A stretch of DNA of 63,996 nucleotides, the filler included, from Alcyonidium flabelliforme (taxonomy: Eukaryota), in the NCBI GenBank assembly GCA_026167845.1. It is 19 parts of 19 records of this genome, joined end to end, with 100 filler letters (N's around TTAATTAATTAA, not from the genome) between each part and the next. Parts side by side here need not be neighbours in the genome. Positions count along the whole stretch, not along the records: positions 1 to 4,110 come from JAOQFJ010000010.1; 18 more parts are not named here. The stretch is one strand, 5' to 3'. Both the position numbers and the translations under genes were made by a program. The notes under the pieces were generated by a model. That model searched no databases and was not told the origin of the DNA. It worked only from the letters and a program-made list of their open reading frames with translations. Below, in pieces: positions 1-63,996 of the stretch. Every line of letters begins with the position of its first letter. Positions within the stretch are counted from its first letter, which is position 1.

Positions 1-162
1 GCGATTACCACTCGTGGCTTCAATGAAGCACAAGCGGGCGAGTTGGCAGGTTGGATTTGTGACGTGCTAGACAGCCGCGGTGATGAAGCCGTCGCTACTG
101 AAGTACGCGGTAAAGTAGAAGCGATCTGTAAAGAATTGCCAGTTTACGAAAAAAATCAGTAA
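1..162 (+). CDS. glyA: Serine hydroxymethyltransferase, 3' end (partial)
   Basis: Frame 1 reads [24 protein letters not shown]...[15 protein letters not shown], the typical GlyA C-terminus (A-x-TTRG motif). Confidence 0.93.
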
Positions 163-197
163 TTTTTGTTTGAGCAGTTTTAAACGTTGGTTAAAAT

Positions 198-231
198 AAA
201 AACCGCTTAGCTTTTGCTAGGCGGTTTTTTT
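198..231 (+). terminator. Rho-independent terminator of glyA
   Basis: AAAAACCGCTTAGC-TTTT-GCTAGGCGGTTTTTTT hairpin with U-tract. Confidence 0.9.
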
Positions 232-405
232 GTGAGTAAAATTAGTAAGAGTTTTTGAGAATTCGAGTAGAACAAGGGTGTAGTCAAAGTTTTACGTTTA
301 ACTATTTCACTGCAAAAAAGATAATAAATAATAATGTACAAATACATAAAATAGCTATTCTTAATAAGCTATAATTAATAGTCGATAATTTTTCAGTGGT
401 AAGTT

Positions 406-1626
406 ATGTTAGATCAGTCCATTAATAAGAGTAGTCTCAAATATATAATCAATGACTTTGAACAAAACCTAAAGTTCAAAAGTGAATTCAGTAACGGAAC
501 AGACGTAGTTGTTGAGCAGATTTTGTCACAATATAGAAAAAGTGAACCTTTTGAATTACTTACAGTGAGAAGTATTAAAGGTAAAAAAGCATATCAGGCG
601 GAAGGTATATATCCATACTACCTTCTAAAACGATTCAACGTTACTTTCAAGACGATTACTTCACTTAAACAAGCCAATCGTAATGAAATAGTTTCATCAA
701 TTGTAGCTCTTATCAGAGATAAAAGACCTTATTCTATTATTAGGCTAGACATTGAGCAGTTCTATGAGAGTGTGAACAGAGATATTATTTCAGATAATCT
801 CAAACAAGACATTGCATATAGCAAGTCTACGATAAATATTTTAGAAAAGTGGTTTGACTGCTTCGAAAGAAGTAATGTATCAGGTCTACCTAGAGGATTA
901 AGCGTAAGTGCAAGCTTATCAGAGTATTATCTTCGAGATTTTGACAAGGAAGTACAGAGAATTGAAGGGGTGTTTTACTATGCCAGATTCGTAGACGATA
1001 TTATTATATTTACTACTAATGAGCCTGAAAACACAATAAAAGAAGTTGAAACTCACCTTCCTAAAGGACTTAAGTTTCATCAGAGTAATGAAAAAAGGGA
1101 CGTTTTAATAATACCAAAAGAGAATAATGTTAATAGTGAGAATTTAGAATTTAATTATCTTGGATATGAGTTCTCTATTATAATTGAAAAGAAAAAATTA
1201 ACTACAAAAGTTAATTTCTCTAAGAGAAAAGTAAATAATATTAAGACTAAAATTGTCAAATCCTTATTGAGTTTCAAAGAAAACAACGACTTCAGCTTAC
1301 TGAAATCGAGAGTCTGCTTTCTTACCCATAATTACTATATTCATAATAAGTATCGAGACACTAAAATTAGGAGCGGTATATATTACAATTATCTGTTCAT
1401 TACTCATCCTGAAGAGTGCAGACTTAATGATTTGGATGATTTTCTAAAAGAGTTGCTGTTTAACTCTAGCTCATGTAAACGTGTCTTAGGAAGTATGCAT
1501 GGCTTATCTAATCAGCAACGAAAGATTTTAGTAAGAATGAGGTTTTCCAATGGATATATTGATAAGAGATTCCATAAGTTTACCTATAGAAAAATGATGC
1601 AGATAAAATCTTGTTGGAGCTATTGA
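406..1626 (+). CDS. drt3a: Defence-associated reverse transcriptase, Drt3a-like (UG3 group), 406 aa
   Basis: RT motifs RLDIEQFYESV, GLPRGLSVSASLSE, YARFVDDIIIF, FNYLGYEF; C-terminal GIYYNY; directly upstream of a second, larger RT. Confidence 0.85.
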   Translation: MLDQSINKSSLKYIINDFEQNLKFKSEFSNGTDVVVEQILSQYRKSEPFELLTVRSIKGKKAYQAEGIYPYYLLKRFNVTFKTITSLKQANRNEIVSSIVALIRDKRPYSIIRLDIEQFYESVNRDIISDNLKQDIAYSKSTINILEKWFDCFERSNVSGLPRGLSVSASLSEYYLRDFDKEVQRIEGVFYYARFVDDIIIFTTNEPENTIKEVETHLPKGLKFHQSNEKRDVLIIPKENNVNSENLEFNYLGYEFSIIIEKKKLTTKVNFSKRKVNNIKTKIVKSLLSFKENNDFSLLKSRVCFLTHNYYIHNKYRDTKIRSGIYYNYLFITHPEECRLNDLDDFLKELLFNSSSCKRVLGSMHGLSNQQRKILVRMRFSNGYIDKRFHKFTYRKMMQIKSCWSY

Positions 1627-3635
1627 TGAGTAAGACCAAATTCCACTTATCTTCAGATGATTTTTATAGAATGCTCTTGTCAGATGTACAGCCGTATCAT
1701 ATGCCTATGATATTTAGTAATGAGGGTTTTTATTATGCAGTCAAATCAAACAATAGGTTTAAAGCTTTAAGCGAAGAAATTGATGATAACAATGATTTAA
1801 GAACATTTGAAGTTGCTACTTCTACAGTTCCTTATGTTTACTATATAAATAAAAACTCACACTCATTAAGGGAATTGTCCTTAATACATCCATATCAACA
1901 GCTTAAGTTTGTTGACTTCTATAGTAACTATCATTCCTTAATTTTATACTACTGTAAGAAAAGTAGTTTTTCGCTCCGCTATCCCGCTAAAAGAAATAGT
2001 ACAGTTTATAGCTCAAGACATAAGAAAATATATGAAAAGATTATCAATGAGTATAAATCGGAACACCCTGATCTAGTGTCTGATGATAAAGTATTTAAAT
2101 ATGCTTCTACTTTCTTTTCTTACCGAAAATATGATTTTAATTATAAGTTTTATGAGTCTACAGAGTTTGTAAGACTTGAAAGAAAATATCCCTATCTAAG
2201 AATGATGGATGTCGCTAGATGTTTTGATAGTATTTATACCCATAGCATTTCTTGGGCAGTTAAGGGTAAAGAGTACATCAAAACTAATATATCGGCTCCT
2301 AAGAATAACTCTTCGTTTGATGAGGAGTTTGATAAAATTATGCAAGCTTCAAATTATCAAGAGACTAATGGAATTCTTGTAGGGTCTGAGGTTGCGAGAA
2401 TTTTTGCCGAAGTAATACTTCAAGAAATCGACGAAAACATTATTGAAGAGTTAGCTGCTAAAAATATATATAACAATAGAGACTATACGATTAGACGTTA
2501 TGTAGATGATTTCTGTATATTTGCCACCAATCAAGAAAAGTTAGAGACTATATCAGACACTATAGTAAATGAATTAATGGTATATAAGCTGTTCATAAAC
2601 TCTAGTAAAACCAAGGACTATATTAGACCTTTCATAACTAACCGTTCGAAAAATATTATTGACCTAAGACGACTAATTAATCAACAGATGAGTGATATTC
2701 TAGAAAAAATAACATCAAGAGATGAGTCTGATAAAGCAACAAACTATTATTATTTTCCAAATAAGAGGTTGTTGAAGAATCCAACCAGATTATCTACGCG
2801 TTTCTTAAAAGACTTAAAAAGTTATTGGCATGTTGAAAAGGAGTTAGAAACTGGTTTTTCAAGCTATTTACTTAAGACATTAAACAAACAAGTCCTAATG
2901 TTTATGGAAAAGTTGGATATTAAACAGGTTGACGAAGACGACTTCGATTTTATAATAAATTATTTTATTTTTATATTTGACTTATCTTTATATGCATTAT
3001 CTCTTGAACCTAAGGTTACTCAGTCTTTCTCATTTTCTCGCCTGATTCTAATTATGACTCGTTTCAGTAAAGTTGAGTTAGAAGATTACCATGAGAAATT
3101 TGCTCATAGAATACATACTGGTCTCACTGACTTATTACAAAATGAGTTGTCGACCAATTCTGCTTGTATGGTTGAGCGTCTGAATATCTTACTTACGCTA
3201 AATGATATTGGAGAGTATTACTTACCCAGTGAAGAGAACTTAAAAAGTTATATTTTTGGTGTGAATAACTCTAATATTGACTACTTTTCTTTAATAACAG
3301 GGTTATTCATTGTGAGACGTAAGAGTAACTATAGTAGCCTTCATAGCTTTATTATAGAAAACATAAAAAACAAGCTGCAAGCTTTTCCAGAAGTTAAAAA
3401 ATCCTCAGAAGCTATGCATCTTTATATGGACTCTATGAGTTGTCCATACATTAGTTATAATGAGAAGAAGGCTATTACGAAGGTAGTAGTGGAGAAGTTT
3501 GTTAGCCCAAACCGTCAGCATACAATAATCAAAGAATATATCGATTTTTTTAGTCAATATTATTGGTTTGTCAATTGGAGTGAGATAGATATTTTAAGCA
3601 AGTTATTCAGAAAGCAGTTGAGACGTGCATATTAA
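1626..3635 (+). CDS. drt3b: Defence-associated reverse transcriptase, Drt3b-like (UG8 group), about 669 aa
   Basis: RT motifs MDVARCFDSIYTHSISWA, GILVGSEVARIFAE, RRYVDDFCIF; ATG at 1626 overlaps the drt3a stop (TGATG), a better start than the listed TTG at 1611. Confidence 0.85.
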   Translation: MSKTKFHLSSDDFYRMLLSDVQPYHMPMIFSNEGFYYAVKSNNRFKALSEEIDDNNDLRTFEVATSTVPYVYYINKNSHSLRELSLIHPYQQLKFVDFYSNYHSLILYYCKKSSFSLRYPAKRNSTVYSSRHKKIYEKIINEYKSEHPDLVSDDKVFKYASTFFSYRKYDFNYKFYESTEFVRLERKYPYLRMMDVARCFDSIYTHSISWAVKGKEYIKTNISAPKNNSSFDEEFDKIMQASNYQETNGILVGSEVARIFAEVILQEIDENIIEELAAKNIYNNRDYTIRRYVDDFCIFATNQEKLETISDTIVNELMVYKLFINSSKTKDYIRPFITNRSKNIIDLRRLINQQMSDILEKITSRDESDKATNYYYFPNKRLLKNPTRLSTRFLKDLKSYWHVEKELETGFSSYLLKTLNKQVLMFMEKLDIKQVDEDDFDFIINYFIFIFDLSLYALSLEPKVTQSFSFSRLILIMTRFSKVELEDYHEKFAHRIHTGLTDLLQNELSTNSACMVERLNILLTLNDIGEYYLPSEENLKSYIFGVNNSNIDYFSLITGLFIVRRKSNYSSLHSFIIENIKNKLQAFPEVKKSSEAMHLYMDSMSCPYISYNEKKAITKVVVEKFVSPNRQHTIIKEYIDFFSQYYWFVNWSEIDILSKLFRKQLRRAY

Positions 3636-3699
3636 TTTGATAGATTGTACTTGGCATTCTATCTAGCTGTCTGTTTTACATTAGATGTTTTGATGGAAG

Positions 3700-3935
3700 C
3701 TCTTTTGAGTTTTAACCCAATTTTAAGCATGTGTATCTGTTAGTTTGCAATATTGAGGCTAACTATGCATTGAAATAAGTCTTAGCTGTAGGGAAGCGCC
3801 TAGTTTTTATGATAGTCGCACACACCATACAGAAGCGGTAGAGTGTCACTATTTATCAAATTTTAAAATTATTTATAAGTATTCTTCGAGCTACCCAAAC
3901 AGAAAGCCCCGATTATAAAAATATAATCGGGGCTT
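3700..3935 (+). ncRNA. Putative DRT3 non-coding RNA (boundaries approximate)
   Basis: No long ORF after drt3b; hairpins at 3729-3770, 3789-3802 and 3812-3852; ACACAC at 3820-3825; ends at the terminator hairpin 3904-3935. Confidence 0.65.
3904..3935. terminator. Probable bidirectional terminator between the DRT3 cassette and gltS
   Basis: Perfect 14-bp stem AAGCCCCGATTATA-AAAA-TATAATCGGGGCTT between convergent genes. Confidence 0.85.
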
Positions 3936-3975
3936 ATTTATATCAACTCAGTTTAACCTTTTACTATTGAACAAA

Positions 3976-4110
3976 TCACATAAACGGCAACTTCGTAAAT
4001 ATCTGCAATACCGTGGCATTGACAATATCGACAAAGAAAGCACCAACCATCGGCACAATTAAGAACGCTTTAGGCGAGGCCAAGTAGCGATCCGTTACCG
4101 CCTGCATATT
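3976..4110 (-). CDS. gltS: Sodium/glutamate symporter, 3' end (partial)
   Basis: Minus strand reads NMQAVTDRYLASPKAFLIVPMVGAFFVDIVNATVLQIFTKLPFM*, matching the GltS C-terminus. Confidence 0.88.
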   Translation of the reverse strand, partial: NMQAVTDRYLASPKAFLIVPMVGAFFVDIVNATVLQIFTKLPFM

Positions 4111-4210
4111 NNNNNNNNNNNNNNNNNNNNNNNNNNNNNNNNNNNNNNNNNNNNTTAATTAATTAANNNNNNNNNNNNNNNNNNNNNNNNNNNNNNNNNN
4201 NNNNNNNNNN
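4111..4210. other. Artificial contig spacer N44-TTAATTAATTAA-N44 (first of 18 identical spacers)
   Basis: The same 100-bp linker with stops in all six frames recurs between all contigs. Confidence 0.99.
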
Positions 4211-4342
4211 TTGGGATAGCCTAAGTATTTTAAGCAGGGATCAGAATGCCGACTCTGCTTAAAATTATAAGGGTAGGATAAGGTTCTGAGTATTATTAAG
4301 CCGTACTTAACAAGAGAGCACAAAGCAGCCCAACAGACAAAC

Positions 4343-4375
4343 GGGCTAATATCTGACTATGGGATGTCCCATTTT
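4343..4375 (-). promoter_or_regulatory. Putative ColE2-type replication origin
   Basis: Immediately after the rep stop the minus strand reads AAAATGGGACATCCCATAGTCAGATATTAGCCC, resembling ColE2-family origins (AAAATGAGAC...TCAGATA..AGC.CC) in the expected position. Confidence 0.6.
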
Positions 4376-5369
4376 ATTTTTTATTCTTCTGAATGCCCCA
4401 CCGTGTAAGGGTTCTACGGTTTACTTGTAATTTCTCTGCGATAACTTTGAGATTAACGCCCTCAGACGCCCATTTTTGCGCTTGGATTACCTTATCAGTG
4501 TTATCGCCCCAATAGGCTTTAGAACGCTTGCTCTGAAGCTCTGAGAAGCTTTTATGGCTCTTTGAGAAGTCCGTCTTTGAACAGTATCGGGCAATACTGG
4601 TAGCTATATGTTTGACTTCGTTAGGTAACAACGGTTCTTCAAAATCATTGTTGATTTGTTTTGCAATCGGTAGGATTTCTGCCAGTAACGCACGATATGT
4701 ACCACCACCAATCTTGTATGCTTCTACTCTCACTCGATCAAACAAGCTGCAATTGCGACCAAAACCAGCGTCATTAGCAGCTTTGTTAGTTTTGATGGAG
4801 TTATGAACCTCAGTGAAATTAACAAGCTCTATCAGGCGTTCTTCTAATTCATTCAGTGTGTAACCTTCGCTTGGTGCAGTAGTGACGCTGTATGTCCTCC
4901 ACATAGCATTGACTGGGTTCTTCATCAGGTTGCCGCTATAGCCTTTGTCGCCACCTAATGCCCATCTAAGACCTTTTTCGATTTTAGCTAAGTAACGTAT
5001 AGGATGAGAACGCGCCTTACCATACATGAATACAGGCTGTTTCAGCTTATAAACTAAGTGTGCATGTCCATTGTTTGGGTTTTGTATAATGAGATGTGGT
5101 GAAGGTACTTCCGATAGTTCTTTTAATGTCTTATGCAGAGTATCTGAATCATCTACATCTATGACGATGTAACGTATCTTGTGAGGTGGGTTAGGTTGTA
5201 TAAGAGCTTTTTTAATAGCGTAGGCTTTAGGAAGGATGTTCGTAAATACATTACCCTCAGCATTTTTCCCGTCACTACAGTAGGGTTTGTTTGCTAAATT
5301 TTCATAAAATTCGAGGGTTTCTGGGTATTCTTGCCACTCAGATGGGCGTATTGACACTATGTTATACAT
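4374..5369 (-). CDS. rep: ColE2-type plasmid replication initiator (Replicase + PriCT-1 + C-terminal HTH)
   Basis: KPYCSD, VIDVD, NPNNGHAHLVYKL, D.GYSG.LMKNP, GRNCSLFD, EVKHIATSIARY, C-terminal HTH IAEKLQVNRRTLTRW. Confidence 0.88.
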   Translation of the reverse strand: MYNIVSIRPSEWQEYPETLEFYENLANKPYCSDGKNAEGNVFTNILPKAYAIKKALIQPNPPHKIRYIVIDVDDSDTLHKTLKELSEVPSPHLIIQNPNNGHAHLVYKLKQPVFMYGKARSHPIRYLAKIEKGLRWALGGDKGYSGNLMKNPVNAMWRTYSVTTAPSEGYTLNELEERLIELVNFTEVHNSIKTNKAANDAGFGRNCSLFDRVRVEAYKIGGGTYRALLAEILPIAKQINNDFEEPLLPNEVKHIATSIARYCSKTDFSKSHKSFSELQSKRSKAYWGDNTDKVIQAQKWASEGVNLKVIAEKLQVNRRTLTRWGIQKNKK

Positions 5370-5458
5370 GCGTAGGCACTTGTGTTAGTGCGTCAGCTGA
5401 TATAAAATGACTTTATCGAAAAGTGGGTTTATATCTGCCAACACAGATTAAATTCATC

Positions 5459-5490
5459 CTAACCCCTGAGCCTGCCAGCTCAGGGGTTAG
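5459..5490. promoter_or_regulatory. Strong hairpin in the rep leader; candidate terminator or stem of a copy-control antisense RNA
   Basis: CTAACCCCTGAGC-CTGCCA-GCTCAGGGGTTAG, perfect 13-bp stem upstream of rep. Confidence 0.55.
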
Positions 5491-5612
5491 TCGTTTCTAG
5501 CGTATAATATTACGCTGTAAAATGTTCGCGGTCAACTGCCAATCCTTTATGTGGTGGGGCTTACAGGATGACGCCTTTATTCATCAGGATGAATCAGCAC
5601 TTACTTCTCATT

Positions 5613-7397
5613 TTAAGAATAATTCATACTATTATCATAAGGTGAATCATTTTGCGGTTTTGGCTCCGAACTTTGTTGTACGGGTTTTTCAATTTTTGGC
5701 TCTGTATTAACAACAGGATTAAGAGAATCTAGTTTCTCTAAGTCATGAAAATCGCATTTTATGTCGTATTTCTCTGCGAACTCACGAATACCAAGTGCTT
5801 CTGATGCTTTTCTAAGCCCAAAATCGATCAGGATACGAGCGTCACTCAAAACATTTTCATCTAGCATAAACTTCTCAAACGCTCTAGCCGTACTATTTTG
5901 GGCGTATTCTGGGTTTAGTTGCTTACCTTGTTTACTTGTATTCGTTATGATTATTTTGTGGTTTCCCTTGATAGCGTTTTTTATAAGCGTGTGTACTTCA
6001 CCAGAAACATGCGAAATAACATCTCTATGTAAAAGCGTAATATTTCCGTATTTATCTGTTTCACCTATCTGAATTCTTAGACCAAGCGTCCGAATCATTC
6101 CAGAAGGCTTCCTTTTTTCTATGCGCTGACGTTCTGCCTCCTTCTCCTCTGCCTGTATCGTTGTTAATTCCTGTTGTCTTTGCTGTTCTCTTGCCTGCGT
6201 CTGTACATCAGGTCCTTGTATGAGTTGATCATATTCTTCAATCGTATTTGTAAGAAGCTGTTTTCTGTCTCTAATTCTTTGTTCTGAGCTTGTAATGAAC
6301 TGTTTAATGTCGATAATTCTTCGTTTTGAGCTTGTAATGAACTGTTTAGTGTCACTAATTCTTCGCTTGGCTCTATCAATAGTTTGTGCTGTTTCTTCGA
6401 CTCGTTTTCGGTGTAATCTATATCTCGGATATGACTCGTCAATTCGTTGGCTTCTATAGCCAATAATGCGCTGGTGTGATTTGTCTGTTTCAACTGATGC
6501 TCTAATGCTTTGATGTCCATATTCTGATAGTTCACCGTATTCCGCAATTGCTCGTTCACTGCTACCAATTGCTCTATTTGCTCTGTCAATTGCTGTACTT
6601 GCTCGCTCATGTGATTCCTTATCAATTTTTCCTAACTCATCAATAATATTAATAGCCAGGCTATCTAGCTTGGCTTGTTCGAAATCATTTCTAGCAGTTA
6701 GTAGGTTGGTATAAATTTCTTTGACGTCCGCACGTTTAATCTGCTGCATTGATAAATTAATTGGCTCTCTATCAATCCCTTGTTCCTTAAGGCTTTTCAT
6801 ACTTATTCGAGCGTCTGACCCTGCCAACTCAAGATGGGAGTTACATAGTTTTTCCCACCTATCACGTTGGTCTTTCAATTCTAGTTTTCGTTCACTTTCG
6901 AACTTAGGCGTATTCGCCTTCTTAGCTCCGCCAGACTCGGGTTTTTTAGCATTAAAACGCTTAAAGTATTGGTCTGGATCGCGCTCTATGCCGTCTATTA
7001 AGCGTTCGCTAAACATAATATGAGCATGTGGTTGTTCTAAGCCGTCCATAGCTAAAGGGTTATGTATGGCATATTGATAAGCATGTTTTTCACCAATTTC
7101 TTGATGAATCCATTCTTTAATCAACTCATGGCGTTGGTCTGCTGTTAGCTCCCTTGGTAATGTAATTATATGCTCTCGATAAGATGTGCCGTTTTTTCGC
7201 TCTTTATCATCAGACATTTTCCAGAAAAAATTAGGATCAGCTTGTGCCCATTTAGGCATGTTCCCGTGCCCTGTTCCTTCTAGCTTTTCCAGACCATCAT
7301 TATGCTTAGCATACTTACCCTCGCGTGCAATATATTGGGCATGAGGGCCTCCTTTACCTTTGACTCCCACCACGACACTTAATCTACCGATTGCCAT
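5613..7397 (-). CDS. mobA: MobA/MobL-family (MOBQ) relaxase with long coiled-coil C-terminus
   Basis: N-terminal MAIGRLSV, HAQYIAREGKY, ERKNGTSYREHIITLPREL, AIHNP...QPHAHIMFSER (3H motif). Confidence 0.92.
   Translation of the reverse strand: MAIGRLSVVVGVKGKGGPHAQYIAREGKYAKHNDGLEKLEGTGHGNMPKWAQADPNFFWKMSDDKERKNGTSYREHIITLPRELTADQRHELIKEWIHQEIGEKHAYQYAIHNPLAMDGLEQPHAHIMFSERLIDGIERDPDQYFKRFNAKKPESGGAKKANTPKFESERKLELKDQRDRWEKLCNSHLELAGSDARISMKSLKEQGIDREPINLSMQQIKRADVKEIYTNLLTARNDFEQAKLDSLAINIIDELGKIDKESHERASTAIDRANRAIGSSERAIAEYGELSEYGHQSIRASVETDKSHQRIIGYRSQRIDESYPRYRLHRKRVEETAQTIDRAKRRISDTKQFITSSKRRIIDIKQFITSSEQRIRDRKQLLTNTIEEYDQLIQGPDVQTQAREQQRQQELTTIQAEEKEAERQRIEKRKPSGMIRTLGLRIQIGETDKYGNITLLHRDVISHVSGEVHTLIKNAIKGNHKIIITNTSKQGKQLNPEYAQNSTARAFEKFMLDENVLSDARILIDFGLRKASEALGIREFAEKYDIKCDFHDLEKLDSLNPVVNTEPKIEKPVQQSSEPKPQNDSPYDNSMNYS
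6164..6625 (-). CDS. Overlapping alternative-frame coiled-coil ORF inside mobA (MobB-like)
   Basis: 153-aa ORF in a different frame with heptad pattern and 14-aa repeat; analogous to mobB nested in RSF1010 mobA. Confidence 0.45.
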   Translation of the reverse strand: MIRNHMSEQVQQLTEQIEQLVAVNEQLRNTVNYQNMDIKALEHQLKQTNHTSALLAIEANELTSHIRDIDYTENESKKQHKLLIEPSEELVTLNSSLQAQNEELSTLNSSLQAQNKELETENSFLQIRLKNMINSYKDLMYRRRQENSKDNRN

Positions 7398-7474
7398 TTT
7401 TTTGCTCTTTTGTTTTTAGCAGGCGTTTAGCCTGTTGGGGGTTTTTAAGGGGGTCTTTTTTCCCCTTAACACGC

Positions 7475-7528
7475 TAGTTTCTCATAATGTACCGAAGGGG
7501 AATTATGAGAAACTACTAAGCGTGCCTT
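7475..7528 (+). promoter_or_regulatory. MOBQ-type origin of transfer (oriT)
   Basis: 14-bp inverted repeat TAGTTTCTCATAAT/ATTATGAGAAACTA followed by TAAGCGTGCCTT, similar to the MOBQ nic consensus TAAGTGCGCCCT; lies between divergent mob genes. Confidence 0.75.
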
Positions 7529-7623
7529 GTCTTACTCAGACAAGGGTTAAAAACCTTTCGCTGCTCAGATATTATCATAGTATGCTAGGATGATCACAAA
7601 CTAAAATATGGATTAAAAAACAC

Positions 7624-8034
7624 ATGGCAAATATTGATAGAGACTATCTTGATGCGCTCGTTTCACGGTTTAAAGGCTACAAGTCACCTAATGATACCCA
7701 AAAGCTTATTATCGCTTTAGGTGATAAATTCGAGCGTTCAGATGATGACAACAAAAAACTTGCCGTCCTTCTCAAAGCTGAAAAGAAAGCTGACGAACTG
7801 ACTAAGGCAAGGGCTGCTACCCAAAGGATATTAAATGCTGAGAAGGCTGCTATTAAAAAACATGAAACACGCAAAAAGATACTTTGGGGTGCTGCATTGA
7901 AAAAGGCTAGCGAGAATAACCCTGAAATGGCTCAAGTTATGCAAACTCTCTACAACCATGGATACATAGCCGAAAGAGATAAGAGTGTTGTAGAAGAAGA
8001 TTTACCAGAGCAAATGCCACAAATCACTAGATAG
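7624..8034 (+). CDS. Mobilisation accessory protein (MobS/MobC-like)
   Basis: Divergent from mobA across oriT; HETRKKILWGA resembles the conserved motif of MOBQ accessory proteins. Confidence 0.65.
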   Translation: MANIDRDYLDALVSRFKGYKSPNDTQKLIIALGDKFERSDDDNKKLAVLLKAEKKADELTKARAATQRILNAEKAAIKKHETRKKILWGAALKKASENNPEMAQVMQTLYNHGYIAERDKSVVEEDLPEQMPQITR

Positions 8035-8417
8035 CTCTAGAATGGCTCAGAAGACGCCTTAAAAGGAATAAAGCTACAATGGCAGCAGGAAAACGATTGA
8101 GAGGGCAAATTAGCGATATTTGAGCCATTTAGAGGGGTTACGATAGGCAATGAGTATGTAAATATTAAGGTATAGGATTAGCTACAACGTCCAAAGCTAT
8201 GAATAAGGGGATAATTAATACGCTGTAGAGAGTTTATCTATTGGGATAGCCTAAGTATTTTAAGCAGGGATCAGAATGCCGACTCTGCTTAAAATTATAA
8301 GGGTAGGATAAGGTTCTNNNNNNNNNNNNNNNNNNNNNNNNNNNNNNNNNNNNNNNNNNNNTTAATTAATTAANNNNNNNNNNNNNNNNNNNNNNNNNNN
8401 NNNNNNNNNNNNNNNNN

Positions 8418-8748
8418 TGTTGAAATATGATCGCTCGCTTTATTCTGGTAAAGCTGTGTTTATTTATAAATCGGCTGACTCTAACTTTGTTCCCCTAGAA
8501 GCTGATATTAATAAAATTCGAGGCCCTAAATCTGGTTTTACTGAAGCATTCACCCCACAGTTTTCCCCAAAAAACATCTCACCTCAGGACTTAACACATA
8601 ATAATATATTAACTCTAGAAGAGTGTTATGTACCTCCAAATGTGGAGCATATATTTTGTCGGTTTTCTTTGAGAGTTCAGGCTAACTCATTGGTTCCTTC
8701 AGGCTGTAGTGACCCAGAGGTTTTCTCTTTATTAGAAGAGTTGGCAAA
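8418..8748 (+). pseudogene. cas7f: N-terminal fragment of type I-F CRISPR backbone protein Cas7f/Csy3 (I-F3 CAST-like)
   Basis: LKYDRSLYSGKAVF.YK....FVPLEA....IRG.K.GFTEAF...EECYVPPNVEHIFCRFSLRVQANSL.PSGCSDPEV matches my recollection of Cas7f of Tn7-associated I-F3 systems. Confidence 0.72.
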
Positions 8749-11489
8749 TGTGAAGGTGGACACTGCCCTTCGATTCTATCCATTTAGAATAACGTATGAC
8801 ATCGAGTGTTTCTTGCCAAAGATTAATCTTCCCTCCAATACCGACTCTGTAGAATTCACATCGAGTCATCACCTTCTCAGTATTTCTACATGCTCAAACA
8901 TTCCGGGTTTCACCAATCCTAAGTGTTTTGTGAGGGAAACCCAAAATTCCTCAGCAAAATGTGTTTCACAATTTGTAGAGTACATTCTCGAGATGAGCGA
9001 GACAGCCGGTTCAATAATGATCGAACGATTTAGTGAGGTATCGACAGACTTGATAAGGTTATCGGAGATGTTGAGTTGAAGGAGAAAGACTTTAAAGATG
9101 CAGAATTTTCAAATCCATTTGTCTATCGTACAAGAGCTAATCTCTCGGATCTATGCGAGCGCTTGGTCTGTTATCTGCGAGTTGTACCAATTGTCGGCTT
9201 TAACTCTCAACGATACGATATCAACGTTATGAAGGGGGAGTTGATAAGAGAATTAGGACATCAAGGAGAAAAGATCCGCTCTGTGGTAAAGAAAACCAAC
9301 AACATGACTTGTATCGAAACCAACCATCTGAGGTTTTTGGACATTTGCAACTTCATTGCACCTGGATTTTCTTACGAGAAATATCTAAAAGCTTTTGGGT
9401 GTAGCCAGGAAAAGGGATTTTTTCCATACGAATGGATGGACTCACTTGAAAAACTTTCATTAACTGAGTTACCATCGAGACAAGATTTCTATAGTACGCT
9501 AAGGCAATCAAACATCTCTGCTGAGGAATATGACTACTGTCAAGAAATATGGCGTAGTCGACAAATGAACAGTTTCAGAGATTTTCTTATATGGTACAAC
9601 AATCTCGATGTTGAACCGTTTCTGGAAGCTTTGGAAAAGCAGTCTGAGATATATCGTGCAAAGGAAATTGACATGCTAAAGGGGGCAATATCTTTACCTG
9701 GATTGGCCGTTAGATGGTTGTTTTCAGAGATTCCTCCGTTACCAAGAGCGATACGTAACGCTTCTTACTCATTTGTGGAGTTGAAACGTTATCACAGAGA
9801 ACGTCAACCGATTTGTCTTATCGATAAAGCAAATAGAGATCTGCATAGGATTGTCAAGGATAATATTGTTGGAGGACCGAGTGTGATATTTCACCGACAT
9901 CATGAAAAGGGAGAGAGTAGTATTCGAGAAAGGATCTATCAATCGGATGCCAAAGAATGTCAGCAGATACTCGGTGTCGATGCCAATGCGTTATATTTGT
10001 GGTGTATGATGCAAGATATGCCAACTGGTTACCCAATACGTAGAAGGAATGAGAATAATTTTGAACCTGATAAAACCCAACGATTCAGCAAGGCTGCACA
10101 CGGATGGTTGGAGTATGTCGCTTTTGTCAGTGGAGAAGATATTAAGCATATACGTAATGGGAATGAGGTCAGAATAGGTAGACATGGTCTTCCCGTCGAC
10201 GGTTACTGCAAAGACACCAGAACAATCTATCAGTTTCACGGTTGTTTTTGGCACGGACATCCATGTTGCAAGACTGCGGGCATAGTTGATCATCCGTTAA
10301 AGCATAAACCGATGGCTACTTTGCATGCCGAGACTCTGGAAAAGGATAAATATCTGAGACATCTCGGTTACAAACTTGTCGTGACATGGGAGTGTGAGTG
10401 GGATAGAACCGTTAGAAATAGTAATATCATAAAGGAATTTCTGGCGTCTCTATTCCAAGCAATATACGGAAGTAAAAGTGGGATGACACAAAGTGAAGCC
10501 ATAGAGAGAATTCAGAGGGGCGACTTCTATGGTCTCGTAGAATGTGATATATCCGTACCATCCCATCTTCATCGTAAATTTGCAGAAATGTCTCCCATAT
10601 TTAAGAATGTGAATGTTGGGCGCGAACAATTGAGTGACCAATGCTAGAGTTTGCTGACGCGTTTGAATTTCTAAAGAGACCTCAACGGATGATGGTGGGG
10701 AGTATGTTTGGAAAGAAAATCTTATTGCTCAGTACACTTGCCCGATGGTATCTAAATCATGGATTGGAAATTACTAAAATATATCAGATGATAGACTACA
10801 TTCCCAGGAGAGTATTCAACGAGTTTGGTGAATCTGTAAGCAGTGCAAGACGGGCAGGAGATGAGGATCCAAGTCTTGCACTATTAGCTTCCACAAGCAA
10901 ACTAGTGGGAAACTCCGTATATGGGAAGACTATTACGGATAAAGAGAAACATAGGGATGTGGCCTATGTTGAGGGAGATCGGGCAGTCTCTAACAGGATT
11001 AAGAGGACCAACTTTGTATCGTTGGATGAGATTGATGAGGAATTCTATGAAGTTACCACACAGAAAAAAAGGGTAAGAGTTATATTGTTATAGTTTAGTT
11101 TGCTCAGTTACAATTTATTTGTGCGTTACTTTCCTTCACTAGCGATGCATCATTGCTGAATGTTGTTGTTTTGTAAATCCTACGACATCGTTTTACATCT
11201 GGTCGTTGCTATTGAGATTGTAAATGCTATGACGATTCCTCCAATAGTACCTAAGAGTTACAGTTTGTTGTTTGGCTTAGGTATAAATGGTTACTCGACG
11301 GCTTGTTTTGTCAAAGCTCTCCATTCTCGTAGTCGTAAGTATGTTTAGAGTTTGATTATCTTGTATTTTACCGTTTGTTATTTGTTTCATATTGTAGCTG
11401 AACATGAACATACCCGTCACATTGGGCTTTGCTATCCTTCAGCTTGCAAAAATGCGAATGCTGGAGTTCTACTTTGACTTCATGGATAG
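8749..11489 (+). pseudogene. Polinton/Maverick-like protein-primed family B DNA polymerase with inserted VSR-like nuclease; frameshifted and intron-containing
   Basis: YDIEC, GFNSQRYD, KGFFPYEW, YNNLDV, IVGGPS, GVDANALY, VDGY...FHGCFWHG...WECEW, KLVGNSVYGK; frameshifts near 9076 and 10641; additional exon at 11398-11489. Confidence 0.85.
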
Positions 11490-11644
11490 GTGAGTTCATG
11501 AATGAAACACGCCTGGACATAACATGTTATTGTGTTGTCCGTCGTCGGTGTTAGAAGTGGCGTCGTCGCCCTTACAACACCGACGACGGAGTTATGAAGA
11601 TTCTGATTTCATATATCCTAATATGTTTTTTTTTACCATTGTAG

Positions 11645-12338
11645 AAATCTTCCACTCGACAAACTCTTAACAATAGAGAAATATAAGAGTCTGTCGGACA
11701 TTGATCCATTCTCTGTATTGGAGGTAGAGAGCTCCGAATATAGAGAATGCACTAGTGGCAAGATGGGGCTCCTGACTTGTTGGACAGTAAATGAGGAGAG
11801 TGGCGTCAGGGAGCGAGTAAAGCTCATGGTGCCGGAGCGTTTTCTGGTAGATAATGAATTGACAGAACCCAGAGTCGTTATCTACACAGGAATGAAAAAG
11901 ACAAGTAATGGGCACATGTGCCATACCATCAAAGTCGTCTATGACGACAGCTATGAGAGTGGAGACGTGACAATGGAGGACTTTGCAAATGGATTGAGAA
12001 CAAAATCCAAAATAGAATTAGAAGCCATGTCACGGATCTACTCTCTCTCAAAATTTCCTACTGGTACCGTCTTTATTATTACACGAGTCAGGGTCCTAAA
12101 GGGAGTTGGTATAATAACTAAGGATGATGTGCCAGTAGGAAATTTTGAGACAATTTTTGAAGGTAAAACTCTAAGCGGAGAGGTCTTCCTCCCTTCTAGA
12201 GTGATGGAGGAGGGTAAAAGAAAGACTCCTGCACTCCTCATCTATAAGGGAGGAAGAGCATCGACTAGCGGTAGGATCTATCATGACATTACCATTTTAG
12301 ATTCTACCGTAGCCGACTCTGGCATATTCGACATATAA
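11645..12338 (+). CDS. Hypothetical element-associated protein with internal two-domain duplication (probably a spliced exon)
   Basis: Open frame runs from a strong acceptor (T-tract...TGTAG at 11644) into ORF 11718-12338; repeated motifs VPERF...VIYTG and LPSRV...LIYKG. Confidence 0.55.
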
Positions 12339-12661
12339 TGTAAATATATGTATCATTGGAGTTGATTGTTTATTTTTTTTTTCACAATTCTATATTATTT
12401 TTGTTGTTGTCAATCTGTGTGATTTTTTTCTTTATTTTACTAGATCTTATTACTGTAAATCTGTAAATNNNNNNNNNNNNNNNNNNNNNNNNNNNNNNNN
12501 NNNNNNNNNNNNTTAATTAATTAANNNNNNNNNNNNNNNNNNNNNNNNNNNNNNNNNNNNNNNNNNNNAAAAACCCAACAATTTATCCAAGATTCTAAGA
12601 CTGCGTATTGGCATTACTAACTGGGATGTGAACCAGTCTCAGATTTGCACCTCCACAAATC

Positions 12662-15600
12662 AAACAAGAGGTCTGCAGGTGCAGACAGATGCCCATCATA
12701 TGATGTAGTTTCTTTAGTTGTAAAGCCATCTATGTCACCTGGCCTAATACACCTATCAACCTATGGCATTAAATTCGTGAATCCACCTTCGAATCGTCCA
12801 GTTATTACTTAGTCTATCCAAAAATTGGCACTACGTAACGTGCACTCTCGGGAACAAACATGGCTGCTAGTCGGCCATGTTGGAAGTAATTGGGTCAAAC
12901 CTGTACTTTGATCTGTACTTACCCTGCACCGAATATGAAGATGATCCGACAAACACCAAAGCTGTTATTGTGAGCCAGTATCTCGAGAACAAACATGGCC
13001 ACCAGTCAGCCATCTTGGAAGTTATCCAGGTCAAAATTACAGCCGATCTGCACTTTGACCAGTATTTAGCCTGTACCAAATATAAAGCTAATATGATAAA
13101 AACTGAAGCAATCATTGCAAGACAAAGAAATGTTATGCAGAACGAAAAATGTCGAAAATTCATATCGGAATTCAGCTGGCCTAATACACCCCACTAACCT
13201 ATGGGCTTTGTGATCCACCTTCGAATCGTTCAGTCATCGCTTCATCTTTCTCAAAACGGGCGCAACGTCGGGAAAAAACATGGCTACCAGTCAGCCATTT
13301 TGAAAGTGATTTACATGCAAATTACAAACGATCTGCATTTTGACCTGTATTTACCCTGTACCAAACACGAAGTTGATCGGATAAAAACTGAAGCAGTTAT
13401 TGCGCGACAAACAAAGTATTATGCACAAAAAATGTCGAAGATTCGCATCGGCATTTGACCTACTTCTCAAGGTCATTTTGAAATGTGGCCTGGCCTAATA
13501 CGCCCACCAACCTATGGCCTATGTGAATCCACCTTTGAATCGTCCACTCATCGCTTCGTCTTTCCCAAAACGGGCGCAACGTAATGTGCACTCTCGGGTA
13601 CAAACATGGCTGCCAGAGCTGTACCAATTATTTTCTCGAACTGACGAAAATGTGTACGCAACATTCCAAATAATGCAGGTTCTTTCACAACTTCCATTGT
13701 TTTCAGCTATTATTCATTCTCAACTCGGAAAAATAATCGTTATTATTCGACACTACAAATACAATAGCAGACTAGCAGAGCTTCGTCGGTAATGATCTTT
13801 GACTTTGTCTGTATACTATCGCGGTTTGATAAAACTTTTAATCCTTAATTCTATTATCTGATTACGCTATCACATCAATGCTTGTCACTTTAACACTTTT
13901 TGTAAATTCCAATGACATTCAATTTCTATGTAATAATCCTGTATAAACGCGATTATCGATCTAAACTTAATCCGCTAACTACGACGAAACAAAGATGGCG
14001 GCCCGAACTCGTGAGATCCTGCCCCACAGATGGCGCTGTTCACAACGATAATTTCGGGGAAAAAACTGCTTGACGCTCGGTTGTAACTGCGTGACGCGGA
14101 AAATCGAGTACGTGGCGGTGAGCCACGCTAAAAGCGGTCCGGGAGAACACTGTATAAAGCTGATCGGATAAAAACTGAAGCAGTTATTGCGCGACAAAGA
14201 AAGTGTTACGCGCAACAAAAATTGTCGAAGATTCGTATCGACATTTGACCTACTTCTCAAGGTCATTTTGAAATGTCACCCGGCCCACTACGCCCACCAA
14301 CCCATGGCCTACGTGAATCCACCTTCGAATCGTCAAGTCAACGCTTCGTCTTTCCCGCATTAAGCGGCCAGTCTGGTGCACTCTCGGGTACAAACATGGC
14401 CGCCAATCGGCCATGTTGGAAATAATCGGGGTCAAACTTATATCCTACGTCTACTTTGACCAGTACTTACCCTGTAAAAAAAATTTGAAGATGATCCGAC
14501 AGAAACAAAAGCTATTATTGCGAGCCAACATCTCGAGAACAAACATGGCCGTCTGTCGGCCATCTTGAACGTGATCCATGTCGAAATTGCAGACGGTCTG
14601 CATTTTGACCTGTATTTATCCTGTACCACATATAAAGCTGATCGGATAAAAACTGAAGCAGTTATTGCGCGACAAAGAAAGTGTTACGCGCAACAAAAAT
14701 TGTCAAAGATTCGTATCGACATTTGACCTACTTCTCAAGGTCATTTTAAAATGTCACCTAGCCTAGGCCGCCCACCAATCTATGGCCTTCCTAGAACCAC
14801 CTTTGAATCGTCCAGGTAGCGCTTCGTCTTCGCGGCTATAGACTTATTGTTACGTGCCCTTTCGAGAACAAACATGGCCGCCAGTCGGCCATATTGGAAG
14901 TAATCTAGGTCAAAATTATACAGAACATATAATGCGACCTGGACTTACTCTATGCCAAATATGAAACTGACCGGATAAAAACTGAAACTGATATTACGAA
15001 GTGCATTCTCACGAACCAACATGGCCGCCAGTCAGCCATATTGGAAGTTGTCGAGGTCAAACATATAAGTGACCTGCACTTTGACCAGTATTTACCCTGT
15101 GCCAAATATGAATCCGATCGGGTAAAAACTGAAGCAATTATTGCGAGACAAAAAAGTGTTACGCACGACAAAAAATGTCCAAGAATCATTTCAGCATTTG
15201 ACCTACTTCTCAAGGTCATTTTAAAATGACACCTAGCCTAAGCGACCCACCAATCTATGGCCTTCCTAGAACCACCTTCGAATCGCCCAGGTAGCGCTTC
15301 GTCTTCGCGGCTATACACTTATTGTTACTTGCCCTCTCGGGAACAAACATGACCGCCAGTCGGCCATATTGGACGTAATCGAGGTCAAAAGTATAAGCGA
15401 CCTGCACTTTGATCTGTATTTATCCTGTGCCAAATATGAAACCGATCGGGTAAAAACTGAAGCAATTATTGCGAGACAAAGAAAGTGTTACGTACGACAA
15501 AAAATGTCAAAGAATCGTTTCGGCATTTGACCTACTTCTCAAGGTCATTTTAAAATGTCACCTAGCCTAAGCGACCCACCAATCTATGGCCTTCCTAGAA

Positions 15601-15894
15601 CCACCTTTGAATCGTCCAGGTAGTGCTTCGTCTTCGCGGCTATAGACTTATTGTTACGTGCCCTCTCGGGAACAAACATGGCCGCCAGTCGGCCATATTG
15701 GAAGTAATCGAGGTCAAAAGTATAAGCGACCTGCACTTTGACCTGTATTTACCCTGTGCCGAATATGAAACCGATCGGGTAAAAACTGAAGCTGTTATCG
15801 CGAGACAAAGAAAGTGTTACATACGACGACAACAACGACGACGCCTACACTACGACAATATGCCCATCCACCACTATGTGGATGGGCATAAAAA
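12662..15894 (+). mobile_element. Non-autonomous Helentron-like (HINE) element with internal tandem repeat array
   Basis: 5' AAACAAGAG start with ATGCCCATC (12689-12697); internal repeats of about 330 bp built from about 150-bp subunits; (ACG/ACA)n microsatellite; 13-bp hairpin 15859-15890 containing GATGGGCAT followed by an A-run. Confidence 0.6.
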
Positions 15895-17080
15895 TAAATC
15901 AGTAACAGATACCAGCTATTACCATTTGCGTACCGTGTACACATTTCAGATGAGAAAAAAAAACAGTATTTGCTTGCAGGAGTCTCCCCCTATGGGCCCA
16001 TAGTCAATGTCATGATGAGCTGCCATTTAACAGATTAATTTTTTCTCCTGCTTGCCAGGATAATTGTCAGGATATCGGTGGTAATTTTGTTACTTGGACT
16101 CTTTGTATGGGAGGAGCAATTAATTAGAAGAGATTTAAAAGATATTTAGGACATGAAATTTTGGAATATTTGAGAACTGTATTTTGGAACACTCTGCTAA
16201 TAAATGTATTCAAAATGGCGGCTATGTGTGTTATTTCTTCTGTGGTCGAAGATTTTTGTGGCAAATGTGTGTCGGGAATTTCATGTATGGTTCCTCTGAT
16301 GGTGAACAATAACTCTATGTTGATAAAAGAACCTTCGAAGCTATCATTTAAGAATGGTTTATGTCCAAAGTTGATGAAAATTGCATTGGAGCCTATGGAA
16401 TATATAATACTGGTTTCGTCTCATATTTATTCATAAGAACATTTANNNNNNNNNNNNNNNNNNNNNNNNNNNNNNNNNNNNNNNNNNNNTTAATTAATTA
16501 ANNNNNNNNNNNNNNNNNNNNNNNNNNNNNNNNNNNNNNNNNNNNGCTCTGACAGAGCCCCCGTGAGACATTTCGACATATTCATTCGTTTTATACGCTT
16601 TTCTGTATCAAAATTTTTATGAAAATACATTTCCGAGCAAAATCAATAAACAATACATTAAGAAAAATAACAATAATAAATAAGACTATTAATATCTTTG
16701 ACTGAAAAGGCTATTTAAAGCTAAATATAGAGCTTCCGGTGATGGCATATTTTCATCATGTCATATCTGTCAACGAGCTCATTAGTTGTCTCTATATTGG
16801 GTCAACAATACCTTATTTGCTGAGGTTGTCCCTGCTACGCACGTCATTGAATCAATGGCGTTCCAACAGCTATATGCGTAAACGTAGTAAAATGACTAAA
16901 TTTAGAAGAAAGCACCGTTTTATCAACATTCAAAGACTATAAATATAGAAGAATTGTCTCTAACAAAATCATGTATACATCTTTTGCAATCGTTCCTTTA
17001 AAGCTGAAAGATATATTTTATTGTGAGATATGCCTCGCGGAGACAGAGTTTTTCGGGCATAACAAGCCGGGCGGGCAAAA

Positions 17081-17870
17081 ATGAAAGACTGTACAATTCA
17101 CGTTAGTCGCGGACAGAAGCGAGCTGTACACCGTGCAACTTTTAGCAAGCAGTGTTCAAAAGCTGAAAACATAAAGGAAGATATAGCTTTTAAAACTAAA
17201 TTAGGCAGCGCTCTCTCTAAAAGAAGTGCAAAGGAGTTAGTCGGCATTGTGAAAAGATTTGATGGCAAGCGAGAAATATGCAAAGACTATTCACATAAAG
17301 TGCGCACCAACATTATTAACTGTTTCTCAGGAAAGCACGATATGTGCAAAAAAAATTCGTCGGTATGCAATGGAAGAAAGACAAAGCGGCCAACATTTTT
17401 GCATGGCAACCAATATCTGCGGCTGTCAGAGAACGACACACTACAGTTAATGGACATTATTAATTACAAAATGTCAAATACCGCCATCGAAAGACAGAGA
17501 AAACTGGGAAACATAAATAGTTCTGAAGTTACGCATAAGCGAGTATTTCGCTCAGTCCCGAAATCAATCACATGGAGCCGACATTTTGATGGAAGTTGTC
17601 ATGCACTCGGGAATACACTCGATTCGACAAATCAATGAACGGATGGGATCTAATATATAAGCTAGTGGCCCAGCGGGTGTGACATTTTATAGAGTAGATG
17701 AGATTGAAAAACGCGACGCACATATAGAAAACAGACTAAAAATACAAGCAGAGAAGAGCTCAGTTGATAGCAAAACAGATCTACGAAAAATCTGCCAGAA
17801 ATAGTGGCTTTTACAAGAATCACAGCACCAAGAGCACTCATATGCTGCCACAGGAATGAATAAAGGCTTC
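17081..17870 (+). pseudogene. Degenerate Mutator-like transposase, C-terminal fragment
   Basis: CFSGKHDMC...C, N.SE..H...PK motif and lysine/arginine-rich tail; broken by frameshift and stops. Confidence 0.45.
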
Positions 17871-18078
17871 CAATCGAGCACTTCACGCTGTTAATCATGC
17901 ACTGTTTTCAAATTGCTTCGTCATAAATTACTTAAAGTACATCTCATTGTTTTTTTCCATTCACTGTTTTAGCATTGTATTCTAACTAACATACTTATTA
18001 ACTTATTAAATAAAACGATCAGCAAATAAATAAATTAAAATATTATATTTATGAAATATGATCAGTTGTTAAGTTGAT

Positions 18079-18124
18079 TAGCCCTTTTTGAAGCCTGTGG
18101 GTGGCCCTTAAAAGGGCCGTTGGG
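18079..18124 (-). promoter_or_regulatory. Histone mRNA 3' stem-loop plus purine-rich downstream element
   Basis: Minus strand CCCAAC-GGCCCT-TTTA-AGGGCC-ACCCA followed by CAAAAAGGGCT; fits the replication-dependent histone 3' processing consensus. Confidence 0.7.
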
Positions 18125-18231
18125 TTTGGGTGCACGCAGTCACAACAACAAACATGGAGCCAAATCCCCATAGCATTTTCGTAACTCAAGTGAGCATTGT
18201 TCAAGCAGCGTTTCTGATGACAGATGTGAGC

Positions 18232-18760
18232 TAGGGTTAGGGTTAGGGTTGGGGTTACGGTTAGGGTTAGGGTTAGCCCGGGGACCCCCCGGGACTTAGG
18301 GTTAGGGTTAAAAATAGGGTAGGGTTAGGGTTAAGGTTAGGGTCAGGATCGCGGTCAATATATAGGTCAAGGTCAAGGTCATGGTCAAGGTCGGGAGTGG
18401 GGTTAAGTACATGGGTTAGGAATAGGCCCGGGGGCTCCCGGGGGCTATGCTACGGATATGTTTATTATAGGCTTAGGGTTAAAAATGGTTAGGGTTAATA
18501 ATAAAATTAGGGTTAGGCTGGAATCAAGGTCAAGGTCGGGGTCAAGGTCAAGGTCGGAGTCAAGCGCAGGGCTCAAGGTCAAGGTCAGGGCTCGGGGTTA
18601 GCCCTGGGGCCCCTGGGTCAAGGTGGAGGTTTAGCCTTAGGGTTAAATTTTGTTAGGATCGAAATATGATGGGATTAGGGCCAGTTTTAGAGTTAGGGTC
18701 AAGGTCAAGGTCAAAGGTCAAGGTCAAAGTCAAGGTCAAGGTCAAATGTAACGTTAGGCT
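18232..18760 (+). repeat. Degenerate interstitial (TTAGGG)n / (TCAAGG)n hexamer array with GC-rich palindromic inserts
   Basis: GGGTTAGGGTTAGGG runs grade into CAAGGTCAAGGTC runs; CCCGGGG...CCCGGG inserts at about 18276, 18427 and 18602. Confidence 0.85.
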
Positions 18761-20536
18761 TACCGCCGGCGTTTGGATAAACAAAAGATTTATTTGGGTG
18801 TATAAAATAATCGCCCTATATGAATTACCGTACAAATGTAGTGCTGCCTATGATATATGAGCTCTCGTCGCAACCGCTTATTACAGCACTTCGCATTTGA
18901 ATTTTAATTCAAAAGTAATGATACATGAATTTTTAATAATTTATCTGTAAAGTGATTCTTTTTTCTAACAAGCTTTCTACTGTTTGGGCATGTTTTTGGC
19001 AAAAAAAGTGTGCACGGCTTTGATTTAATGGGCATTTTCCCGATAGGTGGCGACAATGTCGTCATTATTTTTACTTATAACTCCAGATTAATTCATTTGG
19101 TGGCTCTCTTTTTTTTATGCTAAGTAACTGAGGTGACTAGCTTTCTGTTTTAATCACTAACATTAGGCTGGGGATTAGGATTCTGTACGAACTGGCATTT
19201 ATCACAGTCTGTTTTAAGGTAGCACACAACAGTAGGAAGTCCCATCCAGCGCAATGTTAAATGAACGATTTCAAATATACTTGTTAAAAAAATGCCAATA
19301 ATGAGCGCCAATGTCTCTCTCGGTCCACTTGCATCACACATATATCTTAGGAAAACCGATCCATTTACCCCCCAATAGCCGTACAGATTTCGAGATATTT
19401 GCCAAAAATTGAACCCCCTTGGAGATTTCTCCGATCGGAACCTGGAGCTACTTGAACTTGACCTCTCGTACGCGAACTGATACGAGGTCATGTGATGCGC
19501 CCACAGATTTTCGTTAATTTCACAAGCAACAGCTATCATTCTTGTTCAAAAACACCCTATTTATTTTAACTATAAGCCGATGGATTTCTGTCCAGCGAGA
19601 CACACCTCTACACCCCCTAATATTTTTTTTAAGGAACTATCCGAGGCCCTTACAGCTCAAGCTTACTGAGTAGTGCTACGTTAAGAGAATATAGTTCCTA
19701 CATCACAGACAAAATAAAAATATTTTCTATAACTATAATCACTGCTCACAAAAAATGCAAAGTTTCAGGCATGTAACTTTTTTCAGTTCCGAGATACAAG
19801 CTATCCGTTTAGGAGACCACTTAGCAAATATAAGATGAAATTTCGCAGTTATCTGCATGCTTCTTTTCATGTGTATATCGACTTCAGTTGTCAGAAAACA
19901 ACAATTGAAAGCAAAATAAGTTGCATTAAACAGAATCAATAGCTATTTTATTTATACTCCTGTCATTCTGCACCCTTTGTTTTACCTGGTCATTAAAGGC
20001 CCCGCCCAGAAAACGTCTGCCAATTGTGTGTGGGCAATATCTGTTAGCTTTATTAGAGGTTTTCGATTTCGTAACACAATATCTCAGCAAAATAAGATAT
20101 TTCAAATTGGAAAAATAATAAACTTTATCTAATAATTACTAGTTATTTGAACCAGGTTGAAAAAAAATTTGAAAGTTGATTTCAATATGATATTCTAGAG
20201 CAAATTAAACGAACGGTAGTGTATATAAATTTTCCACCAGATGGCGCTCTGACAGAGCCCCCGAGAGACATTTCGACATATTCATTCGTTTTATACGCTT
20301 TTCTCTATCAAACATTTTATGAAAATACATTTCCGAGCAAAATCAATAAACAATACATTAAGAAAAATAACAATAATAAATATGACTATTAATATCTTTG
20401 ACTGAAAATGCTATTTAAANNNNNNNNNNNNNNNNNNNNNNNNNNNNNNNNNNNNNNNNNNNNTTAATTAATTAANNNNNNNNNNNNNNNNNNNNNNNNN
20501 NNNNNNNNNNNNNNNNNNNATTAACACTTATGCTCA

Positions 20537-21106
20537 TTACCACCTTCCTTGATTGGTACCACAGTCAGTATCTGCTATTAGTACCTCAGTAGTATTCTGA
20601 CAACTTAGACCGCTACTAGTAAGCATAAAATAATTGGCGTTTTTAGTGATTCCTAACGGGTTTGGAGTGGCAAGCATCTTCCAGCTTCTACCTGTCGTAT
20701 TATCAATATCTGTATTATTAGCAGGTACTAATGAGCTACCAGTACTAGCACCATCAACAAGAGTAATCTGATAACGATAATTTGTCGAATTACTTCCCTG
20801 AGGTACATAGATAGTTTTATCGCTATCGTCGTATTTATAAGTTACCGTACTATTATTCGAAACCACTGGCGGCTTAAAGCCTTTATAGGTTAATGCTGAA
20901 GCTCGCCAACGATTTAACTGTATTTCCAATTGCAACATTTTAGCTTGTACATCACGCTCCGCATTGATAACCGCATAGCGACGATAGCTGGGAATAGCGA
21001 TAGCCGCTAATATGGCTATAATAGCTACTACCACCATCAGCTCAATCAAGGTAAAGCCGGCTGAAGATGGTCGTCTATTAATAGAGCTTTTCGAGTACGG
21101 TGTCAT
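20537..21106 (-). CDS. pilE: Type IV minor pilin, PilE-like
   Basis: Prepilin motif AG/FTLIELMVVVAIIAILAAIAIPSY; directly downstream of pilY1. Confidence 0.88.
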   Translation of the reverse strand: MTPYSKSSINRRPSSAGFTLIELMVVVAIIAILAAIAIPSYRRYAVINAERDVQAKMLQLEIQLNRWRASALTYKGFKPPVVSNNSTVTYKYDDSDKTIYVPQGSNSTNYRYQITLVDGASTGSSLVPANNTDIDNTTGRSWKMLATPNPLGITKNANYFMLTSSGLSCQNTTEVLIADTDCGTNQGRW

Positions 21107-24100
21107 TTATTTATCCTTTTCGTACAACTCATACCATCTCTTTGGTATAAACTTATACTTTTCATACCCTAGAGGACTATCACTTGTCGCTTTGCCATTG
21201 GTCGCGACTACGCTATCAGACTTACCACCGCTTCCTGTCGTACCATCGTTTACTATCGTGTTGTTAGTAATTTGCAGACCAGCTTTATTAGTCTGATTGA
21301 GTCCACCTGAGCCAACTCCATAGCCATTTCTATTGACTACTTTGACTTGGTCCGCTAACGATTGATTGCCAATAAGCATCTTCACATTTCGTTTGTCTTT
21401 ACTATAGGCACCCAATGTTAGCTCTTGTATGCCTTTACCAGCTCTTGTATATCCAGCAGTTCCATCAATAGAGCTTTCGTCGTTACATATACCATAGGGC
21501 ATACAGTATACTTGGCGTTCTGAACCGCCTACTACCCTTGCAGAACAGTTGTCCGCTTGATCGTAGACCATCTCAGGACTAAAGGCTGTAGTATATAGAC
21601 GATTACCATAAGCTAGAGGCTCCCCTACCGACTTAATGCCTGATAGATTGCTATAACCATCAAAATTGGTCAGAGGATAGCGCCAGCCTGCATATTCATA
21701 AACATAACGTTTTTTAGTATCGTCATACGTCCCTTTAGCCATGGCATCTAACACTTGTTTACGAGTCGTTAAAGCTTTTAAAGTAGCATTTTGGTTAAAA
21801 GGTAAACTAACAAGGTCATTAGCTGTTTTGTCTTTTACAGTCAATTCTCCAGCTGTATAGCCAAAAATCCCAGGTTGAGCGATATCATAATCAAAAAGAT
21901 TAAATAAATAGTTAGGATTAGTCGTGTTTCTCAGCATAGATAACGGGGTACTACGGTCTCCAGAAGCTACCGTCACTGATGCAAATATCTCTTGATAAGG
22001 GCTAGTATAGAAACTGACGATCGGTCGCTCATAGAATCGATATGGTACTGTCTGGTCATCCGAGCTGGCCTTAAGCACTCTAACAACTCGTTTAACTAGA
22101 CTAGCATTTGCCGCACCTGCGTTTAGATCCACGCGATAAACACTACCGCCCAAATCAGCGTAATACAGATGATCAACATTGCCATCATCATCACGATCTA
22201 GTGCCGTAACCCCAGCTACTACACTATGCTTCATACTGTCGACTTTGGTATGATGCGTGCCAGTATCGCTACCTGATATGGAAGATATGATACTGCCATC
22301 ATTAGCATCTAATATATAAACAGCATTGCCTTCAGCCTGTGTTTTTTTATCACAACTCGTATTATCGCCACTTGTTTTTAGTTTAAAGCTTGGATTCTCG
22401 TAGCACATATCATAGCCACCAGCGACAATCACTACGTCTTTAGACTCATATTTATTTGTATCTTTTTTGACTCTAATTTTTGCTACAGTAGGCTCACTCC
22501 ATACTTGTCCTAAGCGTGAGAAGCCAGTATCTTCTGGTGTCTTAGAAAATAATAAGGCTGGTGTATTCGCTGTAGCCAAGTTTAAACCATAGACACCTTT
22601 GCCACCCATTCTGAGACCGCCGTAAGCTTTTACAGATGTAGCTTGCACTTTCTTAGCCGCTTCTGTAAATTTATATTCTAAAACTGAGCTACTCGTCCAA
22701 GGTGCATCTACGCCAAATACCGTTCTTCCTATAGCCCCTTCGCTATCCGCCTTTAAAGCCTTTAATTGCTCTTTGATTATAGTTTTAGGAATAAAGGCAA
22801 ATGTTTCTTCGCCTTTTTCTGCTGAGACCAGATGCAATGCACCGTCCATAGAGCCAAACATGATGTAGTCATCACGATCTTTCTCTTCGTTGGAGATTTC
22901 TCCGTCATCAGTAAACGTAGCACCGTAAGAGACCTGTCTTGGTTTTGAGTGCACCACCCCTCCTAGCACTTTCACTTCTTGTGCTGGTGGGTTTTTTACT
23001 ATGGTATTAAATGCTGATGTTTGCTTAGCTAAGGTGTCTAAACTTGCAATAAAGTTGGCGTCGTTTGCTGGTGCGTTGTAACCTAAAAAGGAAAGCAAAT
23101 ATAATTTTTCTTTGACTTTATAGTCGCTATCTAGGTTTTCAAAACCCTTTACCTCACCATTTACTACCTGAATATTGACAAGCTTTTTATCATTTCCACT
23201 ACCACTTTCAACATAAACATTACGAGTACTATTAGCAGAAACTCCAGCAGTTGGTGCTTTAAGACGGGCATAAGCTCCACCAGCATAGACCGCATTATTG
23301 GCAACTATACCCTTATCGTTTCTATAATCTCCAATGCTCCATAAGTCTTGAGCTGTTTTGCTTAAGTCATCTGGAAAGCCATCATTATCATCATCTACAT
23401 ATAATCTAGCCGACTCTGGAAATGGAAATGTAGACTTGCCATATAAAGTGCCTTGATAGACATTGTATTTTTTTAGATTGCCAGGCCACACATATTTTGA
23501 GTCAGCAATTTTTGGCTCAAGCATAGGTAGATAAGCAAAGGGTTGTAGATTAGTAGAACTCAATGGATCATTAGGAATAGTAATGGTACCTGATGGAGCA
23601 GTCTCAATAATCTGAGTCAATTTAGCGGTAAAGCTCTTTACACTATCAGCAATACTTGAAGCATCTGTCGTATAATAAAAACCACCGCCGCCATATGCTT
23701 CGCTGCCTAATTTACATAAGTTTTTTGCATCAGTAGAAGGTATCACTAATGAGTTAGGATCTTTTTCATCACAATGATAGACCGTTTTGCCACTACCATC
23801 TACTGATGTCTTGATACCATCAAACGTCTTACCAAATCCTACTGCAGCGGTCAATATGGAGCGCTTAGAAGGGTTGGTTACATCTCTTAATTTCTTAGAA
23901 TAGTCGCCCATACATGACCATGCGCCTTCCCATGACCCACTATTACCTCCTTTCCCATCCGGCAAACCTCCAGAACAACTATCTGTTAGACTTAAGGAGC
24001 TACTATTACCAGTTAAACTTAAATTCATTAAATTAGAAGCAATAGCACTAGAAGAACCATTTGGCTCACCATCGGTTAAAAAGTACACCCCGTAACCACT

Positions 24101-24205
24101 ACACTGCGATTCAGAGACTGGGGCATTATAAGTAAGGTAGCCATTATTTGGATCTTTACTATCTGTCGATGATATAATATACCCACTATTAGTACTATCT
24201 TGAAC
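21107..24205 (-). CDS. pilY1: Type IV pilus tip adhesin PilC/PilY1 (5' partial)
   Basis: YFLTDG (vWA-like), WPGNLKKY, LGGVVHS.P, GSMDGALH, GGLRMGG, LGQVWSEP, GGYD, Ca-binding DRDDDGNVD, YADLGGSVYRVDL. Confidence 0.88.
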   Translation of the reverse strand, partial: VQDSTNSGYIISSTDSKDPNNGYLTYNAPVSESQCSGYGVYFLTDGEPNGSSSAIASNLMNLSLTGNSSSLSLTDSCSGGLPDGKGGNSGSWEGAWSCMGDYSKKLRDVTNPSKRSILTAAVGFGKTFDGIKTSVDGSGKTVYHCDEKDPNSLVIPSTDAKNLCKLGSEAYGGGGFYYTTDASSIADSVKSFTAKLTQIIETAPSGTITIPNDPLSSTNLQPFAYLPMLEPKIADSKYVWPGNLKKYNVYQGTLYGKSTFPFPESARLYVDDDNDGFPDDLSKTAQDLWSIGDYRNDKGIVANNAVYAGGAYARLKAPTAGVSANSTRNVYVESGSGNDKKLVNIQVVNGEVKGFENLDSDYKVKEKLYLLSFLGYNAPANDANFIASLDTLAKQTSAFNTIVKNPPAQEVKVLGGVVHSKPRQVSYGATFTDDGEISNEEKDRDDYIMFGSMDGALHLVSAEKGEETFAFIPKTIIKEQLKALKADSEGAIGRTVFGVDAPWTSSSVLEYKFTEAAKKVQATSVKAYGGLRMGGKGVYGLNLATANTPALLFSKTPEDTGFSRLGQVWSEPTVAKIRVKKDTNKYESKDVVIVAGGYDMCYENPSFKLKTSGDNTSCDKKTQAEGNAVYILDANDGSIISSISGSDTGTHHTKVDSMKHSVVAGVTALDRDDDGNVDHLYYADLGGSVYRVDLNAGAANASLVKRVVRVLKASSDDQTVPYRFYERPIVSFYTSPYQEIFASVTVASGDRSTPLSMLRNTTNPNYLFNLFDYDIAQPGIFGYTAGELTVKDKTANDLVSLPFNQNATLKALTTRKQVLDAMAKGTYDDTKKRYVYEYAGWRYPLTNFDGYSNLSGIKSVGEPLAYGNRLYTTAFSPEMVYDQADNCSARVVGGSERQVYCMPYGICNDESSIDGTAGYTRAGKGIQELTLGAYSKDKRNVKMLIGNQSLADQVKVVNRNGYGVGSGGLNQTNKAGLQITNNTIVNDGTTGSGGKSDSVVATNGKATSDSPLGYEKYKFIPKRWYELYEKDK

Positions 24206-24305
24206 NNNNNNNNNNNNNNNNNNNNNNNNNNNNNNNNNNNNNNNNNNNNTTAATTAATTAANNNNNNNNNNNNNNNNNNNNNNNNNNNNNNNNNNNNNNN
24301 NNNNN

Positions 24306-24383
24306 AAAGGATAGAATCCAAACTAACTCGCGTCGTCTTTAACTCAGATCATGTAAGGTTTTACAAGCCGAACAGGCTCACTG
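24306..24383 (-). rRNA. rrnL: Mitochondrial large-subunit rRNA, 3' segment only
   Basis: Minus strand GCCTGTTCGGC...TTACATGATCTGAGTTAAAGACG (the 16Sbr primer region), beginning immediately after trnP. Confidence 0.8.
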
Positions 24384-24448
24384 TCAGGAAACTACAAAAG
24401 CAGATCTTTAACTTCCAAAGTTAACATTTTAAAATAAACTATATCCTG
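24384..24448 (-). tRNA. trnP: Mitochondrial tRNA-Pro (TGG)
   Basis: Acceptor CAGGATA/TTTCCTG; anticodon arm TTAAC-TTTGGAA-GTTAA. Confidence 0.8.
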
Positions 24449-24450
24449 CT

Positions 24451-24507
24451 TAGTGAAATACAAGTTTTTGTACTGTAGTGATTCTAAATCACTAATTAAT
24501 TTTCACC
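24451..24507 (-). tRNA. trnL1: Mitochondrial tRNA-Leu (TAG), apparently D-armless
   Basis: Acceptor GGTGAAA/TTTCACT; anticodon arm AGTGA-TTTAGAA-TCACT; only about 7 nt in place of the D-arm. Confidence 0.6.
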
Positions 24508-24522
24508 CTCTACATAAACTAC

Positions 24523-24876
24523 CTATACCACTCAACTCAAAGAGCCTTGATTTCACTCATGAAATAGCCCAACTAACAAGACAATAATAAAGATAAATAA
24601 AGAAACTAGAGAAACCTTATAAAGCCCAACAGATAGTCCTATAATAACAGGAAACAAAAGGGTGACTTCAATATCAAACACTAAAAAAACTACAGCTAAA
24701 AGAAAAAACCGTATAGAAAAAGGCAACCGAGCCGAATCTTTAGGGTCAAACCCACACTCAAAAGGAGAATCCTTCCTTATAGACATCACGGAACGATTAC
24801 CCAAAACATAAGCTAACCCTAATAAAAAAGTTGAAAAAGCCCCAGACAAAACTCCATGGACCACTAAATAGTTCAT
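24523..24876 (-). CDS. nad3: NADH dehydrogenase subunit 3 (invertebrate mitochondrial code)
   Basis: [35 protein letters not shown] with TGA read as Trp; ends in TAG. Confidence 0.95.
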
Positions 24877-24937
24877 CTTTGTGAGGGGTATTAAACCCCA
24901 CCTTAGAAATCAAAATTCTACGAAACTTCTTCACAAA
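24877..24937 (-). tRNA. trnQ: Mitochondrial tRNA-Gln (TTG), reduced D-arm
   Basis: Acceptor TTTGTGA/TCACAAA; anticodon arm TAGAA-TTTTGAT-TTCTA; T-stem GGGG/CCCC. Confidence 0.72.
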
Positions 24938-24939
24938 AC

Positions 24940-25608
24940 CTAAGAAACCAGCCTAGACCACTTCAAAAAATTATTAACCCTAATTGCTTCCACACAAATG
25001 GGCATAAATCTATGATTAGCCCCACAAATTTCAGAACACTGTCCATACAATACTGAAGGCCGTAAAATATTAAAGTTAACCTGATTCAAACGACCAGGAA
25101 CAGCATCAGCCTTAAAACCTAAAGAGGGGATTGTTCAACAATGAATTACATCTGAACCTGTAACTAGGCCACGAACATTCTTCATATAAGGAACTACTAC
25201 ACGGTGGTCTACATCTAACAAACGGTACTGACCATCATCCACTATATGGATTATATAGGAATCAAACTCTAAGTTGAATTCCATTATTTCATAGCTCCAA
25301 TACCATTGACGCCCAATAACTTTAATACTTATAAAAGGATCACTTTCCTCTATTAGGTATAAAATCTTAAGAGAGGGTACCACTAAAAAAAGAAGAACAA
25401 AAATAGGGACTACAGTTCAAACCACCTCTACTGCTGTAACAATTAAAGTGTCTGAAACCATGCTATTCAAAGTTACTGAGGTTGAAACAACCCCTACAAA
25501 AAATAAAATTATTGTTATAATACCTAGAGAGTAGTCATGAAATAATGACAAAAACTGTATAGAAGGTCTAAACCTGTCTTGAAATAAATACTGAGATCAT
25601 ATAGACAT
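24940..25608 (-). CDS. cox2: Cytochrome c oxidase subunit II
   Basis: [41 protein letters not shown] (CuA motif); 223 codons including stop in the invertebrate mitochondrial code. Confidence 0.95.
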
Positions 25609-25611
25609 TAC

Positions 25612-26502
25612 TTAAAATTTTACTCAATCTCTTTTCAACTTTAAATTAAAAGTAGGAACAACATTATATAAATATATATAAATAGTAATAGAAGAAAAGA
25701 GAACAACCACACATATCAAAAAAGGAAAAACTAAAAAGAGAGAATAAATAACATAAATTTTACCAAAAAATAAAGGAAAGGGAGGCAGCCCCCTTATATT
25801 TAACATTAAAAAGGAAACCCTAGTCTGACTAGCTAGCCTAGAACCAATTTTATAAAGATTATAGTAACTATAACGCCATATAATCAGTAAAAGGCATACA
25901 AGACTAAATACATAAATAACAAAATATATAAGACACAATATCCTACTTACTATAACACATAAAACCAACCAGCCTGTATGAGAAATAGAAGAATAGCCAA
26001 TCAAAGGCATTATATGGGTTTGACTAATGCCCCCTAATGCCCCTACGACTACACTTAAAGTACAAAAAAATACTAAAATTCAAGGACTATTACACACCTT
26101 CATTAAAATAATTACAGGGGCAATTTTTTGAACAGTTAATATAATCAAAGAATTGTACACACCAATCTCTGAAACAACCCTCGGTACTCACCTATGAAAA
26201 GGAAACAATCCTAACTTCAGCCTTATCCCTAACATTAGCACAATCTCTGAATAACCTCTATTAACTATAAAAGAAAAAACTAATATAATAGAACCTCCTG
26301 CTTGAACCAAAAAATATTTAATAGAGGCTTCAACTGATATACAACTAACAACTATCAAAGGGATAAAACCTAACAATGAAAGTTCTAAGCCTATTCAACA
26401 TAAATACCAGTTATCCGAAGAAACAACTAACAATACGCCCAAAAACAAGGTAATAACAAATAAAAACCAAGAAGGATAACTTTTCCAATAAATATAATTC
26501 AT
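25612..26502 (-). CDS. nad2: NADH dehydrogenase subunit 2
   Basis: W.GLE, EAS.KYFLVQA, KLGLFPFH.W, GYSSISHTGW, GLPPF in one frame when TGA is read as Trp. Confidence 0.9.
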
Positions 26503-26566
26503 AATTAGCAACAATTTATATAGCCCAACTAAAAGTCATAGACATGCTAATTTTTTTAAAGAAAAC

Positions 26567-26629
26567 TGGTTTAGAGTAATTAACTTTATTAGCTTTTTCA
26601 AAGCTACACCTTATATAGGCTACAAAACC
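26567..26629 (-). tRNA. trnF: Mitochondrial tRNA-Phe (GAA)
   Basis: Cloverleaf with anticodon arm TAGCT-TTGAAAA-AGCTA. Confidence 0.8.
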
Positions 26630-26738
26630 AAATAGCAGTAGAGTAATTTCTCCTTTCTAACCGAAAGGTGATACATGTACAAAACCCCCAAACTATTAAA
26701 TAAATTCTAAACCAAAGAAGAGGTCTGAGATGTGGCAT
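26630..26738 (-). CDS. atp8: ATP synthase subunit 8 (36 aa, incomplete T stop)
   Basis: MPHLSPLLWF start (MPQL.P-like) directly after trnD; frame ends in a single T abutting trnF. Confidence 0.75.
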
Positions 26739-26806
26739 AGAAATAAGCCTTTCCAAAAGGCACCTTTAGCTTGACAAGCTAATAATATAATTTAACTATT
26801 ATTTCT
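26738..26806 (-). tRNA. trnD: Mitochondrial tRNA-Asp (GTC)
   Basis: Acceptor AGAAATA/TATTTCT; anticodon arm TTAGC-TTGTCAA-GCTAA. Confidence 0.82.
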
Positions 26807-26839
26807 TGACCTACTTTAATTTACTAGCCCAAAACAATC

Positions 26840-27538
26840 TTAACACTTTTTAGGAGCCGAAGGGTGCTCATCCAAATATAAAGTTGGCAGAAGAGTAAAA
26901 ATATAAGCCTGAATTAAACATACACATCCTTCAAATATAAAATAGAAAGAGCCTAATAATAAAACCAATAAAGAAGCAAAATAACTAGAAGACACAAAAC
27001 TAGTAGCTAGTAAACCTATAAGGATATGCCCAGTACTAAGATTTGCAGTAAGCCGAACTGCCAATGTTAAAGGTCGTACTAATAGCCTTACCAACTCCAC
27101 TACACATAAAAATGGTCTTAAAATAGCTGGAGCCCCGGCAGGCTGAAGATGCGCTATAAAAGAGGGCAAATTATAAAATATAGAGGACATTACTACTCCC
27201 AACCAAACAGGAGAAGAAAGAGCTATATTAATAGCTAAATGCCTAGTCAAACTAAAAGTATAAGGCATTAACCCTATTAAATTTAAAGCAGATAAAGAAA
27301 TAAACATACAAGCAATAATTCTTCTAGAACCTCCCAGCCCTTTAGCAGAAGTACGTCCCACTAACTCACTTACTGTAGAAGCAAAACTAAAATGGAGAGA
27401 ACGCCTAGCCGATCCTGATAATAGAAACCTTCGACCTAAAACTATGGACAAAGCTAATGAAGAAACCCATATTAAATAAAATATATCGAGCACTACTCGA
27501 TTGTGGTCATCAAACCTAGAAAAAATTCCTATAGACAT
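26840..27538 (-). CDS. atp6: ATP synthase subunit 6
   Basis: IFSSFDDHN, AHLQPAGAP, RPLTLAVRLTANLSTGH, IQAYIFTLL. Confidence 0.95.
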   Translation of the reverse strand: MSIGIFSRFDDHNRVVLDIFYLIWVSSLALSIVLGRRFLLSGSARRSLHFSFASTVSELVGRTSAKGLGGSRRIIACMFISLSALNLIGLMPYTFSLTRHLAINIALSSPVWLGVVMSSIFYNLPSFIAHLQPAGAPAILRPFLCVVELVRLLVRPLTLAVRLTANLSTGHILIGLLATSFVSSSYFASLLVLLLGSFYFIFEGCVCLIQAYIFTLLPTLYLDEHPSAPKKC

Positions 27539-27607
27539 TATAAGGAGAACATTAAAAATTTCTTCCCTTAGATTAAAAATCTAATGCTCCATATGAGCTT
27601 TCCTTAT
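27539..27607 (-). tRNA. trnK: Mitochondrial tRNA-Lys (TTT)
   Basis: Acceptor ATAAGGA/TCCTTAT; D-stem GCTC/GAGC; anticodon arm TTAGA-TTTTTAA-TCTAA. Confidence 0.8.
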
Positions 27608-28112
27608 AGGGTTATAGTACGCATAGGTATGCTCCTGTTACAGAGATTAAGGAAGGTGCTAAAAATAGTATTAGCACTAGAAGATAATGTTTAAGGCACC
27701 TATAAAGATGCGAGATTACCCTCGTTAAAGTGCCTTGTTGTGAAGAAAATAGAAACAGGTTGTAGGGCATAAAATAAAAATGTCTAAACCTGCCACATAA
27801 AAAATAATTCGAACATAAACCCTCCGCTGCTATATAAATACTATACTGAAAGGAATATTAATTTACCTCAAAATATCATTATTAGCGGGGTTTATTTACC
27901 TCATCAGTAGATAGAGACAAATAGAAACAGCCATNNNNNNNNNNNNNNNNNNNNNNNNNNNNNNNNNNNNNNNNNNNNTTAATTAATTAANNNNNNNNNN
28001 NNNNNNNNNNNNNNNNNNNNNNNNNNNNNNNNNNAACTTTTTCGTCACTACCAGTCAATTAACTCTTTGTCAGTGCTAGGACACGTGACATACCAGTCTC
28101 TCGCTCGGCAAT

Positions 28113-31100
28113 CGTTGTTGTTGTTGTTGTCAAATAATTTATTTTTTATCATCAAAACATTACAATACATACAGTAATTAATGAATGATGAGGTGGCCAA
28201 CAAAGGTATAATAAATACCGCTAGTAGTTGACCACCAATTAAAATAAATATATTACAATGTATACACTCAGTGAATTTATGACAATTGACTAATAACCAA
28301 GTAAGAAAAAATAAAAAGGTGAAACTTGTGAGCAAAACAGAATCAAATCAGAGTATTACAAAAATAATATTAATGAAGTTTCAACAAAGACAAGAGACTA
28401 TGCAAGTGAACATATGAAGCAATTCTCAATATCACAATTGATGTTATAACTGTTTAGAGTGAGCTTTTTATAGAAATTTGAAAAGCTAAGTAATGATGTG
28501 GAATAAATCTTATCGGCAACACATGAGGGAATTTTGTGATTAAGTAAAAAAGCTAGTCTAAACCTTAAACATTTTTGACATGAGACAAATTTGAAACTTG
28601 GAGTGGATAGACATGGTCGAAAATTAACTGCGTCTGTGATAAATGTAGTAAGCTCTAAAGGACGAGTAACAATTCGAGTTAAATTTCTTCGAGTATCATA
28701 TGATTCAATGAATTTATTTACATAGAAATAATTAGGAAGAAGGCCATTTTTAAATTTGTAATAGAATTTCACACATGCCAAATCAAATATATCATCAATA
28801 AGTAAACAATTGAGTTTTTTACAAAGTGGTTTGGAATGAGTAAAAAATGAAGATTTTGTAACATTTCTAATTGCTCTCTTTTGTAACTGTTTAAGTCGTA
28901 TGCAGTTATTAAAACCCCATAATGTTATGCCATAGTTAATGTGAGATAAAATAAGCGAATTATAAATCATAAGTAGAATTCGTACCGGTAAGTGATGTTT
29001 TAGTACTGATATAATTCCAACAGTTTTAGAAATTTTATTACCAACTTCAAACACATGCTTATCCCAGGAAAGAGTACTATCTAAATGTATACCCAGGAAT
29101 TTAAAATCATCAACTTTCTCAATAGACTGACCATTAAATTTTATATCAGGTAAGGAATTGTTTAGTTTAATATGAGGTAAATGAAACATCATAAACTTTG
29201 TTTTTGAAGTATTTAATGAAAGCTTATTTAAAACCAGCCAATCGTATAAAGAGTTGAGTTGATCGTTGATAAGGGTAATGTCATGATTTAAATTTTGGCA
29301 TTTTAGAGAAAATGGGATAATAAGACTAGTGTCATCTGCGTACATCACGAATTTTATATTACAGGAATATGATAAATCGTTTACATATATTAGAAACAAT
29401 AGAGGCCCTAAAATTGAACCTTGAGGCACTCCAGTAGATATTTGAAGGTATTGGGATGAGTAATTTTCAAGAGAGACAAATTGTTTACGATTTTGTAGAT
29501 AGCTTTTAAACCAGTTCAATTCTGTTCCTGAAATACCATACGAATGTAGTTTATGAATAAGAATGTTATGATCTATGGTATCAAAGGCTTTGGAAAGATC
29601 CATAAAGACAGCAAGAGGAGTATTTTTAGAGTTTAAAAGAGTGTTGATTCTATCAACGAATTCAATAGCTGCAAGTTCAGTGGAATGTTTACTCCGAAAT
29701 CCGTACTGAGATGTATAAAATAAGTTATTTTGAAGAAAGTATGTATAAAGTTGATTATAGATAACTCTTTCGAATAGTTTGGATATAGCTGGTAAGATGG
29801 AAATAGGCCTGTAGTTATTGAGTGAATTAGAATCAAGATTATTGCCTTTGTAAATAGGTAAAACTTTAGCAATTTTCAGTTGATCTGGGAAAATTCCAGA
29901 GTTCAAGGATTGATTAATCATGACAGTTATTGGTTTAGAGAGAACGTTACAATATGTTTTAATGATTTTATTAGAAATTCCATCTATCCCACATGAGTTT
30001 TTAGATTTTAGTTCAAGTATTATATTTTTAACAGTTGTTTCTGTTATTTCCTGAAAAGTGAATTTAAGGTTATCGTTATTGTGAAACATATAATCTTTAA
30101 AGGAATTATTACTATTAGTTTTAAGTTTTGAAGACAGATTTTTTCCAATATTTATGAAAAAGTTATTAAATTCATTTGCTATGACATTTTTATCTGTTAT
30201 GTGACAGGAATTTTCAGAAGTAAGACATTTAGGAATTGTATTAGTTTTCGGAGAATTATTTAGGACAGATTTTAATGTATTCCACGTTTTACGAACATCA
30301 TTCTTATTTTTATCAAATTCAGACTCATAAAACATTGTTTTAGCTGCCTTTATAACTTTTTTAAGTATTACATTATATGATTTTAAACGATTTGAATTAG
30401 TAACGTGTTCAATTGAGTTTCGTAAAGTGCCATGCACTTTTTTATATATTTTGTCTCTAACTTTTATTGATTTGATAATTCCATAAGTGACCCAATCATT
30501 TAATTTATGTCTATATTTCTTAAATCTAACATTTTTGTATGGAAAATGTTTATCGATTAATGAAGACATTATTTTACTGAATTTTTCGTAGTTTTTAGTT
30601 GGGTCATTTTTTATATTGAAATCTAATTCCAATTCAAAGTTAATAGAATTTAAATCATTTTTGAAATTTATTTCTGATTGTTTAGAGTAATAACGGAAAG
30701 ATTTAAATTGAGGATGTTTGTCTTTGATTAATTTTTGAAGTTTAAAAGAAATGAAATAAGCACAGTGATCAGATAAATTACTTAGTAAAATCCCCGAGCT
30801 AGATGATTTAGCGGTTGGGGAATTTTTGAAATATATATTATCTATTAGTGAACACGTATTTTCGGCAAATCGACTTGGAAGATATAGTTTAGGAGAAAAA
30901 TTGAGATTCGTCATATGATCTAAGAATGATGATCCATTAGATACATTTGAAAGTTTAAGTAAATCTATATTAAAATCACCGGAAACAATGAGTTCATCGT
31001 TGTTTGTAGAAAGAGATGACATTAGAGGAATAAAGTCATTGATAAAGTTGTCATAATGTCTCACACAATTGGCAGGGGGTCGATAAATATTTAAAAGTGA

Positions 31101-31481
31101 TAATTTTTTACCACTGTCAGCTTTTATTTTTACTAATAAGCCTTCATAAGTTATTTTATTATCAATTATTTTAGTATTTAAGATTGAATAATTGTCTCGA
31201 ATATATGTTAAAAGTCCACCGTGCTTACTACAGTTATCTTCTAAGTCTTTTTTTATAAGTTTATATCCATCAATATGATAAAAACCGTAGTTGCTATCAT
31301 TCGACATCCAAGATTCTTGAATCATGATGCAATCAAAAAATAAAGATTTATTTTTAAGATTGATGAGAATTGTTTGAAATTCATCAAACTTTGAATGTAA
31401 ACATTGAATGTTCAAACTTAAAAGACAAAATTCATTTACATGTGTTGCCAAAAAGGTTTCCATACCATTTAAATCATAATA
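28113..31481 (-). mobile_element. Non-LTR retrotransposon (CR1/L2 group): ORF2 28398-31463 (APE endonuclease + RT), 3' UTR and (CAA)n tail
   Basis: NIQCL, QESW, GDFNID, IDNI, SDH (APE); YRPISIL, DLSKAFD, GVPQGSILGP, YADD, FLG; C-terminal C-x4-C-x2-C; uninterrupted 1021 aa. Confidence 0.92.
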
Positions 31482-31581
31482 NNNNNNNNNNNNNNNNNNN
31501 NNNNNNNNNNNNNNNNNNNNNNNNNTTAATTAATTAANNNNNNNNNNNNNNNNNNNNNNNNNNNNNNNNNNNNNNNNNNNN

Positions 31582-33119
31582 CCGGACACATCCAAGTTGA
31601 TAGCTTGGCCCACCGTGCCGGCTTGATCCGGTATCGGTGTGGAGACAAACGGTTGGCCATTAGCCACGAACAACCAATCAAAATTATCTGCGACCGTACC
31701 GCCGCCGGTATCCGTCGCGGTGATCGTGACCGCAACATTTACGGTACCGGCATATACTCCGGTGATGAGACCGGCCGTCGAGATTGACAAGCCCGGGGGC
31801 AACGAGCCGCCATCCGCAAACGTTAGCGCGTCGACGTCCGCAAAGTTGCCCGATACATCCAAGTTGATCACGGTTCCGTTGGCACTATTTTGATCGGGGA
31901 TCGGAGTCGCTACGGTTGGCGGTGCATTGGCCGGAGTGCCGGCTCCTTGCTGCGAGATCACCTCCCAAATGTAACCGTTGCCGCGTGTGATGTTGACGAT
32001 GTTGGTATCCGTCGTGGAGATGCTACCGGTCGTGAACACGGGTTGCGTTGTGTTCAAAACGTAGCCGTTGCCATCGTGCAAGAAATGCACCGAGCCGCCC
32101 GGCTTAATGTCGCCAGCAATATCCGATAGCGTCATGGCTCCGGTGAGCGGTACCGTCGTTGACGCAAGGGTCACGCGTGGCTCATCAACTTTGATGTTGT
32201 TGCTGACCACCACCACGGACTCAAGATTGGTAGTCCCCGGCGTCGTGTCCACAAGAAACGGCAGGTTGCGGAAAACCGTTGTCGCGCCGACGCGAGCCTG
32301 AAAAACGTCGTACGTCTCGTTAGTGTCGCGAACCGTCACGCGGATCCCGTCCGGATAGTTACCGATCAAATTAGGATCGGTCCGTACGGCAACAACGTTG
32401 GCTTGGAATTCTGCATCCGTGAGAGCCACAACGTGATCGTTAATCTTGACGTAGTTGGAACCCACCAACTCGTAAGCAACACCCGTGGCCAACGTCATGA
32501 CCGCGTAAGATGTGACGGCATCACCCGCCACGTTGGTGCCCGGTGTCGGCCGAGCGTCCTCATCCGCCACATCCTCGGAGCCAACCGGGAGAACGATAGG
32601 ATGCATCGCTTGGAGTAGCGCTATGGCCGCCGCGTTGGCCGCGATCCCGGCCGCTTGGATTGGCGCGTCAGTTTCTAGCGTCGTTATGCTGGTTGTGTGA
32701 GCACCAATGGCAGCGTTTTGAGTAATTGGATCGTGAGTTTGGGAGAACGCGGTTGCAAGTTGGTTTGCTTGGGTGACGGTTAGACCGGTGCCGGTACCGA
32801 GCCCCGCGATTGCGGCCGCGTTAGTATCCGCGAGAGCTTGAGCCGCCAAGATGTCCGCGTCTTGCGTTGACCCGTCGTGAGCTTGGCCGAGAGCCGCGAT
32901 TTGTCCCGCGTCCAACGTGCCGGCCAAACCAGCGAGCCCGCCCGGTTCTCCGATTTGCTGGAGAATCGAACCAATATTGTTGATTATGTCGTTCGCGGCG
33001 CTGTAAACCCAAACGTTTGTTGGCAAGAGGATTGCGCCATCTTGCAACCGCACAAATCGAATGTGGTCAGTGCCTTGGTGGACGTACGATTCGAAGTGTA
33101 AGACGTTGAGATCGGGCAT
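31582..33119 (-). CDS. Putative phage virion/adhesin protein with repeated Ig/cadherin-like (He_PIG-type) domains (3' partial)
   Basis: Repeats P.V.TPIPDQ...INLDVS and LPPGLSISTAGLITG...TITATD; Ala/Gly/Thr-rich N-terminal region. Confidence 0.6.
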
Positions 33120-33194
33120 TGCGGAGCCTCACCAAGGGCGGGTGGTTGAGAGATTACCTCCGCAATTGTGTGAGTGCCGGCAAAACGTGTCAAG

Positions 33195-33551
33195 CTAGAC
33201 TGTGTAGGTGAACTCGATGCGGTTGGGGCAGTAGCGTTCGTTGACACCCATTTCGTAGCAATAGAAGTCCACAAACTCGGCACCGGACCAATCCGGAAAG
33301 CCCTCAAGCGTAGCCTCTCGCTTGCCGTATTTCTTATCGAGCACCATTCGGCGGAGCTCCTCGCGCCACATGTAATCAATTTTGATTAAGTGAATTCGGA
33401 TTAGGCCACCGGCTTTGATCCCTTGGCATTGCTCGCATTGCTGGATTATCTCATCTATCTTGAGGTGATCCCAACCGTTGCGCCGCGTCACCCGCTTTGA
33501 GTAGTCCCAACATTGCGCCTTGGTGTGCATGAACGACATGTTTCTAGGCAT
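33195..33551 (-). CDS. ASCH-domain-like phage protein
   Basis: MPRNMSF, K.VTRR.GW..LK, REATLEGFP, RIEF.Y; probable start at 33551 overlapping the upstream stop. Confidence 0.6.
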   Translation of the reverse strand: MPRNMSFMHTKAQCWDYSKRVTRRNGWDHLKIDEIIQQCEQCQGIKAGGLIRIHLIKIDYMWREELRRMVLDKKYGKREATLEGFPDWSGAEFVDFYCYEMGVNERYCPNRIEFTYTV

Positions 33552-33789
33552 TTGGTTTTTTCCATATGAGCCAATCAGGGGAATTGATCGACGGCGCATC
33601 AACTGGATTGCATTTGACTAGGCTTTGGTATCGTCGCACGCGGATCATCTCATCGCCGTTGTAATACTTCGATCGAATCGTGAAGCGTGGCCAGTTGATT
33701 TCTTTGATCTCTCCACGCTTCGTGTGAGTGCCGGCACAAAACAAAACCCAGTCACCAACAATTAATTTGTGTGCTTCGACGGCGTTCAT
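33544..33789 (-). CDS. Hypothetical phage protein
   Basis: ATG start; overlaps both neighbours in a packed minus-strand operon. Confidence 0.55.
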   Translation of the reverse strand: MNAVEAHKLIVGDWVLFCAGTHTKRGEIKEINWPRFTIRSKYYNGDEMIRVRRYQSLVKCNPVDAPSINSPDWLIWKKPNA

Positions 33790-34094
33790 TTGAACAACAC
33801 GGCTCGCTTGGCCGCCCTTTCAATTCTTTTCTTGGCCAACCGCTGTAACGCCTTACGGTAGCCGTCGTATTGGAGATGGCACTTCGGACACAACCCACAC
33901 AAGTTTTCCGGTCGGCAATCCATTTCAACGTGATTGATGTGAGCCACCGTGAGCGTCCGCTTGTGCGTGTCAAACGGCTCATCAGGAAATCGGCATTGCC
34001 GGCCACACTGCTCGCATTTCCACTGCGCCTCCTCCTTGATCGCGGTTGCGATCTCATCCCAATCCGGTGGGTACTTGCTTCGGTCCATCGGCAT
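33786..34094 (-). CDS. HNH endonuclease-like protein
   Basis: YPPDW, CEQCG, LTVAHINH, ENL..LCPKCH. Confidence 0.8.
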   Translation of the reverse strand: MPMDRSKYPPDWDEIATAIKEEAQWKCEQCGRQCRFPDEPFDTHKRTLTVAHINHVEMDCRPENLCGLCPKCHLQYDGYRKALQRLAKKRIERAAKRAVLFK

Positions 34095-34397
34095 TGTGTT
34101 TCTCCAATTGGATTCGCAATTCTTGCTCGTTCATCATCAAACCAACACGCTCGCGATACACTTTGAAAATGTCCACGTAAAGCAACCACGAGAGATCCTC
34201 CGGACCGTAATCAATGAACGGGGTTGAGAACTCGATCTCATCGGGCAACAACACGCGGCCATCGGGGTGGACATATTTACCGGTGGGCCTGTCAATCGGC
34301 ATGAACTTGCTCGTGACAATCCGCATGTATCCGCCGTTCATATCGCGATAGCCAAACCGTTGGCGTTCATCCATCATCCACTCCGCGTTTTCTGGAT
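34054..34397 (-). CDS. Hypothetical phage protein (start approximate)
   Basis: Part of the packed minus-strand gene run. Confidence 0.4.
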
Positions 34398-34552
34398 GGC
34401 AAACTAGTGAGAGCATCTTACGTATCTCCTTTGGGTGGGTACTCGGTCGGCCGGCCGTCGTCAAAGTAATGGCGAGACCATCCGAGCGGCTTCCATCCAG
34501 GAGTCATCACCATCTTTAATATCTCGCTAACTGCGAGGTTTAGAGAATCGAA

Positions 34553-34789
34553 TCACCACCCTTGAAATGGTCCTTGCTCTTTCGCCCAGCAGATCCGGGC
34601 ACGATTCAGTAGGAGCGGCATCACGTACAGCCATGTCCCATCGGTGAGAACAAACCCGACGATCGCTCCGCTAATATCGTGTTGGTTTCTATCCATTGGA
34701 AAACATCCAACCGTATCCGGAGCTGGGCTTTCGCTTTCAATCCGATCAAGATGAGCAATGTGCTCGGGTATGTCGTCGGCTGCGTTCAT
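34553..34789 (-). CDS. Hypothetical phage protein
   Basis: ATG preceded by AGGAGG Shine-Dalgarno (revcomp of CCTCCT near 34798). Confidence 0.55.
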   Translation of the reverse strand: MNAADDIPEHIAHLDRIESESPAPDTVGCFPMDRNQHDISGAIVGFVLTDGTWLYVMPLLLNRARICWAKEQGPFQGW

Positions 34790-34977
34790 GGTGATGACCT
34801 CCTATTTACAGATTTTTCTGCGGACTCACCGGCGGATGCCCATAGCCAAGCNNNNNNNNNNNNNNNNNNNNNNNNNNNNNNNNNNNNNNNNNNNNTTAAT
34901 TAATTAANNNNNNNNNNNNNNNNNNNNNNNNNNNNNNNNNNNNNNNNNNNNTTGCTCAGACCATTTATTTGATTATG

Positions 34978-35799
34978 TTAAAGCTGACCGTCATAGAATG
35001 GTGCGAACGGAATATCATCATCTACTGGGCCAGGTGGCATGGTTGACCGCGGTTGGGTGTTAGATGCCCCATTGTTTTGATAACTGTTATGCTGCGCTGG
35101 GGCTGGCGTACGTTGATAGCTCGTACCGCCATGTGGAGGTTGACTGTTCATATTATTGTTAAAACCAGATTGAGATTGACTGCCTATGCCAGCGGCATCA
35201 TTTGCTTTGTCTTGCGACTTCTCACTGGATTTAATCATGGCCGCAATAACAGCGTTAAACGTGTCTGGATTGGCTGGCGCATTATTTGCTTTTTCATGAG
35301 GTAGCTGCTTGGTGTCAGAATCAAAGACGTTGAACAAATTCAAACCACCACGCTTAACCTCCCCCTTACTCTTGTTAAAGTAAAAATTATCAGCTAAGAA
35401 CATACCGATTTTTTTCCCAGCTAGTTCAGGCGCTACCAAACCACCAACAGTTATATCTTTTTGCTGATCGTAGTTGTATTCTTGGTACTGGCCTTGCACT
35501 TGTGATAATGACGTTACGTTGCTACAAAGTATGATTGCGTTGATTAGGTTCTCACCAGAGAAGCGCTCGCCACTGGCATCACCGTAATAAACATCAATAT
35601 GAGCCGTAGATTTTTCACGGTTCATGATATGCAATGACATATAGTAAGTATCATGTCCGTCTTGCTTTTGATTGGTCTTCCAAGCAGCGCTTAAAATTTG
35701 GTAAATATCATTGGTATTGCCATTGATATAGCTTGACTGACCGACTCGTGCGGCCTTTGATTTATCCAATTGCCAAAAGGCTTGTGATTGTTGATTCAT
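34978..35799 (-). CDS. Phage single-stranded DNA-binding-like protein
   Basis: Follows the Sak4-like ATPase; Gln/Asn/Pro-rich linker and acidic DDDIPF tail; CAGGAG RBS. Confidence 0.7.
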   Translation of the reverse strand: MNQQSQAFWQLDKSKAARVGQSSYINGNTNDIYQILSAAWKTNQKQDGHDTYYMSLHIMNREKSTAHIDVYYGDASGERFSGENLINAIILCSNVTSLSQVQGQYQEYNYDQQKDITVGGLVAPELAGKKIGMFLADNFYFNKSKGEVKRGGLNLFNVFDSDTKQLPHEKANNAPANPDTFNAVIAAMIKSSEKSQDKANDAAGIGSQSQSGFNNNMNSQPPHGGTSYQRTPAPAQHNSYQNNGASNTQPRSTMPPGPVDDDIPFAPFYDGQL

Positions 35800-35814
35800 G
35801 GCACTTCTCCTGAT

Positions 35815-36474
35815 TTAAGCCTGTTCTGGCTGTTGATTTGGGTTTTTAGCAATGCCGTAGTAGTCACAGATAGCGCTGTCTACAGCGTTAAGGTCATTGG
35901 GGATTAGTTCAGACTGAAACATATCTTCAGGACTTTTAACGGTATTGAAGCCGTTGTTCTTTGTCATAAAGAAGTGACCGTCATCACGAAGTGTTGTTTG
36001 AAGCACGGTGGAAACAAGCCCTTCTAGTACAATCTTGTCATCCAAAACTTTGCCCATTGTTTTAATACGTTGGCGTCCATTGTCTTCTTGAACGTGAGCG
36101 AGTATATAAACGCGCTTGTCATTACTGACGTGGTTGATTGCAGTATCAAACACAGAAAAAGCGTTGTAGGACAGAATGTTGTAACGATCAAAGGCAGCGC
36201 CTTTCTCATACTTCTGATTGTTTCCACGTATATATTCGAGACTCATAATGTATTGAAAATCATCAATGACAATAACAGGGGCTTTGCTTCTAACTAGTGC
36301 ATCGCAAATCTTGGCAGCGCTATCAGTTGCAAGCTTTTTAAAATCTTTGCCACCACGAAAGGGTAGTGGTTTATTGACAACATTGATAACACCAGTCTGA
36401 TTTGGATCTAAATGCTTTAAGCTATAAGACTTACCTTCGCCACTATTGCCTAAAATTAAAGTTACGATAGCCAT
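35815..36474 (-). CDS. Sak4-like (AAA_24) phage recombination ATPase
   Basis: Walker A GNSGEGKS, KPLPF, Walker B VIDDFQY, KTMGKVLD, KSPEDMF, IPNDL. Confidence 0.8.
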   Translation of the reverse strand: MAIVTLILGNSGEGKSYSLKHLDPNQTGVINVVNKPLPFRGGKDFKKLATDSAAKICDALVRSKAPVIVIDDFQYIMSLEYIRGNNQKYEKGAAFDRYNILSYNAFSVFDTAINHVSNDKRVYILAHVQEDNGRQRIKTMGKVLDDKIVLEGLVSTVLQTTLRDDGHFFMTKNNGFNTVKSPEDMFQSELIPNDLNAVDSAICDYYGIAKNPNQQPEQA

Positions 36475-36692
36475 TACTTGATACCTCCTGATTGACCACT
36501 ACCTGATAGCTTGCCTCTGTAAATCGCGTCAAGCTCTGCATCAGTAGGATCAAAAAATATGATAGATTTCTGACCATGGTTATAAGTTGGTACTGGTTTG
36601 ACTTGAAGGTCGCTTGCCCTGACTGGTACAAGTGACTGTGTGCCAAGCTTTGCGAGTATCGCCATCGCTGTTCTATGCCTGAGATTATTCAT
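36474..36692 (-). CDS. Hypothetical prophage protein
   Basis: Translationally coupled to both neighbours. Confidence 0.55.
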   Translation of the reverse strand: MNNLRHRTAMAILAKLGTQSLVPVRASDLQVKPVPTYNHGQKSIIFFDPTDAELDAIYRGKLSGSGQSGGIK

Positions 36693-37357
36693 GCTCGGCT
36701 CCTTTCCCGTTCGCGGTGGTCATAACGAGACTTACCAAACGCTTTACGATCATTTTGATTTGCTGCCCAGGACATACCGCCGATTGGTCTACTGTTTCTA
36801 CCAGCCATGTATTTTTTCTTAGCAACATCAAACTGTTTTTGTAGACGCTTGGCTATGTATGGTTCGTCAGCTAAATTAAGACTCAGGATACGTAGTGGGT
36901 CTCCAATTAAGCGATATTCAACGACACTCTGACCGTTACCTAAAAGAGAGATAGCATCTTTGGATTCAAAGATTTTGTCGTCTACTTTCAATTTGTGCTT
37001 GCCACCGCTATCAGCGATAGCGACAATTGCATCAGTCCACATACCAAATTGTTTGCCGTCTCTGCCTTCAGAGACGTCTTTAGTGAATAGGTGAGCATAT
37101 GACGATACAAAGCTACGCATAGCACCTGTCAGCTTTTTGGCCAATGCATCATTAACGGTAGCAGTCTGCCAGCGGCCAGCGATAAACTCATGAACATTGC
37201 TGCGATCTAGCTCTACCTCATATGGAGCAGTGCGCTTAACTTTGCAGGCATAGAATGCTTGATTGTCATCTGCATCCGATGTGATCACCTGGGCGCCAAA
37301 CGCACCATCAGGAAATTTACGCACTGAGTTCAGGTTTAATTTGATGTGTAAGTTCAT
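36689..37357 (-). CDS. Hypothetical prophage protein
   Basis: 222-aa ORF with ATGA overlaps and GGAGG RBS. Confidence 0.7.
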   Translation of the reverse strand: MNLHIKLNLNSVRKFPDGAFGAQVITSDADDNQAFYACKVKRTAPYEVELDRSNVHEFIAGRWQTATVNDALAKKLTGAMRSFVSSYAHLFTKDVSEGRDGKQFGMWTDAIVAIADSGGKHKLKVDDKIFESKDAISLLGNGQSVVEYRLIGDPLRILSLNLADEPYIAKRLQKQFDVAKKKYMAGRNSRPIGGMSWAANQNDRKAFGKSRYDHRERERSRA

Positions 37358-37632
37358 TGGTTGCCTCCAGCAGCGTATAAGCGCATTTCAGCGAGTTTTT
37401 GATTGGCGTAAGCGTTCTGCTTTCTGAACTCTATTAGCTCAGGGCTATCGCTTGAGCTCATGCGCGGCTCAAGCGTTGATGTCGCTACGTCTTGCTCGGC
37501 TTGGCTGAGCAGGTAGCTGTTGCAGCCAGTGATGTTGCCAACTACTACAAGTGACATACCTGCTGCCAGTCCTGCAGCGATATGTGCACCGCCTGACTTT
37601 ATTTGGTTGAGTAGTGCGAAATGTTGTGCCAT
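37354..37632 (-). CDS. Hypothetical prophage protein with hydrophobic segment
   Basis: First gene after the leftward promoter; AAGGA RBS. Confidence 0.6.
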   Translation of the reverse strand: MAQHFALLNQIKSGGAHIAAGLAAGMSLVVVGNITGCNSYLLSQAEQDVATSTLEPRMSSSDSPELIEFRKQNAYANQKLAEMRLYAAGGNQ

Positions 37633-37761
37633 AATCCTTTCACTCCTTGTTGAGTAAAGCCCCTTTAGATGTCCAGTCGAGAAGGGGCTTTTTATTGTCT
37701 AAAATTTGGTACTGTCGTTAATTGAGTATTTTTGGCTAGGGCATGCTGTTCCCATGTGTAT

Positions 37762-37812
37762 AAAGTAACTTAACTTACCTTTTATGTCAAGAAGGAAAGT
37801 AAGAAAACTTAC
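37762..37812 (-). promoter_or_regulatory. pL-like promoter with two repressor-operator-like palindromes
   Basis: Minus strand TTGACA-17 nt-TACTTT; GTAA(C/G)-N4-CTTAC at 37765-37778 and 37799-37812. Confidence 0.6.
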
Positions 37813-37830
37813 CTAAATTTAGATAGGCAC

Positions 37831-37855
37831 AAAAAAACCACCTCTAGGGTGGTTT
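37831..37855 (-). terminator. Rho-independent terminator
   Basis: AAACCACC/GGTGGTTT stem followed by a T-run on the minus strand, just downstream of ORF 37872. Confidence 0.7.
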
Positions 37856-37871
37856 AGTAATACATAAATTT

Positions 37872-38153
37872 TTAGTCTCTATAACCTCGTACAGTGCACC
37901 GACAACCCTCTATAGGCTCAAAGAAATGCTGATCGAACGCACGATCTAACTCACCATTCAAAATATTAAAACCTTTACCGCTGATATCTAAACAAGGCTG
38001 AGTTGCGTAATTATCATTAACCATATCAAACTGACCTTGTTTGAAATAGCCATCTTCTTTTAACTTGGTAAGTGCATCAATTCTAGGCTTCATCAGTGCA
38101 AACCATGATTTATAGTATTTTTCATCATTCCATCTATCGTCATCAATCTTACA
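37872..38153 (-). CDS. Hypothetical protein, 3' partial (immunity-region accessory gene)
   Basis: Frame open to the contig end; ends GCRCTVRGYRD* before a terminator. Confidence 0.5.
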   Translation of the reverse strand, partial: CKIDDDRWNDEKYYKSWFALMKPRIDALTKLKEDGYFKQGQFDMVNDNYATQPCLDISGKGFNILNGELDRAFDQHFFEPIEGCRCTVRGYRD

Positions 38154-38394
38154 NNNNNNNNNNNNNNNNNNNNNNNNNNNNNNNNNNNNNNNNNNNNTTA
38201 ATTAATTAANNNNNNNNNNNNNNNNNNNNNNNNNNNNNNNNNNNNNNNNNNNNCCAGCTGGGTGCGCACGATCGGGTAGGACATGCGCAGCGTCGTAGTC
38301 ATATGTTCAACTTTAACGAGGAGAAAACAGTTAAAGCCAGTGCTGGAGAGAAGAGCTTCTTCCACCTGAAGGCACCCAAGTTGTTTGAAATTAT

Positions 38395-41300
38395 TTTTTT
38401 TTGAAATTAAATATATTTATTTCACCAATAAAACAATGTACAATATTATAATATTGATGAGGTGATCAGCTAAAGGTATGAACAACCGCTAGCAAGCTGA
38501 CCACCCATAAACAAACATGAATTTACTATAATAATTGATTATCAGGAATTAACATATATACAAATTAATACATTTAAGCCAGAGTACTAATTTTGTAGTT
38601 TGAAAGAAATCTGAGGAAAATACAAATGGAATGGCAGAGACACGAGACACACTTTAAAGTAAATGATATCGAGAACACACAAAGCAATCAATATTGGTAC
38701 AATTATTTCTATAGTTGCTTAAAATGTAGTTTTTAAAGTAATTCGAAAAACCATTGAGTGAATGGGTGTCAATTTTATCAGTTACGCGAGAAGGAAAAAG
38801 GTGATTATTAAGAACGTGGGGTATATGATATCTTAAGCATTTGTTACATGATTTCTTTTTATAAAAGGGAGTTTTCATAATTGGTCGAAAATACGAGGAA
38901 TCAGTGACGTACTCTGAGTGTTCAGGTGGATGTCTGCTAATTCTAATTAAATTTCTGTTCGGCGTATAGGTTTCAAAAAAATTATGAACATAGAAGTAAC
39001 TGGGAAGGACACCTTTTTTAAATTTATAATAAAACTTTAAACATGCCTGGTTAAATATATCATCAATAAGCATAGTATTCAAAAGTTTGCATATAGGTTG
39101 AGTGTGTGCGCAGAATGGTAATTTACTAACATGTCGTAAAGCTTTTTTCTGGAGTGATTTAAGTCTAGTACAATTATGAAATCCCCAAAGAGTTATGCCA
39201 TAATTTAGATGAGAAAGAATAAGAGAATTATAAATCATGAGTAAGATTTTTTTTGGGAAGTAATGTTTTAATATCGAGAGAACACCAACAGTTTTAGAAA
39301 TTTTTTTGACGATTTCATTAACATGCTTCTCCCATGATAAATTACAATCAATGAAAATGCCTAAAAATTTGAAAGTGTCAACTTTTTCAATAAGTTTATT
39401 GTTAATTTTAATGAGTGGTATTACATTGTTAGATATTATTCTTTGAGGAAAATGAAATATCATGAATTTAGTTTTATTGATATTGAGAGATAGTTTATTA
39501 ACCGTAAGCCATTCAAAGACAGAATTAAGTTTACTATTGATAGCAGAAGTTTGTTGATCTAAACTACTAGGATTTTGCTCATTAGTTTTTTTATTTATGT
39601 CGAATGGAATAATTAGACTAGTATCATCAGCATACATTAGACATTTCATATCAGAAGATGATGAGGCTAAATCGTTTACGTATATTAAGAAGAGTAAAGG
39701 ACCTAAGATGGACCCTTGAGGTACACCTGTCGTAATAGTTCCGAGAGAAGAAGAAGTATTTTCTATGGTTACAAACTGTTTTCTATTATTAAGATAGCTT
39801 TTAAACCAGTCTATTTCATTTCCAAGAATGCCGTAGTGTCGTAACTTGGTTATCAAGATGTTATGGTCTATAGTATCAAAGGCTTTTGATAAATCCATGA
39901 AAACTGCAAGAGGGTTATTGTTTTTATCTAGGTGGTTGTAAATAGTATCAACAAATTCTGTTACTGCAAGTTCAGTAGAATGGTTTTCTCTAAACCCATA
40001 TTGAGAGATAAATAATAATTTATTTTGAACAAAGTAGTTATATATTTGATTGTAAACAATCTTTTCAAAAATTTTGGAAACTATGGGTAGCACTGAAATT
40101 GGTCGATAATTGTTCATTGAATTTTTATCTGAATTGTTACCTTTGTAAATAGGGAAGACCTTTGCCACTTTTAGTTTATCTGGAAATATACCCGAGTTTA
40201 AAGATTGGTTGATCAATATTGTCAGAGGTTTGCATAATATATTAGAATGTGTTTTAATAAATGTACTAGATATATTGTCTACACCACAACTTATATTGGA
40301 TTTTAGATTAGTGATGATTTTTTTAACCGTATTTTCAGTTACTTCTAGAAATTTGAAACGCAACTGATTGTTTTTTAATAAATATTTTTCAAACGAGACA
40401 TTACTATCAGAGTGTAGTGTTTCAGCTAATCGCTTACCAATATTGATGAAATAGTCGTTAAAGTGGTTAGTTATTTCTTTTTGATCAGTTACATATTTAT
40501 CACCATCAATAATATATTGTGGCAAAAAGTTTGTAGTGGGTCGGTTATTCAGTACGGTTTTGATGGTGTCCCAAGTCTTACGGATGTCATAAGAATGTTT
40601 ATTAAATTGTTTTTCAAAATATAAGGTCTTTGCTGATTTTATTACCGATTTTAGCATTGAATTATATTTTTTCAGTTTAACTGAAAGAGTTTCATGAATT
40701 GTTGTATTAACAGAAGCATTACGTAGATTTTTATAGATTTTGTCGCGGTTTTTAATAGACTTGAGGATGCCGTGAGTAATCCAATTATTAAGTTTATGCT
40801 TATGTTTATCAAGTCGAACAGTTTTAGAAATTGAATATTTAGAAATTAGATTGATTAAGGTTTCATTTAAAAGGCTATAGTTAATATTTGGATCATTGTC
40901 AATATCAAAAAGAGAATCAAAGTTTATTGTTTCAAGATCAGTTTTAACAAGATTATTGAAATTATATTGTCGGCATTTGATAGTAATTTGTTTTGGTCTT
41001 TTAGGCTTTACAACCTTTTTTAAGTCAATTCCAATAAAGACAGGGCAATGGTCAGAGAGGTTACTAAAAAGAATGCCAGAGTTTGATTGGTTGGACGCAT
41101 TAGAATATTTGATGTAAATTTGATCAATCAATGTACAAGAGTTGTTATTAAAGCGAGTTGGGAAATTTATTTTCGGCAGGAGGTGCATATCAATCATGTG
41201 ATCAAAGAATAAACTTGCTGAATCATCATTAGATAGTTTTAAGAGATCAATATTAAAATCACCAGCAATGATTAATTCACCATTTTTTTTACTTAGATCA

Positions 41301-41415
41301 GAAATTATTGGAATATAATTCTGTATAAAGTCATTGTATAATCTGTCTACGGTTGATGACGGCCTATAGATATTTACTACATTTATAGTTTTATCATTTA
41401 CTTTATTTTGTAAAA
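38395..41415 (-). mobile_element. Non-LTR retrotransposon (CR1/L2 group): ORF2 (38654 to contig end) and 3' UTR
   Basis: GDFNID, SDH, YRPISVL, DLSKAFD, GVPQGSILGP, YADD; C-terminal C-x4-C-x2-C; same family as 28398-31463. Confidence 0.92.
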
Positions 41416-41854
41416 NNNNNNNNNNNNNNNNNNNNNNNNNNNNNNNNNNNNNNNNNNNNTTAATTAATTAANNNNNNNNNNNNNNNNNNNNNNNNNNNNN
41501 NNNNNNNNNNNNNNNGCCAAGTATCATAAAATATCCCTATAAGTCTAAGAGCCATCCAAAAGTTGACTACCAAAAAAGGGAGCAGACGCAAATGTGAATT
41601 CTTTTTATATTGCTTAATATGTTGGGGACATTCCAGACTCGCAGATTTATGCAAGTTTGCGAAGATGTTAAGACAAATTATGTTTGGATATCTTTCCATG
41701 TATTCCAACCTTGAAAACCTCCGCGTGTGTCGCGTATCAATGACGTTCGTTGCCGACTTTTGCGCCTAAAGCTATACTTCATTGTACTACGCCTGCGTTT
41801 TATTAACTGTCTGGATAACTTAGTTACCTCTGGAAGCGTTGTCTAATGAGGGGC

Positions 41855-42372
41855 CTAAGTAGATGTTTTATCTTTCCTCCAGGCAAATCCACCAGGGATT
41901 GTTAGGTTCTGTAGTGAATGAACACTAGTAAGCCATATACAAGCTACTGTACTGACATGGTTGTTGATGAGTGCTGCCGGTGTGGGCAGAAGGTTTAGCA
42001 TCAGTTTTGCCTTAAGGGATTGATGAATGGATATGTCAACACAGTGTAATAGTTGGAAACTCTTTCTATGCTTCTCACATTGACTATTTTCCTTTACCGT
42101 GCAACTGAGATGTTGTGTCGCACCAAGAGAAGCAGTGCACCCGAAGTTTCCCAGTCTGCGGTGGATGCCATTAACCAAAACGACATTTGGTGCTTTCTAC
42201 TCGCAATTGTAGACCACAGTTGTACGTCTTGTTGAAGGTGTTTTAGTTTAATTGGTGATTTTCCAAGATGTATTACCAGTAGAACATCTGTATCTACACT
42301 TGAGACCAAAATATTAGAATAGCCCTTTGTCAAGGCATCTCCAATGTGCACACACATTCGTGTGTCTGCCAT
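41855..42372 (-). pseudogene. Degenerate fragment of an invertebrate transposon-associated protein
   Basis: ADTRMCVH...SVDTDV and LLPTPAAL..H...W.......P.GF.W motifs in broken frames. Confidence 0.4.
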
Positions 42373-42599
42373 GCTTAACTCTTTGTGTTTTCAATTTGTT
42401 GCTTCGCCAACTTAGTTTATGTCTTCAACTATCATCCACTATTTGTTAGTAGATTACTTAGCATTAATAATAATAAGTAAGCTTTATTGCAATCATTGAC
42501 TGAAATATACATGAACATGAGTTTCAAATAATTGATAAATAATACATTATAAAACTGTCCACTGTCCGTTCCTGATTCCCCATGGAATTAGAGAATTCC

Positions 42600-43150
42600 T
42601 GTATTCTTACATCTCACAGGCGCATAATCACAATCGCTTCTCAGACGATATGAATGAGAGTGTTTGCATGGAAGTAAATGATGTAAAGACAAAAGTGTGA
42701 CTCTCATCTCCATGCGAGTAATGAAATCACTGCACAGAGATTCTCTCCTTTGAAGGAACGTTCATGGTAAATTAAAAAATTCACAAGCAGCGTCGTAGGA
42801 AAACCCCGGCTTGTTGATTTCTAGCGGGCCGGGTCTGAATGGACTCAATGTTATTGCTCAGTTCTTTCGATAGTGAGGTGCACCATACCGGGCAAGCGTA
42901 TTCACAAATTGGTCTTATCAAGCTTAAAAATATACGAACAAGTTCGCTCTCTGATAATCCTGCTCTTTTCAACCTTCTGATATAGTAAAGTCTTTTCCTT
43001 GCTTTGCCAACAATGTAATCAACATACTCACTTGATATTATCACACCGAGGAGCTTCGCTGATTTCACGCTTTCGATACAGGTATCGCCACACTGCAATA
43101 CATCGAACTCCGGATCCTTTCCAAAAGAAAAAAATCATTTCTTTGTTTTG
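42600..43150 (-). pseudogene. Degenerate LINE RT C-terminal fragment
   Basis: KLLGV.I, KARKRLY.IRRLKRAG, LIRPICEYACPVW, IESIQ. Confidence 0.7.
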
Positions 43151-43894
43151 CAGTCTCTATAACGCCATTTCAATTGTGAAGTCCACCCATCATAACCACC
43201 ATGGTTGATTCTCTAAACTCGTTGGGCCATTTCCATTGCAGTAATCTTGAAAGGGCAAACAGGGTTTGGTCTACGGTCATTACTGGAACACAAATGTGTC
43301 AGTTTCAGGGTTAAGGAAAAAGTAGGTGTTGAATCATGAAATGTGTTCCCAGCTACTACAGTTGTGTTGACATATCCATCTTCCAATCCCTTTGTGCCTC
43401 TTTCCATCGACTATAAAGAGTTCCAGCTAATTGAGCGGTTCGCGTGCATATTGTAAACCGGCAAAACAGACTTCTCAAGTCAATCTGCTGAGGAAGGAAC
43501 TGTTTCCAAGAAAGGTAGAACTGATGCTCAACCTTCCACCCACACCATACAACTAGCTTGTTATCAAGGTAGTATTTGACTTTTAGTGCTCAGTCACTAC
43601 AGAACCTACCAAGCCCAATGGATTTGGCTGGAGGAAAGATGAAACATCTACTTGGGTTAATAAATTGCGGGTGCACCACTTGTGACAAATGCAATCTACA
43701 GAGAATATATAGGGATTTCCTATGACAGTTGGCGGCCATTTTTGATTTGAAACTTGACATTTTATCACAAAATAGGGCACCTCATTCTCAGATTGTTTTT
43801 GTATCTCAAAGAAAACGTTAGTTCTTGTACTTTAGATTTTGTGTGGGGAATTTTTCCACTTTCAGAGAGTCACATTAGACCATTATCAGGAATG

Positions 43895-44585
43895 AATGGT
43901 GGCCATCTTGGATTTATGCAAATAAGAAAGGAGAATATTATGTTACCAAACAACAAAAACCCTAAATCAACTTAAATTTGCAAATCAGAAACTTTAAAAT
44001 ATTATAAAATATTGATAAATATTCTATACAATTGATCAATAGGCATTTACTAAGTGAGTTTTTTAGGAATCTATGGCGGCCATCTTGGTTTTATGCAAAT
44101 GAGAATGAAGAATATTATTTTACCAAACAACAGAAACCCTAGATCAACTTAATTTTGGAAATCAGAAACTTTATAATATTTAAAATATTGATAAATATTC
44201 TATATTACTGATTCATAGGCATTTTAATACGTGAACTTTGAGGAGTTTGTGGCGGCCATCTTGGATTTATGCAAATGGTAATGGCGAATATTATGTCACC
44301 AAACAACAGAAACCCAACAGCAACTTAATTTTGCAAATCATAAACTAAAATGTTGATAATTATTCTATAAAACTGATTAATATGCAATTAATAAGTGAAT
44401 TTTAAGGAATTAATGGCGGCCATCTTGGATTTATGCAAATGAGAATGGAGGATATTATGTAACCAAACAACAGAAACCCAAAAACAACTTAATTTTGTAA
44501 ATCAAAAACTTGAATGTCGATAAATATTCTATAAAACTGATAAATAGGCATTTAATAAGTGACTTGGCGGCCATTTTGGATTTTG
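43895..44585 (+). repeat. Tandem repeat of about 165-177 bp, about 4 copies
   Basis: GGC(G)GCCATCTTGGATTTATGCAAAT...ACCAAACAACAGAAACCC recurs at about 43900, 44075, 44251 and 44415, with a partial copy near 44566. Confidence 0.85.
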
Positions 44586-44739
44586 ACCTTGACCTTTGAT
44601 CTTAAAATCGGGTACCCCCCTCTAATATCATTTATAATGNNNNNNNNNNNNNNNNNNNNNNNNNNNNNNNNNNNNNNNNNNNNTTAATTAATTAANNNNN
44701 NNNNNNNNNNNNNNNNNNNNNNNNNNNNNNNNNNNNNNN

Positions 44740-47420
44740 TTCAAGGTGTTGACCAAAAAGACCTACTCTCATTGGAAAAGTGTTTCGGTGTGTCCATAAC
44801 GGTTATGTGTTTATCTCGTAATGGAGGATCTTCTGTTGTTTGGTCGTCTGCAAAGAAAGTGGGGGAAGGCGTGTTGTCGTTGTATTTACACCTTTACAAA
44901 AAACACTTCACTTTAATAAAGAACGTTCGTCAGTATGCTAAAGCGTTTGAGTGTCTAAAATGTGACGCCTGTTTCAGTAGATATGCTAATTTCTCCCGCC
45001 ACGCTTGTAAAACGAGTGACGTGACACGTATTGTTTTTCCCGGAGGAGAGTTTAAACCACCACCCACAGTCTTCACCCGCCTGAAAGAACTTGCGGGGAT
45101 CAATGTTACTGATCCAAACTTATTGTTTTACCCCTATCGGATAACCTATGACATAGAGTCGTTCATGCCAAAAGACAGCTTACCACCTAATACACCAATG
45201 ATGTCGTTCTCAGCCAGACATGAGCTCTTAAGCATTTGCACTTGTTCTAACGTACCCGGCTTTGCTAAACCAATGTGTTTTGTTCGACACGGAACGATTG
45301 ACGAGTGTGTAAAAGCGTTTGTCGACTATATAGAAACAGTCGGTGATAAGGCTGGTATGCTAATGATGACACGCTTTGAAGAAGTCAGAACTATGCTGAA
45401 ACAAGCTGTTGAACGCTCACAAAAACGTGAAAAACCCTTTTGCAACCGAACGTTTTCAACTAAATCAGCCTATGCCAACAGAAAAGAACTGGGAGGTTTG
45501 GAGCGAGACCTGGAACACCACTTGCGCTGTGTACCGGTTGTAGGGTTTAATTCACAGAAGTATGACGTGAACGTAATGAAAGGACCGTTGCTTCGCGCAC
45601 TCCAACGCGCAGAAAACGCAGACTTTAAGTTTGTGGTAAAAAGAATAAACGCTATGACATGTGTTGAAAGTGATAGATTTCGCTTTATGGACATCTACAA
45701 TTTTATCGCCCCAGGGTTTTCATATGCAAAATATCTGAAAGCATTTGGATGTTCACAAGAAAAAGGATTTTTTCCATACGAGTGGATGGATGACTTAAAA
45801 AAGCTGCAATACGACTTTCTTCCACCACCAGAGGCCTTTCGCAGTGAGTTGCGGAATAGCGACATCTCAACAGAAGACTACGAGACTTGTACAAACGCTT
45901 GGTCCATCCAAAGCATGAGGACGTTTGAGGATTTTCTCCGCTGGTATAACACCCTCGATGTCGTTCCTTTCTTAGAGGCACTGGATAACCAAAGCACAAT
46001 ATACCAAGAAAAAGGTATAGATATGCTTAAATCGGCTGTGTCGTTACCAGGTCTCGCTGTTAGGTGGTTGTTTACAGAGATTCTACCTAGAGAGCGTGTA
46101 CCAAACAGTGTGTCTTTTAGCTCTATCCGCAAACACCTGCTTTCTACCCAACCAATATGTTTGTTAGACAACGCAAACAAAGATATATATCACCTAGTTA
46201 GATCAAATCTGACCGGAGGTCCAAGTGTTATATTTCACAGGTATCACGAAAAAGGTCTAACCGCAATACGTGCAAAAGAGTATGGTAACAATGCAAAAGT
46301 GTGCGAACGGATTTTAGGTGTAGATGCCAACGCATTGTACCTCTGGTGTATCATGCAAAAGCTTCCCTCGGGTTATCCTCGTCGTAGAAAAGAAGAAAAC
46401 GACTAGGCTGTAGAGTCCCCAAAGAACTTCAGTAGAGTTGCACACGGTTGGTTGCAATACAAAGCCTGGATTAGTGGACATCATATTTCCCATGCTCACG
46501 ATGGTGGTGAAGTTCGTTTGGGTTTACACTCTCTTCCCGTGGACGGATATTGTCACGAGACGGGTAAAGTTTATCAATTTCACGGATGTTTTTGGCACGG
46601 TCACCACTGCCACAAAACAGAGGGTATCGAACAACACCCTGTAAGAGGTGTACCGATGACTGATTTGTACGCGGACACATTGGACAAAGAAGCATACCTC
46701 CGTCATCTCGGACACGAGGTAGAGAATGTATGGGAGTGTGAATGGGAAAAACAAGTCAACGACAACCCTGGAATCAAAACGTTCCTTAAGGTCTTTTTTT
46801 CTACCCTGTATGGACCTTCCAGAGGTGCTATATCACTAAAAAACGCTATTGCAAAAATTGCTAGTGGTGAGTTCTTTGGCTTTGTCGAGTGTGACATCTC
46901 GGTACCCGACTCTTGTTTGACAAAGTTCTCAGAAATGGCTCCGATTTTTAAGAACACCGACGTTGGACGAGAACACCTTAGTGAACACATGAAACAGTTT
47001 GCCATCAAGGGTGATTTTCTAAAGCGACCCCAACGCATGCTTATTGGAAGTCTTTTTGGTAAAAAAATCTTGTTGTTGAGTGAATTAGTTAAGTGGTACC
47101 TCTCCCATGGTCTCGTTATCACCAGGGTGTACCAAATGATTGAGTATACTCCACGAGCCGTTTACAAAGAGTTTGGTGAGTCAGTTTCAGATGCCAGACG
47201 AAAAGGTGATGTTGACCCGAGTATGACGCTTTTAGCAAGTACTAGCAAACTCATAGGAAACTCAGCTTATGGAAAGACTATTACTAACAAAGAAAAACAT
47301 AAAAATGTTAAGTGCGTCGATGGATCAGATGTTGCCTCTACCAAGATAAAGTCTAAACGGTTTTGCTCCCTATCAGAAATCGACGAGGAGTACTATGAAA
47401 TCACAAGCAACAAACAAAAA
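44740..47420 (+). pseudogene. Second Polinton/Maverick-like pPolB with VSR-like insert; single in-frame TAG at 46404; followed by an intron
   Basis: Same motifs as 8749-11489; ORFs 44772-46406 and 46452-47468 share one frame; N-terminal C-x2-C...H.C; donor GTGAGC at 47421. Confidence 0.87.
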
Positions 47421-47861
47421 GTGAGCGCTCGCTTAAACCACCTCTATCTCATGGTCGTTTGTCTCTAGTTTTTTTCATTAGTATGTTCCGTTCAAGGTGT
47501 TTTGTATCATGTTAATGTGGTATATGAGTTATCACATACCGTCTAAACTTATCTGGTACAAATATATCACCAGTTTCTTGTCGGCATCACCACAATAGTC
47601 ATTGTTCTAAGTTCTGCCGTATGCGATTATCCACTATACACACTTCATCGTTTACTTCTGTATTTCATATCTCACTATTAATACACGAGTTGTTACATTG
47701 CATATATATCATAATTAGAACGTAGAGGGTGTTACTCTTTTTATACACGAATTGCTATTACNNNNNNNNNNNNNNNNNNNNNNNNNNNNNNNNNNNNNNN
47801 NNNNNTTAATTAATTAANNNNNNNNNNNNNNNNNNNNNNNNNNNNNNNNNNNNNNNNNNNN

Positions 47862-48800
47862 ATATTATTCATGATATATAATTCCCTATTTCTTTCTCAA
47901 GTTATTGTATTACAGTCTGGGGATGTGGCAATTATTCAAGAATTAAAATAATACAAAAAAGGGCTTTAAGGAACATAAGTAAATCCAAATACAATTGTCA
48001 CACAAAACAAATTGCTTTTAATCTTAAGACACTATTTATTGATGACATCTTTAAATTGTCTTGTATCAAATTCTACTTTAAATATAAAAATAAATTGCTT
48101 CCTTCTTACTTTACTAATCAGATTTTCTTTCCTCAAATAAACCACTCTTTACGACACTCTACCAGACATTCGAAACAACCAATGCAGTTTAATCAATTTA
48201 TTACTAATTTTCCTAATACTCACCCTGTCATGCCGCTCATTCTCACTAATAAAATTACTTCTACAAAATGTTTAAGATTTTATTTACCAGACTTGTTAAA
48301 TACTCACTACCTTCCAGAAATAGCTCTTACAAAAATCAATACTCACTCTTTTATAAGTTTTGTTGCATACTGTAAACAAATAATTATTGATCAATACAAC
48401 GAAATCTGTACATTATCACATTGTTATATCTGTCAACGTTAATAAAATAAATATGAGTCACCTGATGCCAAATCAAATCATAACAGTTATTCAAAACTAT
48501 CTTGACCGGGGTCCCTTGGTGAACAGCGTCTTCCCCATTCAATTTTCAATTTTGTAAATTCATTCAATTTCTAATCTTTTCTAATTTCATTTCTTTTATA
48601 GTGATTATTGTTTAATTTTTGTACTTATTTTTTAATTATGTAAATTTGTTGTATTTATTCATTTTGTCCAGGGTAACTCTAGATAGCGGCTCCGGCCTTT
48701 AGAGTTACCCCAACCAATTACATGTATACATTCAAATTTATTTTAAAATGCTGTAAATATGTTTTATTTGGTTAAATAAATGTATTAAATCTCTCAATCT
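47862..48800 (+). mobile_element. LINE 3' fragment A (ORF2 C-terminus and 3' UTR)
   Basis: KFYFKYKNKLLPSYF...C-x4-C-x2-C stop at 48442; 3' UTR hairpin 48671-48710. Confidence 0.8.
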
Positions 48801-50035
48801 CTCATGTTTGATTCAGCCCATTACTATCAATACCAAGAATGATCATGTTGATTATGAATCTCAACTTCTAATCAATAAAAATCTAAAAAATCTCTACGAT
48901 TGGCTCACTGTTAACAAGCTTTCCTTAAATATATCTAAAACTAAATTCATTATGTTTCATTATGCTCAAAAGTTAATAAAGCCTCAACATATTCCTGTTC
49001 TAAAAATCAATGAAGTGGAAATTAACAATGTAACGTATACAAAATTCTTAGGAATAACATTTGACCAGCATTTAAAATTTAATCTTCATATACAACATGT
49101 TGCAAACAAAATAAGCAAAACAAACGGTGTTTTATCTTTATTAAAACATTATGTTCCTCAAACTATTCTTAAAACTATATACAATGCCCTTATACTACCG
49201 TTTATAACATATGGAGTTGCTATTTGGGGATTTGGTAATTGCGATAGAATTGTCAAAATTCAGAAAAAATCTATTAGAAATATTACCAACTCCTTTTTTC
49301 TAGCGCATTGTCAATAAAATATATTTTCTGTACAAAAATAAGAAACTTCCTAATTATTTTCATGAAAACAATTTCATAAATATTGATAGATCTGACAGAT
49401 CAAGACGTATTATTAATAAACCTAACAAGTTTGACAATTTTCTTGTATCTCATAGTTTACCAAATGTCATTTTACCAATGAATTATACCAACAAGTCTCT
49501 TACTCGAAAGTGCCTGAGAATGTTCTTACCAACTTTAATAAACTCATTATATATCTCAACTCATATTTTAGATAAAGTCAATACACATTCATTAAATAAT
49601 GTTGTGTTTTCATGTAAGGAGTTCGTTTTTTCCAAATATAATGAAGTGTGCAATATTCCATTTTGTTATATTTGTAATTTGAATTGAGTGCAGTATCTAC
49701 TTTCCTTCATATTTTTAAATGTTATTTGATTTCGTGCCATGCATTGGTTTTCCTTGTGCCTGTAGTCATTTGTTTCTGTGTTCACTTTTCTTTGGGATGT
49801 GATTAATGGTGTTATTGTATGATAATAAATAATCTCATGCTTTTTATAATATAATAACATAGTGTAATAATGTAAATACACTCAACATGTTTTTTATGTT
49901 TGTTGACATTATTTAGGTGGCTCCCAGCTCAGCGGTCTGTGACCTTTTGGGAGTCTCCTCCTGATTTATTTATTTGTATATAACTTGTATTTTGGTAAAT
50001 AAAAGAATTTTTCTATTCTATTCTATTCTATTCTA
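48801..50035 (+). mobile_element. 5'-truncated LINE B with internal deletion and (TTCTA)n tail
   Basis: WLTVNKLSLNISKTKF, KFLG, C-x4-C-x2-C stop at 49687; hairpin 49915-49959; tail about 50010-50035. Confidence 0.8.
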
Positions 50036-50859
50036 ATTGATCATATTTATTGTAAGTGCTCTACAACAAATAGTAGTTCTCTATCTGGTATATTACTTTC
50101 AGACATATCAGACCATTGTCCAACTTTTATAGTTATAAATTCAAAAGTACAGTGCAAACCTTGCACTCCTAAGTTTATTTACAGAACTATTTATAGTGCT
50201 GAGTCAGATTTAAAATTTAAATCTGAATTAGAAAATGTTAAATTTGATGATATTTTGGAGTTTTCTGAAAATGGTGATCCTAATTCAAATTACAGAATAT
50301 TTTTATCTACCATTGTGAACCTAAGAGATAAATACTTTCCTTTAAAAAGGGTAAAATTCAATAAGTATAAGCATAAGAATAGTGATTGGATCACAAATAG
50401 TATCTTGATATCTATTCGTTATCGAGATAAACTCTATAGACGCAAGCTTGCAACTTCTACTGATTCTGTATACTACAACACCATATGTACTAATTTAAAG
50501 ACATACAATAAGATTTTAAGAAATGTTATAAACCAGGCAAAGAAGATGCACAATGCTACAGTTTTTAACAAGTACAAGAACGATATCAAAAGTACTTGGA
50601 AACAAATAAATTATATATTACATAACAAAAAAGGCTTCCTCAAACTACCCTCTGTTTTGAAAGGTGAAAATGATAGTACAATTTTAAGTAAGAGTGATAT
50701 TGCTGAACGATTTAATAACTATTTTATCAATATAGGTCCGAATTTAGCATCAAAGATGCAATGTACTGGTAAAAAACCTTATCAAAGTTATTTATCAAGT
50801 ATAGTTGATTCTCAATTTCATTTCAAGAATGTTTCTTGTGAAGATGTTACTTCTGTTAT
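50036..50859 (+). mobile_element. 5'-truncated LINE C (end of endonuclease and linker)
   Basis: IDHIY...SGILLSDISDHCP directly after the tail of B; WIT.SI..SI..RDKLY, FNNYFINIG. Confidence 0.8.
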
Positions 50860-51382
50860 NNNNNNNNNNNNNNNNNNNNNNNNNNNNNNNNNNNNNNNNN
50901 NNNTTAATTAATTAANNNNNNNNNNNNNNNNNNNNNNNNNNNNNNNNNNNNNNNNNNNNTGGAGTATGATCAATCGGGCTGTTTACCCGGCGTCGGTGGT
51001 CTTTGCCGACTGTCAACTGTATTTCCAGTAGCCAGATGGTACTTTCCCCCACCAGCCAACCAGTCCTTTCCTGGTTGTCACGGGTTCCACCCGAGGCTCT
51101 TTTGAAAAATATTTCCTGGCTGATAAGCCGCTGAACTGTTGGATGTAGGCCAACTGTCATTATAAGGACAGGCACCCACGTGTTATATCTCCTTACCAAC
51201 AGTTAATAGGATGAACGTGGAATTCAGCTCTGGTTTGGGGACATTCCTAGATAGGTTTTGTATTCTTTCTTGTGGTTCTTGTGGTCAGGTTAAGTGTCAC
51301 ATGGGCAGCTGTATCTACTTTTAGTCAAGTCAATGGTAGTTATTAGAATCTTCGTCATTGACTTAGTAGGCAAGCTGGTGAC

Positions 51383-53665
51383 CTACCTTAGGTCGACAAT
51401 AGTGATGTTAGTATCTTTGTCAACCGTATGTGGTGCTGTCTCGAACACCGGTGGCCATTCTACATGGGGATGGAATCCAGTTCGATGACAGTTTGTGATG
51501 TAATGAAGCCCATAGTCTGGTGTTAGGTGGTAATAACCAGTTTCTTGAAACTTTGCCGAATGGACAATGGCAATAGCTTCTGGCATCATCAGTTGATATG
51601 GACAATGCGTATGGACATCAACACTCGAGAGGAACGCAGTTTGGGAAGGATGCGTATGTATCCATCCCATTGTAATAAGTTCTCTGTCAAGTTGGTATTC
51701 GAGAATCTCCTCCTCTCCCTCTGCTGAACAAGAGTTGGCTGTGCCGCTCTGTTTTGGGATAAGCAGATGTGTTATTAGGAAGGCTCCATGTGTTGTTTTC
51801 CCAGACAATATACCGCATGTTTCTATGTTCCATTGAGTGTTGTTGGAGGCCACTTTAGAAAACTGTGGTACCAAATCATATGGTATCAACATTTCTCGCA
51901 GATGACTGGAATCAGAAAGATGGTTTGTTATTCCCTCTTGATCTTCGTATGTGGTAGTCATTTCTGCTGAGTGGTCATCATAGTTGGTAGTGATGAAGCT
52001 GGGAGTTGGTTGTGTTGTGAAGGAGTATGGTGAGAATGGTTTCTCAGCAGGATCAGATCCATTGCCAGTCACTTCTGAAACAACGGTAGATCTCTGTGAC
52101 TTTAAACCAATGAAATTTGTTGGAGTCTTTGGAGTTCGGATGAAATTGTTGTGGCTCTTAGAGAGATCACAGCTATTGCCAGTAATATCTGTAACAATAG
52201 TAGGTTTCTTTGTCTTTGAACCACTGAACTTCTCCGAGGTCCCTGGACTTCCATTGAGAGTATGGTAGTTGACAGGTGGATCAAGGTCATTGCTAGTAAC
52301 TTCTAGAACAATGGAAGATCTTTTTGTCTTGCAACCACTGGAGTTCCCTGATGTCTCTAAATCTTGCAGATTTCCAGAATCAGTTAGATGTTTTGCTCCA
52401 CTGCCAGTATTATCTGAAGTAATGGTAGATGTCTGCACCTTTGGTTCACTGGGTTTCACTGAGGTATCTCGGCCTCGGGCGAGACTTTGGTGGTTTTCAA
52501 GTTGATCATAGCCATTGCCAGTAGTATCTGTAACAATGGTTGATCTCTGTGTCTTCAAACCAGTATCAGGGTATATGGACTTGTTAGTTGCTCCTTTAGA
52601 GGTTTCTGGACTTCGGACCAGACTTTGGTGGGTTAGACCAGTTTCTTGAGCGCTCAACCGTCCCTCTTCCCTCTGTGTGTTAGTAAGGTGACATCTATGA
52701 AAATCTTTGTTGTTTCTGTTAAGCCAGATGAAGTAGCTTGCTCTGAGAGCTGTTCTTGAGGCTTCATCTAGGATTGGTTTTCGATGTCCCTTTGGTATTC
52801 CTAGTGCAGTAAGGCATTTAGTGAGAGATGTGTTGTAAAATCCTCTACTTCCTACTTCAACAGGGAAGTAATATGTATGCCATTTTCTGTTCTCACATTC
52901 TGCAACTAGGTCTTCATATTTGCACTTCTTTCTGATGTTTGCATTAGACAGATTCTCCTCAATTGGAACAGTCAGTTCAATTATGATGACAGTCTTCGTC
53001 TTTGGCGAGTGGATGGTGATGTCAGGACGTTTTGCTGTCTCGTATATTTGAGGAGGAAATGCAACCTGATTGTATTCTTCATCCATCAACAGGATCCAGT
53101 CATTGGCCCTGGATAATATGTCGCTTTCAGGGTCTTTCACCAATGGTAGATCAGGGTTTTTGAAAGTCTTACTATGTGTAGTTCTAAACAAAGGTGTTTT
53201 AGTGTAGTGGTGAGTGGTTCCAATTTCATCAGCAGATTGGTTGATAGCATCTTTAATGAATGGAAGTAGACCAGAGGCAATTATCTTCAGAGTTTGGTCG
53301 TGGCGCCAGTGGTATCGTCCATTGTGGAGAGAATAGTTGCAACCATTAAGAATGTGGAATAATGTGCAATTGTGGTAGTGGCACAGTTGGCAAGTGCCAA
53401 TGTCAGTTTTTCCCCATAGTCTTAAATTGGCTGGTGAGGGTAGTAGGTCATGTATTGCATTGATGTGGAATGACAGAAGTTCTGGAGACCAAACGTACAA
53501 CAGCTTTTTCCAGGAGGTGTCAACCTGCATAGCTGTGTCCCATTTCAGGAATTGGCCTTGTTTAGCACAGGAATGTAGATAGACAATCATGTCATCTTCA
53601 GCAACTTCTTTAACGAGGTTGGTGAGAGATTTTCTGTGTTCTGATGGTTGCATGGATTTAGTCAA
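51383..53665 (-). CDS. RLE-type (HERO-like) non-LTR retrotransposon C-terminus fused to an AMSH/STAMBP-like JAMM/MPN+ deubiquitinase domain
   Basis: LPSPANLRLWG, CCHC knuckle CQLC-x6-LFHILNGC, RYHWRHD, KRPD...ELTVP.E, VEVGSRG; then ETCGIL, GWIHTHPSQTAFLSSVD, YQLMMPEAIAIV, GFHPH in one frame. Confidence 0.85.
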   Translation of the reverse strand: MTKSMQPSEHRKSLTNLVKEVAEDDMIVYLHSCAKQGQFLKWDTAMQVDTSWKKLLYVWSPELLSFHINAIHDLLPSPANLRLWGKTDIGTCQLCHYHNCTLFHILNGCNYSLHNGRYHWRHDQTLKIIASGLLPFIKDAINQSADEIGTTHHYTKTPLFRTTHSKTFKNPDLPLVKDPESDILSRANDWILLMDEEYNQVAFPPQIYETAKRPDITIHSPKTKTVIIIELTVPIEENLSNANIRKKCKYEDLVAECENRKWHTYYFPVEVGSRGFYNTSLTKCLTALGIPKGHRKPILDEASRTALRASYFIWLNRNNKDFHRCHLTNTQREEGRLSAQETGLTHQSLVRSPETSKGATNKSIYPDTGLKTQRSTIVTDTTGNGYDQLENHQSLARGRDTSVKPSEPKVQTSTITSDNTGSGAKHLTDSGNLQDLETSGNSSGCKTKRSSIVLEVTSNDLDPPVNYHTLNGSPGTSEKFSGSKTKKPTIVTDITGNSCDLSKSHNNFIRTPKTPTNFIGLKSQRSTVVSEVTGNGSDPAEKPFSPYSFTTQPTPSFITTNYDDHSAEMTTTYEDQEGITNHLSDSSHLREMLIPYDLVPQFSKVASNNTQWNIETCGILSGKTTHGAFLITHLLIPKQSGTANSCSAEGEEEILEYQLDRELITMGWIHTHPSQTAFLSSVDVHTHCPYQLMMPEAIAIVHSAKFQETGYYHLTPDYGLHYITNCHRTGFHPHVEWPPVFETAPHTVDKDTNITIVDLR

Positions 53666-54049
53666 GGTGTGATGACGATGAAATCCAAGGCCTGCTCTGT
53701 CATCTTGACCTCTTCACATTTCATTGATTATAAGGTGTCTCTCTCGTTCTTCAAGTTCTTTCACACCATTCCATCTGCATAGCTTCATTTTATTCTTCAT
53801 GCATTATCTGTATATGATCTTGGTGTCGTCATCAGAGGAGTACTTTTTCAGATGGTAATTACTAACCTCCATCCATTTAACAGATTTAGTCAATCTTTNN
53901 NNNNNNNNNNNNNNNNNNNNNNNNNNNNNNNNNNNNNNNNNNTTAATTAATTAANNNNNNNNNNNNNNNNNNNNNNNNNNNNNNNNNNNNNNNNNNNNCC
54001 GCGAACTATAGAGAACAGATTTGTTGTAGTCAACTCCTTTAATAATATT

Positions 54050-55104
54050 TGTTGGTAGCAAGTAGAACTGTCCGGTTTTATAGCACGTCAATTGTCCGCT
54101 TTTGGTTTCCCCACATTAACCCTGAGGCCGTAAGGCCGAAGGGCTAATGTGGGGCGCTGCTTGGGTAGCGGGGTTAACCCTGCGCTGCTCTTTTTGTTTC
54201 AACCTTGCTTTCAGATTTTTCCAGACATCCTGCTGGATCGTAGGTGCCCAAACATCTGGGACCGTGAAACACGCTGGTGCGCTGATCCTGATATTCGTGT
54301 ACCCAAACCACCGCCTTGGCATAGTGACAACGTCCGGTTGTCTTGGGGATTTGAAGCACTTTCCCTCGATACTTCACGCAGTTGTCATTGCCTGCTGTGC
54401 GCTCAGTCTTCAAGCAAAGAATGTCGTCCAGTCGAGTATTTAGCAGTGGTACAAACGCACTGCCTGGCTCCGCGGCCTCAACCATAAATCGATCATTAAA
54501 ATCCGGCAGGAACCTGTCTATCAGAAATTGGTTGGCCGACTCCATGTCGGTGATATCGTGTAGCGCCAACTCATGGGGCAGCCGACCTTGTAGCGTTCCA
54601 AACATGCGCTCGCTACGACCTCTGGCTTCGGGAGAGTAGGCCGCTATCATGCCAATGCCCAGCTCCTTCATGCCACGACCAAACTGGGTGGGGTTCATCT
54701 TGTCCACCTTGCCCCCAGCTTCGGGGGTATGCCAGTAATGACTGCCTCTGTCGCTGTAGAAACTGCTGAACAGGCCTTTGGCTTCCAACGTTTCCCTCAC
54801 CCCTTGTAGGCTACTCCAGGTGCCTTCTTCGTCCACAAAAAATCCTGAATATATTTCACTGGTGGCATCGTCCATGGTGACAATCAAGTCCCACATTTGA
54901 TTGGGCACCCAAGCGTGGGTCGAGGCGTCTTGGTGAATCATCATCCCCGGTAGTGGCTTGCGCTCTCGCCGGAGCCGGTGGGCGCCCTTTCGCTTCCCTG
55001 CCTTAACCAAACCTGCTGTTTGAAGGCGCTGTTTGACCCAGGTGTAACTGCGATCCCCTTGGTGCTGTTTTTGGTAGTGCTCGTGAAAATGTTTGATGTT
55101 CCAG
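54050..55104 (-). mobile_element. 5'-truncated IS1202-group (ISNCY) element; DDE transposase 54174-55104
   Basis: HQDASTHAW, MDDATSE, YSDRGS, AYSPEARGRSERMFGTLQGRL; end TGTTGGTAGCA with repeated CGGACA boxes; 5' part replaced by another IS. Confidence 0.78.
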
Positions 55105-56709
55105 CAGCGATTCCCGCTACTTGTGCTCCGCGATTGGCATTGCGGATAACTATGTTTGAGCCAAGAGATCACCTGCCAGGCCTAAAAGCCCGGAAAAAAT
55201 CATTATTAATGTACTTAACACACAACACAGAGAACGTTTTTCAAGCTAACATTTGATCATTCACGAACCCTATGACGTATCAGGAGATAATACTGATTTT
55301 TTAAACCCGTAAGCCAAACCCCTAACCAAGTCTTCCCAACTCAAAATATAGTAACCATCAAACGTCGTACGGACTTTAAACCAAAGACGTTTTTTACTTC
55401 CCATAACCTCTTTGGCTTGCTGCGTCAAACCACAACCGAGAAATTGCAGTTCATCAACCATAAATGCCAGCATCATTAAAAGTGCTAATACTTCTGAGAG
55501 ATGCTTATTGCCGTGACCAAAGTTGTGCTCAAACTCGTAGCCCTGTGTTTTTAGTGTGTTATAGGTTTCATTTTCTACTTTCCAGCGTGCGCGACCTCCT
55601 CTCATGATTTCCATGACATTTTTATCTGAAATTAAAATATCAGTTACCCAGGTAAAGTGTTGTTTCTTACCGTTCGGCTTGATTTCCCAATACTCTAAAA
55701 AATTAACCCGAATATGCTCATTTGACTCATTTAAAGGGGCATCGTTAATGTATTTAAATTGATGTATGCAACCTTTTGCATCCTTGTACTCATAGTAATG
55801 GCATTGATTGGCTTCCACCCAATTAAATAACCACGTATGATCTGCAGGCTTCGCACCAAGGATAAATTGGTAGTCCAGTTGCTGTAGTAGCTCAATATGT
55901 GGTGCATTTGAGGCCAATGCATCCTCTACAATCAGCAGCTTCAAGTGAGGGTGCTCACGCTTCAAATCCTTAAGTAAGCGTTTGGAGGCGTTACGCTCGC
56001 AGTCATTTTTCTTCGCTCCGTCTTGTTTTTGAATAAACTCTGGACAAAAAGGAATCACTTGGGGCTTATCAGGGTGAACTAAAACAGCTCCCAGCATTTG
56101 ATGGTAATACGTTTGTGTCCCATCGCGATGGTTTTTAACACAACAGTTATCACAATGAATCGTCTTTGATGAAAAATAACCAGTGCCATCAATTGAGACA
56201 AGATAACGCCCGTTTAGATACACGTAAGGTTCCAAAGCCTTATGGCGCTGAGCTTCAGAAAACAAGCGTGTAAATCCCTTGCGTAAAGTTTTCGGAGACA
56301 ATTGATCCAAACGTTCTCGCAATGATGTGTCAGACGGCACTTGTGTGATATGGAACAGATTTTTTAAATTGTGGCCTTGAACAGGATCAAGACGGTCTTT
56401 ATCAAACTGCAGCAATGATGGATATTTTAGTTTAAACAGAGCAAAGCCTGACATAAGGTAATGAACCAAGGGAATCTTTGGCTTGATAGTCGTCGTTTTA
56501 TCTGTAATGCTTGTGAATACATCGCAAATACATTTGATTAAACTTTCTGCGGATAGTCTGTTTTTCGTTTTTTTGGCCATTGCTTACACATCTTTAACTT
56601 GTTGTAATAAGGCCTATATTACCAGATATAGCTAGTTTACGAAAACAAGTTTCCAAGCTGCTCTACAGGTCAATGTTTATAAGGGTTCTGCATCTGGCGG
56701 GAATCGCTG
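55105..56709 (-). mobile_element. Complete insertion sequence (about 1605 bp) with DDE transposase 55270-56580 (ISNCY/IS4-like)
   Basis: 13-bp terminal inverted repeats CAGCGATTCCCGC (55105-55117) and GCGGGAATCGCTG (56697-56709); motifs SIDGTG, KNDCE, VEDAL, RARWKVENETYNTLK. Confidence 0.85.
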
Positions 56710-56814
56710 ATGGTAATGGGCGTGTTGGACGTGCCATTGCTGAGCAAGCTTTGGCTCAAGACCTTAATCGACCACCACTGCTTAGCCTGTCAACCATCAT
56801 TGAGAAAGACAAGA
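56709..56814 (+). pseudogene. Fic-domain gene fragment interrupted by the IS inside its catalytic motif
   Basis: DGNGRVGRAIAEQALAQD, the second half of HPFxDGNGRxxR, begins exactly at the IS end. Confidence 0.75.
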
Positions 56815-56914
56815 NNNNNNNNNNNNNNNNNNNNNNNNNNNNNNNNNNNNNNNNNNNNTTAATTAATTAANNNNNNNNNNNNNNNNNNNNNNNNNNNNNN
56901 NNNNNNNNNNNNNN

Positions 56915-59182
56915 GCCAAGACGATATCAGACAACCTAATTGACAGTGATAAAGATTTAGTCCGTTATAACCCTGATATAAGTGTGGCAGATGCAGGAAG
57001 ATATGGTAGCAATGGCTACGCCATCAGAGGGGTAGATGGCAATAGGGTAGCTTTAAACTTAGATGGCGTTAGCTTGCCAGATAAGCAAGTCAATGAAATA
57101 TTTTCAGCTTATGGATATATGTTTGAGGGTCGATTTTCACCCGATGTAGAGCTTCTGTCAGAGGTGGAGTTTGAAGTCGGGGCGGACTCTTTTAATTCTG
57201 GTAGTGGTGCAATGGGAGGGTCTGTTAGTTTCAAGACCAAAGACCCAGAAGATTTAATAAGACCTGATCGTCAACTTGGTGGTTATATCAAAACAGGTTA
57301 TAGCAATAGCAATGAAGAATTTAGTAACGCTTTTGGTTTAGCAGGGAAAAACGATAAGGTTGAGGCAATAATTAATTATGTGCATCGTGAAGGACATGAA
57401 ACAAAAAATCACCGAATGTTAGATTTCGATAAAAACAAACTAGATCCTGCCTATGATTTTATCAATGATCCAGACTATAAATATCCCTCTACAGGATACA
57501 GATCTAATACAGCAGCAATATTACCTGACCCATTAAGTTATACAACAGAGGCAACGTTAGCAAAGTTATACCTCCATTTGAACGAAGAAAACCGATTAGG
57601 TTTTCATGCCACTAAACAAAAAACGGATAGAGTATCCAATAACTTTACCAGAAAGACTTTTGCTTCAAGAATTGGTAAGGATACTGCAGAATTAGAAAGT
57701 TATGGCATCAGTCATAGATACCTACCTATTACTAGTGAGTTCATAGATGAGGTCAATACCACTTTAACTCAGCAAAAAATTACAGGAGTGGCTAATACAG
57801 AAACTTATAGCCAAGTATGGGGATCTGACTCTTATAGGGTAGATGGAGTGATGCATCGGCCTCAAGAGGACAAAACCATACAACTAAGTATAGAGGCAAC
57901 AAGCTTACCGTTAGAAACTGAGAAGCTAGGCTCTCATACTTTGTCAGTTAATACAAAATATGCAAAGACGGACCATAGATTGACCTTAGAAGAAACTTAT
58001 ATTCCTTCTTCAGGCAACCCCAGTTCTTGGTACGATTTTATTGGGCCCTCAGTGAAGCAAGATATCTTCAATGTGGCCATTCAAGACAAAATAAATTTAA
58101 CGGAAAAGCTCGATACGACGATTGGACTTCGGTATGACAATTATAACTACAAACCCTATATGGATGAAATCAATAAAAAAGGCATCGAGAAGGCGAGCAA
58201 ATATTATCCGGTACGTATTGATTATGAGAATGGCGAGTTTGATCACAATAATAAAATGGACAATATAGGAGGGATGTTTTCCATAAACTACAAACTTAGC
58301 CCATATTTACAGACCCAGTATCAGCTATCTACAGGATTCATGGCACCCGCTACCAGCCAAATGTATTCAGCATTTGAGATGATGGGAAACAGTTTGACGC
58401 CCAATGTTCATCTTAAGCCTGAGAAATCTATCAATCATGAACTTAGCTTGTCTGGCCAGTTTCAAGATTTAAGTTTTACAGCTATAGGTTTCTATACTAA
58501 ATATAGTGACTTTATCAGTTTGTTGAATTCTCAAGAGGAACAACAACGATGCTATGAAGATTATTCGACCGGCCAACCGGTTTGTTCACCCCTTTCTATA
58601 AATATACTCAGCGCCCAAAATATTGGTGACGCAGAGACTTATGGATTGCGTTTAGGAGGCGTATGGGATGTTGGACAGCTTGCTGACCTAGAAGGAGATA
58701 TTCGAGAAATTGCTAATTTAAGTTATGCCAAAGATAAAACTGATAAAGGAACCAACTTACTTGCGACTCAGCCTTTGAATGTCACATTCGGGTTAGGTTA
58801 TGAAGCCCCTAAAAAGGATTGGCAACTGTCTGCGAATCTAAGGTATTTAGGCAGAAAACATGCTGAAGACGCAAAAGTAGCTACCTTAGAATCAAATGGT
58901 TATAACATGCCTTATGAAAATGTCATTGCTCCTTATAAGCACATTGATAAGTCTAAATCGGCTTATGTATATGATGTTTATGGCAGTAAAAGACTAGGTT
59001 CTAATTTAAAACTATCAGCAGGGGTGTTTAATTTATTTAATGCTAAATATGTTCCATGGGACAACTTGCGTTCGTTAGCAGAATTAAACGTCAACTCTAT
59101 GGTAGATGACCAAGGGGTTGGCATTGAAAGATTTACGGCACCAGGAAGAAATTACAAAGTAGGGTTAACCTACGAATTTTAG
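56915..59182 (+). CDS. TonB-dependent hemoglobin/heme receptor (HmbR/HpuB-like; 5' partial)
   Basis: Plug GYAIRGVDGNRV...GSGAMGG; FMAP and NVHLKPE (FRAP/NPNL-like boxes); C-terminal APGRNYKVGLTYEF. Confidence 0.9.
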   Translation, partial: AKTISDNLIDSDKDLVRYNPDISVADAGRYGSNGYAIRGVDGNRVALNLDGVSLPDKQVNEIFSAYGYMFEGRFSPDVELLSEVEFEVGADSFNSGSGAMGGSVSFKTKDPEDLIRPDRQLGGYIKTGYSNSNEEFSNAFGLAGKNDKVEAIINYVHREGHETKNHRMLDFDKNKLDPAYDFINDPDYKYPSTGYRSNTAAILPDPLSYTTEATLAKLYLHLNEENRLGFHATKQKTDRVSNNFTRKTFASRIGKDTAELESYGISHRYLPITSEFIDEVNTTLTQQKITGVANTETYSQVWGSDSYRVDGVMHRPQEDKTIQLSIEATSLPLETEKLGSHTLSVNTKYAKTDHRLTLEETYIPSSGNPSSWYDFIGPSVKQDIFNVAIQDKINLTEKLDTTIGLRYDNYNYKPYMDEINKKGIEKASKYYPVRIDYENGEFDHNNKMDNIGGMFSINYKLSPYLQTQYQLSTGFMAPATSQMYSAFEMMGNSLTPNVHLKPEKSINHELSLSGQFQDLSFTAIGFYTKYSDFISLLNSQEEQQRCYEDYSTGQPVCSPLSINILSAQNIGDAETYGLRLGGVWDVGQLADLEGDIREIANLSYAKDKTDKGTNLLATQPLNVTFGLGYEAPKKDWQLSANLRYLGRKHAEDAKVATLESNGYNMPYENVIAPYKHIDKSKSAYVYDVYGSKRLGSNLKLSAGVFNLFNAKYVPWDNLRSLAELNVNSMVDDQGVGIERFTAPGRNYKVGLTYEF

Positions 59183-59321
59183 CCCATATGTCTTGGATAA
59201 AATACATAAAAAACTATCAATAAAAACCCAAAAATATTTTGGCGTGCGCTCAATCTAAAAAAAGCTAACTAAATAGGATGAAATGGGAGAGCGCCCCTTA
59301 AATTAATAAATATAGGAAACA

Positions 59322-59726
59322 GTGATGAACTTACCTCTTAGTGAAGCATTAAAAAAGCACTCCCGCCAAACACATGATAGTGTTGACATGCTCGTTTTAT
59401 CTATGGAACCATTTGCCTCTATAGAAAATTACAGTAAATTTTTACAAGCACAAAATGCTTTTCACGAAGTTTTGAAACCTATCTATGAGAATCCCAGCTT
59501 AAACCTTAAGATTAAGGGACTTAATAGTCTATCACGCTTAGAACAAGTAGCCATGGACATGCAAGACCTTCACGTTAAGACTATGTTAGTCGATGAGGCT
59601 ATACCTAGTCCAAGTGAGTTTGAATCTATTGGTTGGCTTTATTGCTCTGAAGGTTCAAATTTAGGCGCCGCAATTTTATATAAAGAAGCTCAAAAAATTG
59701 AACTTACAAGTAATCATGGTGCAAAA
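59322..59726 (+). CDS. hemO: Biliverdin-producing heme oxygenase (HemO/PigA-like; 3' partial)
   Basis: THDSVD..V.S.EPFAS.ENY.KFL and GWLYCSEGSNLGAA; adjacent to the heme receptor. Confidence 0.85.
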
Positions 59727-59826
59727 NNNNNNNNNNNNNNNNNNNNNNNNNNNNNNNNNNNNNNNNNNNNTTAATTAATTAANNNNNNNNNNNNNNNNNN
59801 NNNNNNNNNNNNNNNNNNNNNNNNNN

Positions 59827-62625
59827 GTTTGGAAAGTTTTTAGATTATCCGGACTTTTGCAGAGAGTAACACAATTAACGACCGTTCGCGGAGAGGATCG
59901 TTTTAATTGTGAGAGGAGCTCCCCATATGAGCTCCTAGCTGCCTGAGAGACTGCGCATGCGTAGCTCTCGTATGGCTGCCCATAGATCTTGCAATCAGAT
60001 TGCAGTACCGACCTATTATGTTCTGTGGAACAATTGTTCAGAACATAGTCCGAAAGATATTTCGGAATTCTCCTATCTCTCTGGGGCCTACCATGCGACT
60101 GAGATTCAGCCGGATTTAATAAATCCGGCTGAGGCAGACTAGGAAGGGCAGAAGGAGATGGCTTGCTAGCATTGCTGCTAACAGGTCCTCGTTTCTCAAC
60201 GCTTGCCGGAAGATTTAATTCCGGTGTCCCACTACGTGGGATCTTGAACTTTACCTCCACAGTAGACTCAGATTCGCTAATTTTTTTACGCGGATCTATT
60301 TCTCTGCTAGGAGGTAAATAGGCAACCTTTGGGCTTATCAAGATCGACCTCAGAGGCGAACTCCATGAGTACGACCTTATACGACCTGAAGGTGCCCTAG
60401 GATCTCCAATGGAGTTCCCAGTTCGTGCTGCATCCGATGGAGCAGATGGCTGAGTTCCCTCCCGAGAAGGAATTAACTCCTTCACAGGGGGCCAGACCCA
60501 TTCTGGCGAGTCTTCTCGCTTCCTGGGTCCCCTCGCGCCGCCGCTCCCTTCCTTTCTGCGCACTCCCTCGCTGAGGGTAGGTGCACGTCCAGGTCCATCG
60601 GAGCAGCCTTTGAACAATTTAAGCCGTTGTTCACTCTGGACGGAACCGTCCGAGATTCGGTAGGTATGATTACCGAAACCTTCACCGATGGTGAAAGGCC
60701 CCACATACTTGGATGTGAGCTTCTGACTAACCCCTCGCTTGCGGCGGTAATTTTTCAGAAGCACCAGATCCCCTTTCAGGAATCTCGGTGGCTCGTCCCG
60801 GTCTTCCGTACGGACCTCAACCTGTTGCTTGCGCAACAGGTCGTGTGCCGTGACCAGGTGGTCGTTCAACTCTTGGGCGTATTTTGAGGCCACCCAACTT
60901 TCTGCCGGTAGGTCGAACAGAACCTGATCCGGGATGCGGGTTTCGCGTACCATCATCAGAAAGTTGGGTGTCTCCTTGGTCGTAGAGTGAGGGGTGGCCC
61001 GCATTGCTCTCATGATAGAGGGCAACAGCAGGTCCCAATCCTCTTGCTCACGACCAAGTAATAAGGCCCGCAGTGAATCCCCGAGGACTCAATTCCCCCG
61101 TTCCACGACTCCGTTACCTTGTGGGTGATATGGGGTCGTCCTCGACTTATCGACCCCCCACAAGGCACAGAGTTCTTGGAACAACACGGACTCACACTGC
61201 ACCCCTTGGTCAGTGTGGATTGCCTCCGGCAAGCCGAAGTAGCAAAACACTCTTTCCTCTAGGGCGCGAGCGACTGTCTCCGCGGTCTTATCCGGCAGGG
61301 GTATGGCGTCTTGCCACCTGGTGAAGTGATCCGTAATGACCAAGATCTCCACGTTTCCACGTGTAGTCATGGGCATCGGACCTACCAGGTCGACCGCCAC
61401 CCTCTGCCAGGGTCGTCCGCAAAACAGCCGCTGTCGGTTATCCGTGGCGGTAGTGTCGCTCCTTTTACCGAGCTGACACCGTTCGCACGTGGGTACGAGG
61501 CGACGTATATACGCGGTCATGCCCGGCCAGTACCAGCACAGTTGGACCTTCTTCAAGGTCCTGGCTATGCCAGCGTGGACGAGTTTATGCGCCTCCCAGA
61601 CGACCACGTTGCGTATGGCCGCCGGGCATACAACCCACCGGAGTCTCCTTCCATTACGAAGTGTATCGACCCCGAGGACCCCCTTGGGATCGATTGTTAG
61701 TCGATCTTGCAGGGCCCACAGCTTCTTTAGTTCAAGTGAAGCAACGTCCAACTGTGAGGTCGGAATAGGTTTGTTCGCCAGGATAGCCGCGTACGCTGTA
61801 CCGACCTCCTGCTGGTCCTCCCGTTGGAGTTTAGCCAAGTCCATCGGAGGAGGTCGAACTTCGCCAGTAACTTTACTAGCTCGGCTCTCCGAATCCAACT
61901 CGACTCGGAGCTGCTCTAAGGTCTGACCGCCGTCCCTTTCCTCAATGCGAACGCACTGAACACAAGGGTCGCCCACGCGGCGGCTCATGCCATCCGCGTT
62001 CCCGTGTTTTACTCCGGGGCGATGTTCCGCTTTATAGGGGAACTCGGACCAAATCTCAAGCCAACGGGCTATCTGTCCAGTGGGTTCCTTGCGCCGACAC
62101 AGCCACAGTAACGAGGCATGGTCGGTGCGTAAACGGAACTCCCTGCCGTACAAGTACGGCTTAAAGTGACGCACAGCCTTGACGACGGCCAACAGTTCAC
62201 GGCGAGTCACACAGTAATTCCGCTCCGAACTAGACAGCGTTTTACTGAAGTACGCGATGACCCTCTCCCTTCCATCCTGGATCTGGGAGAGTACGGCCCC
62301 GACCCCGTCATTGCTGGCATCGGTGTCCAGTATGTACTTTAATGACGGGTCGGGATATCCCAGGATGGGAGCCGTAACCAACAGGTCGCGTAACGACGTA
62401 AAGGCGCTGCGTTCGCTCGGACCAAAATTCCAGGTAACTCCTTTACCCGTCAACGTGGTCAGTGGTTTGGCACACGTGGCGAAGTCAGGGATGTACTGGT
62501 GGTAGTACCCCACCGTTCCCAGAAAAGCCCGCAGCTCAGTCAAGTTCCATGGCTCAGGCCACTCCTTGACTGCCGCGATCTTCTCCGGGTCGGTGGAAAC
62601 CCCTTCCTCACTCACGATGTGCCCC
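59827..62625 (-). mobile_element. Ty3/Gypsy LTR retrotransposon pol (RT end, RNase H, integrase) with premature stop at 61089-61091
   Basis: FLGTVGYY, LDTDAS, RRELLA, TDHASL, NADGMSR, HHCC zinc finger, VDLVGP, TDQG, TTPYHPQGNGVVER; the frame resumes after a TGA (probably from CGA). Confidence 0.92.
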
Positions 62626-63996
62626 NNNNNNNNNNNNNNNNNNNNNNNNNNNNNNNNNNNNNNNNNNNNTTAATTAATTAANNNNNNNNNNNNNNNNNNN
62701 NNNNNNNNNNNNNNNNNNNNNNNNNCATCTAGTTAAATGATTTATCAGTAATACATGGTTGCCTCTGTTCAATAAAATCTTCAGAACATGGAAATCGGTT
62801 GTATTTTGTACCTTGGACACATACACTAGATACCCCTAAAACTACTTAAGATGCCCATTTTTATACTGAAAAACTACTTAATACTACTTGACACTACTTG
62901 AAGACTACTGAAAAAGTACTTAATTTATACTTGAAAGTTATAATCCTCTTTCATGTGCAGTCAATCAAGTTGATTTGTATTCATGCCTAATATCATGATT
63001 GGTAGATAATTGTTGGTCTACTAGTTGAGGAAATTTCATGCTGACTTAATTGTTTACATTTCTATTTAACTTCATGCAGTAGTAGTGACTGTTTTTTGTA
63101 ACATCAAAACCTGCTTATTTTTACCATTTCTTATTGCACAACATGTAGTTGTGTTAAAAACTGAGCACAACAAACTTTGAATGGTGATTATTGGCCAAGA
63201 AATAGTTATTTTAGCTTCTTGAGCAAAAAGATGTACTTGAACTGCACAGTTTTCATGCTTAACTGATAATTCTTTATTTACACACAATAGAAATATCCTA
63301 CTGAGAGATCTACTTATGTTTTGAATAGGCTTACTATATTAACAGGTTCTGATTAATAATATTAATACCTTTTTTATTTTAACATTTTAATGTAAAAATA
63401 TTTTTGAAGATTATTAAAACACTATCAGTAAACTTTGAACCGGAAAAATTGAGCGAGAAATGGCCAAGTTAAGTATGTCAGTTCAATTTTAACTTGAATC
63501 TCTGTTTGCTGTCCTAAACAGTTCACTGCTAGATGAAACAATATTTTCAGACAACACGACTTCAAATAACATGATACTTTAGATTACTGTTACAGTAGGT
63601 TTCCGAGTTATGCTCCTTTGTATATACAACATACAGGTTTGTGACGCGGCAAAATGACGTCAGAAATATCTGTTATTACGAGCCATTGAGAGGGGAAATG
63701 GGTAGAGACCACCGCTTGAAGGAAATAATATTGCCTTTTCACGAATCACAAATGATAAATTCCTGCAATCGTGGGTCACGAAAATAATATAATCCTTTCC
63801 CGCCTCAACAATAATTACTGTATATAAACAGGTTGTACGCAGTACTAATAGTCTATTGGACGCTCCTAAGAAGATAATTATACTGCAGATTAGTCAAAAT
63901 GGTTAGAGCGCAGTTGACGGATTTTCGTTAGAGGAGCTACAAAGGGGGTAAGCAAGAGGGTTCAATTTTATTGCAAAGAAATAAAAAAAGGTAATC

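What the first reader, a model, noticed from the sequence alone, without database searches (positions are those of the whole stretch)
406..3935. Complete two-RT plus ncRNA anti-phage cassette (DRT type 3-like)
Seen: two intact, unrelated RTs (FVDD and YVDD catalytic motifs) coupled by a TGATG overlap, followed by a structured ORF-free region and a terminator. No nuclease, toxin or other effector ORF lies between glyA and gltS. Established: this layout matches DRT type 3 (UG3 + UG8 RTs plus ncRNA), shown to be anti-phage by Gao et al. 2020. Inference: with no effector gene, the DNA made by the RT complex is the likely effector or signal. This is a compact, fully bounded, divergent homologue suitable for cloning.
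Basis: partly seen in the sequence, partly recalled or inferred. Interest (0 to 1): 0.9.

Follow-up and report, generated by a model that had tools for sequence, protein, structure and literature searches.

The report
Histidine-gated DRT3 phage-defence variant
This is an intact copy of the known DRT3 anti-phage system (two reverse transcriptases plus a template RNA) from a Psychrobacter-type bacterium, but its second enzyme, like a whole Psychrobacter/Moraxella lineage, has histidine where the adenine-selecting glutamate normally sits, so it likely still writes (CA)n DNA by a different chemical route and offers a natural test of whether protein-templated DNA writing can be retuned.

Summary
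Observation confirmed; the family call is right. 406-1626 is Drt3a and 1626-3635 Drt3b (NCBIfam 356 and 616 bits; cut-offs 200 and 350). They overlap at TGATG and are followed by a predicted long-stem RNA with the ACACAC template unpaired at 3820-3825, then a terminator. DRT3 is already solved: Drt3a copies ACACAC into (TG)n, Drt3b writes (CA)n with no template. A 97%-identical protein is already annotated Drt3b in P. faecalis. The scan earlier noted another, broken DRT3 elsewhere. His marks one Psychrobacter/Moraxella clade (SH-aLRT 99, 43-97% identity); it is seen in 2 of 150 representatives (145 Glu/Asp). Of 105 family-conserved columns it is the only one fixed to a different residue in that clade. 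The priming Tyr, switch Arg, YVDD and RNA template (5 of 5 loci) are kept, with dN/dS about 0.13. Most likely His reads adenine and the product stays mostly (CA)n; a changed product is possible (about 0.2). No activity was tested. New variant of a known kind; interest 0.5.

The parts
1..162 (+). 3' end of glyA (serine hydroxymethyltransferase), left flank
   Evidence: 83-93% DNA match to the end of full-length glyA in Psychrobacter loci
198..229 (+). glyA terminator-like hairpin; left edge of the variable site
   Evidence: inverted repeat I8; present after glyA in 20 of 20 loci fetched
240..405 (+). AT-rich leader, presumed promoter region (inferred)
   Evidence: several 9/12 sigma-70-like matches, but 26 found vs 18.6 +/- 4.7 by chance over the region: not evidence of a promoter
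406..1626 (+). drt3a, class 2 (UG3) RT, 406 aa; FVDD at 988-999
   Evidence: NF041747 356 bits vs cut-off 200; 9z6y_A E 1e-48; FVDD is common in the family, 46 of 141 loci read
1624..1628 (+). TGATG stop/start overlap
1626..3635 (+). drt3b, class 1 (UG8) RT, 669 aa; R82, G253, R258, YVDD 292-295 and terminal Y669 kept
   Evidence: NF041748 616 bits vs cut-off 350; 9z6y_H and 26cz_A E about 1e-93 to 1e-95; residues mapped
1698..1700 (+). His25 codon (CAT) at the adenine gate, Glu22/Glu26 in the solved enzymes
   Evidence: gap-free alignment to both PDB chains; His in 17 of 120 nearest clusters and 2 of 150 representatives; CAT or CAC in relatives
1689..1691 (+). Gln22, fixed in the His clade; candidate partner of His25 (inferred)
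   Evidence: Q in 14 of 14 His rows, not among the six commonest residues in 237 Glu/Asp proteins
2139..2141 (+). Asn172, fixed in the His clade where Glu/Asp proteins have Leu/Ile; candidate partner (inferred)
   Evidence: N in 54 of 54 full-length His proteins vs L 180 and I 34 of 237
3636..3860 (+). predicted DRT3 ncRNA: long basal stem (3653-3674 with 3829-3847; outer 3636-3648 with 3848-3860), inner hairpins; ends not mapped
   Evidence: same layout with different sequence in Moraxella loci
3796..3819 (+). hairpin directly 5' of the template (stem-loop-4 position)
   Evidence: kept with changed stem bases in P. coccoides L204
3820..3825 (+). ACACAC template
   Evidence: predicted unpaired probability 0.94; about 0.06 expected by chance in 300 nt on one strand from 24 copies on both strands of 62,412 bases
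3904..3935 (.). bidirectional terminator-like hairpin shared with gltS
3976..4110 (-). 3' end of gltS (sodium/glutamate symporter), right flank, cut by an assembly join
   Evidence: N run starts at 4111

Best explanation
This is an intact DRT3 cassette whose Drt3b carries a lineage-wide Glu-to-His change at the adenine gate and likely still makes mostly (CA)n DNA, which would pair with the (TG)n that Drt3a is predicted to copy from the RNA's ACACAC and so likely stop phage by abortive infection. Steps: (1) drt3a, drt3b and the RNA form one unit (layout shown; co-transcription inferred). (2) Drt3a copies ACACAC repeatedly into (TG)n (shown for E. coli DRT3; inferred here). (3) Drt3b primes on Tyr669 and alternates C and A without a template. 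Arg258 is the C reader and phase switch (kept). His25 replaces the carboxylate as acceptor for the adenine N6 amine, perhaps held in the right tautomer by the clade-specific Gln22 or Asn172 (inferred, no distances measured). Some dG leak is likely, since a neutral Gln at this site is reported to give about 20% dG. (4) The strands anneal; RecBCD keeps the duplex low until a phage inhibitor lets it build up and growth stops (shown in E. coli; inferred here).
For: Family membership. All other published key residues are kept: R82, D195, F200, R258, Y292, D294, Y669 and G253. His is in one clade with SH-aLRT 99 nested among Glu/Asp proteins, spanning 43-97% identity. It is the only one of 105 family-conserved columns fixed to a different residue in the 14 His rows; 86 are fixed to the usual one. 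Both His codons occur. dN/dS is 0.14 (L001 vs L068) and 0.12 (window vs L205, first 108 codons). ACACAC is kept in 5 of 5 His-clade loci with downstream DNA, so the (TG)n strand is unchanged and selection for pairing favours (CA)n. AlphaFold model pLDDT 90, and 91-93 over residues 11-40. Full-length RecB-like genes in 4 of 5 Psychrobacter/Moraxella genomes. Mechanism from PMC13174585.
Against: No activity was measured. In E. coli Drt3b the acid is said to exclude dG and dT by charge repulsion, and E22A and E22K nearly abolish synthesis (PMC13174585); His cannot supply that repulsion. Two of the 5 His-clade loci carry a frame break (L068 in drt3a, L079 in drt3b), both from metagenome assemblies. 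Several Moraxella cluster members are short (196-469 aa) on 68-77 kb contigs, so decay occurs in the clade. In P. coccoides the His codon and the template lie on different contigs of one genome. The RecB matches are below the curated cut-off (491-504 vs 696 bits). The tree is the quick version, without bootstraps.
Confidence: 0.62

Rival explanations
1. His25 retunes the protein template. Drt3b writes a different repeat, such as G-rich (C-G/C-A mixtures, partly self-complementary) or a T-containing one, so the defence DNA is a mismatched or self-paired polymer rather than a clean (CA)/(TG) duplex.
For: Loss of the carboxylate removes the reported barrier to dG and dT. Gln at this site is reported to let in about 20% dG (10.64898/2026.06.23.734074 citing Deng et al.). 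His can donate a hydrogen bond to a carbonyl (general chemistry). Gln22, Asn172 and Ser/Ala254 change with it, which suggests a rebuilt pocket.
Against: The RNA template did not change in 5 of 5 His-clade loci, and defence in E. coli needs complementary strands. Arg258 and Gly253 are unchanged.
Confidence: 0.2
2. His25 throttles Drt3b. It makes little DNA and acts mainly as scaffold and stimulator of Drt3a, giving a less toxic, lower-output DRT3.
For: Non-acidic substitutions nearly abolish synthesis in E. coli Drt3b, and catalytically dead Drt3b still boosts Drt3a yield in vitro. Broken copies occur in the clade.
Against: The priming Tyr, YVDD, R82 and R258 stay conserved across the clade; a mere scaffold would not need them. 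E. coli defence requires both active sites.
Confidence: 0.13
3. An ordinary DRT3: the His is a misalignment, an assembly error or a tolerated neutral change.
For: 169 of 669 columns are invariant in the 14 His rows, and 25 of 310 otherwise variable columns are too, so invariance alone is not rare.
Against: The alignment around the site is gap-free and anchored by flanking prolines in both solved enzymes. His appears in 17 separate 90% clusters. Glu to His needs two base changes from GAA/GAG to CAT. All 237 other full-length proteins with a residue there have Glu or Asp.
Confidence: 0.05

Closest known systems
E. coli DRT3 with Drt3b hexamer (PDB 26cz; Wang et al., PMC13174585)
   Same: Gene order drt3a-drt3b-ncRNA, ACACAC template next to a hairpin, R71/D182/F187/R241/YVDD/Y666 equivalents all kept.
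   Different: Gate E22 is His25; GPE before the switch Arg is GSE; Drt3a has FVDD; only Asp, Ala and Lys substitutions at the gate are described in the text I read.
E. coli DRT3 6:6:6 complex (PDB 9z6y/9z6z; Deng et al. 2026, seen only through PMC13314766, PMC13213688, PMC13434031 and 10.64898/2026.06.23.734074)
   Same: Full-length sequence match to both RT chains; Arg253 and Gly248 equivalents kept.
   Different: Glu26 is His; the predicted RNA here is about 200-225 nt against 130 nt reported for E. coli.
Drt3b proteins annotated in Psychrobacter faecalis (WP_443550268.1), P. submarinus, P. coccoides, Moraxella caprae and M. nonliquefaciens
   Same: Same His clade; 97% identity to the P. faecalis protein.
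   Different: Database annotation only; I found no paper on them.
Natural Asp-gate Drt3b homologues
   Same: Natural change at the same position (32 of 150 representatives).
   Different: Asp keeps the carboxylate and partial activity; His removes the charge.
Class 1 UG/Abi polymerases AbiK, DRT4 (UG15), DRT6
   Same: Best structural matches to the Drt3b model in a library that predates the DRT3 structures.
   Different: Single-gene systems, 15-19% identity; DRT4 and AbiK are reported to make random DNA.

Membership tests
DRT3 (UG3+UG8) | Upstream RT of the Drt3a/UG3 family | tested here: met
   NF041747 356 bits vs 200; PADLOC Drt3a 1.7e-113, next family 7.8e-31
DRT3 (UG3+UG8) | Adjacent downstream RT of the Drt3b/UG8 family | tested here: met
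   NF041748 616 bits vs 350; PADLOC Drt3b 1.1e-189, next family 2e-42
DRT3 (UG3+UG8) | Downstream structured ncRNA with single-stranded ACACAC beside a hairpin | tested here: met
   ACACAC at 3820-3825, unpaired 0.94, hairpin 3796-3819, basal stem; prediction only, no covariance model built
DRT3 (UG3+UG8) | Catalytic aspartates in both RTs; Drt3b C-terminal priming Tyr; switch Arg; stacking Arg | tested here: met
DRT3 (UG3+UG8) | Acidic adenine-gate residue in Drt3b (E22/E26; Asp in some) | tested here: not met
   His25. This is a mechanistic residue, not part of the gene-level family definition; it is why the locus is filed as a variant
DRT3 (UG3+UG8) | ncRNA is transcribed and bound by the complex | tested here: inconclusive
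   only contigs of RNA runs were available; they cannot show level, ends or strand
DRT3 (UG3+UG8) | Makes poly(GT/AC) dsDNA and protects against phage | not testable with these tools
   needs biochemistry and plaque assays
Retron / group II intron / Abi RT | RT scores best with these families | tested here: not met
   group II maturase 68 and 34 bits vs cut-off 300; retron model 1e-9, AbiK 6e-21

The most novel reading that the evidence does not exclude
The Psychrobacter/Moraxella His clade is a naturally reprogrammed protein-templated polymerase: a rebuilt pocket (Gln22, His25, Asn172, Ser/Ala254) writes a repeat other than (CA)n, for example a CG-rich self-pairing polymer, making it the first DRT3 subtype with a different output and showing that amino-acid templating of DNA can be recoded.
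Probability: 0.2. Interest if true: 0.85.

Novelty: new variant of a known kind. Interest (0 to 1): 0.5.

Why it matters
Drt3b is the model for DNA sequence being dictated by amino-acid side chains, and the acidic gate is central to the published mechanism. A review lists as open whether DRT3 subtypes with other outputs exist, and names natural variants at these active-site positions as the productive next step (PMC13314766 section 7). This clade is such a variant, under purifying selection and ready to clone as one 3.7-kb unit. Either result is informative. If the product stays (CA)n, the charge-exclusion model is incomplete and His is a second way to read adenine. If it changes, protein templating is recodable.

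Tried and rejected
Rfam: nothing reaches a gathering score in 150-4100; five weak hits fall on the terminator hairpins. Repeats: nothing beyond short chance pairs and the hairpins. Promoter scan: not above shuffles by much. RNAalifold on five His-clade RNAs failed because MAFFT misaligned RNAs of different length. Sixty-five Glu/Asp-gate template regions shared only the template (and they were chosen for it), so no covariance model was built. The first AlphaFold run (21 sequences) was poor, pLDDT 66.5 and under 50 at residues 1-32. The second was good, but coordinates are not returned, so His25-Gln22-Asn172 distances were not measured. Foldseek could not reach the DRT3 structures, which postdate its library. 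RNA runs: one run has a 153-nt contig at 3670-3822 with no mismatch, depth 14.8 against about 4 for ORF pieces. Contigs cannot show level, ends or strand and one run is no evidence, so it is not used. Raw-read confirmation of the His codon in DNA runs was not obtained; the codon rests on independent homologues instead. No whole genome is held for the window, so recBCD and greA were not checked in the host itself; greA was not searched at all. dN/dS for distant pairs is saturated (pS 0.65-0.75) and only the two least saturated pairs are quoted. The careful tree did not finish. Plasmid collection: 8 records with Drt3b, all under 37% identity, none close to this clade. Complex prediction was not used: a textbook pair. 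Rejected ideas: template co-variation with the His gate (not seen); a hidden effector ORF (none); FVDD as unusual (46 of 141).
Full report
Observation. The window starts in the last 53 codons of glyA, followed by its terminator hairpin (198-229). Then come ORF 406-1626 (406 aa, FVDD), ORF 1626-3635 (669 aa, YVDD) joined by TGATG, an interval without any ORF of 40 aa, a 14-bp hairpin at 3904-3935 that scores as a terminator on both strands, and the 3' end of gltS on the minus strand. The flanks match full-length glyA and gltS of Psychrobacter. The window is a string of short contigs joined by N linkers every 3-4 kb. The first join at 4111 cuts gltS, and the plasmid-like genes beyond it are not shown to be neighbours. 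Fifteen of 24 listed public runs hold at least half of the stretch's words (four may be its source), so it is not a one-off assembly.

Family. The ORFs pass the curated cut-offs for Drt3a (356 vs 200 bits) and Drt3b (616 vs 350). PADLOC agrees, and the best PDB sequence matches are the solved E. coli Drt3a and Drt3b over their whole length. A 97%-identical protein is annotated Drt3b in P. faecalis. The downstream region folds into a long basal stem (3653-3674 with 3829-3847). ACACAC at 3820-3825 is predicted single-stranded (0.94) directly 3' of a hairpin. Without the terminator the fold beats 147 of 150 shuffles (z -2.4). The same layout was predicted in 101 of 105 distinct loci, 71 of 105 with the template mostly unpaired. 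These 105 were selected for carrying ACACAC, and an A/C-only word is often unpaired anyway. Thirteen further full-length loci lacked ACACAC within 350 nt.

Known mechanism. In E. coli, Drt3a copies ACACAC into (TG)n. Drt3b primes on its C-terminal Tyr666 and writes (CA)n without a template, with E22 as adenine gate excluding dG and dT and R241 as cytosine reader and switch. The strands anneal, RecBCD keeps the duplex down, and lambda Gam triggers abortive infection. E22A and E22K are almost inactive, and the natural E22D keeps partial activity (PMC13174585).

The unusual feature. Both solved Drt3b chains read P-Y-E at the gate; the window reads P-Y-H in a gap-free alignment. All other named residues are kept. 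Among the 120 best clusters at 90% identity the column has Glu 99, His 17, Asp 2, gap 2 (120 listed of 3,600 found). Among the 150 best representatives at 50% identity it has Glu 113, Asp 32, His 2, gap 3 (150 listed of 753 at E 1e-30 or better). The unlisted hits were not examined, so other His lineages are not excluded. Named His carriers are Psychrobacter and Moraxella. In a quick IQ-TREE of 64 proteins picked by hand from 315 plus the window's, the 14 His rows form one side of a branch with SH-aLRT 99, nested in Glu/Asp proteins. Of 105 columns at least 80% conserved in 237 Glu/Asp proteins, 86 are fixed to the same residue in those 14 rows and exactly one, position 25, is fixed to a different one. 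Gln22 and Asn172 are also fixed in the clade, and Pro254 is Ser or Ala. The His codon is CAT in the window, L001, L068 and L079 and CAC in L205. dN/dS is 0.14 for L001 vs L068 and 0.12 for the window vs the first 108 codons of L205; other pairs are saturated. An AlphaFold model from 150 sequences is confident (pLDDT 90, pTM 0.91), including the gate segment. Its nearest structures in a library older than the DRT3 entries are DRT6, DRT4/UG15 and AbiK.

Does the template follow? No. ACACAC is kept in 5 of 5 His-clade loci with downstream DNA (window, L204, L001, L068, L079); the Moraxella-like ones carry one more AC. Drt3a should still make (TG)n. Since defence needs pairing strands, the simplest reading is that His is a second way to accept the adenine amine, with some dG leak likely. 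A preprint citing Deng et al. gives about 80% dA / 20% dG for the Gln mutant (10.64898/2026.06.23.734074). I put this reading at 0.62, a recoded product at 0.2, a throttled or scaffold-like Drt3b at 0.13, and artefact or neutrality at 0.05. Against function: 2 of the 5 His-clade loci have a frame break (L068, L079), and several Moraxella cluster members are truncated on long contigs. For comparison, 9 of 135 loci of all kinds had a short longest ORF. RecB-like genes are present in 4 of 5 genomes tested, below the curated cut-off.

Context. The glyA-gltS interval is a variable site in Psychrobacter. In 19 of 20 genomes fetched both ends were found, 95 to 5,413 bp apart, 4 of them empty; none holds DRT3. 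Cargo includes an FRG plus GmrSD-domain pair, a toxin-antitoxin-like pair and metabolic genes. Drt3b was found in 5 of 154 Psychrobacter species genomes and 8 of 401 sampled from the family; only two of these genomes, G001 and G002, match above 40% identity. The cassette is about 31% GC against about 40% in the next contig. It is a patchy accessory element (inference).

Literature seen. PMC13174585: abstract, all Results, Discussion, one methods section, first part of the legends, passages, and a term search of 4 supplements held as text (no E22H, Psychrobacter or Moraxella); 'histidine' is absent from its main text. Its Fig. 3K logo is an image I could not see. PMC13314766: abstract, most of section 4, section 7. 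PMC13213688: first part and one passage. PMC13434031 and 10.64898/2026.06.23.734074: passages only; the latter bins homologues as Glu, Gln, Asp or other and never says His26; its supplement is closed. Gao et al. 2020 and Deng et al. 2026 were not seen, only cited by these; Deng's supplementary alignment may show the His clade. Searches for DRT3 with Psychrobacter or Moraxella and Drt3b with E26 gave 0 papers. Drt3b with histidine gave one unrelated mention. So I found no description of a His gate in this library, which lacks most subscription papers. The scan's earlier notes hold one other DRT3, broken, and nothing on the gate.

Verdict. A true, intact DRT3; ordinary as a cassette, but a well-supported natural variant at the residue central to protein-templated synthesis. 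New variant of a known kind, interest 0.5; 0.85 if the product proves different (probability about 0.2).

Noticed in passing
L184-L203 (glyA-gltS interval in 20 Psychrobacter genomes); window 163-3975: The interval is a variable cassette site, 95-5,413 bp. Copies of the glyA terminator hairpin recur after several cargo genes, and L186 repeats the last 48 bases of glyA, which may point to how cassettes are gained.
   Followed up: partly
L189:9859-11648 and L194:1379-3125: Defence-like cargo at the same site: an FRG-domain gene with a GmrSD N-terminal-domain gene, and an unknown 227-aa gene with an HTH/IrrE-like repressor-antitoxin.
   Followed up: partly
L185:1893-3050 (-): A lone 385-aa cargo gene at the glyA-gltS site with no Pfam or NCBIfam match.
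   Followed up: partly
L050, L051, L052, L055, L061, L074, L099, just downstream of drt3b: Glu-gate DRT3 loci (Colwellia, Thalassotalea, Algibacillus, Catenovulum and metagenomes) have CACACGC or ACACGC instead of ACACAC at the template place; L089 has CACACTC.
   Followed up: no
8 of 150 representatives: Drt3b relatives with Asn in place of the second Asp of the catalytic motif.
   Followed up: no
L008-L012, L014, L018, L019 and similar loci: A group of Drt3b relatives shows Thr, Asn or Leu at the column of the stacking Arg and ends a few residues past the last Tyr; may be an alignment shift.
   Followed up: no
L010, L011: The DNA after drt3b reads like an insertion-sequence transposase rather than the RNA, suggesting an interrupted cassette (identity of the element judged by eye).
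   Followed up: no
window 4211-8317: Next contig looks like a small mobilisable plasmid: a Rep-like ORF (4374-5369, -, no NCBIfam hit), a MobQ-like relaxase (5613-7397, -, 70 bits, below cut-off) and a small ORF 7624-8034.
   Followed up: partly
window 8420-9079: ORF at a contig start whose first half resembles a type I-F Cas7 by recall; unchecked.
   Followed up: no

What the first reader, a model, noticed from the sequence alone, without database searches (positions are those of the whole stretch)
3729..3900. Candidate template RNA: ACACAC tract in a hairpin scaffold, predicting dinucleotide-repeat DNA synthesis
Seen: hairpin 3729-3770 (ATGTGTA..GTTAGTTT/AGGCTAAC.TATGCAT around CAATATTG), small hairpin TAGG-GAAGCG-CCTA (3789-3802), and stem ATAGTCGCAC/GTGTCACTAT (3812-3821 with 3843-3852) enclosing CACACAC at 3819-3825. 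Inference: a short AC repeat held in a structured RNA could be copied iteratively, telomerase-style, by Drt3a into poly(GT). There is no comparable GT tract in the RNA, so any complementary poly(AC) strand would have to come from Drt3b without an RNA template (protein-directed or DNA-templated). I recall recent DRT3 work reporting poly(GT/AC) products but cannot verify it here.
Basis: partly seen in the sequence, partly recalled or inferred. Interest (0 to 1): 0.88.

Follow-up and report, generated by a model that had tools for sequence, protein, structure and literature searches.

The report
DRT3 defence with histidine base-selection gate
This is the likely template RNA of a known bacterial anti-phage system (DRT3) that makes repeat DNA, and its partner enzyme carries histidine in place of the acidic residue that normally selects adenine, a natural variant that would allow a test of whether protein-templated DNA synthesis can use a different code.

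Summary
The region lies directly behind intact drt3a and drt3b genes (NCBIfam 356 and 616 bits, above cut-off). ACACAC (3820-3825) follows drt3b in 21 of 21 loci examined (background about 5%). The RNA is about 3652-3848, closed by a 20-bp helix kept 20/20 in a relative, and the template lies free after a hairpin at 3796-3819. New here: Drt3b has His25 at the adenine gate (E22/E26). Among 150 diverse homologues the site is Glu in 101, Asp in 41, a gap in 6 and His in 2, both from one Psychrobacter/Moraxella clade (17 of 17 His, support 0.998, dN/dS 0.12-0.16). That clade keeps Arg258, YVDD, Tyr669 and the template. Most likely His still selects adenine; a relaxed or changed product is not excluded. 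No activity was measured, and the Science paper and supplementary figures were not seen. The scan earlier noted a DRT3 locus on other DNA.

The parts
406..1626 (+). drt3a, class 2 (UG3) reverse transcriptase, 406 aa, catalytic FVDD at 988-999
   Evidence: NF041747 356 bits against cut-off 200; PADLOC Drt3a E 1.7e-113; PDB 9z6y_A E 1.2e-48. FVDD also occurs in Drt3a of Glu/Asp-gate loci L035, L038, L041, L042.
1626..3635 (+). drt3b, class 1 (UG8) reverse transcriptase, 669 aa from the ATG; keeps Arg82, Asp195, Phe200, Arg258, YVDD 292-295 and terminal Tyr669
   Evidence: NF041748 616 bits against cut-off 350; PDB 9z6y_H E 1.9e-95 and 26cz_A E 7.7e-93; model pLDDT 86.6 with AbiK/DRT4-like fold.
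1698..1700 (+). His25 codon at the adenine-gate position (E22 of EcoDRT3b in 26cz, E26 in 9z6y)
   Evidence: Gap-free alignment PYHMP against PYEVP/PYETP; distribution among homologues; clade.
3652..3848 (+). predicted DRT3 ncRNA, about 197 nt (ends inferred from the closing helix, not mapped)
   Evidence: Fold, conservation with L005; one RNA-library contig covers 3670-3822 with no mismatch (weak).
3652..3674 (+).
   Evidence: Pairs with 3829-3848; 20/20 pairs in the window and in L005, with 2 one-sided changes and 1 two-sided change.
   Evidence: Minimum-energy fold; SL3 base 9/10 pairs in L005, tips poorly conserved; all 7 indel rows of a 97% relative fall at 3702-3739.
3796..3819 (+). SL4, the hairpin that abuts the 5' side of the template (likely the template boundary)
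   Evidence: Pair probabilities 0.72-0.86; 7/7 pairs in L005 with a C-G to G-C change; readthrough into stem-loop 4 discussed in PMC13174585.
3820..3825 (+). ACACAC template loop
   Evidence: Unpaired probability 0.81-0.99; present after drt3b in 21 of 21 loci; matches the published template.
3829..3848 (+). 3' strand of the closing helix P1
   Evidence: 3818-3848 is 30/31 identical to L005 although synonymous sites in drt3b are saturated, pS 0.81.
3904..3935 (.). 14-bp hairpin, terminator-like on both strands, between the cassette and the convergent gltS gene
   Evidence: Pattern scan; a consensus match only.

Best explanation
The region is the 3' half of the predicted non-coding RNA of an intact DRT3 anti-phage cassette, in which Drt3a likely copies the free ACACAC loop repeatedly into poly(GT) and Drt3b, primed from Tyr669, likely still writes alternating poly(AC), but with histidine instead of glutamate as the adenine gate. 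Shown here: gene identities, intact catalytic and priming residues, conservation of the template, the His substitution and its clade. Predicted: the fold (closing helix P1, variable SL1-3, SL4 abutting the template). Inferred from the E. coli system: repeat synthesis, annealing into poly(GT/AC) duplex, clearance by RecBCD, and abortive infection when a phage protein blocks RecBCD. Inferred from chemistry only: a neutral imidazole nitrogen can accept the adenine N6 hydrogen bond as the carboxylate does, while Arg258 still selects cytosine. Exclusion of G and T may be weaker because the negative charge is gone.
For: Family scores above cut-off. ACACAC in 21 of 21 loci against about 5% background. 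The closing helix, abutting hairpin and free template occur together in 12 of 21 loci, including 5 of 5 His-clade loci, against 3.5% of shuffled controls. His is fixed in a clade of 17 of 17 sequences spanning 44-97% identity. 47 of 55 listed cluster members have His, the other 8 lack the N-terminal motif, and none has another residue. drt3b dN/dS is 0.12-0.16 in three Moraxella-type pairs. Arg258 is present in 150/150 and Tyr669 in 148/150 representatives and both are kept here. The clade keeps drt3a and the AC template, which is useful only if the second strand stays complementary to poly(GT) (inference from PMC13174585).
Against: In E. coli DRT3b, E22A and E22K lose nearly all activity and E22D keeps part of it (PMC13174585); E22H is not among the plasmids listed. 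No activity was measured here. Broken alleles recur in the clade: the P. coccoides copy is in pieces, L013 drt3a and L014 drt3b are frameshifted, and a 384-aa truncated Drt3b recurs. Fold support rests on one alignable relative. With two sequences the pair counts do not beat shuffles (106/500 for % paired, 273/500 for covariation). Nine of 21 loci fail the architecture test, whose thresholds I set after seeing the folds. Transcription is only hinted at.
Confidence: 0.65

Rival explanations
1. The His gate changes what Drt3b writes. An imidazole N-H could donate a hydrogen bond to guanine O6, so purine steps would be mixed A/G or mainly G, giving poly(C-R) or self-complementary poly(CG) that pairs with poly(GT) through G-T wobbles.
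For: The published role of E22 is to repel the carbonyls of G and T by charge, and His lacks that charge. All 142 non-gap, non-His representatives have Glu or Asp, so His is the only non-acidic solution seen among 150. Other clade-diagnostic changes accompany it, such as Asn172 for Leu/Ile and Lys168 for Gly; their distance from the gate was not measured.
Against: The template is unchanged in 5 of 5 His-clade loci, and Drt3a is under purifying selection there (dN/dS 0.14-0.17). A changed second strand would weaken the duplex that the E. coli system needs.
Confidence: 0.2
2. His25 weakens or silences Drt3b, so the clade is an attenuated or decaying DRT3, or Drt3b mainly serves as a scaffold that stimulates Drt3a.
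For: Non-acidic E22 mutants are nearly inactive, and catalytically dead DRT3b still stimulates DRT3a in vitro (PMC13174585). Broken alleles occur in 3 of 5 His-clade loci.
Against: YVDD, Arg258, Arg82 and the priming Tyr are kept across the clade; dN/dS is about 0.12-0.16. Many near-identical full-length copies exist in several studies. Broken copies also occur among Glu/Asp-type loci (L038).
Confidence: 0.1
3. In this clade Drt3b copies the poly(GT) strand as an ordinary DNA-templated polymerase, so the protein gate is no longer needed.
For: One of the two templating side chains is lost.
Against: The other gate (Arg258) and the priming Tyr are kept, and the new residue is invariant rather than drifting. 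The fold is that of untemplated class 1 polymerases.
Confidence: 0.04
4. The tract is a chance repeat in an untranscribed 3' spacer.
For: Folding energy is not unusual, there is no Rfam match, and the promoter-like sites are not above chance (26 against 19 +/- 5).
Against: 21 of 21 positional conservation; 30/31 identity around the template against saturated synonymous sites; agreement with the published template.
Confidence: 0.01

Closest known systems
EcoDRT3 of E. coli ECOR12 (Wang et al., PMC13174585; PDB 26cz)
   Same: Gene order drt3a-drt3b-ncRNA; ACACAC loop after a stem-loop and before the closing strand; R71, D182, F187, R241, YVDD and Y666 map to R82, D195, F200, R258, YVDD and Y669.
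   Different: E22 is His25. The predicted RNA core is about 197 nt, whereas the listed EcoDRT3 ncRNA is 161 nt, and the sequences differ outside the template. The host clade is Psychrobacter/Moraxella. Activity, trigger and RecBCD dependence are untested.
EcDRT3 6:6:6 complex (Deng et al. 2026 Science; PDB 9z6y/9z6z; paper not read, known from passages of PMC13213688, PMC13434031 and PMC13314766)
   Same: Both proteins match the deposited chains over their whole length; Arg253 aligns with Arg258; same template motif.
   Different: Glu26 aligns with His25; the ncRNA is reported as 130 nt; Drt3a has FVDD for YVDD.
Glu/Asp-gate Drt3b family at large (NF041748)
   Same: Full-length match above cut-off; invariant Arg258; downstream ACACAC RNA.
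   Different: 142 of 144 non-gap representatives have an acidic gate; the nearest sister sequences P0019, P0021 and P0022 have Glu.
DRT10 and telomerase
   Same: Works like them on the Drt3a side: a short bounded RNA template copied iteratively (analogy drawn in PMC13174585).
   Different: It is not a member. The repeat is a dinucleotide and a second, protein-templated enzyme makes the other strand.

Membership tests
DRT3 | drt3a (UG3) followed directly by drt3b (UG8) | tested here: met
   356 and 616 bits against cut-offs of 200 and 350.
DRT3 | Intact catalytic motifs in both enzymes | tested here: met
   FVDD in Drt3a (a variant also seen outside the clade) and YVDD in Drt3b.
DRT3 | Downstream ncRNA with an ACACAC loop between stem-loop 4 and the closing helix | tested here: met
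   (predicted fold plus conservation).
DRT3 | Match to the published DRT3 ncRNA covariance model | not testable with these tools
   No Rfam match. My two-sequence model found only its own inputs strongly; the best other match was L032 at E 0.021.
DRT3 | The ncRNA is expressed and bound by the enzymes | tested here: inconclusive
   One RNA-library contig covers 3670-3822 exactly at depth 14.8; contigs cannot show ends, strand or level.
DRT3 (Drt3b mechanism) | C-terminal priming tyrosine | tested here: met
   Tyr669 aligns with Y666 of 26cz.
DRT3 (Drt3b mechanism) | Arg cytosine gate (R241/R253) and stacking Arg (R71) | tested here: met
   Arg258 and Arg82.
DRT3 (Drt3b mechanism) | Acidic adenine gate (E22/E26, or Asp) | tested here: not met
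   His25. This lowers 'canonical Drt3b chemistry', not membership of the gene family.
DRT3 | Poly(GT/AC) product and phage defence | not testable with these tools
   Needs biochemistry and plaque assays.

The most novel reading that the evidence does not exclude
The Psychrobacter/Moraxella clade is a natural re-coding of protein-templated DNA synthesis. Histidine at the purine gate lets Drt3b write a different or mixed dinucleotide repeat, for example dC-dG or dC-dA/dG, while the RNA-templated strand stays poly(GT). That would be the first case of one gate residue changing the sequence an amino-acid template writes.
Probability: 0.2. Interest if true: 0.85.

Novelty: new variant of a known kind. 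Interest (0 to 1): 0.45.

Why it matters
What remains open in the field is whether Drt3b's amino-acid code can be changed. A review states that programmability is not shown and names natural active-site variants as a productive next step (PMC13314766, passages). This clade offers such a variant, fixed and under purifying selection. If it still writes poly(AC), it shows a second chemical solution for selecting adenine and tests the charge-repulsion model. If it writes something else, it shows that the output can be recoded and that a perfect GT/AC duplex is not needed for defence.

Tried and rejected
Folding energy as evidence: not significant. Rfam: 3 chance-level matches, none on the RNA core. 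A longer template in Moraxella-type loci (GCACACACAC): rejected, the extra bases are the 3' strand of SL4. FVDD in Drt3a as a clade mark: rejected, it is seen in Glu/Asp loci too. A register shift putting Asp20 in the gate role: unlikely, because position 20 is already Glu/Asp in all non-gap homologues and the alignment has no gap there. Covariation statistics: too few close relatives; the five-sequence MAFFT alignment misplaced the P1 5' strand of the Moraxella-type rows; the two-sequence covariance model did not reach distant loci. Searches for more His-clade DNA gave little: genome-contig scan 1 fragment; 1 of 42 genomes of G169's genus; 1 real match among 154 genomes by DNA; none in plasmids by DNA; none in viral contigs. 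Substitutions of close variants inside the RNA were not obtained. The Foldseek library ends in April 2026 and returned no Drt3b structure, so the position of His25 was not checked in 3D. RNA runs X16 and X18 have no contig over the RNA, and X15 is one DNA-like contig across the whole cassette; none is evidence on expression. No complex prediction was run. Literature: 'Drt3b' + 'Psychrobacter' gave 0 papers; 'DRT3' + 'Moraxella' + 'reverse transcriptase' gave 0; 'DRT3'/'natural variants'/'gatekeeper' gave only the two papers already read among DRT3 papers; 'histidine' and 'E22H' gave 0 hits in the main text of PMC13174585 and 'E22H' 0 in its four readable supplements.

Full report
Setting. The window is a chain of 19 short pieces joined by N-TTAATTAATTAA-N linkers; the finding lies on the first, 1-4110. 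On it are the 3' end of glyA, drt3a (406-1626), drt3b (1626-3635), a 340-nt spacer and the convergent 3' end of gltS. The two genes are 31% G+C against 47% and 42% in the short flanks, which suggests an acquired cassette (inference). Both proteins pass the curated NCBIfam cut-offs (356 against 200, 616 against 350) and match the solved DRT3 chains over their full length. Named near relatives are Psychrobacter faecalis proteins (648 of 669 residues identical for Drt3b). The plasmid-type rep and mob genes after 4211 lie on another piece and cannot be linked to the cassette.

The observation. The quoted letters are all present. With the 80 nt after the drt3b stop included, a different fold appears. 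A 20-bp helix pairs 3652-3674 with 3829-3848, three internal stem-loops follow, then a hairpin 3796-3802/3813-3819, and ACACAC (3820-3825) is left unpaired. The only fully alignable relative is L005 from P. coccoides. It is 30/31 identical over 3818-3848 although synonymous sites in drt3b are saturated (pS 0.81). Against this, two sequences give no significant covariation (106/500 and 273/500 shuffles reach the observed values), and the longer fold is not significant on energy (z -1.53).

Conservation. ACACAC lies within 300 nt of the drt3b end in 21 of 21 loci examined: the window, 19 loci and L038. The background is 20 of 376 tiles in the window and 41 of 634 tiles in the loci, true sites included. 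I left out L001-L004 (internal pieces of one fragmented copy), L010 and L011 (contig ends too soon), and L015-L030, L039 and L040 (short 23-35% matches to the RT core only). I fetched 4 of the 11 plasmid hits. A closing helix, an abutting hairpin and a free template occur together in 12 of 21 predicted folds (5 of 5 in the His clade), against 3.5% of shuffles with the hexamer held in place. The thresholds were chosen after I had seen the folds, and each sequence was cut 40 nt after the template. For expression there is one weak hint: RNA run X17 holds a mismatch-free contig over 3670-3822 at depth 14.8, and two drt3a contigs at about 4. The tool warns that contigs cannot rank levels or show ends, and the other three RNA runs add nothing. 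A promoter-like site at 3618-3646 would start a transcript near 3652, but such sites are not above chance here.

What is known. I read parts 1-4 of 13 of PMC13174585 (summary, introduction, results, discussion, limitations), further passages and searched its four readable supplements. The file media-1.pdf could not be read (too large) and figures are not held, so the sequence logos are unseen. The paper shows that DRT3a copies ACACAC into poly(dTdG) and that DRT3b makes poly(dCdA) without nucleic acid, primed on Y666. E22 is the gate that binds adenine and repels G and T, and R241 is the cytosine switch. RecBCD clears the duplex and lambda Gam triggers abortive infection. I did not read Deng et al. 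2026 (Science); I know it from passages of PMC13213688 (Glu26 and Arg253), PMC13434031 and PMC13314766.

What differs. In gap-free alignments to both solved Drt3b chains, the window has His25 where they have E22 and E26. Arg82, Asp195, Phe200, Arg258, YVDD and Tyr669 are kept. Among the 120 best homologues the site is Glu 99, His 17, Asp 2, gap 2. Among the 150 best representatives at 50% clustering it is Glu 101, Asp 41, His 2, gap 6, and both His rows belong to this clade. In a tree of the window plus 116 of the 120 (four partial proteins left out: P0009, P0013, P0020, P0030) the 17 His sequences form one clade with FastTree support 0.998 and Glu sisters (midpoint root). Named members are Psychrobacter and Moraxella; an Alteromonas Drt3a at 45% hints that the clade may reach further, which I did not check. 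Of 55 listed cluster members, 47 show His and 8 lack the N-terminal motif. dN/dS of drt3b is 0.12-0.16 in three related pairs (L006, L013, L014, not independent). Ten other diagnostic columns go with the His, among them Asn172 and Lys168. The predicted model is confident (pLDDT 86.6) and resembles AbiK, DRT4 and DRT6, but the structure library predates the Drt3b entries, so His25 was not placed in 3D. L005 is assigned to the clade because the N-terminal piece from the same genome (L003) has His. Published E22 substitutions are A, K and D only. My literature searches found no mention of His or of these genera, but they do not cover the Science paper or the unseen figures.

Mechanism. Most likely (0.65) the system works as in E. 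coli, with histidine as the adenine gate. The AC template and Drt3a are kept throughout the clade, which makes sense only if the second strand still pairs with poly(GT), and a neutral imidazole can accept the adenine N6 hydrogen bond (my inference). Losing the negative charge should weaken exclusion of G and T, so a mixed or changed product is possible (0.2). Attenuation (0.1) is supported by the near-dead E22A and E22K mutants and by broken copies in 3 of 5 His-clade loci. It is opposed by purifying selection and by full-length copies in many runs. DNA-templated copying (0.04) and chance (0.01) are unlikely.

Verdict. The His-gated Drt3b is a new variant of a known kind that makes the open question of recoding protein-templated synthesis directly testable. 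Interest 0.45.

Noticed in passing
window 4111-4210 and 17 further linkers: The window is 19 size-sorted pieces of 28-55% G+C joined by N-TTAATTAATTAA-N spacers, so neighbours across linkers are not physically linked and may come from different organisms.
   Followed up: yes
window 4374-7397 (- strand): Small-plasmid backbone: Replicase/PriCT-1 protein (PF03090) and MobA/MobL (MobQ-type) relaxase; the PADLOC DpdH hit on the relaxase is probably spurious.
   Followed up: partly
window 8420-10647: An ORF whose first 110 aa weakly match Csy3 (PF09615, E 2.7e-4, below cut-off) runs into a weak DNA_pol_B_2-like ORF (E 1.1e-5, just below cut-off); possibly a chimeric piece or a Polinton-like polymerase (label recalled, not tested).
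   Followed up: no
L013:2034 and L014:3601: Moraxella-type His-clade alleles are frameshifted by single-base indels in A-runs (drt3a in L013, drt3b in L014). The same 384-aa truncated Drt3b end recurs in P0030 and P0295 (9 contigs). This could be slippage switching of a costly defence system, or decay.
   Followed up: partly
L002, L003 (G001 contigs C39, C27): The P. coccoides drt3b is split over contigs, and two pieces run into the same transposase-like sequence; the element was not identified.
   Followed up: no
P0121-P0260 set: 12 of 150 Drt3b representatives have YVDN instead of YVDD, another natural active-site variant.
   Followed up: no
L031:3448-3534: ACACACAC lies only about 40 nt after the drt3b stop and the predicted closing helix has only 3 pairs; the RNA may be very short or begin inside the gene.
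   Followed up: no
window 195-230: GC-rich hairpin followed by a T run after the glyA stop (seen in the sequence), a likely terminator upstream of the cassette; the scan did not list it.
   Followed up: no
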